DNA from: Clostridia bacterium
GTDB lineage: Bacteria > Bacillota > Clostridia > Christensenellales > UBA1242
Length of the DNA stretch: 64,000 bases
NCBI GenBank assembly: GCA_045635805.1
Contig: JAZTWI010000011.1
Span: forward strand, 3,905-67,904
Direction: 5' to 3'
Shown: positions 1 to 64,000 of the stretch, in pieces
Layout: every line of letters starts with the position of its first letter
How positions within the stretch are numbered: the first letter of the stretch is position 1
Made by a program: the position numbers and the translations under genes
The notes under the pieces: generated by a model
Databases searched by the model: none
Told to the model about the DNA's origin: nothing
Seen by the model: only the letters and a program-made list of their open reading frames with translations

Positions 1-1
1 A

Positions 2-421
2 TTCAGAGATAATAGTGTGGTGATTGTTGACGAGTGTCAATTCTGTACTAAAGAACAAGTTGACGAATTAAAAGAAGTATCTATTCATATTCCTGTACTC
101 TGCTATGGTTTGCTTACAAACTTTAAGACCGAACTTTTCGAAGGCTCAAAAAGACTAGTAGAGATTAGCGATAGCCTAATGGAAATCAAGATGGTATGTA
201 CTTGTGGCAAGAAGGCAACAGTCAATGCAAGATTTGTAGACGGCAACCTAGCCATAGATGGCGAAGAAATAGTTGTTGGTGGTAATGAGACTTACAAGGC
301 AATATGTTATCACTGCTACACTACTCTAAAAAGGGAACTCAATAGCCCTATAGACGATGAAGACGAAGATATTTTAGACGAAGAACTAGACGACCTAGAT
401 GGCGACATACAAGGAGTGTAA
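2..421 (+). CDS. tdk: Thymidine kinase, C-terminal part (5' end lies outside the window), with an acidic C-terminal tail
   Basis: The frame is open from nt 2. It contains VIVDECQF (Walker B-like), the zinc-ribbon cysteines CTCGKKAT...CYHCY and the overall TK1 pattern. The tail DDEDEDILDEELDDLDGD is unusual. Confidence 0.85.
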   Translation, partial: FRDNSVVIVDECQFCTKEQVDELKEVSIHIPVLCYGLLTNFKTELFEGSKRLVEISDSLMEIKMVCTCGKKATVNARFVDGNLAIDGEEIVVGGNETYKAICYHCYTTLKRELNSPIDDEDEDILDEELDDLDGDIQGV

Positions 422-423
422 TT

Positions 424-975
424 ATGACTAAAAAATTACTACTGCATAGTTGTTGTGCTCCCTGTACTAGTGGAGTTCTTCCCCAGATAGAAGGCTACGA
501 TATTACACTGCTATTCTATAACCCAAATCTAGACACAATAGAAGAATACAATAAGAGACTAGACGCACTATATGACTACATAGATAAATACTCAAAGGAC
601 TCTAGCACTAAATACAAGGTCATTGCTGTACCATACGAGCATAGCGAATTTGTAGATAAAATAAAAGGTATGGAAGACCTGCCCGAAGGTGGCAAGAGAT
701 GTGAAGTCTGCATAGATATCAGACTTACTTACACAGCCAAGTATGCCAAAGACAATGGCTATGATATCTTTGCTAGTACCTTGTCCGTGAGTCCACACAA
801 AAACCACGAACTTATCAATAACATAGGAGAGAGCCTTGAAAAAGCACTAGGCATAGAGTATATGCCTAGCAATTTTAAGAAAAACAATGGCTTCCTAATG
901 TCTATACAGAATTCTAAAAAATACGGAATATATAGACAGAGATATTGTGGTTGTACACCACCTGTAGACAAATAA
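424..975 (+). CDS. queH: Epoxyqueuosine reductase QueH (DUF208 family)
   Basis: It has LLLHSCCAPC near the N-terminus, a CEVC motif and a C-terminal YRQRYCGC, which are the characteristic QueH cysteine motifs. An AAGGAG RBS lies upstream and the gene is nearly abutted to tdk. Confidence 0.8.
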   Translation: MTKKLLLHSCCAPCTSGVLPQIEGYDITLLFYNPNLDTIEEYNKRLDALYDYIDKYSKDSSTKYKVIAVPYEHSEFVDKIKGMEDLPEGGKRCEVCIDIRLTYTAKYAKDNGYDIFASTLSVSPHKNHELINNIGESLEKALGIEYMPSNFKKNNGFLMSIQNSKKYGIYRQRYCGCTPPVDK

Positions 976-1002
976 AAAACCCCAATAAATGGGGTCTTTT
1001 TT
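974..1002. terminator. Weak bidirectional hairpin between convergent genes
   Basis: A-run, CCCC-aataaat-GGGG, then T-run (aaaaaaccccaataaatggggtctttttt). The stem is short. Confidence 0.45.
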
Positions 1003-1014
1003 ATTGCTCTTAAA

Positions 1015-1509
1015 TTATTTTCTTAATGCAGAATATCCAGCAACTAATCCACCAAGACCAGCACAAATACCACCGATAATAGCACCAATACCAAGTTTAG
1101 CAGTAGTAGTAGCAAGTAAAACTTCTCCTGCTGTCTCAGAAGCAAATACTACAAATGAAGGCATTAAAAACATAAGAACTGCACCAGCAATCATAAGAAG
1201 AGCACCTACTAATTTAGCGATTTTATTATTAACAATGCTTACACATGCACCAATTAAAGGTAGAGCAAATGCAAGAGTTGCAAGGAAGCTAAATTTAAGA
1301 ACTTCAGTTGAGATGCTTATAAGTCCTTCTGTTTTCTCTGTGTAACCAAACATTGTTTGGAAACCTGTAAAGTCGCTAACAACATCACCCTTAGAAGTAA
1401 CATATTTAACTGCTACTAAGAATGCCATACAGAACGCAGCTACACCTAGTAGCAATACTACTACAGATAGTATTAGTCCTGCATTACCTTTACTTTTCTT
1501 CTTCGCCAT
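1015..1509 (-). CDS. Small Gly/Ala-rich polytopic membrane protein, function unknown
   Basis: 164 aa with about 4 hydrophobic segments and a Lys-rich N-terminus (MAKKKSKGN). I recognise no family motif. Confidence 0.6.
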   Translation of the reverse strand: MAKKKSKGNAGLILSVVVLLLGVAAFCMAFLVAVKYVTSKGDVVSDFTGFQTMFGYTEKTEGLISISTEVLKFSFLATLAFALPLIGACVSIVNNKIAKLVGALLMIAGAVLMFLMPSFVVFASETAGEVLLATTTAKLGIGAIIGGICAGLGGLVAGYSALRK

Positions 1510-1703
1510 TTCCCATATCTCCTTTTATAAGTTTCTATATTATATTTTATCTTAAAATTTATATGAGTGTCAAACGAAAAAATTTGACACTTGACCACCA
1601 AATGTTCATATAAAAGGTAATGTTTCTTTCTTTTATCTATTTTTCGGTTATTTATTGATAACGAAACAAAAAAGCAACTCAAGTAAATGAGTTGCCTATT
1701 TTA

Positions 1704-3275
1704 CTATAATGTTTTTCCTGTTGTTTTGTCCTTATATGTAAGAAGTCCAGCAATTCTTAAGATATCCATATCTCTTTCTTCGCTATAAACCCACTCTTTT
1801 AGTGCGTTATATTCTTCCATATTTAAACACTCTAATTTATCAATATCTCTAGGTCCACAATTCTCAGGAAGAAGAACTGTCTCACCACTCTCTGTATAGA
1901 TTCTAATTCCCTTAGGCTCTCTCTTCTTAGGTGGTGTAGATGGGGCTTTACTAGTAGCGTGTGTTACAGCATCTGGAGTCCTACCTGCAACAGCCTGAGC
2001 AGTAGCACCCTTAGCAGGGCCTTTAGTTGGAATAGGTGCAGGTGGTGGAACTAATGCGTCCATAAGGTTTCCCTTACACTCTTCGTTGATTCTGTCGTAT
2101 TTATGAATAATCTGCCATGCACGTTCTTCGCTAACGGTGATTGGTTGGTCGCTCAAATCACCCTTTTGTCTAGCAAGATATAAAGATTGCATTCTCTCAA
2201 AGAAATTTTGGAATTTTAGGCTAGAAATATTTTTACCCTTATGCTCACCTAGAGTATTTCCATTATTGAATGAGTGAGTATCACTACCTGCTGTATATAT
2301 ACAAGAGTGCTCTCTACCATTTTTTCTAACTATGCTTCTAATAAGAGCAGCATATTTACTTTGTGGTGGCTCCATTGCAATTTCGTAACCATCGATATGA
2401 CAGTTTTCTAGTGCTTGGATAAATCTCTCTTGGTACTGAGTTCTCTTCATATTAACGCCTGGGTGAGCCATAATAGCCACACCACCACTAGCGTGTATTG
2501 CGTCAATAACGTCTTCGGCAGATAAGTTCATTCTGGTATAGTTAGGAGCCTTGCTATATAGTGCCATAATACTTCTATTAGATTTAAGTGAGATGCCAGC
2601 GTCTGCCATCGCTTTTCTAATCTCTGGTCCCCTAGTCTCAGGTATTCCCATCTTAGCTAGGGTCTTTGCATCTATATCGTGAATAAAGTTAAAGAATTCT
2701 ACTGTAGCATCTAGTCCAAGAGTTGAGAAACCAGGAGACTCCTTTCTCTTCTCTCTCATAAAGTGCTGAATCATAGCATCTGGAACTAGTTTGTCTAAGC
2801 CTTTCTCTTTTAGAATATAGTCTAGTTTACCTAAGTCTACTAGTCTATCGTTCTCGGCTTTGATTGCCATTAATTGAGAAATAGGGCTATCTGGTGACCA
2901 ATCACAACCGAAAGCCTTGATATGAAGTTTAGTAGAGTTACCCTTTAAGTTCTCGACTTCTGGCACCCTACAAGTAATTTCTACACCCGGAACAATAACT
3001 AAGTTGTCTTTTATAAAGTATGGGGAATCTAGTGGCACACGATTTTCTCTAAGCATCTTTCTCATACCTTCGAGTACATGATGGTCACAGAAGGCTAGTC
3101 CACCTAGACCCTTGCCTCTAGATTCCCACATTAAGTACTCAGGCTCATAGTGTCCATCGAAAGAATGTATTGTATGAACGTGCGCATCAAAAGGAACGTC
3201 TAATTTTAGCAAATCTAATATAGACTTAATCTCTAGCATTAGTTTGTTTTTTCTTCTCTCTTTTTTCTTTGCCAT
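1704..3275 (-). CDS. PHP-domain metal-dependent phosphoesterase with a Pro-rich linker and an uncharacterised C-terminal domain
   Basis: The PHP histidine motifs HVHTIHSFDG, CDHH, MAHPG and GSDTHS are present. The start was moved to the ATG at 3275, which follows GGGGGA by 7 nt. The ORF-track start at 3290 is a TTG. Confidence 0.7.
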   Translation of the reverse strand: MAKKKERRKNKLMLEIKSILDLLKLDVPFDAHVHTIHSFDGHYEPEYLMWESRGKGLGGLAFCDHHVLEGMRKMLRENRVPLDSPYFIKDNLVIVPGVEITCRVPEVENLKGNSTKLHIKAFGCDWSPDSPISQLMAIKAENDRLVDLGKLDYILKEKGLDKLVPDAMIQHFMREKRKESPGFSTLGLDATVEFFNFIHDIDAKTLAKMGIPETRGPEIRKAMADAGISLKSNRSIMALYSKAPNYTRMNLSAEDVIDAIHASGGVAIMAHPGVNMKRTQYQERFIQALENCHIDGYEIAMEPPQSKYAALIRSIVRKNGREHSCIYTAGSDTHSFNNGNTLGEHKGKNISSLKFQNFFERMQSLYLARQKGDLSDQPITVSEERAWQIIHKYDRINEECKGNLMDALVPPPAPIPTKGPAKGATAQAVAGRTPDAVTHATSKAPSTPPKKREPKGIRIYTESGETVLLPENCGPRDIDKLECLNMEEYNALKEWVYSEERDMDILRIAGLLTYKDKTTGKTL

Positions 3276-3373
3276 AGTTTTGTCCCCCAATATTCTTATT
3301 TCCCATATAAATTATATTATATTATCATCTAAGCACTCCTTTTTCAAGGGGTAAATTGAAAATAAAACAAATT

Positions 3374-4048
3374 TTATATGTCTTGTAATAGATAAGCAAC
3401 GATTTCTTTTTGCATAGCGCTTAGTCTAGGATTTAACATAAGTGATTTTAGTTCCTTGATGCCCTGAATCTTCTGCATACTAGAACCATCACTACATATA
3501 CCTGCGTGTAAGATTGCTGCGTCGTAATCGTTTGGATTTTTAGTAATATAGTCTTTTAGAACCTTTAGACCCTTAGCGTATAATTCTTCTGCAAAAGACT
3601 CAAACTTCACATACTGCATATCGTCCTGAAGTTTGCCACCTTCTACAGGGTCAAAGATGTACTCAGACCAATACATAAGTTCTGCATATACAAGGTCGGC
3701 TGCTTGGAATAAGCATTGTGCTCTCTTTAGTTCGTCATTGATACTCTCATAGTAGATTTCTGCTAGTAGATAGTCTTCGATTTTATTAGGTCTAGCTTCT
3801 GCTAAATCTTCTAGTATATCTTTACCAGGTGCTGAGTATCTCTTTGATTTAACTATGTCTTTATTTTGTGTCTCTGTTATGTCTATACTAGCATAACCAC
3901 ACTTAGGACATTTCTCAACAAAGAAATGCCACAAATCAAAGTAGCCCTTAGCCCCCTTATTTTTAGGAGAAATATATAAATTAGTTCTTAGTTCGTTATC
4001 AAAAGTGAATTGATATCCACAAATTGAACATTTTTTGGTTACCATCAT
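3374..4048 (-). CDS. Zinc-ribbon plus helical-repeat protein (DUF2225-like, tentative)
   Basis: CSICGY...CPKCGY forms a 4-Cys ribbon, followed by an alpha-helical TPR-like region. The start was chosen at the ATG at 4048, after AAAGGTGG. Confidence 0.5.
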   Translation of the reverse strand: MMVTKKCSICGYQFTFDNELRTNLYISPKNKGAKGYFDLWHFFVEKCPKCGYASIDITETQNKDIVKSKRYSAPGKDILEDLAEARPNKIEDYLLAEIYYESINDELKRAQCLFQAADLVYAELMYWSEYIFDPVEGGKLQDDMQYVKFESFAEELYAKGLKVLKDYITKNPNDYDAAILHAGICSDGSSMQKIQGIKELKSLMLNPRLSAMQKEIVAYLLQDI

Positions 4049-4133
4049 AGTCTTTACCACCTTTCATTTATATTTTTATTTTAACAAATAATCCCAGCAA
4101 TTACAATATAATTTCCTAAAATTATATATGTAA

Positions 4134-4163
4134 AAATAAAAAAGGCACTGCTACACAGTGCCC
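4134..4163 (-). terminator. Intrinsic terminator downstream of ktrA
   Basis: GGCACTG-ctaca-CAGTGCC hairpin followed by a T-run on the minus strand. Confidence 0.7.
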
Positions 4164-4278
4164 ACATATATAGAAAACAACTCATTTTTTTTAAGTTGGT
4201 TAAGTAGAAATGGGAAAAGACCACCTGTTTCTATCCCCACTTCATACTATTCTATTTAAGATTATTTTGTGACTTTCT

Positions 4279-5022
4279 TTAGAAACTCATTTTTGAGAAG
4301 GCTTTTGATAGGGTCTCTCTAATATCTACATCAACAGAGTGAGAGAATATAGATGCTACCTTGCTAGTGTCTCCTGCAGCAATTAAGATATCTCCTGCAA
4401 GAAGTACAGTGTCTGCCATAGGATATATAACTTCGTTACCCCTTTTGATAAAGACAATAGATACTTTATGTTTCTTATTAGCACTAATCTCTTCAATAGT
4501 CTTTAGCACCCAAGACTCAGGTACAGGTGCTTCAAAGATTTTGAATTCGTCTGTAAGTTCGGCTATCTCATTAATGCCTGACTTAGATAATGCATTACCA
4601 AGTCTAGCACCAACTAGTTCTTCTGGGTAGATAATTAGGTCTGCACCGATACTAGTCAGAATTTTAGCGTGTTGAGCATTGGTTGCCTTAGATATGATAT
4701 ATTTTACACCCAAGTCCTTGCATATCTGAGTAACTAAGATAGAAGACTCTAAGTCATCACCAATACATACTATAGCGCAGTCAAAGTTTTGTGTTCCTAG
4801 AGAAAATAACACATCGTTATTAGTAGCATCTCCAACAACTGCTGTAGACACCTTATTCTCTACTGCTTTTACGTTATCTGCGTCGCTATCTATACCTAAA
4901 ACTTCCTTTCCCCTAGCGTATAGAGTGGTGGCAACTGCTCTACCAAATCTTCCTAGTCCGATTACAATAAAGTCGCTAAGCTCGGATATTTTTTCTTCGT
5001 TTATTTCCACTGTTTTACTCAT
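4279..5022 (-). CDS. ktrA: K+ uptake regulatory subunit KtrA/TrkA (RCK_N plus RCK_C)
   Basis: Rossmann motif IVIGLGRFGRAVA...GIDSD and a C-terminal TrkA-C-like domain. An AGGAGA RBS is present. The gene lies directly downstream of the ktrB-like gene. Confidence 0.85.
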   Translation of the reverse strand: MSKTVEINEEKISELSDFIVIGLGRFGRAVATTLYARGKEVLGIDSDADNVKAVENKVSTAVVGDATNNDVLFSLGTQNFDCAIVCIGDDLESSILVTQICKDLGVKYIISKATNAQHAKILTSIGADLIIYPEELVGARLGNALSKSGINEIAELTDEFKIFEAPVPESWVLKTIEEISANKKHKVSIVFIKRGNEVIYPMADTVLLAGDILIAAGDTSKVASIFSHSVDVDIRETLSKAFSKMSF

Positions 5023-5049
5023 TGTTTTCTCCTAAATTGTTAAATAAAA

Positions 5050-6399
5050 TTAGCCTACGATAATGTCTGTATTTTGATACTCAATCTCGTGTGTTGTAGA
5101 AGATGCCGATACTGCTAGGCCTATGGTTAATAGTCCTACTCTACCCACAAACATTAGCATACACAAAATCAATCGACTACCAATAGACAATACAGGTGTT
5201 ATACCCATAGTTAGTCCAACTGTACCTATAGCCGATACACACTCAAATAATATAGCATTGATACCGATGCCACTATCTATTATAGACACTACAATAACTG
5301 CTATGATTAGTGCTAATAATTGTGCCATAAATATCTTGATTGCTTTTCTAATTATTCTACCACTAATCCTTCTCTGACCCAAGACTATGTCACCCTTTTC
5401 ATTTGCTCTGGTAAATAAAAAAATCAAAATAATCATTAGTGTTGTTGTCTTTAGTCCACCTGCAGTAGAGTTTGGACTACCACCTATAAACATAAACATT
5501 ATAGATATAATTTGACCACCCGTTGTAAGTCCTGCCTGGTCAATAGTTGCAAAACCTGCTGTCCTTAGAGTTGTTGACTGAAAAAATGCATTAAATATCT
5601 TCTCTATAGTAGTCATACCACCTAGTGTTGCTGGGTTGCTCCACTCTAGTACTAAGAATGCTATAGTTCCACCAAGCAATAATGTTACGGTCATTATAAT
5701 TACAGCCTTGATATGTTGTTTACCCTTACAAGACTTAAATGCATTGAATAATACCACAAAGCCTATACCACCTAGGATAATAAGCATTGCTAAAGGTAAT
5801 AGAAGTAATATATTACTAGCAAATGGTGTAAGACTAGCAAATTCTCCTGCTGTCATACCTAACACATCAAAACCAGCATTACAAAATGCCGATATAGACA
5901 TAAATATAGCAGCAAATATTCCATAACCAACCGAGCCTGTAATATTAATCGTGCTATACATTAGAAGTAAAGCTCCTACACCTTCGATAGATAGTGTTAT
6001 AATCAAAATCTTCTTAAGAGCAGACACCACCCCTTCTATAGTGTCTTTATTTAAACTCTCCTGCAATGTTAGTCTACTAGATAGATTAATTTTCTTACCC
6101 ATAACTAGAGCGATAAGTGTAGTTATTGCAACTATTCCTAGTCCACCTATTTGGATAAGTAACATTATAACTATTTGTCCAAACAAACTGAAATTAATAG
6201 CAGTGTCTACCACTATTAAACCTGTTACACACACAGCGCTAGTACTAGTGAATAGTGCATCTACATAGTTTAACCACTGACCATCTCTATTAGACCAAGG
6301 TAAACATAGAAGCAGACTACCTATTAGTATAACACCAAGGAAACCTATTAAAATTTTTAAACTAGGTGATACGTTCCACCTTTTCTTTGTCTTTTCCAT
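5050..6399 (-). CDS. ktrB: K+ transporter membrane subunit KtrB/TrkH family
   Basis: 449-aa polytopic protein with repeated selectivity-filter-like segments (TSAVCVTGL, CNAGFD, RTAGFAT, VGLTMG), typical of TrkH/KtrB. Confidence 0.85.
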   Translation of the reverse strand: MEKTKKRWNVSPSLKILIGFLGVILIGSLLLCLPWSNRDGQWLNYVDALFTSTSAVCVTGLIVVDTAINFSLFGQIVIMLLIQIGGLGIVAITTLIALVMGKKINLSSRLTLQESLNKDTIEGVVSALKKILIITLSIEGVGALLLMYSTINITGSVGYGIFAAIFMSISAFCNAGFDVLGMTAGEFASLTPFASNILLLLPLAMLIILGGIGFVVLFNAFKSCKGKQHIKAVIIMTVTLLLGGTIAFLVLEWSNPATLGGMTTIEKIFNAFFQSTTLRTAGFATIDQAGLTTGGQIISIMFMFIGGSPNSTAGGLKTTTLMIILIFLFTRANEKGDIVLGQRRISGRIIRKAIKIFMAQLLALIIAVIVVSIIDSGIGINAILFECVSAIGTVGLTMGITPVLSIGSRLILCMLMFVGRVGLLTIGLAVSASSTTHEIEYQNTDIIVG

Positions 6400-6462
6400 A
6401 CCTTATATTTTAGCACAGAAGTCTAATTTAAGCAAATATATAGCCAAATATTACTATAATAT

Positions 6463-6498
6463 AAAAAGGCACTGTGTTTTACACACAATGCCTAATTT
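6463..6498. terminator. Bidirectional hairpin terminator
   Basis: GGCACTGTGT-tttac-ACACAATGCC with one mismatch, flanked by an A-run and a T-run. Confidence 0.6.
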
Positions 6499-8085
6499 TT
6501 AGTGAAATCTAGAGTATTTAGCCCTAATCTTTGCAATGTTTCTAACTTCTACCACTCTTTCTAGACTCTTAATCTTGATAACTTTTCTCTTCTCTGTCAT
6601 TACTATATCTAGTGGGACATTTTTCTCTCTCACTTTCATCTCGATAGGCTCTTCACTCTCTTGCAAACCTTCTTTCTTGATTTCTTTTAGAGTTTGTTTG
6701 ATTTCGTCACCCACTACTTCTGCTACTTCCCACTCATCTTCGTAGTCTAGCATTGTCTTCTCTTCTTCTATATGTTCTTCTATCCTTAAAAGCCATTTTT
6801 TCTCTTTGATAATTTTACCATACGACAAGATTTTGATTACCGATTCTAATGCAATCAAGCCAAATACAATATACATACTATAAGGAATTATTCTAGACAA
6901 GAGATACAGCAAGATATAGTATACAGCCACACCCGACTCCCATACTAGCCCGTGCTCTGCATATCTTTCGCTCTGACCTATAATATATGTACACATTGTC
7001 CAAGCAACCCATCTAATAAGCGATAGAACTAGGTATAAAAGCATTGGTATAAATGATGTTGCCTGAAGTTCTGGGTTAAGACCCAATCTAACAGGATAAT
7101 AAAGAAGCAAACTAATAATAGCATAACCCAGCCAAATCACAAAGACTCCCCATCTGCAATATATTGCCTGATGATATGCTTCTCTTCTGTCTTTTTCTCC
7201 AATGCTTCTACATATCTTAATCGCAACAACATTGACATAGGCAAAGAATACACCGTTAAGAATATCTAGCACGTTCTCAAAATAGCAGTATTGGTTATAT
7301 AGTATTGTATTACTCTTTAGTATAAATAGTGATAGGAATATATAACCTATCTCAAAGACAATCTCACTACCGGCTCTGGCGATAATTGTTTTAAATTCAC
7401 TTTTGCCTAATTTAATATGCTCGGGTTTAAGAATATTGATAGAGTATTTTTTATTTTTAAGTAGGGCTAAATATGCAAATACTACCGACACTACACCTGC
7501 TGCAATATATACTATAGATATGAGTCTAAGCATAAGAACTGATGCTACAACTAGTATTAAGAAACCTAGAATTGTAAGGAACGACTTGATAGCAGTAATA
7601 ATCATCTGCCAACCAAATAATCCTAATTTTTTGAGTATATCTGCTATATATTGTGCGATAGCAGATATAAAGAACGATATGAGCATTAGATAATAAAAAA
7701 GTAAATCCACTTCAAAATCTAGTGCCAGCCACGACTTAAGCACGAAGGTTGGAAACGCACAAAGAATAAGTGTAAATACTAGATTTACAACGAGTGAAAA
7801 AGCAAACCCAATTTTAATATATTTTCTATATTTCTCTGGGTCTGCAATATTAAGATTGGCAAACATTCCAAAGCCTTCACTACAGCCAAAACTAATCATC
7901 TCACCAATGTAACTTAGGGTGAGAATAGCATTGAAATATGTTAGTTCGTTTAGTTTCAGTCTATTGGCAATGATTCCACTGACAATTAAATAAATACCCA
8001 CTACTAGGTATTTAATAATTAGCCATTTAGATTCTTTGAAATTGGCAATAAATTCTTTCCAGAATTTCTTTTTGAGTAATATCAT
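6499..8085 (-). CDS. Polytopic membrane protein, MATE/MOP-like (tentative), with a charged C-terminal cytoplasmic extension
   Basis: About 12 or more hydrophobic helices followed by a roughly 110-aa Glu/Lys-rich tail. The family assignment rests only on topology and loose pattern resemblance. Confidence 0.45.
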   Translation of the reverse strand: MILLKKKFWKEFIANFKESKWLIIKYLVVGIYLIVSGIIANRLKLNELTYFNAILTLSYIGEMISFGCSEGFGMFANLNIADPEKYRKYIKIGFAFSLVVNLVFTLILCAFPTFVLKSWLALDFEVDLLFYYLMLISFFISAIAQYIADILKKLGLFGWQMIITAIKSFLTILGFLILVVASVLMLRLISIVYIAAGVVSVVFAYLALLKNKKYSINILKPEHIKLGKSEFKTIIARAGSEIVFEIGYIFLSLFILKSNTILYNQYCYFENVLDILNGVFFAYVNVVAIKICRSIGEKDRREAYHQAIYCRWGVFVIWLGYAIISLLLYYPVRLGLNPELQATSFIPMLLYLVLSLIRWVAWTMCTYIIGQSERYAEHGLVWESGVAVYYILLYLLSRIIPYSMYIVFGLIALESVIKILSYGKIIKEKKWLLRIEEHIEEEKTMLDYEDEWEVAEVVGDEIKQTLKEIKKEGLQESEEPIEMKVREKNVPLDIVMTEKRKVIKIKSLERVVEVRNIAKIRAKYSRFH

Positions 8086-8090
8086 ACTAC

Positions 8091-8402
8091 CTACTTTCTA
8101 TTATTTGCATAGTCTTCGGCAACTTTTAGAAGTACATCAAAGTCGTCATCATCGGCTGACTTATTTCTTTTTATTTCTCCACACTTAGTGCATTTGTAAG
8201 ATATAATATAACCCTTCTTAGAACTAGGCTCTACCATAAAGGGTTTCATAAGACCCAGACAAGTATTCGCCCTATCCCCTGGAACTATATCTATATGAAT
8301 AGAGTGTAGACAGTACGGGCAATGATTTCTACTAGTGTACTTTAGTGGAGATACTTCCTTACCACAATTTTGACATACAAAGGCATTATCGTTTTTTATC
8401 AT
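8091..8402 (-). CDS. RNHCP-domain zinc-ribbon protein
   Basis: CQNCGK...SRNHCPYCLHSIH...CTKCG contains the literal RNHCP signature. It overlaps the radC stop by 17 nt. Confidence 0.75.
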   Translation of the reverse strand: MIKNDNAFVCQNCGKEVSPLKYTSRNHCPYCLHSIHIDIVPGDRANTCLGLMKPFMVEPSSKKGYIISYKCTKCGEIKRNKSADDDDFDVLLKVAEDYANNRK

Positions 8403-9156
8403 ATTTCACCTCGTACACAGCTTCTGGTTGAGCAACCGATTTACCTTCTAGTAAGTATGCTATCTCTTCCTTGTATTTATCTATCAGCCCAGACTCTCTA
8501 TAAGAATAAAATTTATTACCTGAGATAATCATATGGTCAATTAAGTGACAGCCATTGATACTAAGAGTAGTTACCAAGGCTTTAGTGAATTTATCGTCTT
8601 CTTTAGATGGCTTAGCATTACCATCAGGGTGATTATGAGCAATCACGATATTAGCAACCTTTAGTCTAGACATTAGGTCGGTTATGTCTCTAATAGTAAC
8701 CTTGGCTTCGGTAGCATTGCCTTCGGCTATTCTCTGCACCTTGGTAATCTTAGATTGTGGAGTAAGTGCTACCATATATAATTCTTCGGCAATCTTACCC
8801 TTAAAGAGTTTCTTGAAATAATTAAATGTGTGTTGTGGACTAGCAATTCTGGTCTTGGTTGCTAGTTTGCTCTTCTCATAGCAATTATAGATTTTTACAA
8901 AGTCAGATAGGAAGGTCGCCGATACTTCGCCCATACCCTTAACCTTCATAATCTCACCAGCATCTGCTTCCATAACTCCAGCAAGTGAACCAAATTGTGC
9001 AATCAAATCGTGTGCGAGAGCATTGGTATCCTTATATGGTATAACAAAAGAAAGTACGTATTCTAGTACTTGGTGTTCGTGAAAATTCTCTAGCCCTTCA
9101 TTAAATACTCTTTCTCTGAGTCTAGCTCTATGTCCGTGATGATTATGCTCTGCCAT
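8386..9156 (-). CDS. radC: RadC-family JAB/MPN domain protein
   Basis: N-terminal HhH-like region (MKVKGMGEVSA) and the JAMM motif IAHNHPDGNAKPSKED. Confidence 0.85.
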   Translation of the reverse strand: MAEHNHHGHRARLRERVFNEGLENFHEHQVLEYVLSFVIPYKDTNALAHDLIAQFGSLAGVMEADAGEIMKVKGMGEVSATFLSDFVKIYNCYEKSKLATKTRIASPQHTFNYFKKLFKGKIAEELYMVALTPQSKITKVQRIAEGNATEAKVTIRDITDLMSRLKVANIVIAHNHPDGNAKPSKEDDKFTKALVTTLSINGCHLIDHMIISGNKFYSYRESGLIDKYKEEIAYLLEGKSVAQPEAVYEVKYDKKR

Positions 9157-9302
9157 CTGCCCACCTTTTTACATAGACTAGAATACACTATATCTCTTTT
9201 TTTTGCAAGTAAAGTTATTTTGTTTGTTTGACCGGTCTTAAGTTTTAGACTATACTTTTAGTATAGTTAAAAAATATTCAACCGAAACTCAGGGGGTATA
9301 TT

Positions 9303-10160
9303 ATGTCATTTAGAATTACTTGTGAGAGTAGTGCAGACTTAACTGCAGAATTATATAAAAAGCACGATATCGCTGTAATGCCTTTCACTATTACAATGGG
9401 CGAGAAACAATATAAAGACTTCGATATCAATAACGAAGAATTATTTAAACTAGTTCAAGAGAACGGAACTCTACCTAAGACTTCAGCTTTTAATGAGTTT
9501 GATTACGAAGAATTCTTCAAGAAGGAAACTAAGGACGAAGGTATTATTCACTTCTGTATCAGTAGCAAGGTTTCTTCTACTATCAATAGCGCTAGAGCAG
9601 CTGCTGAGAAAATGAAAAACGTATATGTAATAGATAGTATGTCATTGTCTACAGGTACAGGTATACAATTACTATATGCTGCAAAACTTAGAGATGCAGG
9701 TGTGCCTATTGCAGAAGCAGTAGAATTAATCAATGAAAGAAAGTCTAATGTGCAGATTAGTTTTGTCGTAGACACTCTTAAATACCTACACAAAGGTGGC
9801 AGATGCTCAGCACTTGCACTTCTTGGCTCTAACTTACTTGGCATCAAACCAAGCATTGTACTAAAAGATGGTAAAATGCAAGTAGGTAAAAAGTATGTAG
9901 GTAAAATCCATAAAACTCTAGAGAAATACATTCCAGACACGCTAGCCGAGTATAATAACCCAGACCCAGAGATATGTTTCATCACATATAGTTCTGCTAC
10001 CGAAGAAATGCTAAAGACTACTAAAGAAGTCCTAGCAAACAACTTTAAATTTAAGAATATCGTTGAAACCACTGCTGGTTGTACTGTTGCTACCCACTGT
10101 GGGCCTAATACACTAGGTATCATCTACTATAATGACCGAGGCAAGGTTAACAAAAAATAA
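9303..10160 (+). CDS. DegV-family fatty-acid-binding protein
   Basis: 285 aa with the typical DegV pattern (CESSADL, TSAFN, VIDSMSLSTG, LKYLHKGGR). Confidence 0.8.
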   Translation: MSFRITCESSADLTAELYKKHDIAVMPFTITMGEKQYKDFDINNEELFKLVQENGTLPKTSAFNEFDYEEFFKKETKDEGIIHFCISSKVSSTINSARAAAEKMKNVYVIDSMSLSTGTGIQLLYAAKLRDAGVPIAEAVELINERKSNVQISFVVDTLKYLHKGGRCSALALLGSNLLGIKPSIVLKDGKMQVGKKYVGKIHKTLEKYIPDTLAEYNNPDPEICFITYSSATEEMLKTTKEVLANNFKFKNIVETTAGCTVATHCGPNTLGIIYYNDRGKVNKK

Positions 10161-10175
10161 TTAAAAACATAAAAC

Positions 10176-10207
10176 AAAAAACTCTATCATTTCTGGTAGA
10201 GTTTTTA
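10176..10207. terminator. Bidirectional terminator ending both degV and the fibre locus
   Basis: aaaaaACTCTATCAtttcTGGTAGAGTttttt. Confidence 0.65.
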
Positions 10208-10214
10208 TTTATCG

Positions 10215-12674
10215 TTATTTATCTGTCACCGTCATTGTATATATAGCAGCAACGATATTCTGATTATCTTTCTTATCGTAAACATACTCGGCTTTTACTA
10301 AGTCAAAAGTGATATTAATTTCAGTATGCGAAACTAGACTGTCAAAGAGTTCTCTAATCCTAGTCATATAATTAATATGAGCGTGAACGTCTAGCACATC
10401 GTGATTTACATACAAATCATATGTTCCCCTAAGTGTTCCACTAGATAGTGTATTTACGAGTTTCTGCACTTCACTGTCTTCGTCGATTAAGAAATTAAGT
10501 GTGAAATTATGGATAATACCTGTATCTCCTGCTTCATTATACTTAACAGCATTTAGCGAGTAAGAAATAAAGATATATAGTTCTTCACAAATTGCGTTCT
10601 TTGTTTCTTTTAGGAAAGGAAGCATGTTTTCTTTTAATTTACTGTAGTATACATAGCCACTACTAGAGAGAGCGATGTCTTCTAGTGGGTTATATATTGT
10701 GCCTGTGTCAGTCTCGTATCTCTCTATTAAATAATCTAGGTCAACGATTACTTCCATAGATTTTTGACTATTGTCGTACATATAATTAAAGAGTGTTACA
10801 AATTCTTCATCGCTATCTATTAGATAGTCGTGAGTTTCACTATTGTATGTGAATTTACGCTCATTATAATATCCGTACATTTCACCTGCTGGTAGATACA
10901 TAAATTCTTCTCTGCCTTCAAAGTCAGCGTGAGAGCCTTCTATCATATCATCGTCTATTAGGAAGAATCTATGAGATAGTATTTCATTGGTGCTTGAACT
11001 AAATATCTCTGTCCAAGTAATATCTACTATATAGTACTTAGCAGGAGTTGTGTCAGTTGTGTCTCTGTCAAGTAAAACTTTATTCCAAGCGTGACCACCT
11101 TCTTCGCCACCATCACTAGCAATACCAACTATTCTGATACACTCTATGTCTAACATATTACACATTAGACTAAATGCCTTAGAGAAACCATCACACACAG
11201 CAACGCCTTTATCAAATACACCTTCTAAGTAGTAACAAGGGAACTTGGTAGGAATATCGTCGGTATTAGAGTATGTTGCATAGTCATATACTGTATTTAC
11301 ACATATCCAATCAAATATGGATAGAGTTTTTTCAAAGTCTGTCATAGTAGGAGAGATGATATCTCCTAGTACTAATTTTGCTTCGTTATAGATTCTATAT
11401 GCCCTACTCTCAGTACTTGCAAATGTAGGTGTCACCCCATTTTCAACTGCCCAATACAATTCTTCGGTAGTCTTTACAGGAGTGCTTAGGTATTTTGAGT
11501 CACTAGCAAATTTCTGCTGAGATAAATACTCACTATCACTAGCATAGCCTTCCCTTAGACTATCAAATTCAAAACTCTCGTAATATGGTACTGAGTACTC
11601 CTGAGCATAGTTATCGGCTGTAGTATTATTCATCTCTAGGTCACACTCATATATTCCCATATAAGTGACCTTGATATTATATGTTCTGTCTTTGGTTGAA
11701 ATAGCAGAAGCGAAGTATCTATCTTGTCCCACAATATTTCCTGCCATATATGCGCTCGTCTCACTAAATGCACCGAAGCCGTATTGGAAGATAAGCAGGT
11801 CTAGACACTCTTCAAAGTCTCCACCATCAAAGATAGTAGCCATATCATATATCTCACTAGATATCTTGATATTGAAGTCTTCGTCTCTATATATAAATGA
11901 GTGATAAATTATATTCTGTAATTCATCTAATGTATTAATGTAATGGTCGTAGATTTTACCATCAAATATATAGATATTGTCAGTATACCCAGCATAATTG
12001 TCAGGATTGTAATATTTGGTAGAGCTAGCAACAAACTTATCTTCGCCCACTTTTACAAGAAGTCTTAGGGCTGAAATTTCGTTTCTTAGACCAAATGTAG
12101 CAGAACTAAGATGGAAATTATATTTACCATTTACATACGAAATCTTGTCGTCAATATTATATTCTTTATAGCCTAGAGTATTACTATAAATACCTAGTAC
12201 ATAACCATCTACATTCTCAACTTTATCAAAGGTAACAATGGAATTATTGATAGCAAGTGTAGTGGAATTTTTGTATTCGCCTTCAACTATCGTATGTGAA
12301 TTTTTTATATCAAAATCTAATACTTCGGTATTATTATAATTAGCAGTTTGCTCAACGCCCTTGGTTGTAAAAGATAGTCCTTGGGTCACTGCTTTTACCT
12401 TGAAATTATACTGTCCAACCGTGTCTAAGTGTTTACCAAATTCATATATACATTCAGTTGTATCTGCAGTGTCTACGAGTTTATCATTACAGTATATCTC
12501 ATACGATACTGCATTTCTAACAGCTCTCCACGAGAACGCCTTGCTATTAGGATATATAACTAAGTTATAGTCGGTAGACTCCGTTGTGCACGAAAAAGTA
12601 CAGCCTGTAAATATAGGACAGGCTATACATAATAGTATTGCTATGACAAATAAATATTTTCTTAGTTTACTCAT
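10215..12674 (-). CDS. Transglutaminase-like (Cys-His-Asp core) surface lipoprotein with an N-terminal Fn3-like module
   Basis: The lipobox is LLCIACPIFTGC. The transglutaminase core is VAVCDGFSKAF...GGHAWNKV...VDITW. The N-terminal FSWRAVRNAVSYEIY shares the module signature of the giant protein. It is the last gene of the operon, with a 24-nt gap to the previous gene. Confidence 0.75.
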   Translation of the reverse strand: MSKLRKYLFVIAILLCIACPIFTGCTFSCTTESTDYNLVIYPNSKAFSWRAVRNAVSYEIYCNDKLVDTADTTECIYEFGKHLDTVGQYNFKVKAVTQGLSFTTKGVEQTANYNNTEVLDFDIKNSHTIVEGEYKNSTTLAINNSIVTFDKVENVDGYVLGIYSNTLGYKEYNIDDKISYVNGKYNFHLSSATFGLRNEISALRLLVKVGEDKFVASSTKYYNPDNYAGYTDNIYIFDGKIYDHYINTLDELQNIIYHSFIYRDEDFNIKISSEIYDMATIFDGGDFEECLDLLIFQYGFGAFSETSAYMAGNIVGQDRYFASAISTKDRTYNIKVTYMGIYECDLEMNNTTADNYAQEYSVPYYESFEFDSLREGYASDSEYLSQQKFASDSKYLSTPVKTTEELYWAVENGVTPTFASTESRAYRIYNEAKLVLGDIISPTMTDFEKTLSIFDWICVNTVYDYATYSNTDDIPTKFPCYYLEGVFDKGVAVCDGFSKAFSLMCNMLDIECIRIVGIASDGGEEGGHAWNKVLLDRDTTDTTPAKYYIVDITWTEIFSSSTNEILSHRFFLIDDDMIEGSHADFEGREEFMYLPAGEMYGYYNERKFTYNSETHDYLIDSDEEFVTLFNYMYDNSQKSMEVIVDLDYLIERYETDTGTIYNPLEDIALSSSGYVYYSKLKENMLPFLKETKNAICEELYIFISYSLNAVKYNEAGDTGIIHNFTLNFLIDEDSEVQKLVNTLSSGTLRGTYDLYVNHDVLDVHAHINYMTRIRELFDSLVSHTEINITFDLVKAEYVYDKKDNQNIVAAIYTMTVTDK

Positions 12675-12698
12675 CCTTACCCATAAATAATTATATGA

Positions 12699-13736
12699 TT
12701 AATTAGTTATATCTAGCACCCAATGTTTAGGAGCTGTTGGCCATACCGAACCATTAATGATATTCTCTGGTACTGCTTCGATTGACTCTACTATTACTTG
12801 GATTTGACCATACTTGCCACCATCTTCGCAGAAAATATTGTCTCCCACAAATTCTAGTTCGCTAAAGAGTTCTATTCTTTGTTGAAATCTAACTATGTCT
12901 TTATAGTAAAAATATCCGTCATCGAATTGCACACCATTTACTATTAGTGATTCATCATCGTGGTTATACCTATACCACATCTCTCCAATATTTGGAGATA
13001 CTATTTCATTTCTTTCTTCGTAGTCAAGAATAACTACAATTTTAAATCTAATATAAATATTTTTTGCAGCATCTGACTGCGATGTTGATGGGTCACCCCT
13101 ATAGTCTTCGGAGTTTCTAGCGTAAGCCCTTAGTGGCAATACATCTCCTGGGGAAATCTCTCTAAGAATCTCTTGACCGGTCTCTGTGACCACACTTAAG
13201 GCAGACTTATTCTCAATCTTCATACTGACTCTGATATCGTATGATTCTTCTTGTCCACCACCAGCATTGCCTAGGAAGAAGATAAAGAATGCAATGAGTG
13301 CTACAACTATAAGCACAAGGATTATAGCAATGATACTTTTGTTTCTCTTACTGCTATCGCCTTTATCTCTCTTAACCTTGGTTCTTGCCTTATCTACAGG
13401 CGCATCATCTAGACCAGAAGCTCTTTTTCTCAGTCTCTCGAGCGCTGCCTGTTCTCTTTCTTTGTCTGTTGGTACATACTCTACTTCGTCTACAATCTCT
13501 GGTCTATTGTTTCTATCGTAAGCAGACCTTGGTTTTGTAACATCTATAGGGTTATTATAATTAGGTGTAGAAGGTCTAGGTGTGGAAGGTGTACTAGGAC
13601 TAGGTGCGCCTGGTCTAGGCGGTCCACTAGAAGAACTAGGGTTTTGCGTACTAGAACTGCTAGTATATGGTGTACTAGGTCTATATGGTGTGCCAGGATT
13701 ACTTGGTGTACCATTAGGATTTCTATTATCTTCCAT
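12699..13736 (-). CDS. Single-pass membrane protein: Pro/Ser-rich cytoplasmic N-terminus, one TM helix and a TasA-like ectodomain
   Basis: Residues 1 to about 60 are low-complexity (PSNPGTPYRPSTPYTSSSS...PSTPSTPRPSTP). The TM helix is IIAIILVLIVVALIAFFIFFL. The ectodomain shares IYIRFKIVV, GYFYYKD and a C-terminal IQVIVESIEAV strand with the three upstream subunits. Confidence 0.6.
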   Translation of the reverse strand: MEDNRNPNGTPSNPGTPYRPSTPYTSSSSTQNPSSSSGPPRPGAPSPSTPSTPRPSTPNYNNPIDVTKPRSAYDRNNRPEIVDEVEYVPTDKEREQAALERLRKRASGLDDAPVDKARTKVKRDKGDSSKRNKSIIAIILVLIVVALIAFFIFFLGNAGGGQEESYDIRVSMKIENKSALSVVTETGQEILREISPGDVLPLRAYARNSEDYRGDPSTSQSDAAKNIYIRFKIVVILDYEERNEIVSPNIGEMWYRYNHDDESLIVNGVQFDDGYFYYKDIVRFQQRIELFSELEFVGDNIFCEDGGKYGQIQVIVESIEAVPENIINGSVWPTAPKHWVLDITN

Positions 13737-13801
13737 GCTCTCTACCTCCTTTTTATCTATTCACCCTGCACTTTGGGTGTTGTTTTCAAATTAATATATT
13801 A

Positions 13802-14632
13802 CTATGCTGTAGTTGGGATATCTTCTATATCGCCTAGTTCAAAGTTCCACCAAGGGCCATAGCCTTCGTACTCAAGTGGGTCTGGAACGTTCTGAACCTG
13901 TATTGCTTCTACTACATAATTAATGTGTATCTTACAGTTTGCTTGTGCATTTGTAATATTTATTTTACTAAGAGCAATATATCCGTCTATAAATACGAAT
14001 TGTTCCATATCATATGCAACTCTAGCATATGTTTTACCTGAAATGTCTGTGGTCTTTAATACAAACCAAATATCGGTTGGCTTGTCTGCTTCATCGCCTT
14101 CAAATTCGGCATATTTATTGAAGTCTACACTCTGCCAAACACTAGCATCTGGTGCGTCTTCGTACTCAATCTGTCCCTTATCTGCAAGGTCCTGAAGTTC
14201 ACTAACTTCGCCTGTGTAGATATTCTCATAGAATACCTGTAATTTAACTCTAACATATGCTGGAGATGATGTAGTTACTCCATCACCTATCTGCATACCT
14301 AGTCGCATTTTGATTTTATCTCCAGGATAAACCCTGGTATTGAATTCTTCTAGAATATCGGTCTTGGTTGTATGTTCTAATACTACTTGACCATTTTTGT
14401 CTAGTACAAAATTACCATCGGCATCTCTACTCTCAGTAAATTCTGTTATGTAGATATTAACAGGATTAGAAAGGATAATATCGGCTGTATCTGACCTGGT
14501 TCTAATATACCAAGCAGCAGTAGACGACACAACAAGCATTACCACTATTAAAATGGCTAGTGCTAATATTATCATATTCTGCGTTTGAATTTTCCTTTTG
14601 TACTCTTGGGCACTCAATGTTTTCTTTGCCAT
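13802..14632 (-). CDS. TasA/BsaA-like secreted matrix/fibre subunit 3 with a SipW-type signal peptide
   Basis: The N-terminal TM helix ends in STAAWYIRTRSD (compare the TasA-type ...AYFSD). It also has AYVRVKLQV and a C-terminal NYVVEAIQVQN strand. Confidence 0.6.
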   Translation of the reverse strand: MAKKTLSAQEYKRKIQTQNMIILALAILIVVMLVVSSTAAWYIRTRSDTADIILSNPVNIYITEFTESRDADGNFVLDKNGQVVLEHTTKTDILEEFNTRVYPGDKIKMRLGMQIGDGVTTSSPAYVRVKLQVFYENIYTGEVSELQDLADKGQIEYEDAPDASVWQSVDFNKYAEFEGDEADKPTDIWFVLKTTDISGKTYARVAYDMEQFVFIDGYIALSKINITNAQANCKIHINYVVEAIQVQNVPDPLEYEGYGPWWNFELGDIEDIPTTA

Positions 14633-14666
14633 ATTTCCTTCCTTTCTATTCTCTAGTTAATTTCTA

Positions 14667-15341
14667 TTAGTCATCTGGATTATATATTTTACTCTCATCT
14701 TGTAAAACAAAGTCTTTAAATATCTTTGGGCTGGTTATCCAGTCACCTTTTGCATCGGCAGAAGCCCCGTATTGTCTCTGGATTGTCTCAAAGTATAATG
14801 TGATTTGACAAGGCTCTCCTGCTTTTTCATTATATAATGTATTGTCTACATAGTACCCAGCATTAAACTGAGTACCGATATCGTCTACACAGCCTAGATA
14901 ATAATAAAAGTCGTCGCCCTCATTATAAACCCACTTTTTCTCTTCTCCTGATGAATAAGTTGCGGCTGTTGTAAATTTGTTGCTATCAAAATATAATGTT
15001 ATCTCTGGTCTATTAGTCGTATATCTAACTCTAACATACGCACCATCGATATTGTGTTTTTCGCTAGTTTTAATATAAGTACCTATGTCCTGACCGTCTT
15101 TGTCTACTAGATAGGTAGTATCTGGAGCAAGGACTAGGTTTCGCAAGTTAAAATTGGTTGTAATATCTAAATCAAGGGTACCGATAATTGATACTGATGG
15201 GTCTGGGTTTGACGTAGTGGAAGTATCTTCTAACCAAGAAGTAGTTACTCTCACCACACCCCACACAAAAGCCACTAGTAGTAGGAGAACTACTACTATA
15301 TAAGTAAAGTAATTAAACTTTGACTTTTGCCCTAGTTTCAT
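14667..15341 (-). CDS. TasA/BsaA-like secreted matrix/fibre subunit 2 with a SipW-type signal peptide
   Basis: The signal region ends in TTSWLEDTSTTS, the closest match to the SipW-dependent signal consensus. It also has GAYVRVRY and a C-terminal YFETIQRQ strand. Confidence 0.65.
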   Translation of the reverse strand: MKLGQKSKFNYFTYIVVVLLLLVAFVWGVVRVTTSWLEDTSTTSNPDPSVSIIGTLDLDITTNFNLRNLVLAPDTTYLVDKDGQDIGTYIKTSEKHNIDGAYVRVRYTTNRPEITLYFDSNKFTTAATYSSGEEKKWVYNEGDDFYYYLGCVDDIGTQFNAGYYVDNTLYNEKAGEPCQITLYFETIQRQYGASADAKGDWITSPKIFKDFVLQDESKIYNPDD

Positions 15342-15357
15342 AAGTATTTCCTTCTTA

Positions 15358-16221
15358 TTACATCCAGCCTAACCAGCCGGTATTTTCTGCGCCTGACACG
15401 TCACAAGGAATAGTTGAACCAAATGGAAATGCAGGAACAGGAATAAGATTTGTTTCACCTGATGGGTACAAATCTCTCATAAAATCTTCGTCTGGCATAG
15501 TAAATGTGGTATATGCCCTACTCTCACCATCTAAGGTAACTTTACTTAAATTAGATGCTGAGTTTTCATAAATTTTCTTATAAATATTACCAGGGTGTGC
15601 TACAGCGTCTACTGTAACAGACACTAGTATTTCGGTATTTTCGTAGCCTGTAGGTACTGTGATTTGTGAAATAATAGGTATCTCTCTATCGCTAGAAGTC
15701 TCGCCATTTAGAGTATATGGCTCTAATTTTTCACTTAAATACATATAACCACTAGCTACTTGATTATTCTGTGGTAATGCCTGATACCAGCCTGTGGTAT
15801 TCATAGCAATCATTGGTGCACTAGATGGCATCACTTGTGGGATGCCAAGGAGACAAACAATATTATTATTGCCATCTACTATATACACTCTAATAGTTGC
15901 TCTAATGAGCGCATCTACTGTCCCTGTATTTCTAATAGTAAGGCTAAGGTTTCTACTCGTTCCGCCTGTTGGAATTGAGTACGGAGATGTGCACTCCCAT
16001 GTTGTACCATTTTGGTGCTCGGTGGTATGAGTAACATTAGTGCCATTTGCATAGATTTCTACTGCTACTGTACCTATCTCTAAGCCTTCGCTATCTCTAG
16101 TATAATTTCTCTTTAACCACGCGAGAACAGAGCCAACTAGAACACAAGTCACTAGTACAACAGTCACTAGTAGTACTATAAAAGAAACTCTGTGTCTATG
16201 CTCTATTTTCTTTGTGTCCAT
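15358..16221 (-). CDS. TasA/BsaA-like secreted matrix/fibre subunit 1 with a SipW-type signal peptide
   Basis: The start was set at the ATG at 16221, which is 4 nt after AAGGAGAG. The ORF-track start would overlap sipW. The signal region ends in SVLAWLKRNYTRDSE, and the protein contains LSLTIRNTGTVDALIRATIRVY. Confidence 0.6.
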   Translation of the reverse strand: MDTKKIEHRHRVSFIVLLVTVVLVTCVLVGSVLAWLKRNYTRDSEGLEIGTVAVEIYANGTNVTHTTEHQNGTTWECTSPYSIPTGGTSRNLSLTIRNTGTVDALIRATIRVYIVDGNNNIVCLLGIPQVMPSSAPMIAMNTTGWYQALPQNNQVASGYMYLSEKLEPYTLNGETSSDREIPIISQITVPTGYENTEILVSVTVDAVAHPGNIYKKIYENSASNLSKVTLDGESRAYTTFTMPDEDFMRDLYPSGETNLIPVPAFPFGSTIPCDVSGAENTGWLGWM

Positions 16222-16235
16222 AGTTCTCTCCTTTT

Positions 16236-16832
16236 TTATTCTTCGTCGTCGTTTTCGTAGCACTCGATATCGTCTGGATTAAGATTATCTTTTACCCAGA
16301 AAATCACCCAAATAAATGCTACTAATATGATGCTATATATAATAAGCATCATTGTATTAGCCTTGATATACATTACAACATCGCCTAGCCAAGTATAGCA
16401 GTGTTCTTCGTATACCTTACCGACTAATTCTTGTTCACTAAGGATTCCGTCAGGGGTATTACTGTTGTCACCCTGTGTGTACCAGAATCCATTGTCCCAG
16501 GCTTCTCTACTAAAGCCTTCTTCTCCTGGGAGTGGCAAAATTTTACCATTAAAATCTCTCTTACCTTCGATTCTGTGGGTTAAGTAAATTCCACCTTTAT
16601 TCATTGTAACAATATCGCCTAGTTCTAGTTTTTCGTATTCTATAGGTGTAGACATAATTAGACTGCCTACAGGTAGTTTCGGCTCCATAGAACCAGATGA
16701 AACTATCATAAATTTGTAGCCTAGAATTGTGGCTAGTATTATAGATATTAGTAATGAAAAACCAAAGGCTCTAAATAATTTAGACCAGATGTCTTTGAAA
16801 AAACCTTGCTTTTCTAATCTGTAAAATCTCAT
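16236..16832 (-). CDS. sipW: Signal peptidase I, archaeal/ER (SipW) type
   Basis: It has an N-terminal TM helix, the catalytic Ser motif VSSGSMEPKLPVGSLIM, the His motif YLTHRIEG and a C-terminal TM helix plus acidic tail, as in B. subtilis SipW. Confidence 0.8.
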   Translation of the reverse strand: MRFYRLEKQGFFKDIWSKLFRAFGFSLLISIILATILGYKFMIVSSGSMEPKLPVGSLIMSTPIEYEKLELGDIVTMNKGGIYLTHRIEGKRDFNGKILPLPGEEGFSREAWDNGFWYTQGDNSNTPDGILSEQELVGKVYEEHCYTWLGDVVMYIKANTMMLIIYSIILVAFIWVIFWVKDNLNPDDIECYENDDEE

Positions 16833-16932
16833 TGTTTTGTCCTTGAATTTTTTAAATTGTAATGATATTTATTACCCTAGGCAGAACTAGGTAATCCTAG
16901 TCCCACCTATTGTAATAATTTAAGTTAATATC

Positions 16933-19900
16933 TTAGCCTAGGCTAGGATATTTAGTTGTTGTGATATAACCAAGAGTACCCATTTCAGCCTTTAACTCGT
17001 CTACATTGTAAACTTGCTCTCCTGCTGGGCTTAGGCCTAAGGTTACAGGTCTATCAACAGTATCATCTACTAGATAGTAACAATCAGTAGCTGTAGCCTG
17101 TTCTGAGTACATAATGCCATAAGCGTATACTTGAGCACTACCAGAAGTAGCAGCATATGAGTATCTAACAACCACATAACACTCTGTTACATTTACGTTA
17201 GTAGCGGAAGTGATTGTACATTGTCCTAGTATACCACCCACACTGATTGACTTGGTACCATTTGAACCATAATCAACTATGATTAATGCAGTACTATAAC
17301 ACTTATTAATAGTTACGTTAGAAGCGATTACTTCGGCAGCGATACCACCAAGTAGACCACCCCTGAATACAGTGCTAGTACTTGTGTAACTTCTGTCAGT
17401 AACAGTGATTTGAACAGTCTCGTCTAGGTAACAGTTAGAAACTGTTGATTTCTCTTCGATAGTACCTACGATACCACCGATTTGGTTAGATTTAATAGCA
17501 CCAGAAATTCTCACATCTTCTGTATCATATTCACCAATTAAGTAACAATTACTGATTACTGCATTTTCACCAGACATCTTTCTAGCGATACCACCTACAA
17601 CAGAAGATTTAGCAGATGAGCCATTTTCTAGTGCTGTGATATTAGCAGAAACATATGAATTAGTAATTGTACCCATATTATCTACTACTAAGCCACCTAC
17701 GAATACACCATTATTTGTGCTAGATGGAGTAATAGAAATATTAGAACTCTGAGCATTACTTGCATCATCTGTATCGTTATAGAATGTAACGATATTTACA
17801 TTATCAAGTGTGCCATAGTTATTGATAGCAATACCAGCTACTTGATACTCAAGTGCAGTACTAGATGCTGAGTAATTAATCTGGAAGTCTACGTCCTTGA
17901 TAGTTCCCCTATTATTTAGGATAAATGATAGATATGTAGCTCTAGCATCAGCATAAGGGTTTGCTACAAGTCCGTGGATAGCGAAGTTCTTATCATTTGC
18001 AGCGTCTCTACCTTTGATAGAACCTGTGAAGTTCTCAATGATAGTCCAATCGCTCTGTACATAGACATCACTAACTAGTTTGTAGTGACTCTCTGTGTAA
18101 TTTCTAATGTTATTAAGTTCTGTATCATTATGTATAGTATATGGAATATATGGGCTACCATTACCACTGAAGAATAATGAGAATGCACCATTTACATTGT
18201 ATACATATGTTGCAGACTTATATGAATTAGAAGAAGTCTCTGTAGAATCGTATGCTGTAGCAGTAATAGAGAACTTATAATTACTTGCTACAGATGTTAA
18301 TTTGTAACTAGTTGGAGTGTAAACTTGTGTTCCAACCTTATATGAACTAACAAGGATAGTATCTTTAACATATAAGATATAGTTTGCACCAGCAGTTGCT
18401 TGATAGTAAACAACTACTCTATCTTTGATTTCTTCGTAGTATAGATAATCTGCATCGTATTCAGCATTGTCACCTGCTGCTGCAAAGTTAGGTGAAGCAC
18501 TCATTACTTGACCTACTTTATTAGCAGATTTTACCCAACTTTCTTTGTCTTCTGGAGAAACGTTACCAACAGTATATTCTGCAGTAAGTATGATATTGTA
18601 ACCGGTCTTAACATCGTCTACATTTGTCATACCCCAAGATAGAATACCTGTCTTCTCATCGTAATGTCCATTAGTTGGAGAAGATGGAATAGATATAACT
18701 AATCTATCACTATAACTACTATTTAGTAGTGCTCTATATGTCTCTACACTACCTAGCTCGATAGTCTTAGATGGGTCGCTAGGGTCTGGCATAGACTCTG
18801 TTACCCAAGAACCAGACTCATCATAAGTACTAGTCTTTAAGTGACCAATTGCTTGTGCAAAGGCAAATACTTGTAAGCCTTCGTTAGTGTCATTTACGTT
18901 GATATTTTGAAGTAGTGCATTTAGTTTAAATCTAATCTCACTGCCTTCGGTCTCGAAATATTCGTTATTTGCCCAAGGTTGACTATATACTGTAATAGTG
19001 TCTTGAACATTAGGATTTACAATCTCAATAGTTGCTGTGCCATCGCCTTCTTTGATGATTGTATATGTGTGGATTGTCTCACCCACAAAGAATTTAAGTT
19101 TGTATGCTTTAGCGCTGTCGTTCCAAGTCCAATAGATTCTATTTTCTTCGTTTGCTGTAGCATTAATAACGTTTTTGAGTGTTGGTGCAGGAATTTTAGA
19201 TACATAGTAAGTCTTAAGCTCACTAGCTAGGTAGAATTGTTTACCTGCGTTAGCCATATCATCACTAGAACCCTGAGTTCCTTTATACATAATAGTAATA
19301 GTATGCGCACCTGATGGGAACAATGTCTCATTATCACTCGCATCATATGATGCTTGGTTAGCACTAGTTACTTCTGTGAAGTATGGATAAGATAGAACTG
19401 AATTATCAGCAAGTGATTTCTCTACCCCGTCGATTGTGAGTACACTAGCTGTAACTGATTGTCCAGCAAGAGCATCACCTGCAGCGCCCCACTCAAATAC
19501 ACCATTTGTTACCCTTGGTACAGGAGCTGCAATCTTTGTAACTGATGTAGATGTAGAGAAACTACTATTAATGTATCCACTGTCTGCTACTGCAATAGCC
19601 TTAATCTTCATACTGATAGTACCAAGTAGACTATCTAGAATATCAATCTGTGGATAGTTATTAGATGTAGCGTCTAAATCATCTTTGTTGCTACCCTGAT
19701 ATGAAATAGCGTAGTTATTAACTGTGCCATCATATTGTGTTAATTCGTTCCAAGAGATTTGACCCCTATCATTAACAACAATCTTAGTAGGTATAGCAAG
19801 TCTAAAGTATCTACCTGTAATCATTGACTTGATTTCGGTTGCATCGGTTGGATTGTAGAACTGAGTATTTGTTGCTGTAGATACGTTATTTGAATTAAAG

Positions 19901-29533: not shown

Positions 29534-30131
29534 AGTCTCCACTATTCATATCTATCTGAATCTCAACAAAGCCCTGTGGAGCGAGACAACTAGGACATAT
29601 ATCCCAAGCAACCTTAGACGTGTGCTCAAATCCACAGCCACTACACTTCCATTTAACAGGTGTAGGACTCTTGTATAATTTATTACCTTTGAGTTTAGTG
29701 TAGAGTTGCTCTAGCATAAGCATATGACAATTTTCAACAGATGCGGCAAGTAGAAAAGCCTTCTCAATATCTGGATAACCTTCGGCTTTGGCAATTCTAG
29801 CAAACTCCGGATATATATTATCACTCTGTGACTTCTCTACTCCCATAGTATTTTTGATACACTCTAGCAGTGTCCCAGATGTGAATGAGTAACCACCACA
29901 TATTTCCATATTCTTAGTAGGACTACTAGAATACTCTGTAATCAAATCATAAAATCTCTTAGCGTGTGCCATCTCATTTTTTGCGTGAGTCTTAAATATC
30001 ATCTGCATATAATCGTAGCCTTCGCTCATAGCAGTCTTTGCTAGAAACTGGTATTTAGCACCATCTTGACACTCACCAGCAAATGCCCTACCTAGATTTT
30101 TCTTGGTTTCACTACTATCAAAATCAACCAC
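29532..30131 (-). CDS. rbr: Rubrerythrin (ferritin-like di-iron domain plus C-terminal rubredoxin-like Cys4)
   Basis: TKKNLGRAFAGECQDGAKY, the EMAHAKRF di-iron ligand motifs, and a C-terminal CSGCGF...CPSC. Confidence 0.85.
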   Translation of the reverse strand: MVDFDSSETKKNLGRAFAGECQDGAKYQFLAKTAMSEGYDYMQMIFKTHAKNEMAHAKRFYDLITEYSSSPTKNMEICGGYSFTSGTLLECIKNTMGVEKSQSDNIYPEFARIAKAEGYPDIEKAFLLAASVENCHMLMLEQLYTKLKGNKLYKSPTPVKWKCSGCGFEHTSKVAWDICPSCLAPQGFVEIQIDMNSGD

Positions 30132-30223
30132 TTGTATTACCCCCTTAACTTACAAAAATTATTTCCATACATAATGCTAGACACTTTTAGAAAAATTAAA
30201 ACCATTATTCTATAATTTTTTTA

Positions 30224-30251
30224 TTGACAAATCGAAAAAATAGTATATACT
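30224..30251 (+). promoter_or_regulatory. Promoter of the serS leader
   Basis: TTGACA (30224-30229), a 16-nt spacer, then TATACT (30246-30251). Confidence 0.6.
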
Positions 30252-30289
30252 AAATGTAAGATTTTTGAAATCTACGAAATATTATAGTC

Positions 30290-30564
30290 ATCTATGATAT
30301 AGGACGATTAGACTAATATTAGCCTTTACAGAGAAGTAAATATTTGCTGAGAATTTACTAGACTATGGCCTACTCTTCTACCTATGGAGATGTCTGTGAA
30401 AACAGGGTCTTTATTCACCTTTTAGACGCTAGAAAAAAGGTATGATAAGGTGGGGAAATTTTCCCAACTAGAGTGGCACCGTGGATATATTTTTTGATTT
30501 ATTCATCTCTAGATAATTTGGTATTTAAAAGCAAAACTTTAGCCAAATTACTAGAGATTTTTTG
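30290..30564 (+). promoter_or_regulatory. T-box riboswitch leader (serine specificity inferred) with terminator
   Basis: Stem I elements are AGAGA and a GCUGAGA distal loop. The T-box sequence is aacTAGAGTGGCACCGTGG (about 30467-30485). The terminator TCTCTAGATAATTTGG...CCAAATTACTAGAGA plus T6 spans 30506-30564. The candidate specifier is TCT followed by A at 30377-30380. Confidence 0.75.
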
Positions 30565-30658
30565 TTTTTAATAACCAAACAACATTATCTAGATATTGAC
30601 AATAAATAATACTTTTATGACAATATCTCAAAAAATAAAGACAGAAAAGGAGAGAATT

Positions 30659-31939
30659 ATGATTGATATTAATTTAATTAGAACCAACCCAGACTTGGTA
30701 AAAGAGAATATCAAAAAGAAGTTTCAAGATGCCAAACTTGAGACAGTAGACAAGGTAATTGCCCTAGACCTAGAGAATAGAGCAATCAAGGCAGAAGGCG
30801 ATACACTTAGAGCTAAGAGAAATACCCTTAGTGGTACCATCGGTGGACTTATGAAAGAGAAGAAAATCGATGAAGCAAACAAGGTAAAATTAGAAGTAAA
30901 AGCCATCAATGATAGACTACTAGAAGTAGAAAAATTGGAAGAAGAAAAGAGTCAAGAAATCAAGGCTCTAATGATGACTATTCCTAATATTATCGATGCA
31001 TCTGTTCCTGTAGGTAAAGACGATAGCGAGAACGTAGAAATCGAGAGATTTGGTGAGCCTGTGGTTCCAGAGTACGAGATACCTTACCACGCAGATATTT
31101 TAAATAAACTAAACTGCCTAGACAAAGACAGCGCTGGTAGAACTAGTGGAACAGGATTCTATTTCTTACTAGGAAATGCGGCTAGACTTCACGAAGCAAT
31201 GATTGCATATGCTAGAGACTATATGATTGATAAAGGTTTCACTTACTGCATTCCACCATTTATGATTAGAAGTGACGTTGTTACAGGCGTTATGTCTTTT
31301 GCAGAAATGGACGCTATGATGTACAAGATTGAGAACGAAGACTTATACTTAATCGGTACTAGTGAGCATAGTATGATAGGTAGATTTAAGGACCAAATCG
31401 TAAAAGAAGCAGAACTACCTATCACAATGACTTCTTACAGTCCTTGCTTTAGAAAAGAAGGTGGCGCTCACGGTCTAGAAGAAAGGGGTCTATATAGAGT
31501 ACACCAATTCGAGAAACAAGAAATGATAGTTCTATGTAAACCAGAAGACAGTATGGAGTGGTACAATAAAATGTGGCAGTATACCGTAGACGTATTTAGA
31601 AATATGGATATACCTGTTAGAACTCTAGAGTGTTGTAGTGGCGACCTTGCCGACCTAAAAGTTAAGTCTTGTGATATCGAAGCTTGGAGCCCAAGACAGA
31701 AAAAATACTTTGAAGTTGGTTCTTGTAGTACACTAGGCGATGCTCAGGCTAGACGTCTAGGCATCAGAGCAAAAGGTGAGAAAGGTAATTACTTCCTTCA
31801 CACTCTAAACAATACCGTTCTTGCTAGTCCAAGGGGACTAATCGCACTGCTTGAAAACAACTACAACGAAGACGGAACTGTTAATATTCCTAAAGTTCTT
31901 CAACCATATATGGGTGGACTAAAAGTTTTAAAAATTTAA
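30659..31939 (+). CDS. serS: Seryl-tRNA synthetase
   Basis: The start was set at the ATG at 30659, after AAGGAGAG. The N-terminus MIDINLIRTNPDLVKENIKKK is typical of SerRS, followed by a coiled-coil arm and class II motifs (FRKEGGAHG, GSCSTLGDAQARR). Confidence 0.9.
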   Translation: MIDINLIRTNPDLVKENIKKKFQDAKLETVDKVIALDLENRAIKAEGDTLRAKRNTLSGTIGGLMKEKKIDEANKVKLEVKAINDRLLEVEKLEEEKSQEIKALMMTIPNIIDASVPVGKDDSENVEIERFGEPVVPEYEIPYHADILNKLNCLDKDSAGRTSGTGFYFLLGNAARLHEAMIAYARDYMIDKGFTYCIPPFMIRSDVVTGVMSFAEMDAMMYKIENEDLYLIGTSEHSMIGRFKDQIVKEAELPITMTSYSPCFRKEGGAHGLEERGLYRVHQFEKQEMIVLCKPEDSMEWYNKMWQYTVDVFRNMDIPVRTLECCSGDLADLKVKSCDIEAWSPRQKKYFEVGSCSTLGDAQARRLGIRAKGEKGNYFLHTLNNTVLASPRGLIALLENNYNEDGTVNIPKVLQPYMGGLKVLKI

Positions 31940-31949
31940 TTAAACATAT

Positions 31950-31996
31950 GAGAGAACTATATATCGCTATACGATAGCAACGTTCTCTCTTTTTTA
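31950..31996 (+). terminator. serS terminator
   Basis: GAGAGAAC...GTTCTCTC stem followed by a T-run. Confidence 0.6.
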
Positions 31997-32100
31997 TTCA
32001 CACCCCTTGTTCAAACTCAAAAGCCATAAAAAATATAACAAAATATTATGTATAATAATATTTTTGTGTTAAAATAATAGTAAGTTATTCGGGGGAAGAA

Positions 32101-34077
32101 ATGAAAAAATGGACTACAGCCTTACTGCTAACAGGCGTAATGGCAATGACTACCCCTATCTTTACAGGGGATATTAAATTTAATAATTCAAATGTAAATT
32201 ATGCAGTGTCTACCACCCTTGGCAGACAGAGTTTTGACACGCCTTATGTAAATACTCTTAGGGGTGACGCAGACGAAGTAAAACTTAGCAACCCGGCTCT
32301 AGAGAATAGACTAAGAACCCTACTCTCTATACCTACCGACCCACTCAAGGTAAATAGCATTATTAGTAATTCTAAATACTATAACGAGAGCGACCCTACT
32401 AATGCAGAGAGAACTTGTCTAGACCTAAGTGGTACAGGAATTAGAGATTTAACCGAACTATGTCAATTCACTTGGCCGGAAACTTTGGTTGCGATTAACC
32501 TAGCAGGAAACGGACTTACAAATACCGACTTTACAAACCTTCAAACATTTGTAGGCTATACTGCAGGGGCTAAGGTTACAATCGGCACAGGAACTACTGC
32601 TAAAGAACTCACAGTTGCTAGTAATCTAAGTGGCATTATTAAGAGTATTAACTTATGTTTCAACGATATGGACCTTACAGCGCTTAGCACAAGCACTCTA
32701 AATAATGAGAAATATATCTATGGCGTACAGGGTATATCCCACCTAGATGGCACTAAATTAATACTTAATAGTGAATTAGATAAAACTAAATATTACTTTA
32801 GACAAAACGACTTAAACTTCATCTCTCCTTTGCTTAAGAGAAATGGCGTATCACTTAGTTATACAATTGGAGCTTTAAAAGGCTTTACAGATGACGGAAT
32901 ACTAGGAGAGATAGAATCAACTATCGGTGGGGTAACATCTTCTACTAGTGGTTACTATCACGGATGGACGCAAACCGAGAGTTTCTCTGCATTTACAGTA
33001 TCTACCAATAAAGATATCGTTGTTGAGAGAAAGACTCCATTTGGTTTGCCTAGTGACACTTTAATCAATGTTAGCCCAGAAATTGGTGCAAGATACGAAG
33101 TAATTGGCAACCCGGAAACCAAGACTATTGGTAATAAGACATTAAATATTAGAGTAACAGCAAGTAACGGACTATCTAGGGTAGTACAACTAAGTTATTA
33201 TGTAAAAGACACCGTCGCACCAATTCTAAATCTAGTTGGAGCAAAGACAATATATTGGAGTAAAAATAAAGCCTTTGACTTTAATAAATACACTTGCGCT
33301 GGTACAGACAGTGGAGATAAGATAAACGAAAGCGATATCTCTATGACTACCAACTTAGACGTTACTAAACTTACAGATAAAACACCATACTATATCAAGT
33401 ACAATTACACCGACGCCGCGGGAAACAAAGCAGAAGAAGTAATTAGATATGTATACATACAAGAACAAGCACTAGATACAATATATGTTAGGTGCAATAC
33501 CAAAGATACCTTTACAGACACAGATATTACACTCGAAGTTAAGCCTGATGATAATATTCCTATGAAAGACTACGAAGGCTTCTCGTTTACCTATAATTGG
33601 TATGTAAATGGAGTACTAGAGCATACAACCACAGGCGACTTCAATGCTAGAAGCACACAGAGTTTCATCTTTGATACAGTGGGCTTAAAAGAAGTAAAAG
33701 TCGTGCTTACAGCAAAGAAAGGAACACAAGTAATCGAAGTAGACAGCGAAACTCTATACCTAGATATTACAATGGGTATGAGCAATACAAAACTTATAAT
33801 CATTGCTTGTTCTGTAGCAATCATACTATGTATAGCATTCTTCTCAATCAGAGTAATCATAAAGAGCAGAAGAGCAAAAGCAGGTATTACAAAGAAATCA
33901 TCTAAACCTAGCAAGAAAGCTAAACCAGATGATGCAAAGAAACAACAGATAACTATTATTAGTGGCGTCAACCCAAATAACCCACAAGGTTTCACTGGTG
34001 CTGGCACCGGTGGTGGTAATGAAATGAATAGATTACCTGAAACCAATCAAGACAATGACCAGATGGGAAGACAATAA
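32101..34077 (+). CDS. Surface protein with leucine-rich repeats, Ig-like domains, a C-terminal TM anchor and a Lys-rich cytoplasmic tail
   Basis: It has a signal peptide, then the LRR stretch LDLSGTGIRDLTELCQFTWPETLVAINLAGNGLTNTDFTNL. An Ig-like segment (VKDTVAPILNLVG) follows, then the TM helix LIIIACSVAIILCIAFFSIRVII and KSRRAKAGITKKSSKPSKKAKP. Confidence 0.65.
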   Translation: MKKWTTALLLTGVMAMTTPIFTGDIKFNNSNVNYAVSTTLGRQSFDTPYVNTLRGDADEVKLSNPALENRLRTLLSIPTDPLKVNSIISNSKYYNESDPTNAERTCLDLSGTGIRDLTELCQFTWPETLVAINLAGNGLTNTDFTNLQTFVGYTAGAKVTIGTGTTAKELTVASNLSGIIKSINLCFNDMDLTALSTSTLNNEKYIYGVQGISHLDGTKLILNSELDKTKYYFRQNDLNFISPLLKRNGVSLSYTIGALKGFTDDGILGEIESTIGGVTSSTSGYYHGWTQTESFSAFTVSTNKDIVVERKTPFGLPSDTLINVSPEIGARYEVIGNPETKTIGNKTLNIRVTASNGLSRVVQLSYYVKDTVAPILNLVGAKTIYWSKNKAFDFNKYTCAGTDSGDKINESDISMTTNLDVTKLTDKTPYYIKYNYTDAAGNKAEEVIRYVYIQEQALDTIYVRCNTKDTFTDTDITLEVKPDDNIPMKDYEGFSFTYNWYVNGVLEHTTTGDFNARSTQSFIFDTVGLKEVKVVLTAKKGTQVIEVDSETLYLDITMGMSNTKLIIIACSVAIILCIAFFSIRVIIKSRRAKAGITKKSSKPSKKAKPDDAKKQQITIISGVNPNNPQGFTGAGTGGGNEMNRLPETNQDNDQMGRQ

Positions 34078-34079
34078 TT

Positions 34080-34430
34080 ATGGATAGCCCGATTTTTAAA
34101 TTATGCGTTATTTTAATTGTTGGTGTTATGATTATCATAATGGGTATATTAAATATGAGAGGAAACATCTCTGCCCTACACAAATATCACACCAAGCATA
34201 TTACTGAACTAAATAAACCTACCTTTGGAAAACTAACAGGCATAGGTCATATTATTGTAGGATTAAGTTTAATTATTAATGCAATACTATCATCTATTGC
34301 AACTATCAAAGATAATCCAACTTATGCGCTAATAAGCAATATAATACTTATAACAGGCGTTGTGGTAGGCATAGGAATTATATTTTATGCAATAATTAAA
34401 TATAACAAAAAAAACAAAACACAGGTTTAA
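34080..34430 (+). CDS. Small membrane protein (3 TM helices), unknown function
   Basis: 116 aa and hydrophobic. It starts 3 nt after the upstream stop. Confidence 0.55.
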   Translation: MDSPIFKLCVILIVGVMIIIMGILNMRGNISALHKYHTKHITELNKPTFGKLTGIGHIIVGLSLIINAILSSIATIKDNPTYALISNIILITGVVVGIGIIFYAIIKYNKKNKTQV

Positions 34431-34439
34431 TATAAGAAC

Positions 34440-34471
34440 AAAAAAGACCGAAAATTACTTCGGTCTTTTTT
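34440..34471. terminator. Bidirectional terminator (repeat copy 1)
   Basis: aaaaaaGACCGAAaattacTTCGGTCtttttt. Confidence 0.75.
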
Positions 34472-34514
34472 CATCTATGAAAGTTTTTGTGTTTTTGTCA
34501 ATTATTATTTATAA

Positions 34515-36266
34515 CTATCTAGTCATCTCTCTAGGTTGATAATAGAATTCTCTTTCTTCCTTCTTCTCTTCTATTTCTCTAGTTCTGCCTAAGTTTTTAG
34601 TTGTATCGTTGATAGATAGATTATCTTTGTTTATGCCAAAATCTCCTAATGTTTTGTCAATAAACCACCCTTCTATTGACAGACTATCAACTGCAGACTG
34701 TAGACTAGGAAGAAGGGAAACGATTTCTTCGTTAACAGATGAGTCTAGAGAAACTTTAACGTCATCGATAAATACTTCTACATTTTCTGCAGCATCGGTA
34801 GATAGAATTCTTACATAGTCTGCCACGCATCTATCTAGATATTCTCTACCGTCATCACTGTCATTTAGGATATTTTTAAGTATTGTTCTTAGTCTCATAA
34901 TCTGCTTTTGTTTTAGATTACTAAGAACTGAGCTTTGTTTAGTTTCTTTTAGTTCTCCCATCTTATCATCGATGATTTCTTGTAAGACTGTTGCTACTTC
35001 TAACCTAAAGTACTCTTGCAAGAATTCTTGAATATTTACACCATCTAGTTCGCCACTAGTTCTAAATAATACAGATGAGATTGCATTTTTCTGCTCTGCT
35101 CTATTCTTTCTTTTGTACACCCTATCTTCTTCGGTTGTAAATAGTCTATATAGTTTAGATACAAAGTCGTATTCACTAACACCTATATCAGTAAGGCTTA
35201 GTTGATATTCTGTATTTCTAGTTAGACACTTCTTTAGTTTCTTAACTTCTTCTGCTATCTCGATTTCTTTCTCTACAGACTCTCTTAGTTTATATAATCT
35301 AAAGAGAGCACCTTTATCTGCGCCACTATTTTCTTCCATCTCGCCGATTTTGTCTTCGATAAGACTAATTGCAACTCTCTCAACTAGGAACATTAGGTAC
35401 TCAGTTGGAGTATAACTTCTACCATCGGCTCTGAATATAACAGACTGCTCTTTTGCTACCAAGTTTTCTTTTAGCACAGTTGTTACTGCAGAATTATCTA
35501 TAGCAGATAGAGCATCTGTTCTGCACTTAAAGTACGTATCTCCATTTGCTGGTTTCTCACCAAAGCCGATATAATCATTTACTCTAGCAAGGAGTGGATT
35601 TACTGCACCCACACCATCAAATCTAGAAGGATAGTCTTCTCTAATACTCTCTATCTCTTTAACTACCTGAGTAGCATTTGAGTAGTCTGTATAGATAATA
35701 ACAGTATCACACCTATCGTCTGTATTTAGAAATTTAATAGTAGCAGGAAACTCTGCTAGATATGCTCTATCGATAAATTCTTTTACAAAAGGTATGATTT
35801 TATTTGATGGTAGATTGATATATAATCTAACAGTTGTATCGTTCTTTACTTTCTGACCATAGAGTTTATTGATATCGATGGAAATAAAGAACTTGTCTTC
35901 TAGCCTGTTTACATACTGAAAATCTATAGGTAGGACCCCTGCAAACTTACCACTCTTAATATAGTCATAACACTCTTTACCAGACATATTAGTTGGCGCA
36001 TAAAAGACACCATTAGTGATTTTGAAAGTAGCAGTATTTGTGCTATTTTGGTTTAGACAAAACCAATCTGCATATCTACTTAGCAAAAACTCATATATAT
36101 GTTTATTGTCAATAGCACCTGTGTTATGGGCACCAAGTGTAATAAAATATGTATATAAGTCTAATCTATCAGCATTGTCCTTAATAAGAGAAATAACCGA
36201 TTGGTCTACTACTTCTAGTGAACTTAAAAATCTTTCTTTCTCTTTGATACCACCTAATCTTGACAT
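34515..36266 (-). CDS. Uncharacterised 583-aa cytoplasmic protein, with possible HopA1-like core resemblance
   Basis: There is no signal peptide or TM helix. The segment VRLYINLPSNKIIPFVKEFIDRAYLAEFPATIKFLNTDDRCDTVIIYTDY resembles the pattern I associate with HopA1-family proteins. The C-terminal half is a long helical region. Confidence 0.35.
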   Translation of the reverse strand: MSRLGGIKEKERFLSSLEVVDQSVISLIKDNADRLDLYTYFITLGAHNTGAIDNKHIYEFLLSRYADWFCLNQNSTNTATFKITNGVFYAPTNMSGKECYDYIKSGKFAGVLPIDFQYVNRLEDKFFISIDINKLYGQKVKNDTTVRLYINLPSNKIIPFVKEFIDRAYLAEFPATIKFLNTDDRCDTVIIYTDYSNATQVVKEIESIREDYPSRFDGVGAVNPLLARVNDYIGFGEKPANGDTYFKCRTDALSAIDNSAVTTVLKENLVAKEQSVIFRADGRSYTPTEYLMFLVERVAISLIEDKIGEMEENSGADKGALFRLYKLRESVEKEIEIAEEVKKLKKCLTRNTEYQLSLTDIGVSEYDFVSKLYRLFTTEEDRVYKRKNRAEQKNAISSVLFRTSGELDGVNIQEFLQEYFRLEVATVLQEIIDDKMGELKETKQSSVLSNLKQKQIMRLRTILKNILNDSDDGREYLDRCVADYVRILSTDAAENVEVFIDDVKVSLDSSVNEEIVSLLPSLQSAVDSLSIEGWFIDKTLGDFGINKDNLSINDTTKNLGRTREIEEKKEEREFYYQPREMTR

Positions 36267-36428
36267 AGTATTACTCCCTATATATTAAATTCGTATTTGA
36301 ATTTTTAGGAACAAAAAAGGAAAAACCTTGTGCCACTAAACTATTGCATAGTAGCGCTAGATTTTTCCCTTTTCATTCTTTATAGTCAATTATGATTTTA
36401 CTATATTTTTTATCACTTTTCAAGTGTT

Positions 36429-39008
36429 TTATAAAAGTTCGCTATCATCAACTTTTTCGGTCACTTCTTCCGTCTCTGGAGCGTCTACTACTTCTGCAGT
36501 AGGCTCTACCATTACAGGCTCAGTTTCTTCAATAGTCTCTGCTAGTTCTTCTTGCTCTTTCTCAGATGGAGTAACTGCTACAGATACAATCTTAGCATCT
36601 CCCTTCATCTTCATAATTCTAACACCCTTAGTGTTTCTACCTATCTTATTGATTTCTTTAGCACCAACTCTGATTACAACACCGTCATCGGCAATTAACA
36701 TAATATCATCATCTTCGGTAACTTGTTTTAAATTAACTAGTTTACCTGTTTCTTCGTTGAAGATACCAGCCTTGATACCTTTACCATTTCTGCCTTGTAA
36801 TCTATAGTCGCTCTCGCTAGACCTTTTACCATAACCATTTTCTGTAATAGTTAACATATCGCTATTAGGGTTAACAACTGTCATATCAACAATAGTTTCG
36901 CCTTCAGCCATCTTCATAGCCTTAACACCCATTGTGTCTCTGCCTAGTGGTCTAACTGTATTTTCGTTAAATCTAATACATTTACCTTCACTACTACAAA
37001 TTAAGATTTCGTTATTTCCGTTAGTTAGGTATACATTGATAAGTTCGTCGCCTTCGCTTAGCTTAATTGCTATCTTACCACCCTTTCTAATAGATAAGAA
37101 CTCATCTGTCTTAGTCTTCTTAATTAGACCAAGTTTAGTAGCCATCATTAGATATCCACTGTCTTCTGGGTGAACAGGTATGATAGTTGTGATTCTCTCA
37201 TCATTATCTACTTGTAGTAGATTTACCATTGCTCTACCCTTGCTGGTCTTAACCGCTTCTGGTACTTCGTATGCCTTGAGCACATACACTCTACCCTTAC
37301 TTGAGAAGCACATTAGGTTATCGTGTGAAGATGTTACATAGATTTTCTCAACAAAGTCAGTGTCTTTTGTCTTATGACCTACAACACCTACACCACCCCT
37401 ATGTTGACTCTTATACTCAGATACAGGCATTCTCTTGATATATCCTGTGTGAGTTAGAGAAAGCACTACTGTCTCTCTAGGGATTAAGTCTGCGATATCA
37501 AGGCTTGTGTAGTCTAGGCTAATCTCTGTCTTTCTAGCAACACCAAATCTTGTCTTAATCTCGATTAAGTCGCCTTTGATAATCTCTAATACTCTTGCTT
37601 CACTAGCAAGGATTTCTCTGCACTCTTTGATAAATGCTTCTACTTCTTCTAGTTCAGCTTTTAATTTCTCTACTTCTAGACCTGTTAATTTCTGAAGTCT
37701 CATATCTAGAATAGCATTAGCCTGTTTCTCGTCTAGGCTAAATAGTCTAGTTAGTCTCTCTACAGCGTCTGCCTTGTCGGTAGATAATTTAATCTGTCTG
37801 ATAACTTCATCAATATTTGCCTGAGCAATTACTAGTCCCCTTAAGATATGAGCCCTTGCTTCTGCTTTGTCTAGCTCGTACTTAGTTCTTCTAGTAATAA
37901 CTTCCTTCTGGAATGTTAAGTAGTGAACTAAGATATCTTTAAGTGGTAATGTCTTAGGTGTTCCATTGACAAGTGCTAAGTTAATCGCACCAAATGAAAT
38001 CTGTAATTGAGTATGTTTAAATAAGTTATTGAGTACAACTTGAGCATTTGCATCTCTCTTCACTTCAACAACTATTCTCATACCTTCTCTATCACTTTCT
38101 TCTTTAATATCAGATATGCCTTCTATTCTCTTTGATTTAACTAGGTCGGCAATTTGAATAATAAGTTTAGCCTTATTTACCTGATAAGGAATCTCTGTGA
38201 TAACGATTCTCTCTCTGCCATTGTCTTCTTCGATGTCGGTCTTTGCTCTGATGATAAATGAGCCCTTACCTGTCTCGTACATCTCTCTGATACCCTTGCC
38301 ACCGATAACAATACCCTTAGTTGGGAAGTCAGGGGCAGGTATATACTGCATAAGTTCGTCTAGAGTGATATCTGGGTTATCAATAAGAGCAATAACACCA
38401 TTGATAACTTCGCATAGATTGTGTGGTGGAATATTAGTAGCCATACCTACAGCAATACCGTCACTACCATTAACTAGTAGGTTTGGGAATCTGCTAGGTA
38501 GTACTGTTGGTTGCATCTCTCTACCATCAAAGTTAGGATAGAAATCAACAGTCTCTTGGTTGATACCATTAAGCATCTCACCTGCGATTTTACTAAGTCT
38601 TGCTTCTGTGTACCTTTGTGCTGCTGGTGGGTCTCCATCGACAGAACCAAAGTTTCCGTGTCCTTCTACAAGTGGACAATTAATTGTAAAGTCTTGCGCT
38701 AGTCTAACTAGGGCATCATATATTGCTGAGTCTCCGTGTGGGTGAAATTTACCCATAACTTCACCGACGATAGTAGCACATTTTCTAAATGGCTTATCGT
38801 TGTAAAGACCAAGGTTAGCACCCATAGCGTAGATAATCCTTCTATGAACAGGCTTTAGACCGTCTCTTACATCTGGAATAGCACGGCTAACGTTAACTGC
38901 CATAGCATAGGCAATAAATGATTTTTCTAGTTCTTCTTTAACTTTAATGTCTAAGATTTTACTAGCATCTATTTTATCTAAAATTTTCTCTATTTCATCT
39001 CTTTCCAT
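36429..39008 (-). CDS. gyrA: DNA gyrase subunit A, with an acidic C-terminal tail
   Basis: AAMRYTE-equivalent region (QRYTEARL), DGLKPVHRRI, HPHGDSAIYDALVRLAQ and C-terminal beta-pinwheel repeats. It lies directly downstream of gyrB. Confidence 0.95.
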   Translation of the reverse strand: MERDEIEKILDKIDASKILDIKVKEELEKSFIAYAMAVNVSRAIPDVRDGLKPVHRRIIYAMGANLGLYNDKPFRKCATIVGEVMGKFHPHGDSAIYDALVRLAQDFTINCPLVEGHGNFGSVDGDPPAAQRYTEARLSKIAGEMLNGINQETVDFYPNFDGREMQPTVLPSRFPNLLVNGSDGIAVGMATNIPPHNLCEVINGVIALIDNPDITLDELMQYIPAPDFPTKGIVIGGKGIREMYETGKGSFIIRAKTDIEEDNGRERIVITEIPYQVNKAKLIIQIADLVKSKRIEGISDIKEESDREGMRIVVEVKRDANAQVVLNNLFKHTQLQISFGAINLALVNGTPKTLPLKDILVHYLTFQKEVITRRTKYELDKAEARAHILRGLVIAQANIDEVIRQIKLSTDKADAVERLTRLFSLDEKQANAILDMRLQKLTGLEVEKLKAELEEVEAFIKECREILASEARVLEIIKGDLIEIKTRFGVARKTEISLDYTSLDIADLIPRETVVLSLTHTGYIKRMPVSEYKSQHRGGVGVVGHKTKDTDFVEKIYVTSSHDNLMCFSSKGRVYVLKAYEVPEAVKTSKGRAMVNLLQVDNDERITTIIPVHPEDSGYLMMATKLGLIKKTKTDEFLSIRKGGKIAIKLSEGDELINVYLTNGNNEILICSSEGKCIRFNENTVRPLGRDTMGVKAMKMAEGETIVDMTVVNPNSDMLTITENGYGKRSSESDYRLQGRNGKGIKAGIFNEETGKLVNLKQVTEDDDIMLIADDGVVIRVGAKEINKIGRNTKGVRIMKMKGDAKIVSVAVTPSEKEQEELAETIEETEPVMVEPTAEVVDAPETEEVTEKVDDSELL

Positions 39009-39025
39009 AGTTTACTCCTAATACC

Positions 39026-40984
<1,959 letters not shown>

Positions 40985-41322
40985 TTATAATTAAACATCA
41001 TGTTTCTAGATACCAAATTATACCACATTTACACCACTTTTACAAATATTTTACAATATATTATAATATAATTTATTATATTAATATAATATATACCCTA
41101 AATTTGCCAAATTTTACCCCTAGGAGCCCCGATTTGACTTTTTACTACCACCACTGCGATAAAAATTATTTTTCGTCTCTGTCTGCGTATTTTTTTATTT
41201 CAATAAAATCACTCCAATAAAATTAAGAAAACCCTTATGAAATTATAAATAACAATCAAAAACAATTCTTTCAATAATCAATCGTTTAAAATCCCTAAAT
41301 ATAGCCATAAATTTACTAAATA

Positions 41323-41351
41323 TTGACAGCCTGAAATTTATGTGATATAAT
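41323..41351 (+). promoter_or_regulatory. Consensus sigma-70 promoter with extended -10
   Basis: TTGACA (41323-41328), a 17-nt spacer, then TGaTATAAT (-10 at 41346-41351). Confidence 0.7.
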
Positions 41352-41391
41352 CTCACTTGAAAAGTTAAGCTTTGGGAGAAAATGGGGAACT

Positions 41392-42063
41392 ATGGAATTA
41401 AAAAGTTACGAAGCATATGGCCTAACACTAGCCCTTGCAGGTAATATGGAAGGCGTTAGCGTTACTAGAGTATCTATACCAATAGTGGGCAAATCAATGT
41501 ACGCTATATCATCAGAAGATGGCAAAGTAGATATATCTATCAATCCAGAAGAACAAGAAGAATATATGGATACATTTAGAGATGGAATTGCCCAACTCTA
41601 TAATTATTCGCACAGAGAGAAAACATCTCCTGAGAAATTAGAAACAGATAGAGTGCTTGAGATGAGAACGGTAGATGTACTCAATCAAAATAAATACCAT
41701 ATAGCAGACTATGCCCCTAATCCACCAATGAGACTAAGGGGTACATATACGAGTTACTTAGATATGTTTAAAAGGACAGAATTTGCTAGTCCTGACTTTG
41801 CAATGATGCACACAGCAGTAACTCTATCTGCTAGTCTATACCACGACTTAAATACCACAACTATTAGTGAAATGCTAAAGGCACTCAAGTCCAACCGTGA
41901 GTCGGTAGAAGATTATATGGAGATGGGTGACGAACTAATGGAACTACAGTCCCTAGTAGATAATGGTATGGCAGGAGATATTTACGAAGCCTTCCGTATT
42001 CTACACCAAGACGAAATAATGGAAGATGATGAAGACGAAAACACCCCTGGCAATGGCAAATAA
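41392..42063 (+). CDS. Orphan 223-aa acidic cytoplasmic protein, unknown function
   Basis: A long ORF with host-like codon usage, a strong promoter and its own terminator. I recognise no motif. The RBS spacing is ambiguous. Confidence 0.55.
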   Translation: MELKSYEAYGLTLALAGNMEGVSVTRVSIPIVGKSMYAISSEDGKVDISINPEEQEEYMDTFRDGIAQLYNYSHREKTSPEKLETDRVLEMRTVDVLNQNKYHIADYAPNPPMRLRGTYTSYLDMFKRTEFASPDFAMMHTAVTLSASLYHDLNTTTISEMLKALKSNRESVEDYMEMGDELMELQSLVDNGMAGDIYEAFRILHQDEIMEDDEDENTPGNGK

Positions 42064-42064
42064 A

Positions 42065-42093
42065 AGAAGTCTATTTATAAGACTTCTTTTTTT
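42065..42093 (+). terminator. Intrinsic terminator
   Basis: AGAAGTCT-atttata-AGACTTCT followed by T7. Confidence 0.75.
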
Positions 42094-42190
42094 CGACTTT
42101 TTTCGACTTTTATATAAAATTTATGGCTATATTGCGATACTCAAACTCTAATATTTGTTTTGTTGTAGAATTCGACTTTTTTCGACCTTT
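42092..42190. repeat. Four copies of a 10-bp unit TTCGAC(T/C)TTT, in two tandem pairs
   Basis: Copies lie at 42092-42101, 42102-42111, 42171-42180 and 42181-42190. The fourth copy has one substitution. Confidence 0.8.
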
Positions 42191-42370
42191 TGGGGTAAAT
42201 AATGGCTAGTTTTCGTTGTGGCTAAGTCGTATTTTAATGACACATATCTAGTTATTTTCTGACAAGAAGTGAAAAAATAATGACAACTTTTAAGACTTAC
42301 GCCCTAAAAACAAAAATAAAAAAGCACCCCATTTTGAGTGCTTTCTTTACCTATACTTTTAAATTAAAAA

Positions 42371-42580
42371 TTAACCTAAGTATCTAGAAAAAGTATCGTA
42401 CGATGTTCTCTCGTCTATATCTCTGGTCCATTCTAAATTGTCTAATTTTGATTCAAGTAATTCGACCAAGAACTCTTTCTGAAGGTAATCACTAGAGCTA
42501 AAGTCTGCGTCCATTCTGGCTTCTCTAGCACGGAATAATTCTTCTCTAGTGTTTGCTATCATAAGAGATATCTCTTCCAC
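42371..42580 (-). CDS. Orphan 69-aa acidic helical protein (GTG start)
   Basis: AAAGGAG lies 9 nt upstream of the GTG. A TTGTAT-17-TGaTATAAT promoter lies upstream and a hairpin terminator (about 42318-42350) downstream. Confidence 0.45.
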   Translation of the reverse strand: MEEISLMIANTREELFRAREARMDADFSSSDYLQKEFLVELLESKLDNLEWTRDIDERTSYDTFSRYLG

Positions 42581-42800
42581 GATTACAAACTCCTTTCGGG
42601 GTCTCCCATGCAGATAAGTAAAGTGTATTTTTATCTTAACCCCTACACATATATTATATCATATTACATCACAAAATACAAGTATTTTGTCCTTTTATTA
42701 TAGCATATGAAAATATATAAAAAATTGCTACAATTAGCCATTATTTTAGGGTGAAAAACTACATAAAAAATAAAAAATAAAAAAACATTAAGTCCAATGC

Positions 42801-42837
42801 AAAAAAGAGTATAGAAAATTTTCCTATACTCTTTTTA
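42801..42837. terminator. Bidirectional terminator downstream of the beta-helix lipoprotein gene
   Basis: aaaaaAGAGTATAGaaaattttcCTATACTCTtttt. Confidence 0.7.
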
Positions 42838-42845
42838 CAAAATAA

Positions 42846-44039
42846 TTATGCTTTTGTTACATTATTTCCAACAGCAATAGCATTACCATCATAAGAATTA
42901 CCTTCAATGGTAACTGTTGAACTATTAGTATTTGTTGCCTTAATAACTTCACTATTAGCCTCTGTATTGTTTGCACTTGATAAAATATTATTTCTAATTG
43001 TCAACACTGTAGTATCATCAAACGAATCTAAACGCATTGAACGGCTTCCTGTATTAGATATAGTATTGCCTTCGATTAAAATTGTGCCAAGATTCTTTGT
43101 ATATACGCTAGAATTTTCTGCAGAACGCTCTGAAGAAATATTTACACCATTGAAGCCTGTTCCATTAATAACATTATTACGAATAGTTGCGCCTTGCACA
43201 TTTTGAAGATAAATGGCACTATCATCTGTTTCAGTAAAGACATTTCCTTCAATAGTAATATTTTTTACATAATAAGTTTTGCTTAAACCACTTGTTGTTT
43301 CACTTACATAATCACCTGTTGCATCTCCACTAATGTCTGATGGCAATACAATAATGTTCGCTCCGTCAACAAAATTACAACCGGTTATTGTTAGGTCTTC
43401 TATAATACCATTGTGAACAAAAACACCATCGGTAAATTTAATTTGCTCAAATGTCCAACCTTTTCCAAGAACTTGTTGTGGAGCAACAGGTGTTCCCCAA
43501 TGGTAATCATCACCACTAGAGATAACAACTCCATTAACATTAGTACCATTTACTCCAACTACCCTTATATTATCTACAAAAGTTGTTCCCCTAAGTTCAA
43601 TTGAAGAATAATCTCCAGCAGATAAAACAACTATTGAATTTTCTGCTGCTGAATTTAATTTGCTTAACACATCATTTGTATTTGCTATAACATAATTTGT
43701 AAGTTCAGTTTTTACACTATCTCCATGTGCACAAGTCTCAACCTTGTACGCCTTTGTTCCTTCAATAGCATAAGTATATTGACCACTTAAATCATGTCCA
43801 GATGCTGTAAGCACCCAACTATCTTTCGCTATCTCTGTTTTACCTTCTGCATCTGAGAAATATTTATCGCAACCTGTACAATCATAATATTCGCTATTTC
43901 CTGTATTTTCGCAAGTAACTGCTGTAGCAGTTATTTTCTCTAGTGTGTGTTTATGTGGTTCTTCTCCACAGCCTGTCATCATAAATATACTAGCAACCCC
44001 TACAGGTACTGCTAGTAGCAGACTCTTCCATTTCTTCAT
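42846..44039 (-). CDS. Surface lipoprotein with right-handed parallel beta-helix (PbH1-type) repeats
   Basis: The lipobox is IFMMTGC. Repeated turns include ITIEGNVFTE, ATIRNNVINGTGFNGVNISS, ILIEGNTISNTGSRSMRL, LTIRNNILSS and VTIEGNSYDGN. Codon usage differs from that of the neighbouring genes. Confidence 0.7.
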   Translation of the reverse strand: MKKWKSLLLAVPVGVASIFMMTGCGEEPHKHTLEKITATAVTCENTGNSEYYDCTGCDKYFSDAEGKTEIAKDSWVLTASGHDLSGQYTYAIEGTKAYKVETCAHGDSVKTELTNYVIANTNDVLSKLNSAAENSIVVLSAGDYSSIELRGTTFVDNIRVVGVNGTNVNGVVISSGDDYHWGTPVAPQQVLGKGWTFEQIKFTDGVFVHNGIIEDLTITGCNFVDGANIIVLPSDISGDATGDYVSETTSGLSKTYYVKNITIEGNVFTETDDSAIYLQNVQGATIRNNVINGTGFNGVNISSERSAENSSVYTKNLGTILIEGNTISNTGSRSMRLDSFDDTTVLTIRNNILSSANNTEANSEVIKATNTNSSTVTIEGNSYDGNAIAVGNNVTKA

Positions 44040-44078
44040 ATTTATCTCCTTTTTATTTTAATAATACTATTATACCCC

Positions 44079-44109
44079 CCCCCCGAACAGAATTGTCAAA
44101 CCTATTATA
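44079..44109 (-). promoter_or_regulatory. Promoter with a G10 homopolymer in the -35/-10 spacer
   Basis: The minus strand reads TTGACA (44109-44104), attctgttc, G10 (44094-44085), then TATAAT (44084-44079). The spacer is 19 nt. An AAGGAG RBS and the ATG at 44039 follow. Confidence 0.7.
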
Positions 44110-44173
44110 TAAACTAAATAATACATAATATGCTTTATGGGGTGGGGTATGTTTATTTTAACTAAATAACAAT

Positions 44174-44216
44174 AAAAAACCACACAAAAGAACTTCTTTT
44201 ACTGTTGTGTGGTTTA
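44174..44216 (-). terminator. Terminator downstream of the 44238 gene
   Basis: AACCACACAA...TTGTGTGGTT stem with a T-run on the minus strand. Confidence 0.6.
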
Positions 44217-44237
44217 AAACTATTTTATCTATTTTAT

Positions 44238-44774
44238 TTATTTACCTACTGCCTTTAGGTATAGGACAGGAATAGCAATTAGAGCACCAACTAGTGCAAG
44301 GCTTAGGAGCATTGTAATTAGTCCGATTGCATTGTCTAGAGCTGGGGATTTTTTTGTTGTTTCTTCTATAGACGTGGTCTCCATAGACTCTCCTGCCACC
44401 ATCTCTTCTTTTTCTTCCACAGACTCTTTTTTATCTAACTTTCTATTCTCTCTTTTTATCTTTCTAGCACTAGCAAAAGCTGCTAGAGAAGTCTTTGATA
44501 AAAAGCCAAAACTATGTATGCCTATGTACGCAGTAACAGGTATACTAATAATCAGTACTAGTAGTCTTTGCCCTTCAAAAGCACCCCTAAATATAGTCTC
44601 ACAGATAATCAATTCACCTGCCACACTAGCAAGTGCCATTAGTGTAAATATTGTAGTAAAGAAAATCTTTCCAAAATTACTTCTGCCACCATATATTTTA
44701 CGATAACTTCTGTATCTAAATCCTACAGTTAAAATACGCCAAATCAGCCTTAAAGGTTTAAAAATCATAAACAA
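44238..44774 (-). CDS. Membrane protein, unknown function
   Basis: 178 aa with 3-4 hydrophobic helices and a central acidic loop. Confidence 0.5.
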   Translation of the reverse strand: MFMIFKPLRLIWRILTVGFRYRSYRKIYGGRSNFGKIFFTTIFTLMALASVAGELIICETIFRGAFEGQRLLVLIISIPVTAYIGIHSFGFLSKTSLAAFASARKIKRENRKLDKKESVEEKEEMVAGESMETTSIEETTKKSPALDNAIGLITMLLSLALVGALIAIPVLYLKAVGK

Positions 44775-44842
44775 CTCTCCAAATATTTATTACTAAGATT
44801 CTAACATAAAAAATGCTAAAACACTAATGATTTGCGTTATTT

Positions 44843-45286
44843 TTACACTTCTATAATACTATCAAAACCTTCTTCAATGCTAGGCTTCTCTAGTCTGCTA
44901 TGAAAGTCTCTAATTACACTCTCTGGAACAACTCTTGCTCTGCGATTATTTCTCAGTAAACACTCATCTAGTGGAGTATTTACAAACACCGATATTCTCT
45001 CAATACCATCTATATCTTTGAAATTTTCAAACACTCTAGCCCTTTCAAATTTATTAAGGTTAGTAGCATCAATTACTGCGTCTTTACCTTCGAGCAAACA
45101 GTCCCTTGCTCTACTATATAGGGTGCTAAAAATCAAATCTTTGTTACTCTGGTCATTTTCTTCACCAAGCAATTCTCCACGTATCTTATCACTAGAAAAA
45201 ATAGTGGCACTCTTAGATAACACCCTTTCTGCATAGGTAGACTTTCCACTACCCGGAACACCAACCATAATATATAACTTTGGCAT
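44843..45286 (-). CDS. P-loop kinase-like ATPase (AAA_33 / polynucleotide-kinase-like)
   Basis: Walker A motif MVGVPGSGKST. The start was set at the ATG at 45286, after AGGAGA. The ORF-track start would overlap the upstream gene. Confidence 0.6.
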   Translation of the reverse strand: MPKLYIMVGVPGSGKSTYAERVLSKSATIFSSDKIRGELLGEENDQSNKDLIFSTLYSRARDCLLEGKDAVIDATNLNKFERARVFENFKDIDGIERISVFVNTPLDECLLRNNRRARVVPESVIRDFHSRLEKPSIEEGFDSIIEV

Positions 45287-45299
45287 ATATTTTCTCCTA

Positions 45300-46067
45300 T
45301 TATTTATTATATAGGTCACTAGTAATATAGTCTACATTGTATGCTTTCATTAGATTATTATTAAAACTATCGTTAACTGTCCAAGTACCTACTTTTAAAT
45401 CGTTTTTATGTACCTTATCTACATCATTTTTATTTAAAATCTTATAACTAACTGATGGGTTGATTTTGTTTCTAATACAGAAGTCGATTGCTGAGCCTTT
45501 ATTCTCTCCTATTAGGTAGTGAAGTTCGACACTTGACTGCTCTTTTATCTTAAGTAGATTTTCGCTAGAAAAAGATATTATGACACACTTATCAATGTCG
45601 TAATAAGTATCTATTTCTTCGAGTAGTCTAGTAACGTCTTCGCTACTAAAGAGAGACTTTAATTCAATAATAGAAACCAAATCTAATTCTTTGCAAATCT
45701 CCAAGTATCTACTAAGACTACATAGACTATATCCATCACCTATAGTTTTACTAATTAGTACGTCATAAGCAGTATTTTCTACATTTAGAGTTTCGCCATT
45801 ATCAAATCTGGCAGTCTCATCGTGATTAAGAATAAACTTATCGTCGGATGTGATTCTAACGTCACACTCTACACCCCAGAACTCTGTGGAATTATAGAAG
45901 GCTTCTTCGGTATTATCATAGTATCCGTGCCCACGATGTGCTATGTACTTAGCAGTTGATTCTATCTTCATTTTACAGAAAACCACCACAAGAACAATAA
46001 TAGCAATTAGAACTACTGCTACTATAGAAATTAGAAATTTTATATGTTTGCTTAACTTGGTTTTCAT
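45300..46067 (-). CDS. Membrane-anchored glycerophosphodiester phosphodiesterase (GDPD family)
   Basis: IAHRGH...EAF...ECDVRITSDDKFILNHDET matches the GDPD catalytic pattern, and there is an N-terminal TM helix. The start is uncertain (ATG at 46067 or TTG at 46085). Confidence 0.7.
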   Translation of the reverse strand: MKTKLSKHIKFLISIVAVVLIAIIVLVVVFCKMKIESTAKYIAHRGHGYYDNTEEAFYNSTEFWGVECDVRITSDDKFILNHDETARFDNGETLNVENTAYDVLISKTIGDGYSLCSLSRYLEICKELDLVSIIELKSLFSSEDVTRLLEEIDTYYDIDKCVIISFSSENLLKIKEQSSVELHYLIGENKGSAIDFCIRNKINPSVSYKILNKNDVDKVHKNDLKVGTWTVNDSFNNNLMKAYNVDYITSDLYNK

Positions 46068-46149
46068 ATTTAAACCTGTCTCCAAAGTTAAATCTATTAT
46101 ATCACAAATATTATACCATATAACACTTAAATATCTAAGTCATTTTACT

Positions 46150-46512
46150 TATAAATAAGTAATTAATACACTGTCTCCTGGAGTAACTAGAGACTCGCCT
46201 ATGTCACCGTAGGTGGTATATCTCACGAGCAAAAATGTCTCGCATTTACTAAGCGAGTGAGTACAGTTCGAGTAGATTGCAAACTTGCAATCGGTATGTG
46301 AAACATACCACTCCTTGGGGTACAAAAAAACATCTCTAATGAGACGCTTTTTGATTGGTACTCCCAAGGGAATCGTCAATGTGACGTAAGTCATATTTGT
46401 CGACCTTACGTCGACTACACCGTAGGAGTTCGTCAAAGACAAAGTCTTTGGCAGGTGTCTACCTGCTGTCTCCTTGGGACAAAAAAAACACCCTTTCGGG
46501 TGTTATGTTTTT
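46150..46512 (-). other. Structured non-coding region with two tRNA-Glu-end-derived modules and two intrinsic terminators
   Basis: The minus strand reads: terminator 1 (CACCCgaaaGGGTG plus T8, 46481-46512), then a roughly 120-nt element closed by TCCCAAGG/CCTTGGGA and ending in GTACCA. Terminator 2 follows (46324-46354), then a second hairpin-rich element. Details are in the findings. Confidence 0.5.
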
Positions 46513-46587
46513 TGGTACTCCCAAGGAGACTCGAACTCCTGATTCCGCCGTGAGAGGGCGACGTCTTAACCGCTTGACCATGGGAGC
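46513..46587 (-). tRNA. tRNA-Glu (anticodon CUC)
   Basis: The minus strand reads GCTCCCATGGTCAAGCGGTTAAGACGTCGCCCTCTCACGGCGGAATCAGGAGTTCGAGTCTCCTTGGGAGTACCA. It has a Glu-type D arm (GGTCAAGCGGTTAAGAC), the anticodon loop CT-CTC-AC, the T arm AGGAG-TTCGAGT-CTCCT and an encoded CCA. Confidence 0.9.
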
Positions 46588-46606
46588 AGATATTTTCGAC
46601 TCTATA

Positions 46607-46635
46607 ATTATACTACAAATTCACTCTAAATGCAA
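46607..46635 (-). promoter_or_regulatory. Promoter of tRNA-Glu
   Basis: The minus strand reads TTGCAT (46635-46630), a 17-nt spacer, then TATAAT (46612-46607), about 20 nt upstream of the tRNA 5' end. Confidence 0.6.
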
Positions 46636-46956
46636 GTAGTTTTACTAATTTTTTTCTCTTCTGTGATTTTACAATGATAATATTTCTAATAACTCGCTAT
46701 ATATAGGCATAATTCAAAGATAATAAATTTGAAATTTTTTTAATAAAAAGCAGAGTTTTTATAAATTTTCGCCATATTTTTAGCAAGTTATCTCCAAATC
46801 TGACCAAAAGATATTTGCAAAAATGCGTTTACTATGTTAAACTAAATTTAGGGTATGAGACCTGCTGTCTTTTTGCGACCCATAAGCAAACTGAAAGATT
46901 ATAACTTAATCTTGCCTGTAGGACATAACCCTTTAAAACAATCAAGGAAAAACATA

Positions 46957-48003
46957 ATGAAATACCACGATTTAAAAATAGGTATCGTGGGAACGGGTAG
47001 TCTAGGACCTGTACTAGCTGTAGAACTAGCATCTAATGGCTATGATGTAGAGTTAGTATCTAGTGGCAAAGGTATATACATAGACGACTCCAAGGCTTTC
47101 CATATAATGGGCGACTTTGGAGATAAGACCTATCTAGTTCCTACAGTAAAGTCCATAAAAGACTTTACATCTAAAAAAGACTTCATTATTCTAGCGACCA
47201 AGGCATTTCAAACAGTTAAGATTGTAGACCAAGCGCTTGAGCATCTGACACCTGTTGGAGCGATAGTTACTGTACAAAATGTATTTTCGTTAGATAGAAT
47301 ATTTAAGTTAATTCCCCCAGAGAAATCCATCTGTCTATACTTAGACATTTTCACTTCGTCTAGACCTTATGGCAGAATGGTTGTAGACTCCGGTGGTATT
47401 ACTATGGGCGTATACGACAAAGACGTATTCCCTATGATGCAGGTCTTTGAGAAAATTATGAGAGAAGTGTGTAATACGCACATAACTAGTAATGTCTGGG
47501 GCTATCTACTTAGTAGAAACATTATGAATGCCACTATTTCGGCTCTAGGCGCCATTTCTGGGCTACCACTAGGTGAAATACTAGGCAGTTACAATGGAAA
47601 GTACCTATTCAACAGACTGATTGAAGAAGGCTACACTCTGCTCAAGAAATTCAGAATAAAGATACTACCATATGCCGGAAAACTCGACTACGAGCTTTTC
47701 ACTGACAAGAGTTTCAAAGGCAGACTATATAATCATAAAATGACTAAGATTATGAGAAAGAATAACCCTAATGTAAGGTCATCAATTCTCTACGACCTAG
47801 AACAAGGTAGACAAACAGAGATTGAGTATGTAATGGGAAGTTTCATAAAGTATGGCGATAGACTAAAATTCAAAATCCCATACACTAGAGCAATATATAA
47901 GATGATTAAAGAGATTGAGAGTGGAATGAGAAGAATCACGCCAGATGCTTTCTACGACCCAATGCTCGTAAACATTGACAAAAGGAAGGTATATAAGAAA
48001 TGA
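46957..48003 (+). CDS. Ketopantoate reductase (PanE/ApbA) family oxidoreductase
   Basis: The start was set at the ATG at 46957. The N-terminal Rossmann motif is KIGIVGTGSLGPVLAVELASNGYDV. The C-terminal region contains SSILYDLEQGRQTEIEY, typical of the ApbA_C domain. Confidence 0.7.
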   Translation: MKYHDLKIGIVGTGSLGPVLAVELASNGYDVELVSSGKGIYIDDSKAFHIMGDFGDKTYLVPTVKSIKDFTSKKDFIILATKAFQTVKIVDQALEHLTPVGAIVTVQNVFSLDRIFKLIPPEKSICLYLDIFTSSRPYGRMVVDSGGITMGVYDKDVFPMMQVFEKIMREVCNTHITSNVWGYLLSRNIMNATISALGAISGLPLGEILGSYNGKYLFNRLIEEGYTLLKKFRIKILPYAGKLDYELFTDKSFKGRLYNHKMTKIMRKNNPNVRSSILYDLEQGRQTEIEYVMGSFIKYGDRLKFKIPYTRAIYKMIKEIESGMRRITPDAFYDPMLVNIDKRKVYKK

Positions 48004-48422
48004 TAATAGACGAAATCAAACAAGCCAATATACAGGCTATGAAGGACAAAGACGCTCTAGCTAGAGCAATATATAGTGTAATTATGAATAAGCACCTAAT
48101 GGCGACTGTAGACTCTAGAACTAATGGTAAAGAAGTAGAAGACGCAGATATGGTTAGAATTATTCAAAAGACTATCAAAGAACTAGAAGAAGAGAGAGAC
48201 AATTACTCTAAGGTTGGTAACGCAGAAGAAGTTAAAAATATTGAGTATCAAAAATCTTTAATTGAGAAATACTTACCACAACTACTTAGCGAAGAAGAAA
48301 TCAAGACAATTATACTAGGTCTTGACGACAAAACCGTTCCTAGTGTAATGAGACACTTCAAGACTAACTACAATGGCAAATGCGATATGAAAGTAGTTAG
48401 CAATGTCCTAAAGACATTATAA
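48000..48422 (+). CDS. yqeY: GatB/YqeY-domain protein
   Basis: 140 aa. IKQANIQAMKDKD...EEVKNIEYQKSLIEKYLPQ follows the YqeY pattern. It overlaps the upstream stop by 4 nt. Confidence 0.7.
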   Translation: MIIDEIKQANIQAMKDKDALARAIYSVIMNKHLMATVDSRTNGKEVEDADMVRIIQKTIKELEEERDNYSKVGNAEEVKNIEYQKSLIEKYLPQLLSEEEIKTIILGLDDKTVPSVMRHFKTNYNGKCDMKVVSNVLKTL

Positions 48423-48490
48423 TTTATTCGGTATAAGATATAGGTAACTATATTTTATATATATTCATTTTCCTAAAGTTTTTATACTAG

Positions 48491-48519
48491 AAAAAGCACC
48501 TAGATTTAGGTGCTTTTTC
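48491..48519. terminator. Bidirectional terminator
   Basis: aaaaaGCACCTagatttAGGTGCttttt. Confidence 0.75.
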
Positions 48520-48546
48520 CATTTGCAATAAAATATAAATTTCTCA

Positions 48547-50070
48547 TTATCTAAAGATTGCGATAACCTTGCTCCAACTAGCAGAAACCTTCTCGCTTAG
48601 TTTTCTCTTCTGGATATCTTTTAGTGATACAGGCTGAGCATTAGATACGATTTCACTCACGTCTTTTGCTATATCTTTCATAACTTCACCGAACATATAC
48701 ACGCCACAATTGAAGTGCTTGTATGTACTGAAGCAGTCCATATTATTAGTAGATATAACTGCAGCGTTATTATCAACGATGATTAGTCTGCTAGTCATTC
48801 TTCTATTATTAATCTCATAGATATGTATTCCTTCCTTGATAAGTTCTGCAAAGAACGATTTAGCAAGGATTTTAACTCTCTTAGTCTCAGTTTCACCTGA
48901 GTATACAACCTTTACTTCTACTCCAGACTTGGCAGCCATAACAAGGGCGTTTTTGAGCTCGTCATTAAGGGATATATATGTAGTTGTAATAATGATAGAT
49001 TCTTTAGCATTGTGAATCATACTAAGTAAGATATTTTTGTTACTATGTCCTACAGATACAGGATTAGTAGAGTATGGCAAAATCCAGTTCTTAGCCTTAG
49101 ATGGAGCGCCTTCTACAAAGTACTCTTGGAGCTTAATAACTTTTTTGCTAGCATACTGATAATCTTCAAAGAAACTAACGATTAGATTTCTAACTGCTAG
49201 ACCTGTAAATCTAATACCAGCATCTTTGGTAGGAATATCTCTATCATCGCCTGTCATACTGATATATTCGTCGCTTAGATTGAAGCCTGACATAAATCCT
49301 ACTTCACCATCTACTACTACTATTCTTTTGAAGTTTCTGCAATTTAAGAAACTATTACCAAGACCAGCCATTCTATTAAATGGTACAGTCTCAATTCCGT
49401 GGTTTCTCATCTTCTCAAAGTCTTCGTTAGGAACAAACTTAGTGCATACACCATCATCGTATACAAGTTTAATCTTTACACCTTCTCTAGCCTTCAATCT
49501 AAGGATATCAAATAGTGTCCACCATACTTTACCTGGTTTAATCTTATAACACTCTATAAGGATATATTTCTTAGCTTTTTTACAAGTCTCAAAAAGGTCA
49601 CTGAAATATTTCTCACCAGAGCCATAATATCTAATATCGGTCTTGTCATAGCAAGGCATACCGATAGTTTCTACTAAGTATTTACCTGTCTTATACGCAG
49701 ATACAGAACTATGCTTTAGAGAGTCTAGAGACTCATCACTAGGAAGATTGGTTTTTCTATTACGATATAGAATATTAGCCCACTCTTTCTTTACCTTCTT
49801 ATCACCCTTTCTCTCTTTAGTAAGAACAGCATATGTTATACCAAAGAACGGCATAGACACTGTGAGCAGGAATACTGTTACCTTATATGTATCTTTCTCT
49901 TTTCTATTAGACAGAAAGAAGATAGTCACACAAGCAATGACAATAGAAATAATGTAGTAGAGATATAAGTAATTGAATACCGATGCTACTACCATTAATG
50001 CTAGGTTAAGTAAAAATACTAGCAATAATCTAAGTTTAGTTGAAACAAAGAACTTCTTAAAATTGCTCAC
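48547..50070 (-). CDS. Cardiolipin-synthase-like PLD-superfamily membrane protein with both HKD motifs degenerate
   Basis: It has two N-terminal TM helices and two PLD-like domains in Cls architecture. The motif positions read RNFKRIVVVDG and MTSRLIIVDN instead of RNHRKI..D and LHAK...D. The start is uncertain (GTG at 50070 or TTG at 50073, after AAGGAGAG). Confidence 0.6.
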   Translation of the reverse strand: MSNFKKFFVSTKLRLLLVFLLNLALMVVASVFNYLYLYYIISIVIACVTIFFLSNRKEKDTYKVTVFLLTVSMPFFGITYAVLTKERKGDKKVKKEWANILYRNRKTNLPSDESLDSLKHSSVSAYKTGKYLVETIGMPCYDKTDIRYYGSGEKYFSDLFETCKKAKKYILIECYKIKPGKVWWTLFDILRLKAREGVKIKLVYDDGVCTKFVPNEDFEKMRNHGIETVPFNRMAGLGNSFLNCRNFKRIVVVDGEVGFMSGFNLSDEYISMTGDDRDIPTKDAGIRFTGLAVRNLIVSFFEDYQYASKKVIKLQEYFVEGAPSKAKNWILPYSTNPVSVGHSNKNILLSMIHNAKESIIITTTYISLNDELKNALVMAAKSGVEVKVVYSGETETKRVKILAKSFFAELIKEGIHIYEINNRRMTSRLIIVDNNAAVISTNNMDCFSTYKHFNCGVYMFGEVMKDIAKDVSEIVSNAQPVSLKDIQKRKLSEKVSASWSKVIAIFR

Positions 50071-50250
50071 CAATCTCTCTCCTTTTTTGGGTTTGTATGA
50101 TTTACTATATACTATTACTACATAATATACTATCATACACTATTAGTTTATCACATAAACTTCAAAAAAACAATTTATATAATAATTATTATTAAAATTA
50201 TTTATATAATTTTAGTCTTTCTTATCGCAATATTTTCTCTAAATTTGTAT

Positions 50251-50282
50251 AAAAAAGCCAGACTAATAGTCTGGGCTTTTGG
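50251..50282 (-). terminator. Terminator downstream of the M20 gene
   Basis: aaaaaAGCCAGACTaatAGTCTGGGCTttt. Confidence 0.65.
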
Positions 50283-50298
50283 TTTGGTTTATCATATT

Positions 50299-51375
50299 TT
50301 AGAAACATTTAGATTTAATGTATTTGCCATACATTTCTACTAATGTATCATAACTGAATTTGCTGATAAATTCGTTTTTCTCACCACTAGTTACAGGACC
50401 TGGGCCAAGTAGTACTACTGAACGCTCTGCTAAGTAGTTACCGTCTGAAACTACAGCGATAGAAGACCTTTGGTTACCTGTTAAGTTCTCAAGTTCTGAG
50501 ATAAAGCCTTCTGCAAATGTAGACATAGGTGGAACATCATCGATGATTGTTACAAAGCCATTGTATTTCTCTGCAAGTTCTCTGATTTTCTCGATAATCT
50601 GTCTATTATGGTCAATCTTGATAGTTCTATACTCAAGGTACGCTGAACAACTACCAGGTACTCTATTTAGAGATACACCACCTTCAATCTTACCTAAGTT
50701 AAATGTAGTGTAAGGAATCTCAAATGAATTATTTTTATCTTCCTTCATTCTATTATTGAAGGTATACACTTCGCCTAAGAATCCAACTGCTTTTTCTACA
50801 GCATTGATACCCTTAGTTGGATTAGATGAGTGGGCTTCTTTACCACTGATTAGGACTGACATTTTTAGTAGTCCCTTTGTAGCAATTACAGGGTACAAAC
50901 TAGTTGGAGTAGGAATAATAATATTCTGTGGAATATTAGGCTCTTTAGCCACAATAGTTTTAATACCTGTGAAGTTGTTTTCTTCGTCGAAAGTAAAGAA
51001 TAATTTTAAGCCCTTCTTTGCTGTCTTCCAATCAAACTTACCCACTGCTTCTAGAGTTGCAGCAAGGCCACCCTTCATATCACTGATACCAAGGCCCACA
51101 AGTTTATCTCCATCAACAGTTAAATCCATTGCATCGTAGTCAGACCAGTTAACACCTAGTGGCACTGTATCTGTGTGGCACACAAAACCTAATTCTGGCT
51201 CTTTGCCAGCAGTTGCGATTAAACATAGTTTTTGGCTATCGTCATCAACACAGTACTTAGTCATAAATCCTAATTTAGTTAGGTATTTATCGATGTACTC
51301 CATAATAGATTTGTTTTGAGCATCGTATGCTGTATTGAATTGAATTAAATCTCTAAGAATTTCATAATTTCCCAT
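50299..51375 (-). CDS. M20-family metallopeptidase/deacylase (ArgE/DapE-like)
   Basis: CHTDTVP, GLGISDMKGG, FDEE and the SGKEAHSS motif pattern of M20 enzymes. Confidence 0.75.
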   Translation of the reverse strand: MGNYEILRDLIQFNTAYDAQNKSIMEYIDKYLTKLGFMTKYCVDDDSQKLCLIATAGKEPELGFVCHTDTVPLGVNWSDYDAMDLTVDGDKLVGLGISDMKGGLAATLEAVGKFDWKTAKKGLKLFFTFDEENNFTGIKTIVAKEPNIPQNIIIPTPTSLYPVIATKGLLKMSVLISGKEAHSSNPTKGINAVEKAVGFLGEVYTFNNRMKEDKNNSFEIPYTTFNLGKIEGGVSLNRVPGSCSAYLEYRTIKIDHNRQIIEKIRELAEKYNGFVTIIDDVPPMSTFAEGFISELENLTGNQRSSIAVVSDGNYLAERSVVLLGPGPVTSGEKNEFISKFSYDTLVEMYGKYIKSKCF

Positions 51376-51555
51376 TTTGTCTTTCCCTTTATTAATTTTA
51401 ATTACACTGCTATTTTATCATAATTTATCGTTATTTCCAAATAATTGAATTGGTTTATTTAACCACTTTCGGCATTTTTATCTATATATTATAGATATTT
51501 GCTAGTTCTTGTGATTTTAAACCCAAATATTTTTTATTTTTTTAGACTCTCTTTT

Positions 51556-51795
51556 CTAGCGACTTTTTCTATTTTTAAAGTACTTTACCATAGCGACTAT
51601 TAGTATAGTTGTAACGACTAGAAAGCACACAAAAAATGTTATGCTCATCATATACATACCCGTAAAAGTGGTGTTCTCTGCACCATAAATAGTTGGGTGG
51701 TCTAGCCCTAGTACTAGGTAACCTACCCAAGCATATAGTAGATAAATATCAACTACTGCTAGTACCCAAAATAATATTCTCTTAATTACCTTCAT
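51556..51795 (-). CDS. Small two-TM membrane protein
   Basis: 79 aa and hydrophobic. It overlaps the upstream gene end by 14 nt. Confidence 0.45.
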   Translation of the reverse strand: MKVIKRILFWVLAVVDIYLLYAWVGYLVLGLDHPTIYGAENTTFTGMYMMSITFFVCFLVVTTILIVAMVKYFKNRKSR

Positions 51796-52453
51796 TTGTC
51801 TCTCCTGTAAAGCTATATTCTACGTAAGTTTCGCCATCGAAGTACCCAAAGCCACCATCACACTCAATCGCCTTATTCTCATCAAATTCTACAAAGGCTC
51901 TGATATGCTCTGCTATATATGTTGGGGTATAGATTATAGGCAAAGGAATACTCTCTGTGTCACTTGCCACAGTATTATATAGGTTAAGAGCAAAGTATGA
52001 GCAGTTATTGATAGGATTCCATCTATCGTTTTCTTCGATAAACTTATTAACTTTCACTAGGTCGTCATTATTGATACCTATTGTAATAGACACCCTGCCA
52101 TCGTATTTATTATTAAAGTCTACATAGTTGCCTTCTAGATTGTACCAGATACCGAAGTGAGAGAGTACCGACCATGTACCCACTGCTACTGTCTCTCCTG
52201 GGGCCACTGCCATTTTGCCTACCATTACTTCTTCACTAGAGATATTCTCAAAAGATAGAAATGTATGGCCTAGGTTCATAAGACCGAAGTGACTCTCGCC
52301 CTTGCCATCATAAGTAAATAAAGTTAGTTTAACTGTGTCGCCGTCTTCTACTCCTGCATAATACTCTTTGTCTGCCTTAGGACCACAAGCCACTAGCATA
52401 AAGGGTAGTATAAGGGAGAGTAATACTAGCGAAAAAATTTTAAAAAATCTCAA
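51782..52453 (-). CDS. Lipoprotein, unknown function
   Basis: The start was set at the TTG at 52453, which is 7 nt after AAGGAG. The lipobox is LILPFMLVAC. Confidence 0.55.
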   Translation of the reverse strand: MRFFKIFSLVLLSLILPFMLVACGPKADKEYYAGVEDGDTVKLTLFTYDGKGESHFGLMNLGHTFLSFENISSEEVMVGKMAVAPGETVAVGTWSVLSHFGIWYNLEGNYVDFNNKYDGRVSITIGINNDDLVKVNKFIEENDRWNPINNCSYFALNLYNTVASDTESIPLPIIYTPTYIAEHIRAFVEFDENKAIECDGGFGYFDGETYVEYSFTGETNEGN

Positions 52454-52625
52454 CGTTTTTCTCCTTAGTAATTTTATAAAAATTAAGTTCAAAACTTAAA
52501 TCTCTATTTTTATTGTAGTTTTTTATGCCTTTTTTATCAAGTAAAAGAGTAAACAAACCTTTATTTTGTTGCAAAAATAAACAAAAAATATTAAAATTTA
52601 TTTAAGAGAAAAAAGGAGAATTTTT

Positions 52626-53291
52626 ATGGAAAACATTTTTGAGCCAATTTTAGATGACAATGAAAAACTTATCAAAGTCTTCAAACCAAATAAATTTATG
52701 GTTTATTTCAAAGATATGTTTGCAACCGTTGCATCACTTCTAGGAATGTATTTATTTATACTAATCGGTCTAATCTGCTCTACAGTAGAAGACCCAAGCG
52801 CATTCCCACCACTATGGAAAACAATTCTAGTGTCACTAGCGATATTTGTAGGAATTGTTGGTGTGGTATTACTAATAGAGTGGTTATTCATACACCTATA
52901 TTACAAGAATATTTGTTATGGTTACACAAATAAAAGAATTGTTATTAGAAAAGGAATCTTCGGTGTAGACTACAAAGCACTAGATATCAAGATGATAGGC
53001 GCTAGTGATGTAAATGTTAGTTTACTAGACAAAATGATGAAGAGAAATACAGGAACTATTCAATACGGTAGTATGGCTAGTCCAATCAACGGAACAACAC
53101 CTGTAGGAAATTTCGTAATTGCTAATATCGAAGACCCTTATAATGTATATAAGGAAATCAAAAGTTATATTTCACACAACACAGAAGACACAGCTGCTCC
53201 TGCAGTAGAAAAAGCACCAGCTAAAAAACCTGCTGCTAAAAAACCTGCTGCTAAGAAACCTGCAACTAAGAAAGCTGTTAAGAAAGACTAA
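52626..53291 (+). CDS. Membrane bacterial-PH-domain (YdbS/YdbT-like, bPH_2) protein with a Lys/Ala/Pro-rich tail
   Basis: A two-TM hairpin is followed by YGYTNKRIVIRKGIFGVDYKALDIKMI, typical of bPH_2. The tail is APAKKPAAKKPAAKKPATKKAVKKD. Confidence 0.6.
   Translation: MENIFEPILDDNEKLIKVFKPNKFMVYFKDMFATVASLLGMYLFILIGLICSTVEDPSAFPPLWKTILVSLAIFVGIVGVVLLIEWLFIHLYYKNICYGYTNKRIVIRKGIFGVDYKALDIKMIGASDVNVSLLDKMMKRNTGTIQYGSMASPINGTTPVGNFVIANIEDPYNVYKEIKSYISHNTEDTAAPAVEKAPAKKPAAKKPAAKKPATKKAVKKD
53214..53285 (+). repeat. Short tandem 15-nt coding repeats (AAKKP units)
   Basis: gctaaaaaacctgct gctaaaaaacctgct gctaagaaacctgca actaagaaagctgtt. Confidence 0.7.
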
Positions 53292-53416
53292 TACTTTATT
53301 ATATGGGAAGTAAAGTATTGCATTAAGAAAACTCACGCTCTATATATTTATAGCAAACATAGAAAGTGGTATTCTTATGTAAAAAGAAAAATGGGGAAAA
53401 TTATGGTGGATATAAT

Positions 53417-53911
53417 ATGGGTAAAAAATTTAAGAAAATTATGGCTATAGGATTTTTTCCTGTAGTCATTTTTTATTACATAATTAGGTGTATATATAAG
53501 TTAATAGAAAAGCGTATAGCAGGTAAGTACATAGCGTCTATCACGATTGATGAGATAGACGGACTAGACGGAGAAGACTTTGAAGAACTCCTTGCCCTAC
53601 TCTTTAGACAACACGGACTAAAGGTGACTAAGACTAAGAAATCTCACGACTATGGTGCCGACCTACTAGTAAGTAGTAAGGACGAAATCATTGCAATTCA
53701 GTGTAAACTCTACTATAATCGCTCGGTTAGTAATTCGGCTGTGCAGGAGATTGCTACTGCCAAGGACTACTATCAGGCCAGTCGTGCAGTTGTGATAACC
53801 AATAGTAAATTTACTAAACCTGCAGAAAACCTAGCAGGTAAAATAGGTGTAAAACTGATAGACAGAGAGACCTTGCAAACACTACTTACTAGCAAAACTA
53901 TAGATATTTAA
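53417..53911 (+). CDS. Membrane-tethered Mrr-like restriction endonuclease domain protein
   Basis: The start was set at the ATG at 53417. An N-terminal TM helix is followed by DGEDFEELLALLFRQHGL...HDYGADLLV...IAIQCKLY...VSNSAVQEI, matching the Mrr_cat (PD-(D/E)xK) pattern. Confidence 0.6.
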   Translation: MGKKFKKIMAIGFFPVVIFYYIIRCIYKLIEKRIAGKYIASITIDEIDGLDGEDFEELLALLFRQHGLKVTKTKKSHDYGADLLVSSKDEIIAIQCKLYYNRSVSNSAVQEIATAKDYYQASRAVVITNSKFTKPAENLAGKIGVKLIDRETLQTLLTSKTIDI

Positions 53912-54016
53912 TTTGTTTAGTTTTTGTCAATAAATACTATATTTATGACAAATATAAAATATTATTGGTCATAAAGTAATAAAATTAATTATTTTATAAA
54001 TTTTATAAAAGAAGAC

Positions 54017-54047
54017 AAAAAAGACCGAAAATTAATTCGGTCTTTTA
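54017..54047. terminator. Bidirectional terminator (repeat copy 2)
   Basis: aaaaaaGACCGAAaattaaTTCGGTCtttt, which is 31/32 identical to 34438-34469. Confidence 0.75.
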
Positions 54048-54063
54048 TTTTTATTAATCATAT

Positions 54064-54405
54064 TTAGTATTCTATTTCTATCCATTTAGCCCAAATAGTT
54101 GTGATACCATATATTCTATCATCGTCAAATTTCCAAGTAGTTGTGAGTTCTTTATCCTTATACCAACCACCGAAACTGTATCCTGCTTTCTTAGGGTCCT
54201 TAGGTCTAGTAACAGTGTAACCGTGTTTCACAATTTGAGTTTCGTAATGAAAACTATTACTATCTCCACTACCTGTATAGAACATAACAGGATAGGTATT
54301 TAAACCATCATCATTATTGCCTGTATTACAACTACAGCCTGGGAAAAATACTACCATAGGTAGCATAACAATTACTAATATTAGTGTTCTAAAAAATTTC
54401 TTCAT
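54064..54405 (-). CDS. Small lipoprotein with one Listeria-Bacteroides (InlB B-repeat / Flg_new) repeat
   Basis: The lipobox is VVFFPGC. GYSFGGWYKDKELTTTWKFDDDRIYGITTIWAKW is the typical repeat signature. Confidence 0.65.
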   Translation of the reverse strand: MKKFFRTLILVIVMLPMVVFFPGCSCNTGNNDDGLNTYPVMFYTGSGDSNSFHYETQIVKHGYTVTRPKDPKKAGYSFGGWYKDKELTTTWKFDDDRIYGITTIWAKWIEIEY

Positions 54406-54552
54406 AGTAATGTTTCCCTGTTTTATTTTTACTTAGTATTTGTATTTTTTATACTTATATTTTATTGAAATAATTTTTTTATGTCAAATAGATATATATA
54501 CTCACTCATATTTTAAAGTAAAAAGTAGTGGTAATAAACCACTACTATAATA

Positions 54553-55800
54553 CTATTCTGCTACTACTTTTACGTAGTTCTTTTTACCCTTTCTAAGTAG
54601 GGCATAGCCTTCAGTCATATCGCCAGATGTTAGCATTGCTCTAGTATCTGTTACCTTATTTTCGTTTAGGTAGATACCACCACCTTCTATCATTCTTCTA
54701 GCGTCGCTCTTTGATGCACATAGTTTAGATAGAGTAACTACATCTATAATGCTGATATTGTCTACTTGTACTCTTTCGATTGTGAAGGTTGGAACGTTGT
54801 CTAGATTTTGAGCACCACCACCGAATAGTGATTTAGTTGCTTCTTCGGCAATCTTAGCGTCTTCTTCGCCACGAACAAATTTAGTAATCTCATAAGATAG
54901 TCTTTGTTTAGCTTTTACGATATCTTCCTTGCAGATTGCTCTTACTTCGTCCATAGGAATATCGGTAAATAGAGCAAACATCATCTCTACACAGGCATCT
55001 GGAGTCTGGTATACGCCTTGGTAAAAGTCGTATGCAGAGATTTTATCTTTGCTAATCCAGATAGCACCCTTCTCAGTCTTACCCATTTTCTTACCTTCTG
55101 GAGTAAGTAGTAGTGGATTGGTAGCACCGATTAATTCTATATCTGTACCGTTTTGGAAATTAAGTTTTCTCTGAAGTTCAACACCTGCAACGATATTACC
55201 CCATTGGTCAGCACCACCGTATTGAATAGTACAGCCTTTCTCTCTATTTAAGTGTACAAAGTCGTATGCTTGCATAGGCATATAACCCATCTCAAAGAAT
55301 GTTAAACCACCACTCTCTAGTCTATTATTATAGATTTCACTAGAAAGCATCTTATTAATATTAAAGTGTACTCCATATTCTCTCATAAAGTCGATGTAAT
55401 TGATTTTTGCAAACCAATCGCCATTATTAACGATTTCTGCAGGGTTCTCTCCATCAAAATCAAGGAAAACCTTTAGAGTATCTTTGATTTTCTCTATATT
55501 ATGGTTAATCTCTTCTTTTGTAAGCATTTTTCTCATATCGCTCTTACCACTAGGGTCGCCAATACAAGCAGTTGCTCCACCCATAAGCAGTAGCACCTTA
55601 TGACCAGCCTGTTGGAATCTACGAAGAATGCAGTAAGGCACACAGTGACCGATATGTAGACTATCGGCAGTTGGGTCGCTACCTTCGTACACTACTAGTG
55701 GTTCTCCACTCTCTAGTTTCTTCTTAAATGATTCTTCGTTACTACATTGGTATAGTAGTCCCCTTTCTTTTAAAATATTGTATAAGTTAGTATTTACCAT
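54553..55800 (-). CDS. tyrS: Tyrosyl-tRNA synthetase
   Basis: The HIGH motif (SLHIGH), KMGKT as the KMSKS equivalent, a C-terminal S4-like domain and a T-box leader with a UAC specifier upstream. Confidence 0.9.
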   Translation of the reverse strand: MVNTNLYNILKERGLLYQCSNEESFKKKLESGEPLVVYEGSDPTADSLHIGHCVPYCILRRFQQAGHKVLLLMGGATACIGDPSGKSDMRKMLTKEEINHNIEKIKDTLKVFLDFDGENPAEIVNNGDWFAKINYIDFMREYGVHFNINKMLSSEIYNNRLESGGLTFFEMGYMPMQAYDFVHLNREKGCTIQYGGADQWGNIVAGVELQRKLNFQNGTDIELIGATNPLLLTPEGKKMGKTEKGAIWISKDKISAYDFYQGVYQTPDACVEMMFALFTDIPMDEVRAICKEDIVKAKQRLSYEITKFVRGEEDAKIAEEATKSLFGGGAQNLDNVPTFTIERVQVDNISIIDVVTLSKLCASKSDARRMIEGGGIYLNENKVTDTRAMLTSGDMTEGYALLRKGKKNYVKVVAE

Positions 55801-55840
55801 TGTTATTTTCTCCTGATTATTTTATTTATTTAGGACAAAG

Positions 55841-56035
55841 AAAAACTCCCGTCCTAATTAAAAGGACGAGAGTATAAACTTCCGTGGTACCACCTTTCTT
55901 TAGTATACATTATACTATGTATACCCTTATTTCTGCCTTTATCATAAAGCAGTCAAAAGTCTACTCTTACCTATGTAATTCGTTATAATTCTCTATAGGC
56001 TTCTCACCAACCAGCCTTTCTCTGTATAGTATTAA
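55841..56035 (-). promoter_or_regulatory. T-box riboswitch leader (tyrosine) with terminator
   Basis: The minus strand carries AGAGA, the distal loop GGTGAGA and the specifier GAATTAC-A (TAC at 55977-55975). The T-box sequence is AAAGGTGGTACCACGG (55897-55880). The terminator is ACTCTCGTCC-ttttaatta-GGACGGGAGT plus T5 (55873-55841). Confidence 0.8.
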
Positions 56036-56080
56036 TCATAACTACTTTTAGGTCGTCATTGCAGATATTTAATTTAATTT

Positions 56081-57187
56081 TTAGTTTTTAGTTCCACAGT
56101 TAGGGCAGAATTTAGCATTTGCTTTCATTTTCTCGCCACAACTAGAACAGTGTTTCTCTGTAGCAGCGCCAACTTTTGAACCACAGTTAGGGCAGAATTT
56201 AGCTCTAGCAGCTACAGCTTCGCCACATTTAGGACAAGTAGCACCTTGAACAGCGCCACACTCTGGACAATGTTTAGCTTTTGCACTGATACCTGCACCA
56301 CATTTAACGCAAGTATGAGTATTGCCTGTATTATTAAGAGCACCATTTAACATACCACCCATAGCACCTGCAGCACCAAGGCCTACGCCTAAACCTGCTA
56401 AGTTATTACCATTAGGATTATTTGCAGCATCTCTAAGAGCTGTTGCAGCCTGGTATTGAGTATATGTACCGATTTTGTCTTCCATAATACCTAATTTACT
56501 TCTCTCATCTAGTGCTTTCTCTACAGCTTCTGGAAGTGAGATATTCTCAATAACTAATTTCTCTAGTTTTAGACCATATTTCTCAAACTCAGCAACTGAA
56601 GAAGCAGCAACTTTCTCACTAAACTCTCTGTAGTTAGCAGCAAGGTCTAGAATAGATATTTTGCTCTCTGCGATTGTATCTGTGATGGCTTGGATAACCA
56701 TAGGTCTAATTTGTTCTGCAACATCAGCTGTTGTGAAACTACTATTAGTACCGAATACTTCGTCCATAAATACTTTAGCATCAGTAACTCTATATGAGTA
56801 GATACCATAACCTCTTAGTCTAACCATACCGAAGTCATTGTCTCTAACAGTAATAGGATTTTGTGTACCCCATTTTTGACCAACAAATTGTTTAGTATTT
56901 ACATAATAAACTTCTGCCTTAATAGGTGACTCAAAGCCCATTGGTAGAGATAATAATTTAGTGATAAATGGTAGGTTGTCTGTAGATAGTTTATAAGTAC
57001 CTGGTTCGAAAACGTCAGCTACTTTTCCTTTGTGTACAAATACAGCAACTTGACTCTCTCTAACAACAAGTGTAGAGCCTGTCATAATCTCATATCTGTC
57101 TTCTACAGGGAAACGATAAACTACAGTATTTCTACTGTCATCTTTCCACTCAATTACTTTTTGTAAGTTCTTTTTAATAAATCCCAT
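56081..57187 (-). CDS. SPFH/band-7 domain protein with three C-terminal zinc-ribbon repeats (YdjI/COG4260-like)
   Basis: The N-terminus IEWKDDSRNTVVYRFPVED...MTGSTLVVRESQVAVFV is typical of this family. The C-terminus carries CVKCGA..CPECGA, CPKCGE..CPNCGS and CSSCGE..CPNCGT. Confidence 0.7.
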   Translation of the reverse strand: MGFIKKNLQKVIEWKDDSRNTVVYRFPVEDRYEIMTGSTLVVRESQVAVFVHKGKVADVFEPGTYKLSTDNLPFITKLLSLPMGFESPIKAEVYYVNTKQFVGQKWGTQNPITVRDNDFGMVRLRGYGIYSYRVTDAKVFMDEVFGTNSSFTTADVAEQIRPMVIQAITDTIAESKISILDLAANYREFSEKVAASSVAEFEKYGLKLEKLVIENISLPEAVEKALDERSKLGIMEDKIGTYTQYQAATALRDAANNPNGNNLAGLGVGLGAAGAMGGMLNGALNNTGNTHTCVKCGAGISAKAKHCPECGAVQGATCPKCGEAVAARAKFCPNCGSKVGAATEKHCSSCGEKMKANAKFCPNCGTKN

Positions 57188-57346
57188 TTTTAACTCCTAT
57201 CAATTCATTGCACAAAAAAAGCAAATCATTTTTTATTAATATATAAAATTTGTGTATATTTGTCAATTATTTCCCCACACTTTATATATAATCTTTATTT
57301 TTAGTATATGAAATATTTTTCCTTTTTTAGTTGTTTTTTTCTTAAA

Positions 57347-57376
57347 ACAAAAAAAGTAGGGTGATAAAACCCTACT
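57347..57376 (-). terminator. Terminator downstream of the ABC exporter pair
   Basis: aaaaaaaaaGTAGGGTgataaaACCCTAC. Confidence 0.65.
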
Positions 57377-57387
57377 ATATTATTTAT

Positions 57388-59145
57388 TTAAAATTGTGCG
57401 TTATATAATCCTGCATAGACTTTGCCTAGTTTTAATAGTTCCTTATGTGTGCCTTTCTCTACAATACGGCCGTCTTTCATAACTAGTATTACATCGGCAT
57501 TAACGATAGTAGATAGTCTATGAGCAATGATGATACTAGTTCTATTTTCTAGTAATTTATCCATCGCTTTTTGGATAAGTACTTCTGTTCTAGTATCTAC
57601 GCTACTAGTCGCTTCGTCTAGGATTAGCATAGGTGCATTGTGTAGCATTGCTCTAGCGATAGTGAGCAGTTGCTTTTCACCAGAACTAAAGTTGCTATCT
57701 TCATTTAATACCATATCATAGCCTTTTGGTTGAGACTTGATTAGGTGATGAATTCCTGCAGCCTTACATACAGCAATGATATCTTCGTCTTTAATGTTTT
57801 CTTTGCCATATGCGATATTTTCTTTGATAGTGCCTTCAAATAACCAAGTATCTTGGAGTACCATACCAAAAAGTTTTCTTACGTTCTTTCTATTTAAGTC
57901 TCTGATATCTACGCCATCTATCAATATTCTACCACTGTCTACTTCGTAGAATCTCATAAGTAGATTAACAAGAGTAGTCTTACCAGCACCCGTAGGGCCA
58001 ACGACTGCTACCTTTTGTCCTGGTTTAATATTTACAGATAGTTCGTGTAAGATTTGTTTAGCAGGAGTGTAACCGAAGTTTACGTTCTCAAATGTTAGTG
58101 AGCCTTTAATATCTTTTAGTTCCATTGTTTTATGACTCTCATCTTCTTGAGATGGCTCGTCTAGGAATTCAAAGATTCTCTCTGCTGCAGCAACGGTTGT
58201 CTGAATTGTGCCCGATATAGACGCTATCTGTCCTACTTGGTTATTAAACATACGGTAGTATATAACAAATGTTGTAACAATAGTTACAAAAGATATATCT
58301 TTGATAGTCATAATACAACCAATGATAATAATTATAGCATAACCCATATTACCAAATAGAACCATAAATGGGTGCATTAATCCAGATAAAATATTACCCT
58401 TGATAGAAGTACTAAATAGTCTCTTATTAATATTATCAAATTTTTCACAAGCCTGGTCTTCGGCATTGTAAATAGATACTACATTGTGTCCAGAATATAT
58501 CTCTTCGATATGTCCATTGATATCTCCTAGAGCATCCTGTTGCATCTTAAAGTATTTTTGGCTTACTTTGAAGATAAAGCCTAGAATCAGAAGACTTATA
58601 GGAAGTACACAAAGTGCAATAAGTGTTAATTTCCAGGAATAATTAAACATCATAATGATACTACCTATGATTGTCGCAATACAGGTAATCATAGAACTAA
58701 GTGAATTAGATAGAGTATCACTGAGTAGGTCTACGTCATTGGTAACTCTAGATAGTACATCGCCATAAGGTGTAGAGTCTAAGTATCTTAGTGGTAAATT
58801 ATTTATTTTATGAGAGATTTTACCACGGAAGTCTTTAGACATTCTAGCAGTAACGCCACTCATTAGGTAGTTCTGTATAAATGCGAAGGCAAAACTACTC
58901 ACGTATATGATAATCAGTCCTATTCCTAGTTTAGTAATAGCCGACATCTCTACAGGCTGTCTTACTATATAACTAGCAATCTTCTGTATTTGGTTTGGAC
59001 CTACTATTCCTAGTATTGTACTAGACGCAGCACAAAGCAAACCAAATACTATCTGCCAAGCATATGCTTTTAGGCTAAATAAAAGTTGTTTAATTGATTT
59101 TTTAAAGTTCTTTGCTTTAAACGTTTGTTTCATTGGAGGTGGCAT
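57388..59145 (-). CDS. ABC exporter fused permease/ATPase, canonical-site half of a heterodimer
   Basis: Six TM helices plus an NBD with Walker A GPTGAGKTT, the signature FSSGEKQ and Walker B LILDEATSSVD. The RBS AAGGAGG lies inside the upstream gene and the start is 1 nt after that gene's stop. Confidence 0.85.
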   Translation of the reverse strand: MPPPMKQTFKAKNFKKSIKQLLFSLKAYAWQIVFGLLCAASSTILGIVGPNQIQKIASYIVRQPVEMSAITKLGIGLIIIYVSSFAFAFIQNYLMSGVTARMSKDFRGKISHKINNLPLRYLDSTPYGDVLSRVTNDVDLLSDTLSNSLSSMITCIATIIGSIIMMFNYSWKLTLIALCVLPISLLILGFIFKVSQKYFKMQQDALGDINGHIEEIYSGHNVVSIYNAEDQACEKFDNINKRLFSTSIKGNILSGLMHPFMVLFGNMGYAIIIIIGCIMTIKDISFVTIVTTFVIYYRMFNNQVGQIASISGTIQTTVAAAERIFEFLDEPSQEDESHKTMELKDIKGSLTFENVNFGYTPAKQILHELSVNIKPGQKVAVVGPTGAGKTTLVNLLMRFYEVDSGRILIDGVDIRDLNRKNVRKLFGMVLQDTWLFEGTIKENIAYGKENIKDEDIIAVCKAAGIHHLIKSQPKGYDMVLNEDSNFSSGEKQLLTIARAMLHNAPMLILDEATSSVDTRTEVLIQKAMDKLLENRTSIIIAHRLSTIVNADVILVMKDGRIVEKGTHKELLKLGKVYAGLYNAQF

Positions 59146-59146
59146 A

Positions 59147-60865
59147 TTATTTAACCTCCTTTTTTACCTGGGAATCATAGATTTCCTGATAAACTTTATT
59201 TGATTTTAGTAGTTCCTTATGAGTTCCCATACCTACCATCTTACCATCATCTAGTACGATGATTTTATCGGCAGTAGCAATAGTACTAACTCTCTGGGCT
59301 ACTATAAATGTAGTGATATCTTTAGTATTCTTCTTAAGTTCTGCCCTTAAGGTTTTATCTGTCTTAAAGTCAAGAGCAGAGAAACTATCGTCAAATATAA
59401 AGATTTCTGGTTTCTTTGCAATCGCTCTAGCGATAGATAGTCTCTGTTTCTGTCCACCAGAAAAATTCTTACCACCTTGAGCAACAGTATGTGTATAGCC
59501 ATCTTCTAATTTCTCAATAAATGTACATTGAGCGATAGATAGGGCTTTTTCTATTTCTTCGTCGGTTATGTCGTCTTTAGCAACTTTCATATTGCTAGTG
59601 ATATCTCCACTGAATAGGTTTGCTTTCTGTGGAACGTAACCAATTTTATCGTGAAGACTCTCTAGCGTATATGCTTTAACATCTATTCCGTCTACTAGTA
59701 CCTGACCACTAGTAACATCGTAAAATCTAGGTATTAGATTAATAAGTGTACTCTTACCACTACCGGTTGAACCGATAAATGCTACAGTCTCGCCTTTCTT
59801 TACCTTAAATGATATATCTTCTAGCACAGGCTCTTCGGCATCTGGGTACTTAAATGTAACATTTCTAAATTCTACTGTACCTAGGGCTTCGCTTTTAGAT
59901 ATTTCGCCATCTTTGATACTATTCTCGGTGTCTAGTACTTCATTAATTCTCCTGAGTGATACTATACCCCTAGGTATCATAACAAACATAAGTGTTATGA
60001 ACATAAAACTCATAATGATATGCATACTAAACTGTGTAAATGCTGTGATTTGAGCAAATCTAAGACTACCGATATTAACTAAATGTGCACCTACCCAATA
60101 TATAGCCAGAGTCATACAGTTCATTATTAAACTAAGTGCTGGGTTAAGTAGTGACATTGTTCTATATAGGAATAGATTAGTCTTAGTAAGCTTAATATTG
60201 GCTTCATCAAATTTCTCTTCTTGGTATTCTTCGCCATTGTATGCTCTAACTACTCTAATACCTGTTAGGTTTTCTCTAGTAACTAGATTTAGTCTATCTG
60301 TATTTTTCTGCGCAATACTAAATTTAGGTAGTACGAAAAATATCATTGTTATTAGCATAGTTAGCATTACAATTAGAAAAGCAAGTGAAGTTAGAGACAA
60401 TTCAAAACTACTCTCGGTAATTCTAAGAATAGCAAATAGTGCCATAAATGGTGCTGTGAACATCATAGTGAGCATCTGTTGAAAAGTTCTCTGTACTTGT
60501 GCTACGTCATTAGTTGACCTAGTAATAAGGCTACTAGTACTGAATTTATTAATCTCAACACTAGAGAAACTATTTACTTTATCAAATATCTGTCTTCTTA
60601 TATTCTTTGCTAGTCTACTAGATATAAATGACGCTAGAGAAAATTTAATAATATTAGCAGTAAATGTTACTAGTCCTACGATTATCATCTTATACCCAAC
60701 AGCCCAGAAGTCGGCAGCAGTTGCTCCTGTTCCTACTAGTCCTACCATAGACGCTGTATAGCCTATAAAGTCCATCTCAAAGTATGTCTGGGCTATAACT
60801 GCACCAATAGTTATCGCTATAAGAATATAATCATAGAACTTTAAATTCTTAAAAATTCTACTCAT
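59147..60865 (-). CDS. ABC exporter fused permease/ATPase, degenerate-site half of a heterodimer
   Basis: Walker A GSTGSGKST and signature FSGGQKQ. Walker B reads IFIFDDSFSALD, with Asp in place of the catalytic Glu, as in LmrC/EfrC-type partners. Confidence 0.85.
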   Translation of the reverse strand: MSRIFKNLKFYDYILIAITIGAVIAQTYFEMDFIGYTASMVGLVGTGATAADFWAVGYKMIIVGLVTFTANIIKFSLASFISSRLAKNIRRQIFDKVNSFSSVEINKFSTSSLITRSTNDVAQVQRTFQQMLTMMFTAPFMALFAILRITESSFELSLTSLAFLIVMLTMLITMIFFVLPKFSIAQKNTDRLNLVTRENLTGIRVVRAYNGEEYQEEKFDEANIKLTKTNLFLYRTMSLLNPALSLIMNCMTLAIYWVGAHLVNIGSLRFAQITAFTQFSMHIIMSFMFITLMFVMIPRGIVSLRRINEVLDTENSIKDGEISKSEALGTVEFRNVTFKYPDAEEPVLEDISFKVKKGETVAFIGSTGSGKSTLINLIPRFYDVTSGQVLVDGIDVKAYTLESLHDKIGYVPQKANLFSGDITSNMKVAKDDITDEEIEKALSIAQCTFIEKLEDGYTHTVAQGGKNFSGGQKQRLSIARAIAKKPEIFIFDDSFSALDFKTDKTLRAELKKNTKDITTFIVAQRVSTIATADKIIVLDDGKMVGMGTHKELLKSNKVYQEIYDSQVKKEVK

Positions 60866-61048
60866 AATTCTCCTTTTATTTTTATTTTCTTTCCACTCTC
60901 AATTTTATACTAATATATAATATTAGTAAACCAAATTTATTATGAACTTTTCTAGACTAACAAAATATTGTTGCAAAGTCAACGAGAATTTAGACAAATT
61001 ACATATAAGATGCGTAATATATTGTATATATTAATTTTCAGAAACGTA

Positions 61049-61077
61049 TTGAAATTGGTTTTTCACTATGCTAAAAT
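61049..61077 (+). promoter_or_regulatory. Promoter of the 61116 gene
   Basis: TTGAAA (61049-61054), a 17-nt spacer, then TGcTAAAAT (-10 at 61072-61077). Confidence 0.55.
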
Positions 61078-61115
61078 ATTACTACATTATAAATAATTAG
61101 AAGGTGGAACTAATT

Positions 61116-63155
61116 ATGATAAAAGAAGGTAATTATAGTTGGCTAGACTATGAGAGTTTTAGGCCAAAACTAATAGACGTATTTACAGAGTATTATGGGG
61201 ACGAACACGCAAATACTATAGATAGTAGAGTTAATTCTATTAAATATATACCATATCATACCTTTGAGTATGTCAATGAATACTACAAAAGATTTATTAT
61301 GCAATATCGTGATGATATTCTTAATAACTTTTTTGCTGTGACTAAGATGAAAAGAAATCCTGACAGAGAAAGTGTACTACTACCTGTAGATGCTAAAAGT
61401 CTAGATGAAAGCGATTTACTAACTCTAGTAGACCCATCAATATTTTATATGCAAGAAGGTGGTATTACTAAAGAGACTCTACAGAAACTAGAGAAGATGA
61501 AGAGAAGGGCTTGTGGACAATTTGGTATACACTTAACCGACCCTAAAGTAGATGAGAAATTAGTAAAAATAAGAAATCTACTCATTGGCGCTATCAAGCA
61601 AACCGAGAGAGACCATCCTTGTGATGTATTTGATGATATGCAGACTCTAGATAATAACTACAATAGAGCATACAGAGAATTATTACTATATGCACAGAAA
61701 TTAGGTTTTGATTTCAGTGTAGACGATAAAAAGATTATCAATACTTCATCTAATCTAATGCTAGACAAGGACAGACTAGATAGTGATGGAATATTTTTCC
61801 ACTACGATATATCTATGCCAGGCGTTATGGACGCATATACTAGTATCGCTGATGAAATACTCAGTAAGAAAGGTAAAGACGATACTAGATATCTAATATA
61901 TTTTAAACGTCTAGAGTATATGAGAATATGTGGTGTACCATTTGCTACAATGAATATAGACGACTTCACTGTAATTAACCCAGCAATACTTAGTGACGAG
62001 ACTAAAAAGATGTTAGAAACTGAGTATTTATATCAAATGGAGCACGGTGAAGACATACCAGAAATTCCTAGTGATATAGCCGATAAATTAGAAATCAAGA
62101 GAAAGGGATTAGTAGATATGCTCTTTGATAACTGTAAGTTTGATGCTAATCTAAGGCCTACTAAACCATACGGCTATGACCATAGCAGTGATTCAAGTAC
62201 ACAGTTCTTTATGGTACCTGAGAACAAAAGGGGTAAAGTCCATAGAATGGGTAGATTTATCTACTTCTGCGAAGACGAAAATATTACTCCTGAGAGTAGA
62301 TTAAGTAATATGTTACACGAGAATAATCACGCTCTATCTAATCACTTACTAGTTAAAAACTACAGACAGGGTGAAGAGAGAACAGGACTAGAAGTTCAAG
62401 AAGTAGATATATTCGGTAACGATATAGTAGCAACTACTGGTTTTGACCCATTTATTAGAGCAATTATGGAGAACTCTAATGAAAAACAAACCAAGGAATT
62501 ACTAGACTTATTTATCAAAAAATTCGGTAATGTTATGCCTACTAGTGATATTCAAATTCCACAACACGAATTTGTAGCATTATATAGATATAGTGACTTC
62601 TTAACACAAGAATTTTACTCTATATTTGGTACTGCTATTAAGAGATTTAATGTAGACCCAGACTATGATATTTACTTCAAAAAGAGTGTATCAGATACAC
62701 TACTTGGTAGAATAAAGGGACACATTACTAGAAAAATAGACAGAAAATTTAGACCAGAAGAGTACGCAGGAGAGACAGGCGTAGTTGATTATGAGAAGGT
62801 AAGAAGACTAGGTGCACTCATTAGTGAATGGGAGCAAGACTATGTACTACAAGGAGTAGTAGAAGGTGTAACTCCAGATGACTTAATTAGGGGTGTTAAA
62901 CTAGAAGAATTAGAACCTGCTGTTATTAAAAAAATCTTCTCACTCAGAAGGCAAAAAGACGTAATCATGGAAGGTATGATTGACGACTTAACTAGATACA
63001 CACAGCTTAGAAATATGCAGGAATTAATACTATCTCCAGAGCAACTAGCAGCACTAGGATTAAGTGAAGGAGTAGACACTACAGTACCTGTTACTTTAGA
63101 TATAACCGACGCTATGAAGGGTGGTTATGTAGACGAAGACCAGATGGAAGACTAG
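61116..63155 (+). CDS. Uncharacterised 679-aa cytoplasmic protein with an HExxH motif (putative zinc-dependent hydrolase)
   Basis: The start was set at the ATG at 61116, after AAGGTGGA. LHENNHALS (HENNH at 62316-62330) is followed about 45 aa later by IMENSNE. There is no signal peptide. It is a paralog of the convergent downstream gene. Confidence 0.55.
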   Translation: MIKEGNYSWLDYESFRPKLIDVFTEYYGDEHANTIDSRVNSIKYIPYHTFEYVNEYYKRFIMQYRDDILNNFFAVTKMKRNPDRESVLLPVDAKSLDESDLLTLVDPSIFYMQEGGITKETLQKLEKMKRRACGQFGIHLTDPKVDEKLVKIRNLLIGAIKQTERDHPCDVFDDMQTLDNNYNRAYRELLLYAQKLGFDFSVDDKKIINTSSNLMLDKDRLDSDGIFFHYDISMPGVMDAYTSIADEILSKKGKDDTRYLIYFKRLEYMRICGVPFATMNIDDFTVINPAILSDETKKMLETEYLYQMEHGEDIPEIPSDIADKLEIKRKGLVDMLFDNCKFDANLRPTKPYGYDHSSDSSTQFFMVPENKRGKVHRMGRFIYFCEDENITPESRLSNMLHENNHALSNHLLVKNYRQGEERTGLEVQEVDIFGNDIVATTGFDPFIRAIMENSNEKQTKELLDLFIKKFGNVMPTSDIQIPQHEFVALYRYSDFLTQEFYSIFGTAIKRFNVDPDYDIYFKKSVSDTLLGRIKGHITRKIDRKFRPEEYAGETGVVDYEKVRRLGALISEWEQDYVLQGVVEGVTPDDLIRGVKLEELEPAVIKKIFSLRRQKDVIMEGMIDDLTRYTQLRNMQELILSPEQLAALGLSEGVDTTVPVTLDITDAMKGGYVDEDQMED

Positions 63156-63169
63156 AAAATAAATACACA

Positions 63170-63211
63170 AAAAATAATATCCATTAGCTAATTTCTAATG
63201 GATATTTTTAT
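63170..63211. terminator. Bidirectional terminator between the convergent paralogs
   Basis: ATATCCATTAG-ctaattt-CTAATGGATAT flanked by an A-run and a T-run. Confidence 0.75.
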
Positions 63212-63242
63212 TTTATTATTTTAGGCTATATTTAGCCGATTT

Positions 63243-64000
63243 TTATTTACCTTCTGGGTCCATCTCAAAGAATACATCAGCTACCATTGTAGGTTCATAT
63301 GAACTTCTATTTCTTCTCACTACTTGATGGTCAAGAGAGAGTCTTTTCATTACCCTATCTTTTCTATCTATAAATTCTGTAATCTTAGTTCTCTGGTATT
63401 TAGGTAATTTATATAGAAGTGGTTTAGTATAGTCTACAGGTATAGAATATTGCATATGATGGTCACTAGAGAATTGTCTATACTCGGTAATTATTCTAGC
63501 AAGTTCTACTACTGCTGAATAATCTATTCTACCGTTACCAGCATTTCTAGGAGATATTACTCTACTTACCCTTTCCTTTATAAGTGAAACAATACTTCCA
63601 GGAGACTTTTTCTCAGTGTGTGGTGTATAGTCATAGAAAAGTGGAATATTCTCTACCTTAGATTTCTTTAGTTCTGGTGAGAACATCTCATAAAATCCAT
63701 TTGCTAAAAATCCAAAGTTTTCGTACAGACTAGAAAATCTATTATTTTTCTTACCAACAGACAGGTCACTACTAGGCATATATGGTACACCAAACTTTTT
63801 AATATATAGTTCGGTTAGTTCTTTAGTTTGCATTTGATTACAATACTCTTCTAGATTGTCTAGTTCGTGGTCAAATACTTCTTCTTTTACTTCACCATCA
63901 ATAACTTTTAGTCTACTAACAGCAACACCCCTAGTTTTAATAACTTTATCATGACCTAATTTTCTATGATTATAGAAAGAAATTGCGTGGTCAAGTTCGT
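63243..64000 (-). CDS. Paralog of the 61116 gene, C-terminal part (5' end outside the window)
   Basis: The frame stays open from 63833 up to the window edge, reading ELDHAISFYNH...QTKELTELYIKKFG. It aligns with ...HENNHALSNH...QTKELLDLFIKKFG of the neighbouring gene. Confidence 0.6.
   Translation of the reverse strand, partial: ELDHAISFYNHRKLGHDKVIKTRGVAVSRLKVIDGEVKEEVFDHELDNLEEYCNQMQTKELTELYIKKFGVPYMPSSDLSVGKKNNRFSSLYENFGFLANGFYEMFSPELKKSKVENIPLFYDYTPHTEKKSPGSIVSLIKERVSRVISPRNAGNGRIDYSAVVELARIITEYRQFSSDHHMQYSIPVDYTKPLLYKLPKYQRTKITEFIDRKDRVMKRLSLDHQVVRRNRSSYEPTMVADVFFEMDPEGK

Follow-up and report, generated by a model that had tools for sequence, protein, structure and literature searches.

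Layout of the seven-gene block

Within the window (the whole stretch of 64,000 nucleotides analysed here), seven genes form a block that spans 27369..10215, all of them on the minus strand. The genes and the features associated with them are as follows:

27370..27618, minus strand: intergenic region 5' of g1, presumed to serve g1 and a divergent gene as promoter region
27369..16933, minus strand: g1, predicted giant surface protein gene (ORF and translation; 3478 aa)
16864..16932, minus strand: stem-loop immediately past the g1 stop codon, with no U-tract after it
16832..16236, minus strand: g2, sipW (ORF; 198 aa)
16221..15358, minus strand: g3, predicted secreted TasA/BsaA-superfamily paralogue (ORF; 287 aa counted from ATG)
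15341..14667, minus strand: g4, predicted secreted TasA/BsaA-superfamily paralogue (ORF; 224 aa)
14632..13802, minus strand: g5, predicted TasA/BsaA-superfamily subunit (ORF; 276 aa)
13736..12699, minus strand: g6, predicted membrane-anchored paralogue (ORF; 345 aa)
12674..10215, minus strand: g7, predicted transglutaminase-core lipoprotein (ORF; 819 aa)
10177-10206, no strand assigned: bidirectional intrinsic terminator between g7 and a convergent DegV gene (13-bp stem)

Consistent with the preliminary description of seven closely packed same-strand genes, the intergenic gaps from g1 to g7 measure 100, 14, 16, 34, 65, and 24 nt, and each gene is preceded by a purine-rich ribosome-binding site (Shine-Dalgarno). 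The bidirectional terminator proposed to follow the last gene was likewise found, its hairpin lying between an upstream A-run and a downstream T-run. At the other end of the block, the presumed promoter region of g1 contains several minus-strand sigma-70-like hexamer pairs, one of which (27474..27445) has an extended TG. Scanning the window and the upstream region against Rfam revealed no riboswitch or leader; the sole match in the window was one tRNA at 46516-46587. An origin of the block from a mobile element or prophage was rejected, as its GC content equals that of the flanks and its neighbours are housekeeping genes (gyrA, serS, rubrerythrin, DegV).

The earlier statement that the block lacks an internal terminator holds for canonical U-tract terminators. 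However, the 100-nt spacer behind g1 folds into a very stable stem-loop (MFE -29.8 kcal/mol, z = -6.8, none of 200 shuffled sequences being as stable), whose position is conserved: a hairpin was found at the equivalent position in all 14 related spacers that were folded, with unrelated sequences. The spacers behind the giant gene are 99-256 nt long, and in 12 loci they harbour a separate micro-ORF that has a ribosome-binding site of its own. Given that a strong hairpin lies behind the giant gene in every locus, g1 and the six downstream genes may constitute two transcription units. Most of the hairpins lack U-tracts, so that read-through is likely.

The signal peptidase and the two bracketing proteins

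The product of g2 is securely identified as an ER/archaeal-type SipW signal peptidase I. It matches TIGR02228 with 63.3 bits (cut-off 51.85), and the SGSMEP and THRI motifs that had led to its initial identification are present. The serine of SGSMEP, the histidine of THR (in place of lysine), and the GDN box are kept across 16 orthologues, and hydrophobic segments at residues 19-38 and 152-171 indicate two membrane segments. The equivalog model for Bacillus SipW, NF046067, yielded 48.6 bits against a cut-off of 190, so that g2 and B. subtilis SipW are not orthologous. When looked up exactly, the SipW sequence from the window had no identical record.

The last gene, g7, encodes a predicted lipoprotein whose transglutaminase core carries a Cys-His-Asp triad that is conserved, an assignment that we regard as secure. 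The protein consists of a lipobox (..IFTGC), an N-terminal fn3-like module with the motif W..V..A..Y.V at residue 49, and the central transglutaminase core, in which the triad is formed by Cys494 (VCDGF), a histidine in GGHAWNK, and an aspartate in VDITW. In agreement with the original assignment, g7 matches PF01841 with 41 bits (cut-off 23), which was the sole Pfam family matched at E <= 1; the LapG-type BTLCP family was absent from the Pfam matches. The F-T-G-C sequence fits the lipobox pattern with its G-C conserved; across 18 sequences, the lipobox cysteine and the triad residues reach a conservation of 95% or more. The model of the MAG6410 transglutaminase-related lipoprotein aligned to the core region only and far under its cut-off, and a comparison of g7 with PDB sequences revealed no homologue.

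At the opposite end of the block, g1 had been described as a giant lipoprotein adhesin with Fn3 and GLUG domains. The 3478-aa ORF was confirmed, but the domain assignments remained below the Pfam thresholds (fn3, PF00041: 14.8 bits vs. 25, E = 0.035; Glug, PF07581: 16.4 bits vs. a cut-off of 20.5), and neither the whole protein nor its tiled fragments matched any Pfam or NCBIfam model above threshold. At its N-terminus appears to lie a signal, or possibly a lipid anchor (..AFINAC); a long body rich in beta structure, Thr, and Ser follows, and the C-terminal region is GLUG-like. Four copies of the fn3-like motif W..V..A..Y.V were counted compared to 0.06 expected, and self-BLAST detected no internal sequence repeats. 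The last 428 aa weakly match PDB 3n6z, a 'putative IgA1 protease' (E = 1.5e-4). A single hydrophobic segment lies at the N-terminus, and there is no C-terminal anchor or sorting signal. In the putative lipobox F-I-N-A-C, the asparagine at -2 is atypical compared to [LVI][ASTVI][GAS]C, so lipoprotein status is plausible but not secure. Orthologues of g1 are collinear and fast-evolving (24-64% identity); the loci examined do not reach their N-termini. With its own N-terminal anchor and a hairpin between its gene and the other six, g1 would not obviously require the fibre proposed below for its display.

The small proteins and their relation to TasA and BsaA

Between these two proteins lie g3-g6, initially described as three paralogous secreted proteins and a fourth, membrane-fixed member, all of them TasA/BsaA-like. 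Direct searches did not reveal this relationship. Pfam and NCBIfam scans of g3-g6 at E <= 1 gave no TasA, BsaA, or SipW-signal match (PF12389, NF046066, TIGR04088), and g3 had no match to either database at all. Pairwise BLAST among the four proteins found nothing significant, a g5 profile had zero matches among PDB sequences, and HHalign comparisons with a profile of 112 Bacillus TasA/CalY sequences were weak (highest for g4, 19.5%). The N-terminus of g4, however, aligned to the TasA signal, GTLDL, and NL region with P = 0.0012.

Evidence for a distant relationship came from intermediate sequences and profile comparisons. Searching 1.84 billion proteins with the g5 profile yielded 80 proteins at E <= 1e-3. 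Among 65 full-length distant proteins matched by this profile, 14 matched PF12389 (Peptidase_M73; best 3.4e-10), 20 matched TIGR04088 (best 1.7e-9), nine matched the BsaA family TIGR04090 (best 5.8e-7), and two matched TasA. With a g5 profile lacking the signal region, scores of 13.6-51.5 bits were obtained for 12 bridging proteins that also match a TasA-family profile, compared to 3.3 bits for the best reversed decoy. A bridging profile (A3) aligned by HHalign to g3 (98.3% over 194 columns), g4 (98.8% over 185 columns), g5 (100%), and g6 (97.9% over 144 columns, extracellular domain only), and to the TasA family with 80.1%, compared to 0.6% for a SipW control. Direct comparisons linked g4 to g5 (93.6% over 149 columns), g5 to g6 (90.8% over 192 columns), and g4 to g6 (94.5% over 64 columns); the alignment of g3 with g4 covered the signal region alone. 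Furthermore, individual proteins in loci L022-L025 match several of the g3, g4, g5, g6, and TasA HMMs simultaneously. The paralogy that BLAST could not detect appears in profile comparisons only, and membership of g3-g6 in the TasA/BsaA superfamily in the broad sense is supported by transitive and profile evidence.

Structures were predicted for g5 and g4. The AF2 model of g5 (pLDDT 85) comprises an N-terminal helix and a sandwich of ~10 strands. Foldseek ranked the TasA fibre 8aur first, albeit weakly (prob 0.96, E = 2.7e-3, TM 0.28-0.32), and the Sulfolobus thread 7pnb second, both of which are donor-strand filaments. The model of g4 (pLDDT 84) is beta-rich and had no significant Foldseek match, with the TasA fibre in seventh place (E = 0.21).

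The signal ends noted originally, AWL, SWLEDTS, and AWY..SD, are all present (g3 ..GSVLAWLKR; g4 ..TTSWLEDTS, followed by a GTLDL motif; g5 ..SSTAAWYIRT), whereas the SipW-signal motif G-T-x-A-[YW]-F-[ST]-D is only partly kept as V-L-A-W-L-K-R, T-T-S-W-L-E-D, and S-T-A-A-W-Y-I-R, respectively. Motifs common to the small proteins and TasA comprise the signal end, GTLDL, PGD, and a C-terminal E-A-[IT]-Q. Identification of g3-g5 as type IV pilins was rejected because they do not carry the G/F-x-x-x-E prepilin motif and PilD or ATPase genes are missing.

Of the four small proteins, g3 is the most divergent and g5 the best conserved, with a mean identity of 59% in distant loci compared to 51% for SipW. 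All 129 homologues of g5 are unnamed proteins from uncultured Clostridia. Its most conserved stretch is the mature N-terminus, and the n- and h-regions of its signal are also unusually conserved (IQxQN), so the N-terminal helix might be retained instead of cleaved. We consider g5 a candidate major fibre subunit. Sequence and hydrophobicity of g6 indicate that a basic, Pro/Ser-rich cytoplasmic tail of ~130 aa leads into a single membrane helix (~130-161) and then into a TasA-like extracellular domain, to which the profile similarity is restricted; the membrane fixation originally proposed for this protein agrees with both observations. The A-W-aromatic cleavage motif is absent from g6, and its orthologue in L022/L024 has a second, C-terminal membrane helix. 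We consider g6 the likely fibre anchor.

A conserved locus and probable variant of SipW/TasA fibre systems

We found all seven genes in unchanged order in 16 GTDB species representatives (gut Christensenellales/Clostridia MAGs) and in further metagenome contigs. This bears out the expected conservation of the gene neighbourhood. Every related locus of sufficient length had this order, and among the loci with downstream genes listed the block is found in three distinct surroundings. Such recurrence shows that the arrangement is not a product of chance. Every locus contains the SipW gene, and in no case were the six genes observed without the giant one. The bracket of giant protein and transglutaminase is also retained in a more remote lineage that has two additional paralogues.

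The block resembles the tapA-sipW-tasA operon of B. subtilis in that a SipW-type peptidase gene lies beside its putative substrate genes, in the signal ending T-x-A-aromatic, in the GTLDL, PGD, and E-A-T-Q-like motifs, and in the TasA fibre being the best fold match of g5. TasA forms biofilm fibres by donor-strand exchange (PMC9674648, PMC10151520). In contrast to that system, the locus has no direct PF12389 match and no TapA homologue, four divergent paralogues including one integral membrane protein in place of one major subunit, and a conserved giant surface protein and transglutaminase-like lipoprotein as partners. The locus also resembles the clostridial sipW-bsaA-bsaB-bsaC cluster of C. 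perfringens, where sipW is also followed by several TasA-like paralogues and whose BsaA model TIGR04090 is matched by distant g5 relatives. For BsaA, growth at the base from signal-anchored monomers with subsequent SipW cleavage and membrane-anchored oligomers has been proposed (PMC11580942); the subunits are locked by spontaneous N-E-K isopeptide bonds, and the third partner of the system is a vWA protein whose secretion is helped by the type IV pilus (PMC7395162; PMC11580942). Multi-paralogue operons and fibronectin-domain neighbours have already been noted in the preprint PMC11580942. Here, however, no vWA gene, pilin genes, or sortase are located nearby, and the locus instead encodes the 3478-aa protein, an enzyme with a transglutaminase core, and a dedicated paralogue that is membrane-anchored.

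Archaeal TasA-like filaments (Sulfolobus threads, PMC9715654; Pyrobaculum bundling pili, PMC9245690) share with the locus an ER/archaeal-type signal peptidase and donor-strand complementation as the proposed principle, and the 7pnb thread is the second fold match of g5, but they belong to another domain of life and a sequence relation is undetectable. Literature searches found no transglutaminase or giant-protein partner for archaeal threads or bundling pili.

In sortase-assembled Gram-positive pili, minor or tip subunits occur together with a single major subunit for the shaft and a distinct basal one, which halts growth and tethers the pilus. This tip/shaft/base logic matches our proposal, and by analogy enzyme-made covalent links would be possible too. 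Unlike these pili, the locus has no sortase, LPXTG, or pilin motif, its subunit fold family is unrelated, and the proposed anchor is a membrane helix and not peptidoglycan. The Pseudomonas LapA/LapG system (PMC3032545) also encodes a giant repetitive adhesin with a transglutaminase-like Cys-His-Asp envelope enzyme. LapG, however, belongs to the BTLCP family, resides in a diderm periplasm, and is controlled by LapD and c-di-GMP, none of which was found here.

Literature searches that combined TasA or SipW with transglutaminase, or TasA with Christensenellales, returned nothing relevant. In line with the earlier remark, we found no published account of a SipW/TasA locus joined to a giant protein and a transglutaminase-like enzyme. 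We regard the block as a variant SipW/TasA fibre system that is bracketed by these two partners. It probably represents a conserved chromosomal cell-surface module of gut Christensenellales/Clostridia with a SipW-dependent TasA/BsaA-superfamily fibre system at its core.

Most likely, the seven-gene block builds a membrane-rooted TasA/BsaA-type fibre. The analysis establishes gene identities, transitive superfamily membership, topology, and synteny, whereas SipW cleavage, polymerization, the subunit roles, and all functions of g1 and g7 are what we infer. Following export by Sec, g3, g4, and g5 would be held in the membrane by their long signal peptides, whose ends share the invariant motif [ST]-x-[AS]-W-aromatic, and would polymerize there through donor-strand exchange of the highly conserved mature N-termini, before SipW (g2) releases each of them by cleavage. 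The shaft would likely consist of g5, which is conserved more strongly than any other protein encoded here, with g3 and g4 as minor, tip, or adaptor subunits. Anchoring of the fibre would fall to g6 as a 'stop-and-anchor' subunit: it shares the extracellular domain but would stay in the membrane through its helix, extends a tail into the cytoplasm, and lacks the cleavage motif. The proteins g1 and g7 would be conserved partners of this module, and g7 would most likely act on the outer side of the membrane, modifying g1 and/or subunits of the fibre through isopeptide cross-linking or cleavage. A more specific version, in which the dedicated membrane-bound transglutaminase locks a donor-strand heteropolymer and/or grafts the 3478-aa adhesin onto it while the uncleavable paralogue forms the membrane root, so that monoderms would make covalent fibres independently of sortase, is in our estimation improbable.

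The role of g7 could also be purely proteolytic. By analogy with LapG and LapA, it might be a cysteine protease that cuts g1 near its anchor or trims fibre subunits, thereby controlling release or maturation, with the fibre as a separate, co-regulated matrix component. The intact triad of g7 is equally compatible with proteolysis, the LapA/LapG system sets an established precedent for pairing a giant adhesin with a transglutaminase-like cysteine protease (PMC3032545), both g1 and g7 are predicted at the outer membrane face, and the fn3-like modules in both would fit a shared partner or mutual recognition. Nevertheless, g7 matches PF01841 and not the LapG-type family, and the locus has neither a LapD-like or c-di-GMP component nor a riboswitch. 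We consider this explanation unlikely. Somewhat less doubtful, yet still not what we would expect, is that g1 is transcribed as a unit of its own, with termination or attenuation at the hairpin, next to a separate sipW-g3-g4-g5-g6-g7 fibre operon, the two being held together inside a single clade by shared regulation or genomic inertia without physical interaction. The conserved stem-loop, the variable spacers with their micro-ORFs, the anchor carried by g1, and its much faster evolution compared to the other proteins of the locus are all consistent with such a separation. However, the adjacency of g1 persists despite differing downstream neighbours and the paralogue expansion in L022/L024, read-through past the hairpins is likely, and the six genes were never seen without the giant one.

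A further explanation concerns the small proteins themselves, which might be uncleaved or monomeric membrane-tethered beta-sandwiches that serve g1 as chaperones, export helpers, or envelope scaffold, with SipW processing only some of them. The conserved hydrophobic and n-regions of g5 and the weakness of its fold match to the TasA fibre are compatible with this, and the C. perfringens TasA-family paralogue BsaB forms dimers but no long oligomers (PMC11580942). Against it, the families reached transitively (TasA, CalY, BsaA, and archaeal threads) form fibres, the strongest conservation of g5 falls on the predicted donor segment, and a dedicated SipW is conserved in every locus; we give this explanation little credence.

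TasA/BsaA-type fibres are emerging as a widespread matrix or pilus principle common to bacteria and archaea. If the proposed fibre is built as outlined, the locus offers a clean, conserved test case for fibre rooting and heteropolymer order, with one peptidase, three cleavable subunits, and one uncleavable anchored paralogue. The latter could explain how TasA/BsaA-type fibres are anchored in the membrane, and g7 could supply enzymatically the covalent locking that is autocatalytic in BsaA and archaeal threads. For the carriers, uncultured gut Christensenellales-like Clostridia, adhesion and aggregation are plausibly of ecological importance.

Layout and conservation of the locus

The seven genes (10215-27369) lie on the minus strand with intergenic gaps, from g1 to g7, of 100, 14, 16, 34, 65 and 24 nt, and a purine-rich Shine-Dalgarno sequence precedes every start codon.

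Features of the locus
27369..16933, minus strand: g1, ORF, giant surface protein, 3478 aa
16864-16932, minus strand: stem-loop directly 3' of the g1 stop codon
16832..16236, minus strand: g2, ORF, sipW, 198 aa
16221..15358, minus strand: g3, ORF, 287 aa counted from the ATG, in agreement with the orthologues
15341..14667, minus strand: g4, ORF, 224 aa
14632..13802, minus strand: g5, ORF, 276 aa
13736..12699, minus strand: g6, ORF, 345 aa
12674..10215, minus strand: g7, ORF, transglutaminase-core lipoprotein, 819 aa
10177-10206: 13-bp hairpin between g7 and the convergent DegV gene, with an A-run before and a T-run after

The last of these agrees with the bidirectional terminator that a preliminary description had placed after g7. 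The same description saw no convincing internal terminator, which must be corrected: the 100-nt g1-g2 spacer folds into a stem-loop of very high stability (-29.8 kcal/mol, z = -6.8). A hairpin occupied the equivalent spot in all 14 related spacers folded (among loci L001-L022), the sequences being unrelated and mostly devoid of a U-tract. The element looks like a leaky terminator or 3'-stabiliser; it may be an attenuator, RNA-stabilising element or processing site through which expression of the giant protein is set relative to that of the fibre genes.

Between the giant gene and sipW, 12 related loci also contain a conserved micro-ORF of 14-18 codons for a hydrophobic peptide, MW[LI]x[VI]xx[IV]LYYCFK*.

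Positions of the micro-ORF in related loci
L003:7713-7763
L004:7750-7794
L005:7759-7815
L008:7316-7372
L011:7741-7785
L012:7657-7701
L013:7814-7858
L014:7813-7857
L016:7809-7853
L017:7913-7960
L018:7822-7866
L020:7680-7730

Most copies are preceded by a GGAG ribosome-binding site. Each of these loci has a single copy of the motif, with no other in the ~20 kb fetched. The window lacks it, as do its nearest relatives (L001/L002/L006, L007 and L010) and L022/L024. The micro-ORF could encode a small membrane protein, as an eighth gene, or else a leader peptide.

GC content is the same in the locus and its flanks, and the flanking genes (DegV, RadC, rubrerythrin, seryl-tRNA synthetase, gyrA) are housekeeping genes. 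This rules out a mobile-element origin and indicates that the locus belongs to the core chromosome. When each GTDB species was scanned through one genome, 16 species had it, all of them gut or rumen-type MAGs. The gene neighbourhood proved to be conserved, with all seven genes in identical order in every related locus of sufficient length. Among loci with listed downstream genes, three downstream contexts were found (DegV/RadC/Trk; LysM-GH18/Ham1/epimerase; SDR/ABC transporters).

Two metagenome loci of a more distant lineage, L022 and L024, contain two extra in-cluster genes (L022:10774-13978 and L024:10774-13971). Their order is giant, sipW, g3-like, g4-like, g5-like, extra anchored paralogue, extra cleavable paralogue, g6-like and transglutaminase. 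The anchored product (298 aa) combines a tail rich in Asn, Ser and Lys with a membrane helix and a g6-like DDGYYYY motif, and the cleavable one (257 aa) has a near-canonical FAWFASSD signal. The g6 orthologue of this lineage reaches 463 aa, with a second membrane helix at its C-terminus.

Kinship and anatomy of the four small proteins

The preliminary description regarded g3-g6 as TasA/BsaA-like subunits, a view that direct tests did not support. Against Pfam/NCBIfam, none of the four matched PF12389, TIGR04088 or any BsaA or TasA model, pairwise comparison among them revealed no similarity, and a g5 profile found nothing among PDB sequences. All homologues of g5 and g4 came from metagenome bins of uncultured Clostridia or Christensenellales, and none of these proteins has a name. 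HHalign matches to a Bacillus TasA/CalY profile of 112 sequences were weak throughout, the best being that of g4 (19.5%, P = 0.0012), whose alignment spans the signal end and a GTLDL..NF..NL stretch, mirroring the TasA N-terminus.

The kinship did emerge through profiles and distant relatives. Local profile-profile comparison, with orthologues from 21 loci, linked g4 to g5 (93.6% over 149 columns), g5 to g6 (90.8% over 192 columns) and g4 to g6 (94.5% over 64 columns), while the g3-g4 alignment was confined to the signal region. A g5 profile search of 1.84 billion representative proteins gave 80 matches at E <= 1e-3, and 65 full-length distant matches were aligned into a bridging profile, A3. 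These 65 relatives include 20 matching TIGR04088 'SipW-dependent-type signal' (best 1.7e-9), 14 matching Peptidase_M73/camelysin (best 3.4e-10), 9 matching TIGR04090 'BsaA family SipW-dependent biofilm matrix protein' (best 5.8e-7) and 2 matching TasA. Their N-termini grade from canonical ..GGTLAYFTDT through ..GTMAWFxD to the ..STAAWYIRT of g5 in the window. After removal of the signal, the g5 profile still scored 13.6-51.5 bits with 12 bridging proteins that also match a TasA-family profile, compared with 3.3 bits for the top reversed decoy. A3 itself matched g3 (98.3%, 194 columns), g4 (98.8%, 185 columns), g5 (100%), the extracellular part of g6 (97.9%, 144 columns) and the TasA family (80.1%), as against 0.6% for the SipW control. 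By these sequence comparisons, g3-g6 are divergent members of a broad TasA/BsaA superfamily and are not part of the curated TasA/CalY family.

Structure prediction is only suggestive of a TasA-like fold for g4 and g5. The g5 model (pLDDT 85) comprises an N-terminal helix and a sandwich of ~10 strands. Among 350,542 chains, its best match was 8aur, the TasA fibre (prob 0.96, E = 2.7e-3), followed by the Sulfolobus thread filament 7pnb. Both are donor-strand polymers, but TM is only ~0.3. The g4 model (pLDDT 84) had no significant structural match, with the TasA fibre at rank 7.

Each of g3, g4 and g5 has one N-terminal hydrophobic helix terminating in [ST]-x-[AS]-W-aromatic; the SipW cut is predicted to fall at the invariant Trp or one residue ahead of it. 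Conservation in g5 peaks in the segment right after this motif (AAWYIRTxSDxADIILSNPVNIYITE), and the donor strand of TasA comes from the position just after the signal. The candidate donor segment of g5 is W41-F65. In g6, a basic Pro/Ser-rich N-terminal tail of ~130 residues is followed by one membrane helix without an A-W motif, and its homology to g4 and g5 resides in the extracellular domain.

Residues 12-25 of g5 (gene at 13802-14632, minus strand) hold a conserved K-x-x-I-Q-x-Q-N-M-I-I just before and within the signal helix; in its place, more remote g5-like relatives show [IM]-Q-[RQ]-N. Such conservation is unusual for a simply discarded signal and may reflect a recognition or retention element, or a retained helix.

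The two enzymes and the giant protein

The SipW-type peptidase and the transglutaminase-core lipoprotein were both identified correctly at the outset, and their identities are secure. The g2 product scored 63.3 bits against TIGR02228 (ER/archaeal-type signal peptidase; cut-off 51.85), has two membrane segments and keeps the SGSMEP serine, the THR histidine and the GDN box in 16 orthologues. Against the B. subtilis SipW equivalog model it reached 48.6 bits, below the cut-off of 190, and is thus not an equivalog. In g7, a canonical lipobox (F-T-G-C) accompanies a Transglut_core domain (41 bits, cut-off 23). At least 95% of 18 sequences retain its Cys494 (in VCDGF), its His (in GGHAWNK) and its Asp (in VDITW), and g7 probably has enzymatic activity. 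Its sequence would fit cross-linking as well as proteolysis; as a protease, it might control the giant protein in the manner of LapG (PMC3032545).

For g1, proposed as a giant Fn3/GLUG adhesin, no domain passed its threshold (Glug, 16.4 bits with a cut-off of 20.5; fn3, E = 0.035), and BLAST detected no internal repeats. The last 428 residues do match the GLUG-containing 'putative IgA1 protease' 3n6z (E = 1.5e-4), and four fn3-like W..V..A..Y.V motifs were counted where 0.06 were expected; another lies at the N-terminus of g7. It is fair to call g1 a giant, beta-rich protein of the cell surface whose distal end is GLUG-like, and a function as adhesin is inferred. The single N-terminal hydrophobic segment terminates in A-F-I-N-A-C, possibly an atypical lipobox, and there is no C-terminal anchor.

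Mean identity across distant loci was 59% for g5, 51% for SipW, 47% for g6, 44% for g4, 38% for g3, 36.5% for g7 and 24-28% for g1. As the best-conserved protein of the locus, g5 matches the expectation for a self-polymerising shaft subunit. The giant protein diverges far faster than the fibre subunits, with 24-28% identity in the same loci where g5 keeps 53-65%, as might be expected if diversifying pressure acts on a protein exposed at the surface.

A candidate membrane-rooted fibre and its neighbours

We consider it reasonably probable that the locus encodes a SipW-dependent, membrane-rooted heteropolymeric fibre of the TasA/BsaA type. In this fibre, g5 would form the shaft and g3 and g4 minor subunits; g6, the uncleavable paralogue, would stop growth and root the fibre in the membrane, much like the basal pilin of sortase pili; and g7 and g1 would be conserved partners. 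In the published BsaA model, monomers held by their signals feed fibre growth at the membrane before SipW cleaves them; BsaA oligomers are membrane-anchored (PMC11580942). A reading in which the small proteins form no fibre at all is less likely.

The locus may alternatively comprise two neighbouring units, g1 being separate from the other six genes. The giant protein has its own anchor, and the conserved hairpin after g1 means that transcription may yield two units, g1 and the remaining six genes. Functional coupling is argued for mainly by the bracket of giant and transglutaminase genes, which outlasts changes in paralogue number.

SipW with TasA-like subunits is already known from B. subtilis and C. 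perfringens, and according to a 2025 preprint TasA/BsaA genes often belong to operons with several paralogues, where fibronectin-domain and LPxTG proteins are neighbours. A full-text literature search found no description of a dedicated membrane-anchored paralogue in such systems; nor did it find a transglutaminase-core lipoprotein that is conserved there, or a giant surface protein of non-LPXTG type, as fixed partners.

Several neighbouring genes had no Pfam match. Divergent from g1, a gene at 27619-29496 (plus strand) encodes ~600 aa with one N-terminal membrane helix (MSKKKKIIISSICIGIILIGIILSVVLV) and a large extracellular part that lacks a match. The same applies, at E <= 0.001, to the large ORFs at 32101-34077 (plus strand, 658 aa), 34515-36266 (minus strand, 583 aa) and 6499-8085 (minus strand, 528 aa). 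The product of the last of these spans the membrane several times and ends in a charged C-terminal tail, and L001 has a similar-sized gene (500 aa) at its position.

Follow-up and report, generated by a model that had tools for sequence, protein, structure and literature searches.

A G10 homopolymer in the promoter spacer of a Clostridia lipoprotein gene as a candidate phase-variation switch

We identify a run of ten G residues between the -35 and -10 hexamers of a lipoprotein gene from a Clostridia bacterium, and propose that changes in the length of this tract modulate expression of the gene in natural populations. We give this reading a probability of roughly 0.65. The locus lies in a 64-kb stretch of DNA, called the window throughout, which was analysed at its full length of 64,000 nucleotides. 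Its sequence supports phase variation as a candidate explanation of the G10 promoter, and a slipped-strand switch of the type described for porA and tp0126 is credible. Two structural hallmarks of spacer phase variation are present, namely a tract of at least 8 units between the -35 and -10 hexamers and an exported-type product that carries a signal peptide and a lipobox. Promoters of the same design in other genomes and in metagenomes form a class whose tracts vary in G number and which favours genes of secreted proteins and lipoproteins.

Read directly from the minus strand, the promoter of the lipoprotein gene is tTTGACAattctgttcGGGGGGGGGGTATAATagtattattaaaataaaAAGGAGataaatATG, and its elements follow one another from 44099 to 44069 in the order TTGACA, attctgttc, GGGGGGGGGG, TATAAT (Table 1). 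A preliminary description of this DNA had placed TTGACA, TATAAT, a ribosome-binding site and an ATG on the minus strand, and that layout proves exact at coordinates 44099-44039. Its further claim of two perfect consensus hexamers held 19 nt apart is borne out by the sequence, with a spacer composed of 9 mixed nucleotides and G10. Transcription of the lipoprotein gene would be expected to start at about 44062, taking the usual distance of about 7 nt past the -10 hexamer. The hexamer found 17 nt from the -10 in the G10 state, GACAAT, does not resemble a -35, which it matches at 1 of 6 positions. The G at -14 provides one half of the extended -10 motif and might make the promoter less sensitive to spacer length.

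Table 1. Coordinates of the promoter elements, the gene and the surrounding features, counted from the first nucleotide of the window.
Feature	Position	Strand	Basis or remark
-35 hexamer TTGACA, perfect consensus	44094..44099	-	aligns with TTGACT and TTGACA of homologous promoters
Spacer, non-repetitive part attctgttc, 9 nt	44085..44093	-	sequence
G10 homopolymer, proposed slippage-prone element	44075..44084	-	C10 on the plus strand
-10 hexamer TATAAT, perfect consensus	44069..44074	-	sequence and alignment to homologous promoters
Ribosome-binding site AAGGAG	44046..44051	-	6 nt before the ATG at 44039
397-aa lipoprotein gene	42846..44039	-	translation, ATG at 44039
Lipoprotein-gene terminator	42802..42836	-	17-nt arms, 94% complementary, 1-nt gap
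C-box ATACCCCACCCC, inverted-repeat partner of G10 and the TAT of the -10	44139..44150	-	repeat scan
Terminator of the upstream 178-aa membrane-protein gene	44177..44215	-	inverted repeat, predicted hairpin
Accessory cassette (promoter region, gene, terminator), about 1.4 kb	42790..44175 (approximate)	.	relatives without it

The tract stands alone in its surroundings. The window has a GC content of 35.2% over its 64 kb, in agreement with the one-third estimated beforehand, and G10 is its sole G or C run of more than 5 nt, so that the earlier impression that no comparable run exists in the window holds. Base composition predicts about 0.004 G/C runs of 10 nt or more in the window. Shorter runs are depleted, with 7 runs of 5 nt seen against 15 expected, and runs of at least 6 nt number 1 against 3.4 expected. 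TRF detected no further contingency-type repeat in the 64-kb window. Perfect TTGACA-N14-22-TATAAT pairs occur 3 times in the window, where 0.31 would be expected, and one other perfect hexamer pair, with a 17-nt spacer, directly precedes the neighbouring gene at 41392, which indicates that the host uses canonical 17-nt sigma-70-type promoters. A misjoin of the assembly at the tract was considered and rejected, since the sequences on either side of the tract can be aligned with promoters of homologous genes in L001-L003.

The gene is insulated from transcription arising upstream. The 178-aa membrane-protein gene that precedes it ends with a stop at 44238 and is followed by a terminator whose arms (44177-44190 and 44202-44215) are 14 nt each, 93% complementary and separated by an 11-nt loop, with the T run TTTTTTATT directly after the hairpin on the minus strand. 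The terminator of the lipoprotein gene itself is likewise followed by a T run on that strand. A consensus scan of the minus strand from the upstream terminator to the ATG, which accepts spacers of 16-18 nt and outside whose range the G10 promoter (19 nt) falls, detected no promoter-like site. With a terminator upstream and no other promoter-like site, the lipoprotein gene therefore relies on the G10 promoter. Rfam searches of the window at gathering thresholds returned only a tRNA, and a search of 42050-44250 with E values up to 1 gave nothing credible.

That the 397-aa product is a lipoprotein is well supported by its N-terminus, MKKWKSLLLAVPVGVASIFMMTG/C, which reads as a signal peptide followed by the lipobox MMTG/C with Cys24. 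The lipobox cysteine is invariant across the alignment of homologues, whose own lipoboxes are LTAC, LVGC and LVAC. The predicted domain order is signal peptide, a Cys-rich module of about 55 aa and a right-handed beta-helix. The description of the product as a lipoprotein with a beta-helix thus stands, in that signal peptide and lipobox are present and Pfam Beta_helix scores above its cut-off (28.4 bits against 25.9). Modelling supports the fold as well. The AlphaFold2 model has a pLDDT of 72.5, and its best Foldseek matches are the polysaccharide lyase RbmB, PL6 alginate lyases and GH110 (E 1e-5 to 1e-4), all at fold level only, with TM of about 0.35 and 11-16% identity. NCBIfam returned no match for the lipoprotein. 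The label "surface antigen" for this protein is an assumption. The Cys-rich module occurs in tandem copies in P0004-P0009.

Promoter region, gene and terminator together constitute an accessory cassette, because they are absent from the nearest relatives while the flanks are conserved. The neighbouring genes led to L005-L010 as orthologous loci, none of which has the cassette. In L005-L009 about 100 nt separate the conserved flanks, with 83-89% identity to window positions 42001-42785 and 71-75% identity in the 178-aa membrane-protein gene. A phage origin of the cassette was considered and found no backing, as its composition is that of its flanks and a search of the phage collection gave no match; the rest of the window encodes housekeeping genes and many orphan proteins. 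The host species, known as a metagenome-assembled genome, occurs a single time across the collections searched. Its GyrA groups with proteins of Clostridiales metagenome-assembled genomes, and no relative reaches 90% identity to its GyrB. When GTDB genomes and JGI metagenomes were scanned with patterns of the exact flanks and a gap of variable length, no further copy of the promoter turned up, and an exact protein look-up found the lipoprotein on record nowhere else.

A search of 5.8 billion proteins yielded two full-length homologues of the lipoprotein, at 74% and 52% identity. Both homologous genes adjoin a divergent HTH regulator gene, at other loci, and the window holds no homologue of that regulator. 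The homologous promoters align hexamer-to-hexamer with the window promoter, which reads TTGACAATTCTGTTC-G10-TATAAT with its 19-nt spacer. L001 has TTGACTAATAGTTTTTTGAAGTGG-TATAAT, and L002 and L003 have TTGACAATACATCACAAAGTGATG-TAAATT, both forms with an 18-nt spacer that ends in GAAGTGG or AGTGATG and is free of a tract. Since neither of these forms has a tract in its spacer, G10 is derived and has replaced the 3' part of the spacer.

A possible source of the G run lies close by. The C-box is complementary, but for one base, to G10 and the TAT of the -10 hexamer, and makes up with them a 12-nt inverted repeat whose arms bracket the -35, one arm being the spacer itself. Only two perfect matches to ATACCCCNCCCC occur in the window, the C-box and positions 44072-44083 on the plus strand, 55 nt apart; about 2e-5 such repeats would be expected within 300 nt. 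At L001 a probable homologue of the C-box, ATACCCTGCCC, is found in a weakly alignable upstream segment (alignment score 37; shuffled mean 23.6, SD 4.3, best of 500 = 40), and the box seems old. A templated quasi-palindrome mutation, with the C-box as the sequence copied, would account for the appearance of a G run in the spacer. The inverted repeat, far beyond chance as it is, has no part in the slippage model.

In the mechanism that we propose, a sigma-70-type holoenzyme would contact the perfect -35 and -10 hexamers together, with G10 setting the distance between them. A homopolymer of such length would gain and lose units by slipped-strand mispairing at replication, turning the population into a mixture of tract lengths. 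Cells with G8 would have a 17-nt spacer and maximal transcription, those with G9 an 18-nt spacer and intermediate transcription, and those with G10, the assembled majority state, a 19-nt spacer and a weak or silent promoter; G11 would be off. We infer slippage at the lipoprotein locus, a dependence of transcription on the number of G residues in its promoter, and an adaptive value of the switch. The outcome would be heritable, reversible and stochastic switching of the lipoprotein, as on/off or volume control, by which a minority of expressing cells could be kept without a regulator; slipped-strand switches of the porA and tp0126 type are characterised by rates of about 1e-5 to 1e-2 per generation. 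Because the homologous loci have an HTH regulator and the cassette is without one, the tract may substitute stochastic control for a lost HTH repression. The assembled G10 state is probably low or off, and among the matches listed in our survey of such promoters this 19-nt state is the commonest spacer state in the class.

For a few pathogens, phase variation through repeats in promoter spacers is textbook knowledge. To our knowledge, such switching is hardly documented in uncultured gut anaerobes, where work on stochastic switching has centred on invertible promoters. In Mycoplasma hyorhinis vlp, a poly-A tract in the promoter spacer switches surface lipoproteins through the -35/-10 distance. 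The vlp system resembles the window locus in that its target is a lipoprotein of a low-GC bacterium, but it is a multigene family with variable coding repeats, whereas the window locus is a single gene without coding repeats. In Haemophilus influenzae hifA/B, a case cited in PMC9187656, TA repeats in the promoter spacer switch fimbriae in the same way. The repeat unit is A in vlp and TA in hif, against G at the window locus. In the literature that we searched, poly-G spacer promoters are not described for gut Clostridia, which is no proof of novelty.

Precedent for poly-G switching in promoter spacers, which the preliminary description had also claimed, is provided by porA and tp0126, whose transcription is best at 17 nt (PMC7864442). 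We set aside the idea that poly-G geometry shifts the optimum to 18-19 nt, as it lies at 17 nt in these published cases. Neisseria meningitidis porA is alike in having poly-G in the sigma-70 spacer of a surface-protein gene, with expression graded by spacer length. It encodes an outer-membrane porin of a Gram-negative pathogen, whereas the window locus encodes a lipoprotein with a lyase-like beta-helix in an uncultured, probably monoderm, gut Clostridiales host. Both hexamers of the window promoter are perfect, its assembled spacer of 19 nt lies above the optimum where porA lies at or below it, and the window locus is known from sequence alone.

In Treponema pallidum, tp0126 (an OmpW homologue) likewise has poly-G between the -35 and -10. 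Its tp0126/tpr-associated tracts span G7-G11, are mostly G9 and coexist within isolates (PMC7864442), and these mostly-9 tracts match the G9-G10 mode of the class described below. T. pallidum is, however, a spirochaete whose GC-rich genome has many poly-G runs, whereas the window is 35% GC and its tract is the sole one in 64 kb; the tracts of tprE/G/J/L lie next to or across the -10 or the transcription start and, unlike the window tract, do not set spacing. Among gut commensals, Bifidobacterium breve has G10-G12 tracts that are mixed even in a culture from one colony (PMC9187656). These sortase-pilus tracts also concern a surface structure and show length mixtures in cultures and in vivo (PMC9187656), but they are intragenic and act by frameshift, not from a promoter spacer. 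That G-tracts also exist within promoter spacers is mentioned there in passing (PMC9187656).

The window promoter has many counterparts. We scanned GTDB genomes and metagenomes for TTGACA-N6-12-G8-TATAAT, requiring perfect hexamers, and obtained at least 120 matches in the genomes and at least 120 in the metagenomes, where an i.i.d. model predicts 1-8 in the whole 596-Gb genome collection. The class sample used below consists of 247 promoters among the matches listed; it is not random and contains perfect hexamers only. Its hosts are mostly gut metagenome-assembled genomes and mostly Bacillota. The Clostridia among the matches listed include Oscillospiraceae, Christensenellaceae and Ruminococcus, and the other hosts listed are Bacilli (including Anaeroplasmataceae), Saccharibacteria, Selenomonadales, Treponema and Streptobacillus.

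Tract lengths among the matches listed are G8 (36 promoters), G9 (107), G10 (62), G11 (28), G12 (12) and G14 (2), with G9-G10 commonest, against a chance expectation of 4- to 6-fold fewer promoters for every extra G. The commonest layout among these matches has a 9-nt non-G part in the spacer (91 of 247), which is also the layout of the window promoter; within it, G8 is found in 11 of the promoters listed, G9 in 38, G10 in 31 and G11 in 11. A C directly 5' of the G run is present in 62% of the promoters listed.

These tracts differ between closely related sequences. Behind identical flanks the number of G residues changes with the sample, as in GAAAATTTC-G8/9/10 and ATTTTTCAT-G8/9/10, and AAACTGTTC-G9/G11 is a further such polymorphism between samples. 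Among the matches listed, G number varies in 16 of 25 multi-member families and in 12 of 20 groups whose members share exactly the same non-G part. When contigs at least 97% identical were paired, the promoter tract differed in 24 of 48 pairs listed, a share that rises to 14 of 17 for pairs with G10 as the longer tract; by extrapolation, the G10 tract at the lipoprotein locus would be variable too. In the same pair comparison, 12-17% of A/T runs of 7-8 nt differ. Those of 9-10 nt vary between strains in 9 of 10 cases, so instability is general to long homopolymers, and variation in tract length alone does not prove selection.

The genes downstream and the spacing itself carry further information. 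Signal-peptide or TM-like N-termini are found in 112 of 171 downstream ORFs among the matches listed (65%), compared with 370 of 1570 control ORFs taken from the poly-G loci themselves (24%), an odds ratio of 6.2 (p 1e-27). A lipobox is likewise enriched (33 of 171 against 69 of 1570, p 6e-11, matches listed), and pilin-like GFTLxE N-termini also occur among the downstream ORFs listed. The Cys-rich module of the window lipoprotein is present in 2 of 220 ORFs downstream of the listed poly-G promoters, and on that count we make no claim that it is a common target of such promoters.

Total spacers of 17 nt are depleted among the matches listed, at 9.3% against 17.9% expected when non-G and G lengths are taken as independent (p ~4e-4), and those of 18-19 nt are enriched, 19 nt being commonest. 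Spacers with an 8-nt non-G part centre on G10-11 and those with a 9-nt part on G9-10 (matches listed). Because this pattern depends on the non-G length too, a bias in calling homopolymers cannot create it. Majority genotypes lying one or two slips from the optimum fit both the 17-nt depletion and the 19-nt mode. Taken together, the features of the class argue against chance and for hypermutable tracts under selection.

These observations also allow a broader reading, to which we give slightly less than even odds. The locus may be one of many uncatalogued phase-variable promoters in uncultured gut bacteria, in which G8-G12 abuts a consensus -10 and the majority state appears to lie one or two slips from the 17-nt optimum, which would leave most cells off. 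The hosts of such a set may include Clostridia, Bacilli, Saccharibacteria, Selenomonadales and Treponema, and its targets may be genes of secreted, lipoprotein and pilin-like proteins, with the G run usually following a C. Such promoters would form a stochastic control layer of the surface proteome of gut commensals, parallel to invertons.

Of the explanations that dispense with a switch, the one that survives best, and which we nevertheless regard as unlikely, is that a one-off G run in a recently acquired cassette weakens the promoter and slips without any selected role. The gene would then be constitutively low or in the course of being silenced, and the 19-nt consensus state is equally expected on these terms. 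G10 could be young and incidental, given its absence from both homologous promoters; the cassette is accessory and missing from relatives, the C-box, complementary to the tract and 55 nt away on its upstream side, points to a templated, quasi-palindrome source, and long A/T runs vary too, so that instability needs no selection. A decaying promoter is, however, at odds with an intact ORF, perfect hexamers, a good ribosome-binding site and a terminator of its own. An incidental origin must also contend with a genome otherwise purged of G/C runs, and with the fact that a 9-nt part followed by G9-10 is the commonest layout, among the matches listed, of a class that is enriched before genes of secreted proteins and avoids 17 nt. 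This combination is hard to explain without selection.

The number of G residues in the assembly deserves separate consideration, as it could be off by one. Were the true tract G8 or G9, the promoter would be an ordinary strong constitutive one with a 17-18-nt spacer. Homopolymer lengths are hard to call, as illustrated by a reference with G11 where cultures are 60% G12 (PMC9187656), and the homologous promoters have 18 nt. Yet the window carries no signs of homopolymer-error frameshifts, its long ORFs being intact, including one of 3478 aa, and the 247 promoters listed, which come from the assemblies of many groups, have their mode at 18-19 nt with 17 nt depleted. A true tract of G8-G9 would, moreover, still be hypermutable. 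We therefore consider a miscount that abolishes the switch to be quite improbable.

Another account, which we hold to be very improbable, is that the tract matters through its sequence and not its length, as a protein-binding site or as a G-quadruplex or i-motif. The apparent conservation of the C-box upstream of the L001 homologue would suit a binding site, and the C that precedes the run in 62% of the promoters listed hints that sequence matters and not only length. In viral contigs G8 abuts the -10 in five cases and C8 in none, so that G is favoured over C at this position, and G8 abuts the -35 in two; these are small numbers. Nevertheless, no regulator gene adjoins the cassette and the window is without a homologue of the flanking HTH genes, a single G10 cannot form an intramolecular quadruplex, and a mechanism based on spacing, unlike a binding site, predicts both the length polymorphism and the selection on total spacer length.

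The inverted repeat invites the comparison with invertons of gut Bacteroides and Clostridioides difficile, which are alike in stochastic, heritable on/off control of surface features and in inverted repeats near a promoter, but which need a site-specific recombinase and have repeats that flank the whole promoter. At the window locus, a mini-inverton of 55 nt might uncouple the -35 from the -10, or a hairpin or cruciform might exert control. The arms ATACCCCACCCC (44150-44139) and GGGGGGGGGGTAT (44084-44072) are far beyond chance (2e-5 expected), a predicted RNA fold pairs both of them, and inversion would set TTGACA opposite GGGGTGGGG-TATGTT on the other strand. The lipoprotein promoter is not an inverton, however. 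The repeat includes the spacer and encloses only 55 nt with the -35, not the whole promoter, and Pfam scans of window ORFs, covering most of those of at least 100 aa, detected no recombinase or invertase domain. Invertons are typically well over 100 bp, and a 55-bp invertible segment falls well below that. This is the least probable of the alternatives, since a 55-nt loop makes a cruciform unlikely, the strong terminator just upstream leaves little read-through for an RNA hairpin, and among the matches listed an upstream C4 run (49 of 239) is as frequent as a G4 run (48 of 239) and no feature of the class.

If the slippage switch at the lipoprotein promoter is real, strain-level expression of a surface enzyme or adhesin would not be readable from gene content alone, with candidate consequences for phage receptor availability, glycan foraging and immune recognition. 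As proposed here, the locus would operate on the same lines as porA, tp0126, vlp and hif; of more interest are how widely the design occurs in uncultured gut bacteria and its avoidance of 17 nt. The class pattern, with hundreds of promoters, length polymorphism between samples and 17-nt avoidance, is testable in public reads. Some genomes carry two or three such promoters (for example L120, L092 and L063), and one Selenomonadales bin accounts for L046, L080 and L082.

Promoters of the TTGACA-N-G8+-TATAAT design form a set of 247 among the matches listed from our pattern scans of genomes and metagenomes (L011-L250). Across these 247, the commonest spacer is 19 nt and the modal tract length is G9, with a C directly 5' of the G run in 62%; the 17-nt spacer is depleted (9% vs 18% expected). 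Several genomes among the matches listed carry two or three such promoters, and tandem paralogues lie downstream of the poly-G promoters in some of these multi-promoter genomes (L092, L100, L121, L063). A control pattern with A8 replacing G8 returned many matches in viral contigs of ~18-20 kb (L258-L309; IMG/VR sample 3300045988 and others). These matches sit ~105-135 nt from both contig ends in inverted orientation, and we therefore assign them to a consensus promoter within the terminal inverted repeats of a small-phage family.

At the lipoprotein promoter of the window, the G tract together with the TAT of the -10 element constitutes one arm of the inverted repeat ATACCCCNCCCC, whose arms are separated by 55 nt and enclose the -35 element. 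This pairing is far above chance (~2e-5 expected), and the repeat may be the template that gave rise to the G tract. Upstream of the 74%-identical lipoprotein homologue at L001, positions 2030-2250 hold a degenerate tandem duplicate of that homologue's promoter and first ~15 codons, in which ATACCCTGCCC occupies the expected -10 position. The features located in the window and at L001 are collected in the table.

Coordinates of features in the window and at the L001 locus
Feature	Position	Strand	Remarks
Inverted repeat ATACCCCNCCCC	window 44139-44150 with 44072-44083		12 nt
Repeated TTTTTTCGAC(C) motifs	window 42088-42111 and 42171-42191		intergenic, downstream of 223-aa gene
Small ORF	window 42371-42580	-	inside conserved block; 69 aa, or 63 aa from first ATG
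HTH (XRE-type) gene	L001 1768-2007		divergent; next after duplicated promoter segment
3478-aa ORF	window 16933-27369	-	intact
Mrr-type restriction endonuclease domain gene	window 53366-53911	+

Beside the lipoprotein cassette, a ~320-nt block (42340-42665) is essentially 100% identical to the contigs of four near relatives (L005, L006, L008, L009), while the protein genes flanking it share just 72-89% identity across the same sequences. The block also spans the upstream region and terminator of the small ORF, and neither block nor ORF has a match in Pfam, NCBIfam, or Rfam. The block could encode a small protein that is ultra-conserved or specify an RNA, or its identity could stem from recent exchange. 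The TTTTTTCGAC(C) motifs are kept in the relatives in both number and sequence and may be a protein-binding array.

Elsewhere in the window, a Pfam search of the 3478-aa ORF gave no domain at E ≤ 1e-4; this giant protein is an orphan within a run of orphan genes (12699-16832). The Mrr-type gene is also conserved in L005, a relative, where it occupies the corresponding position (from 20658).
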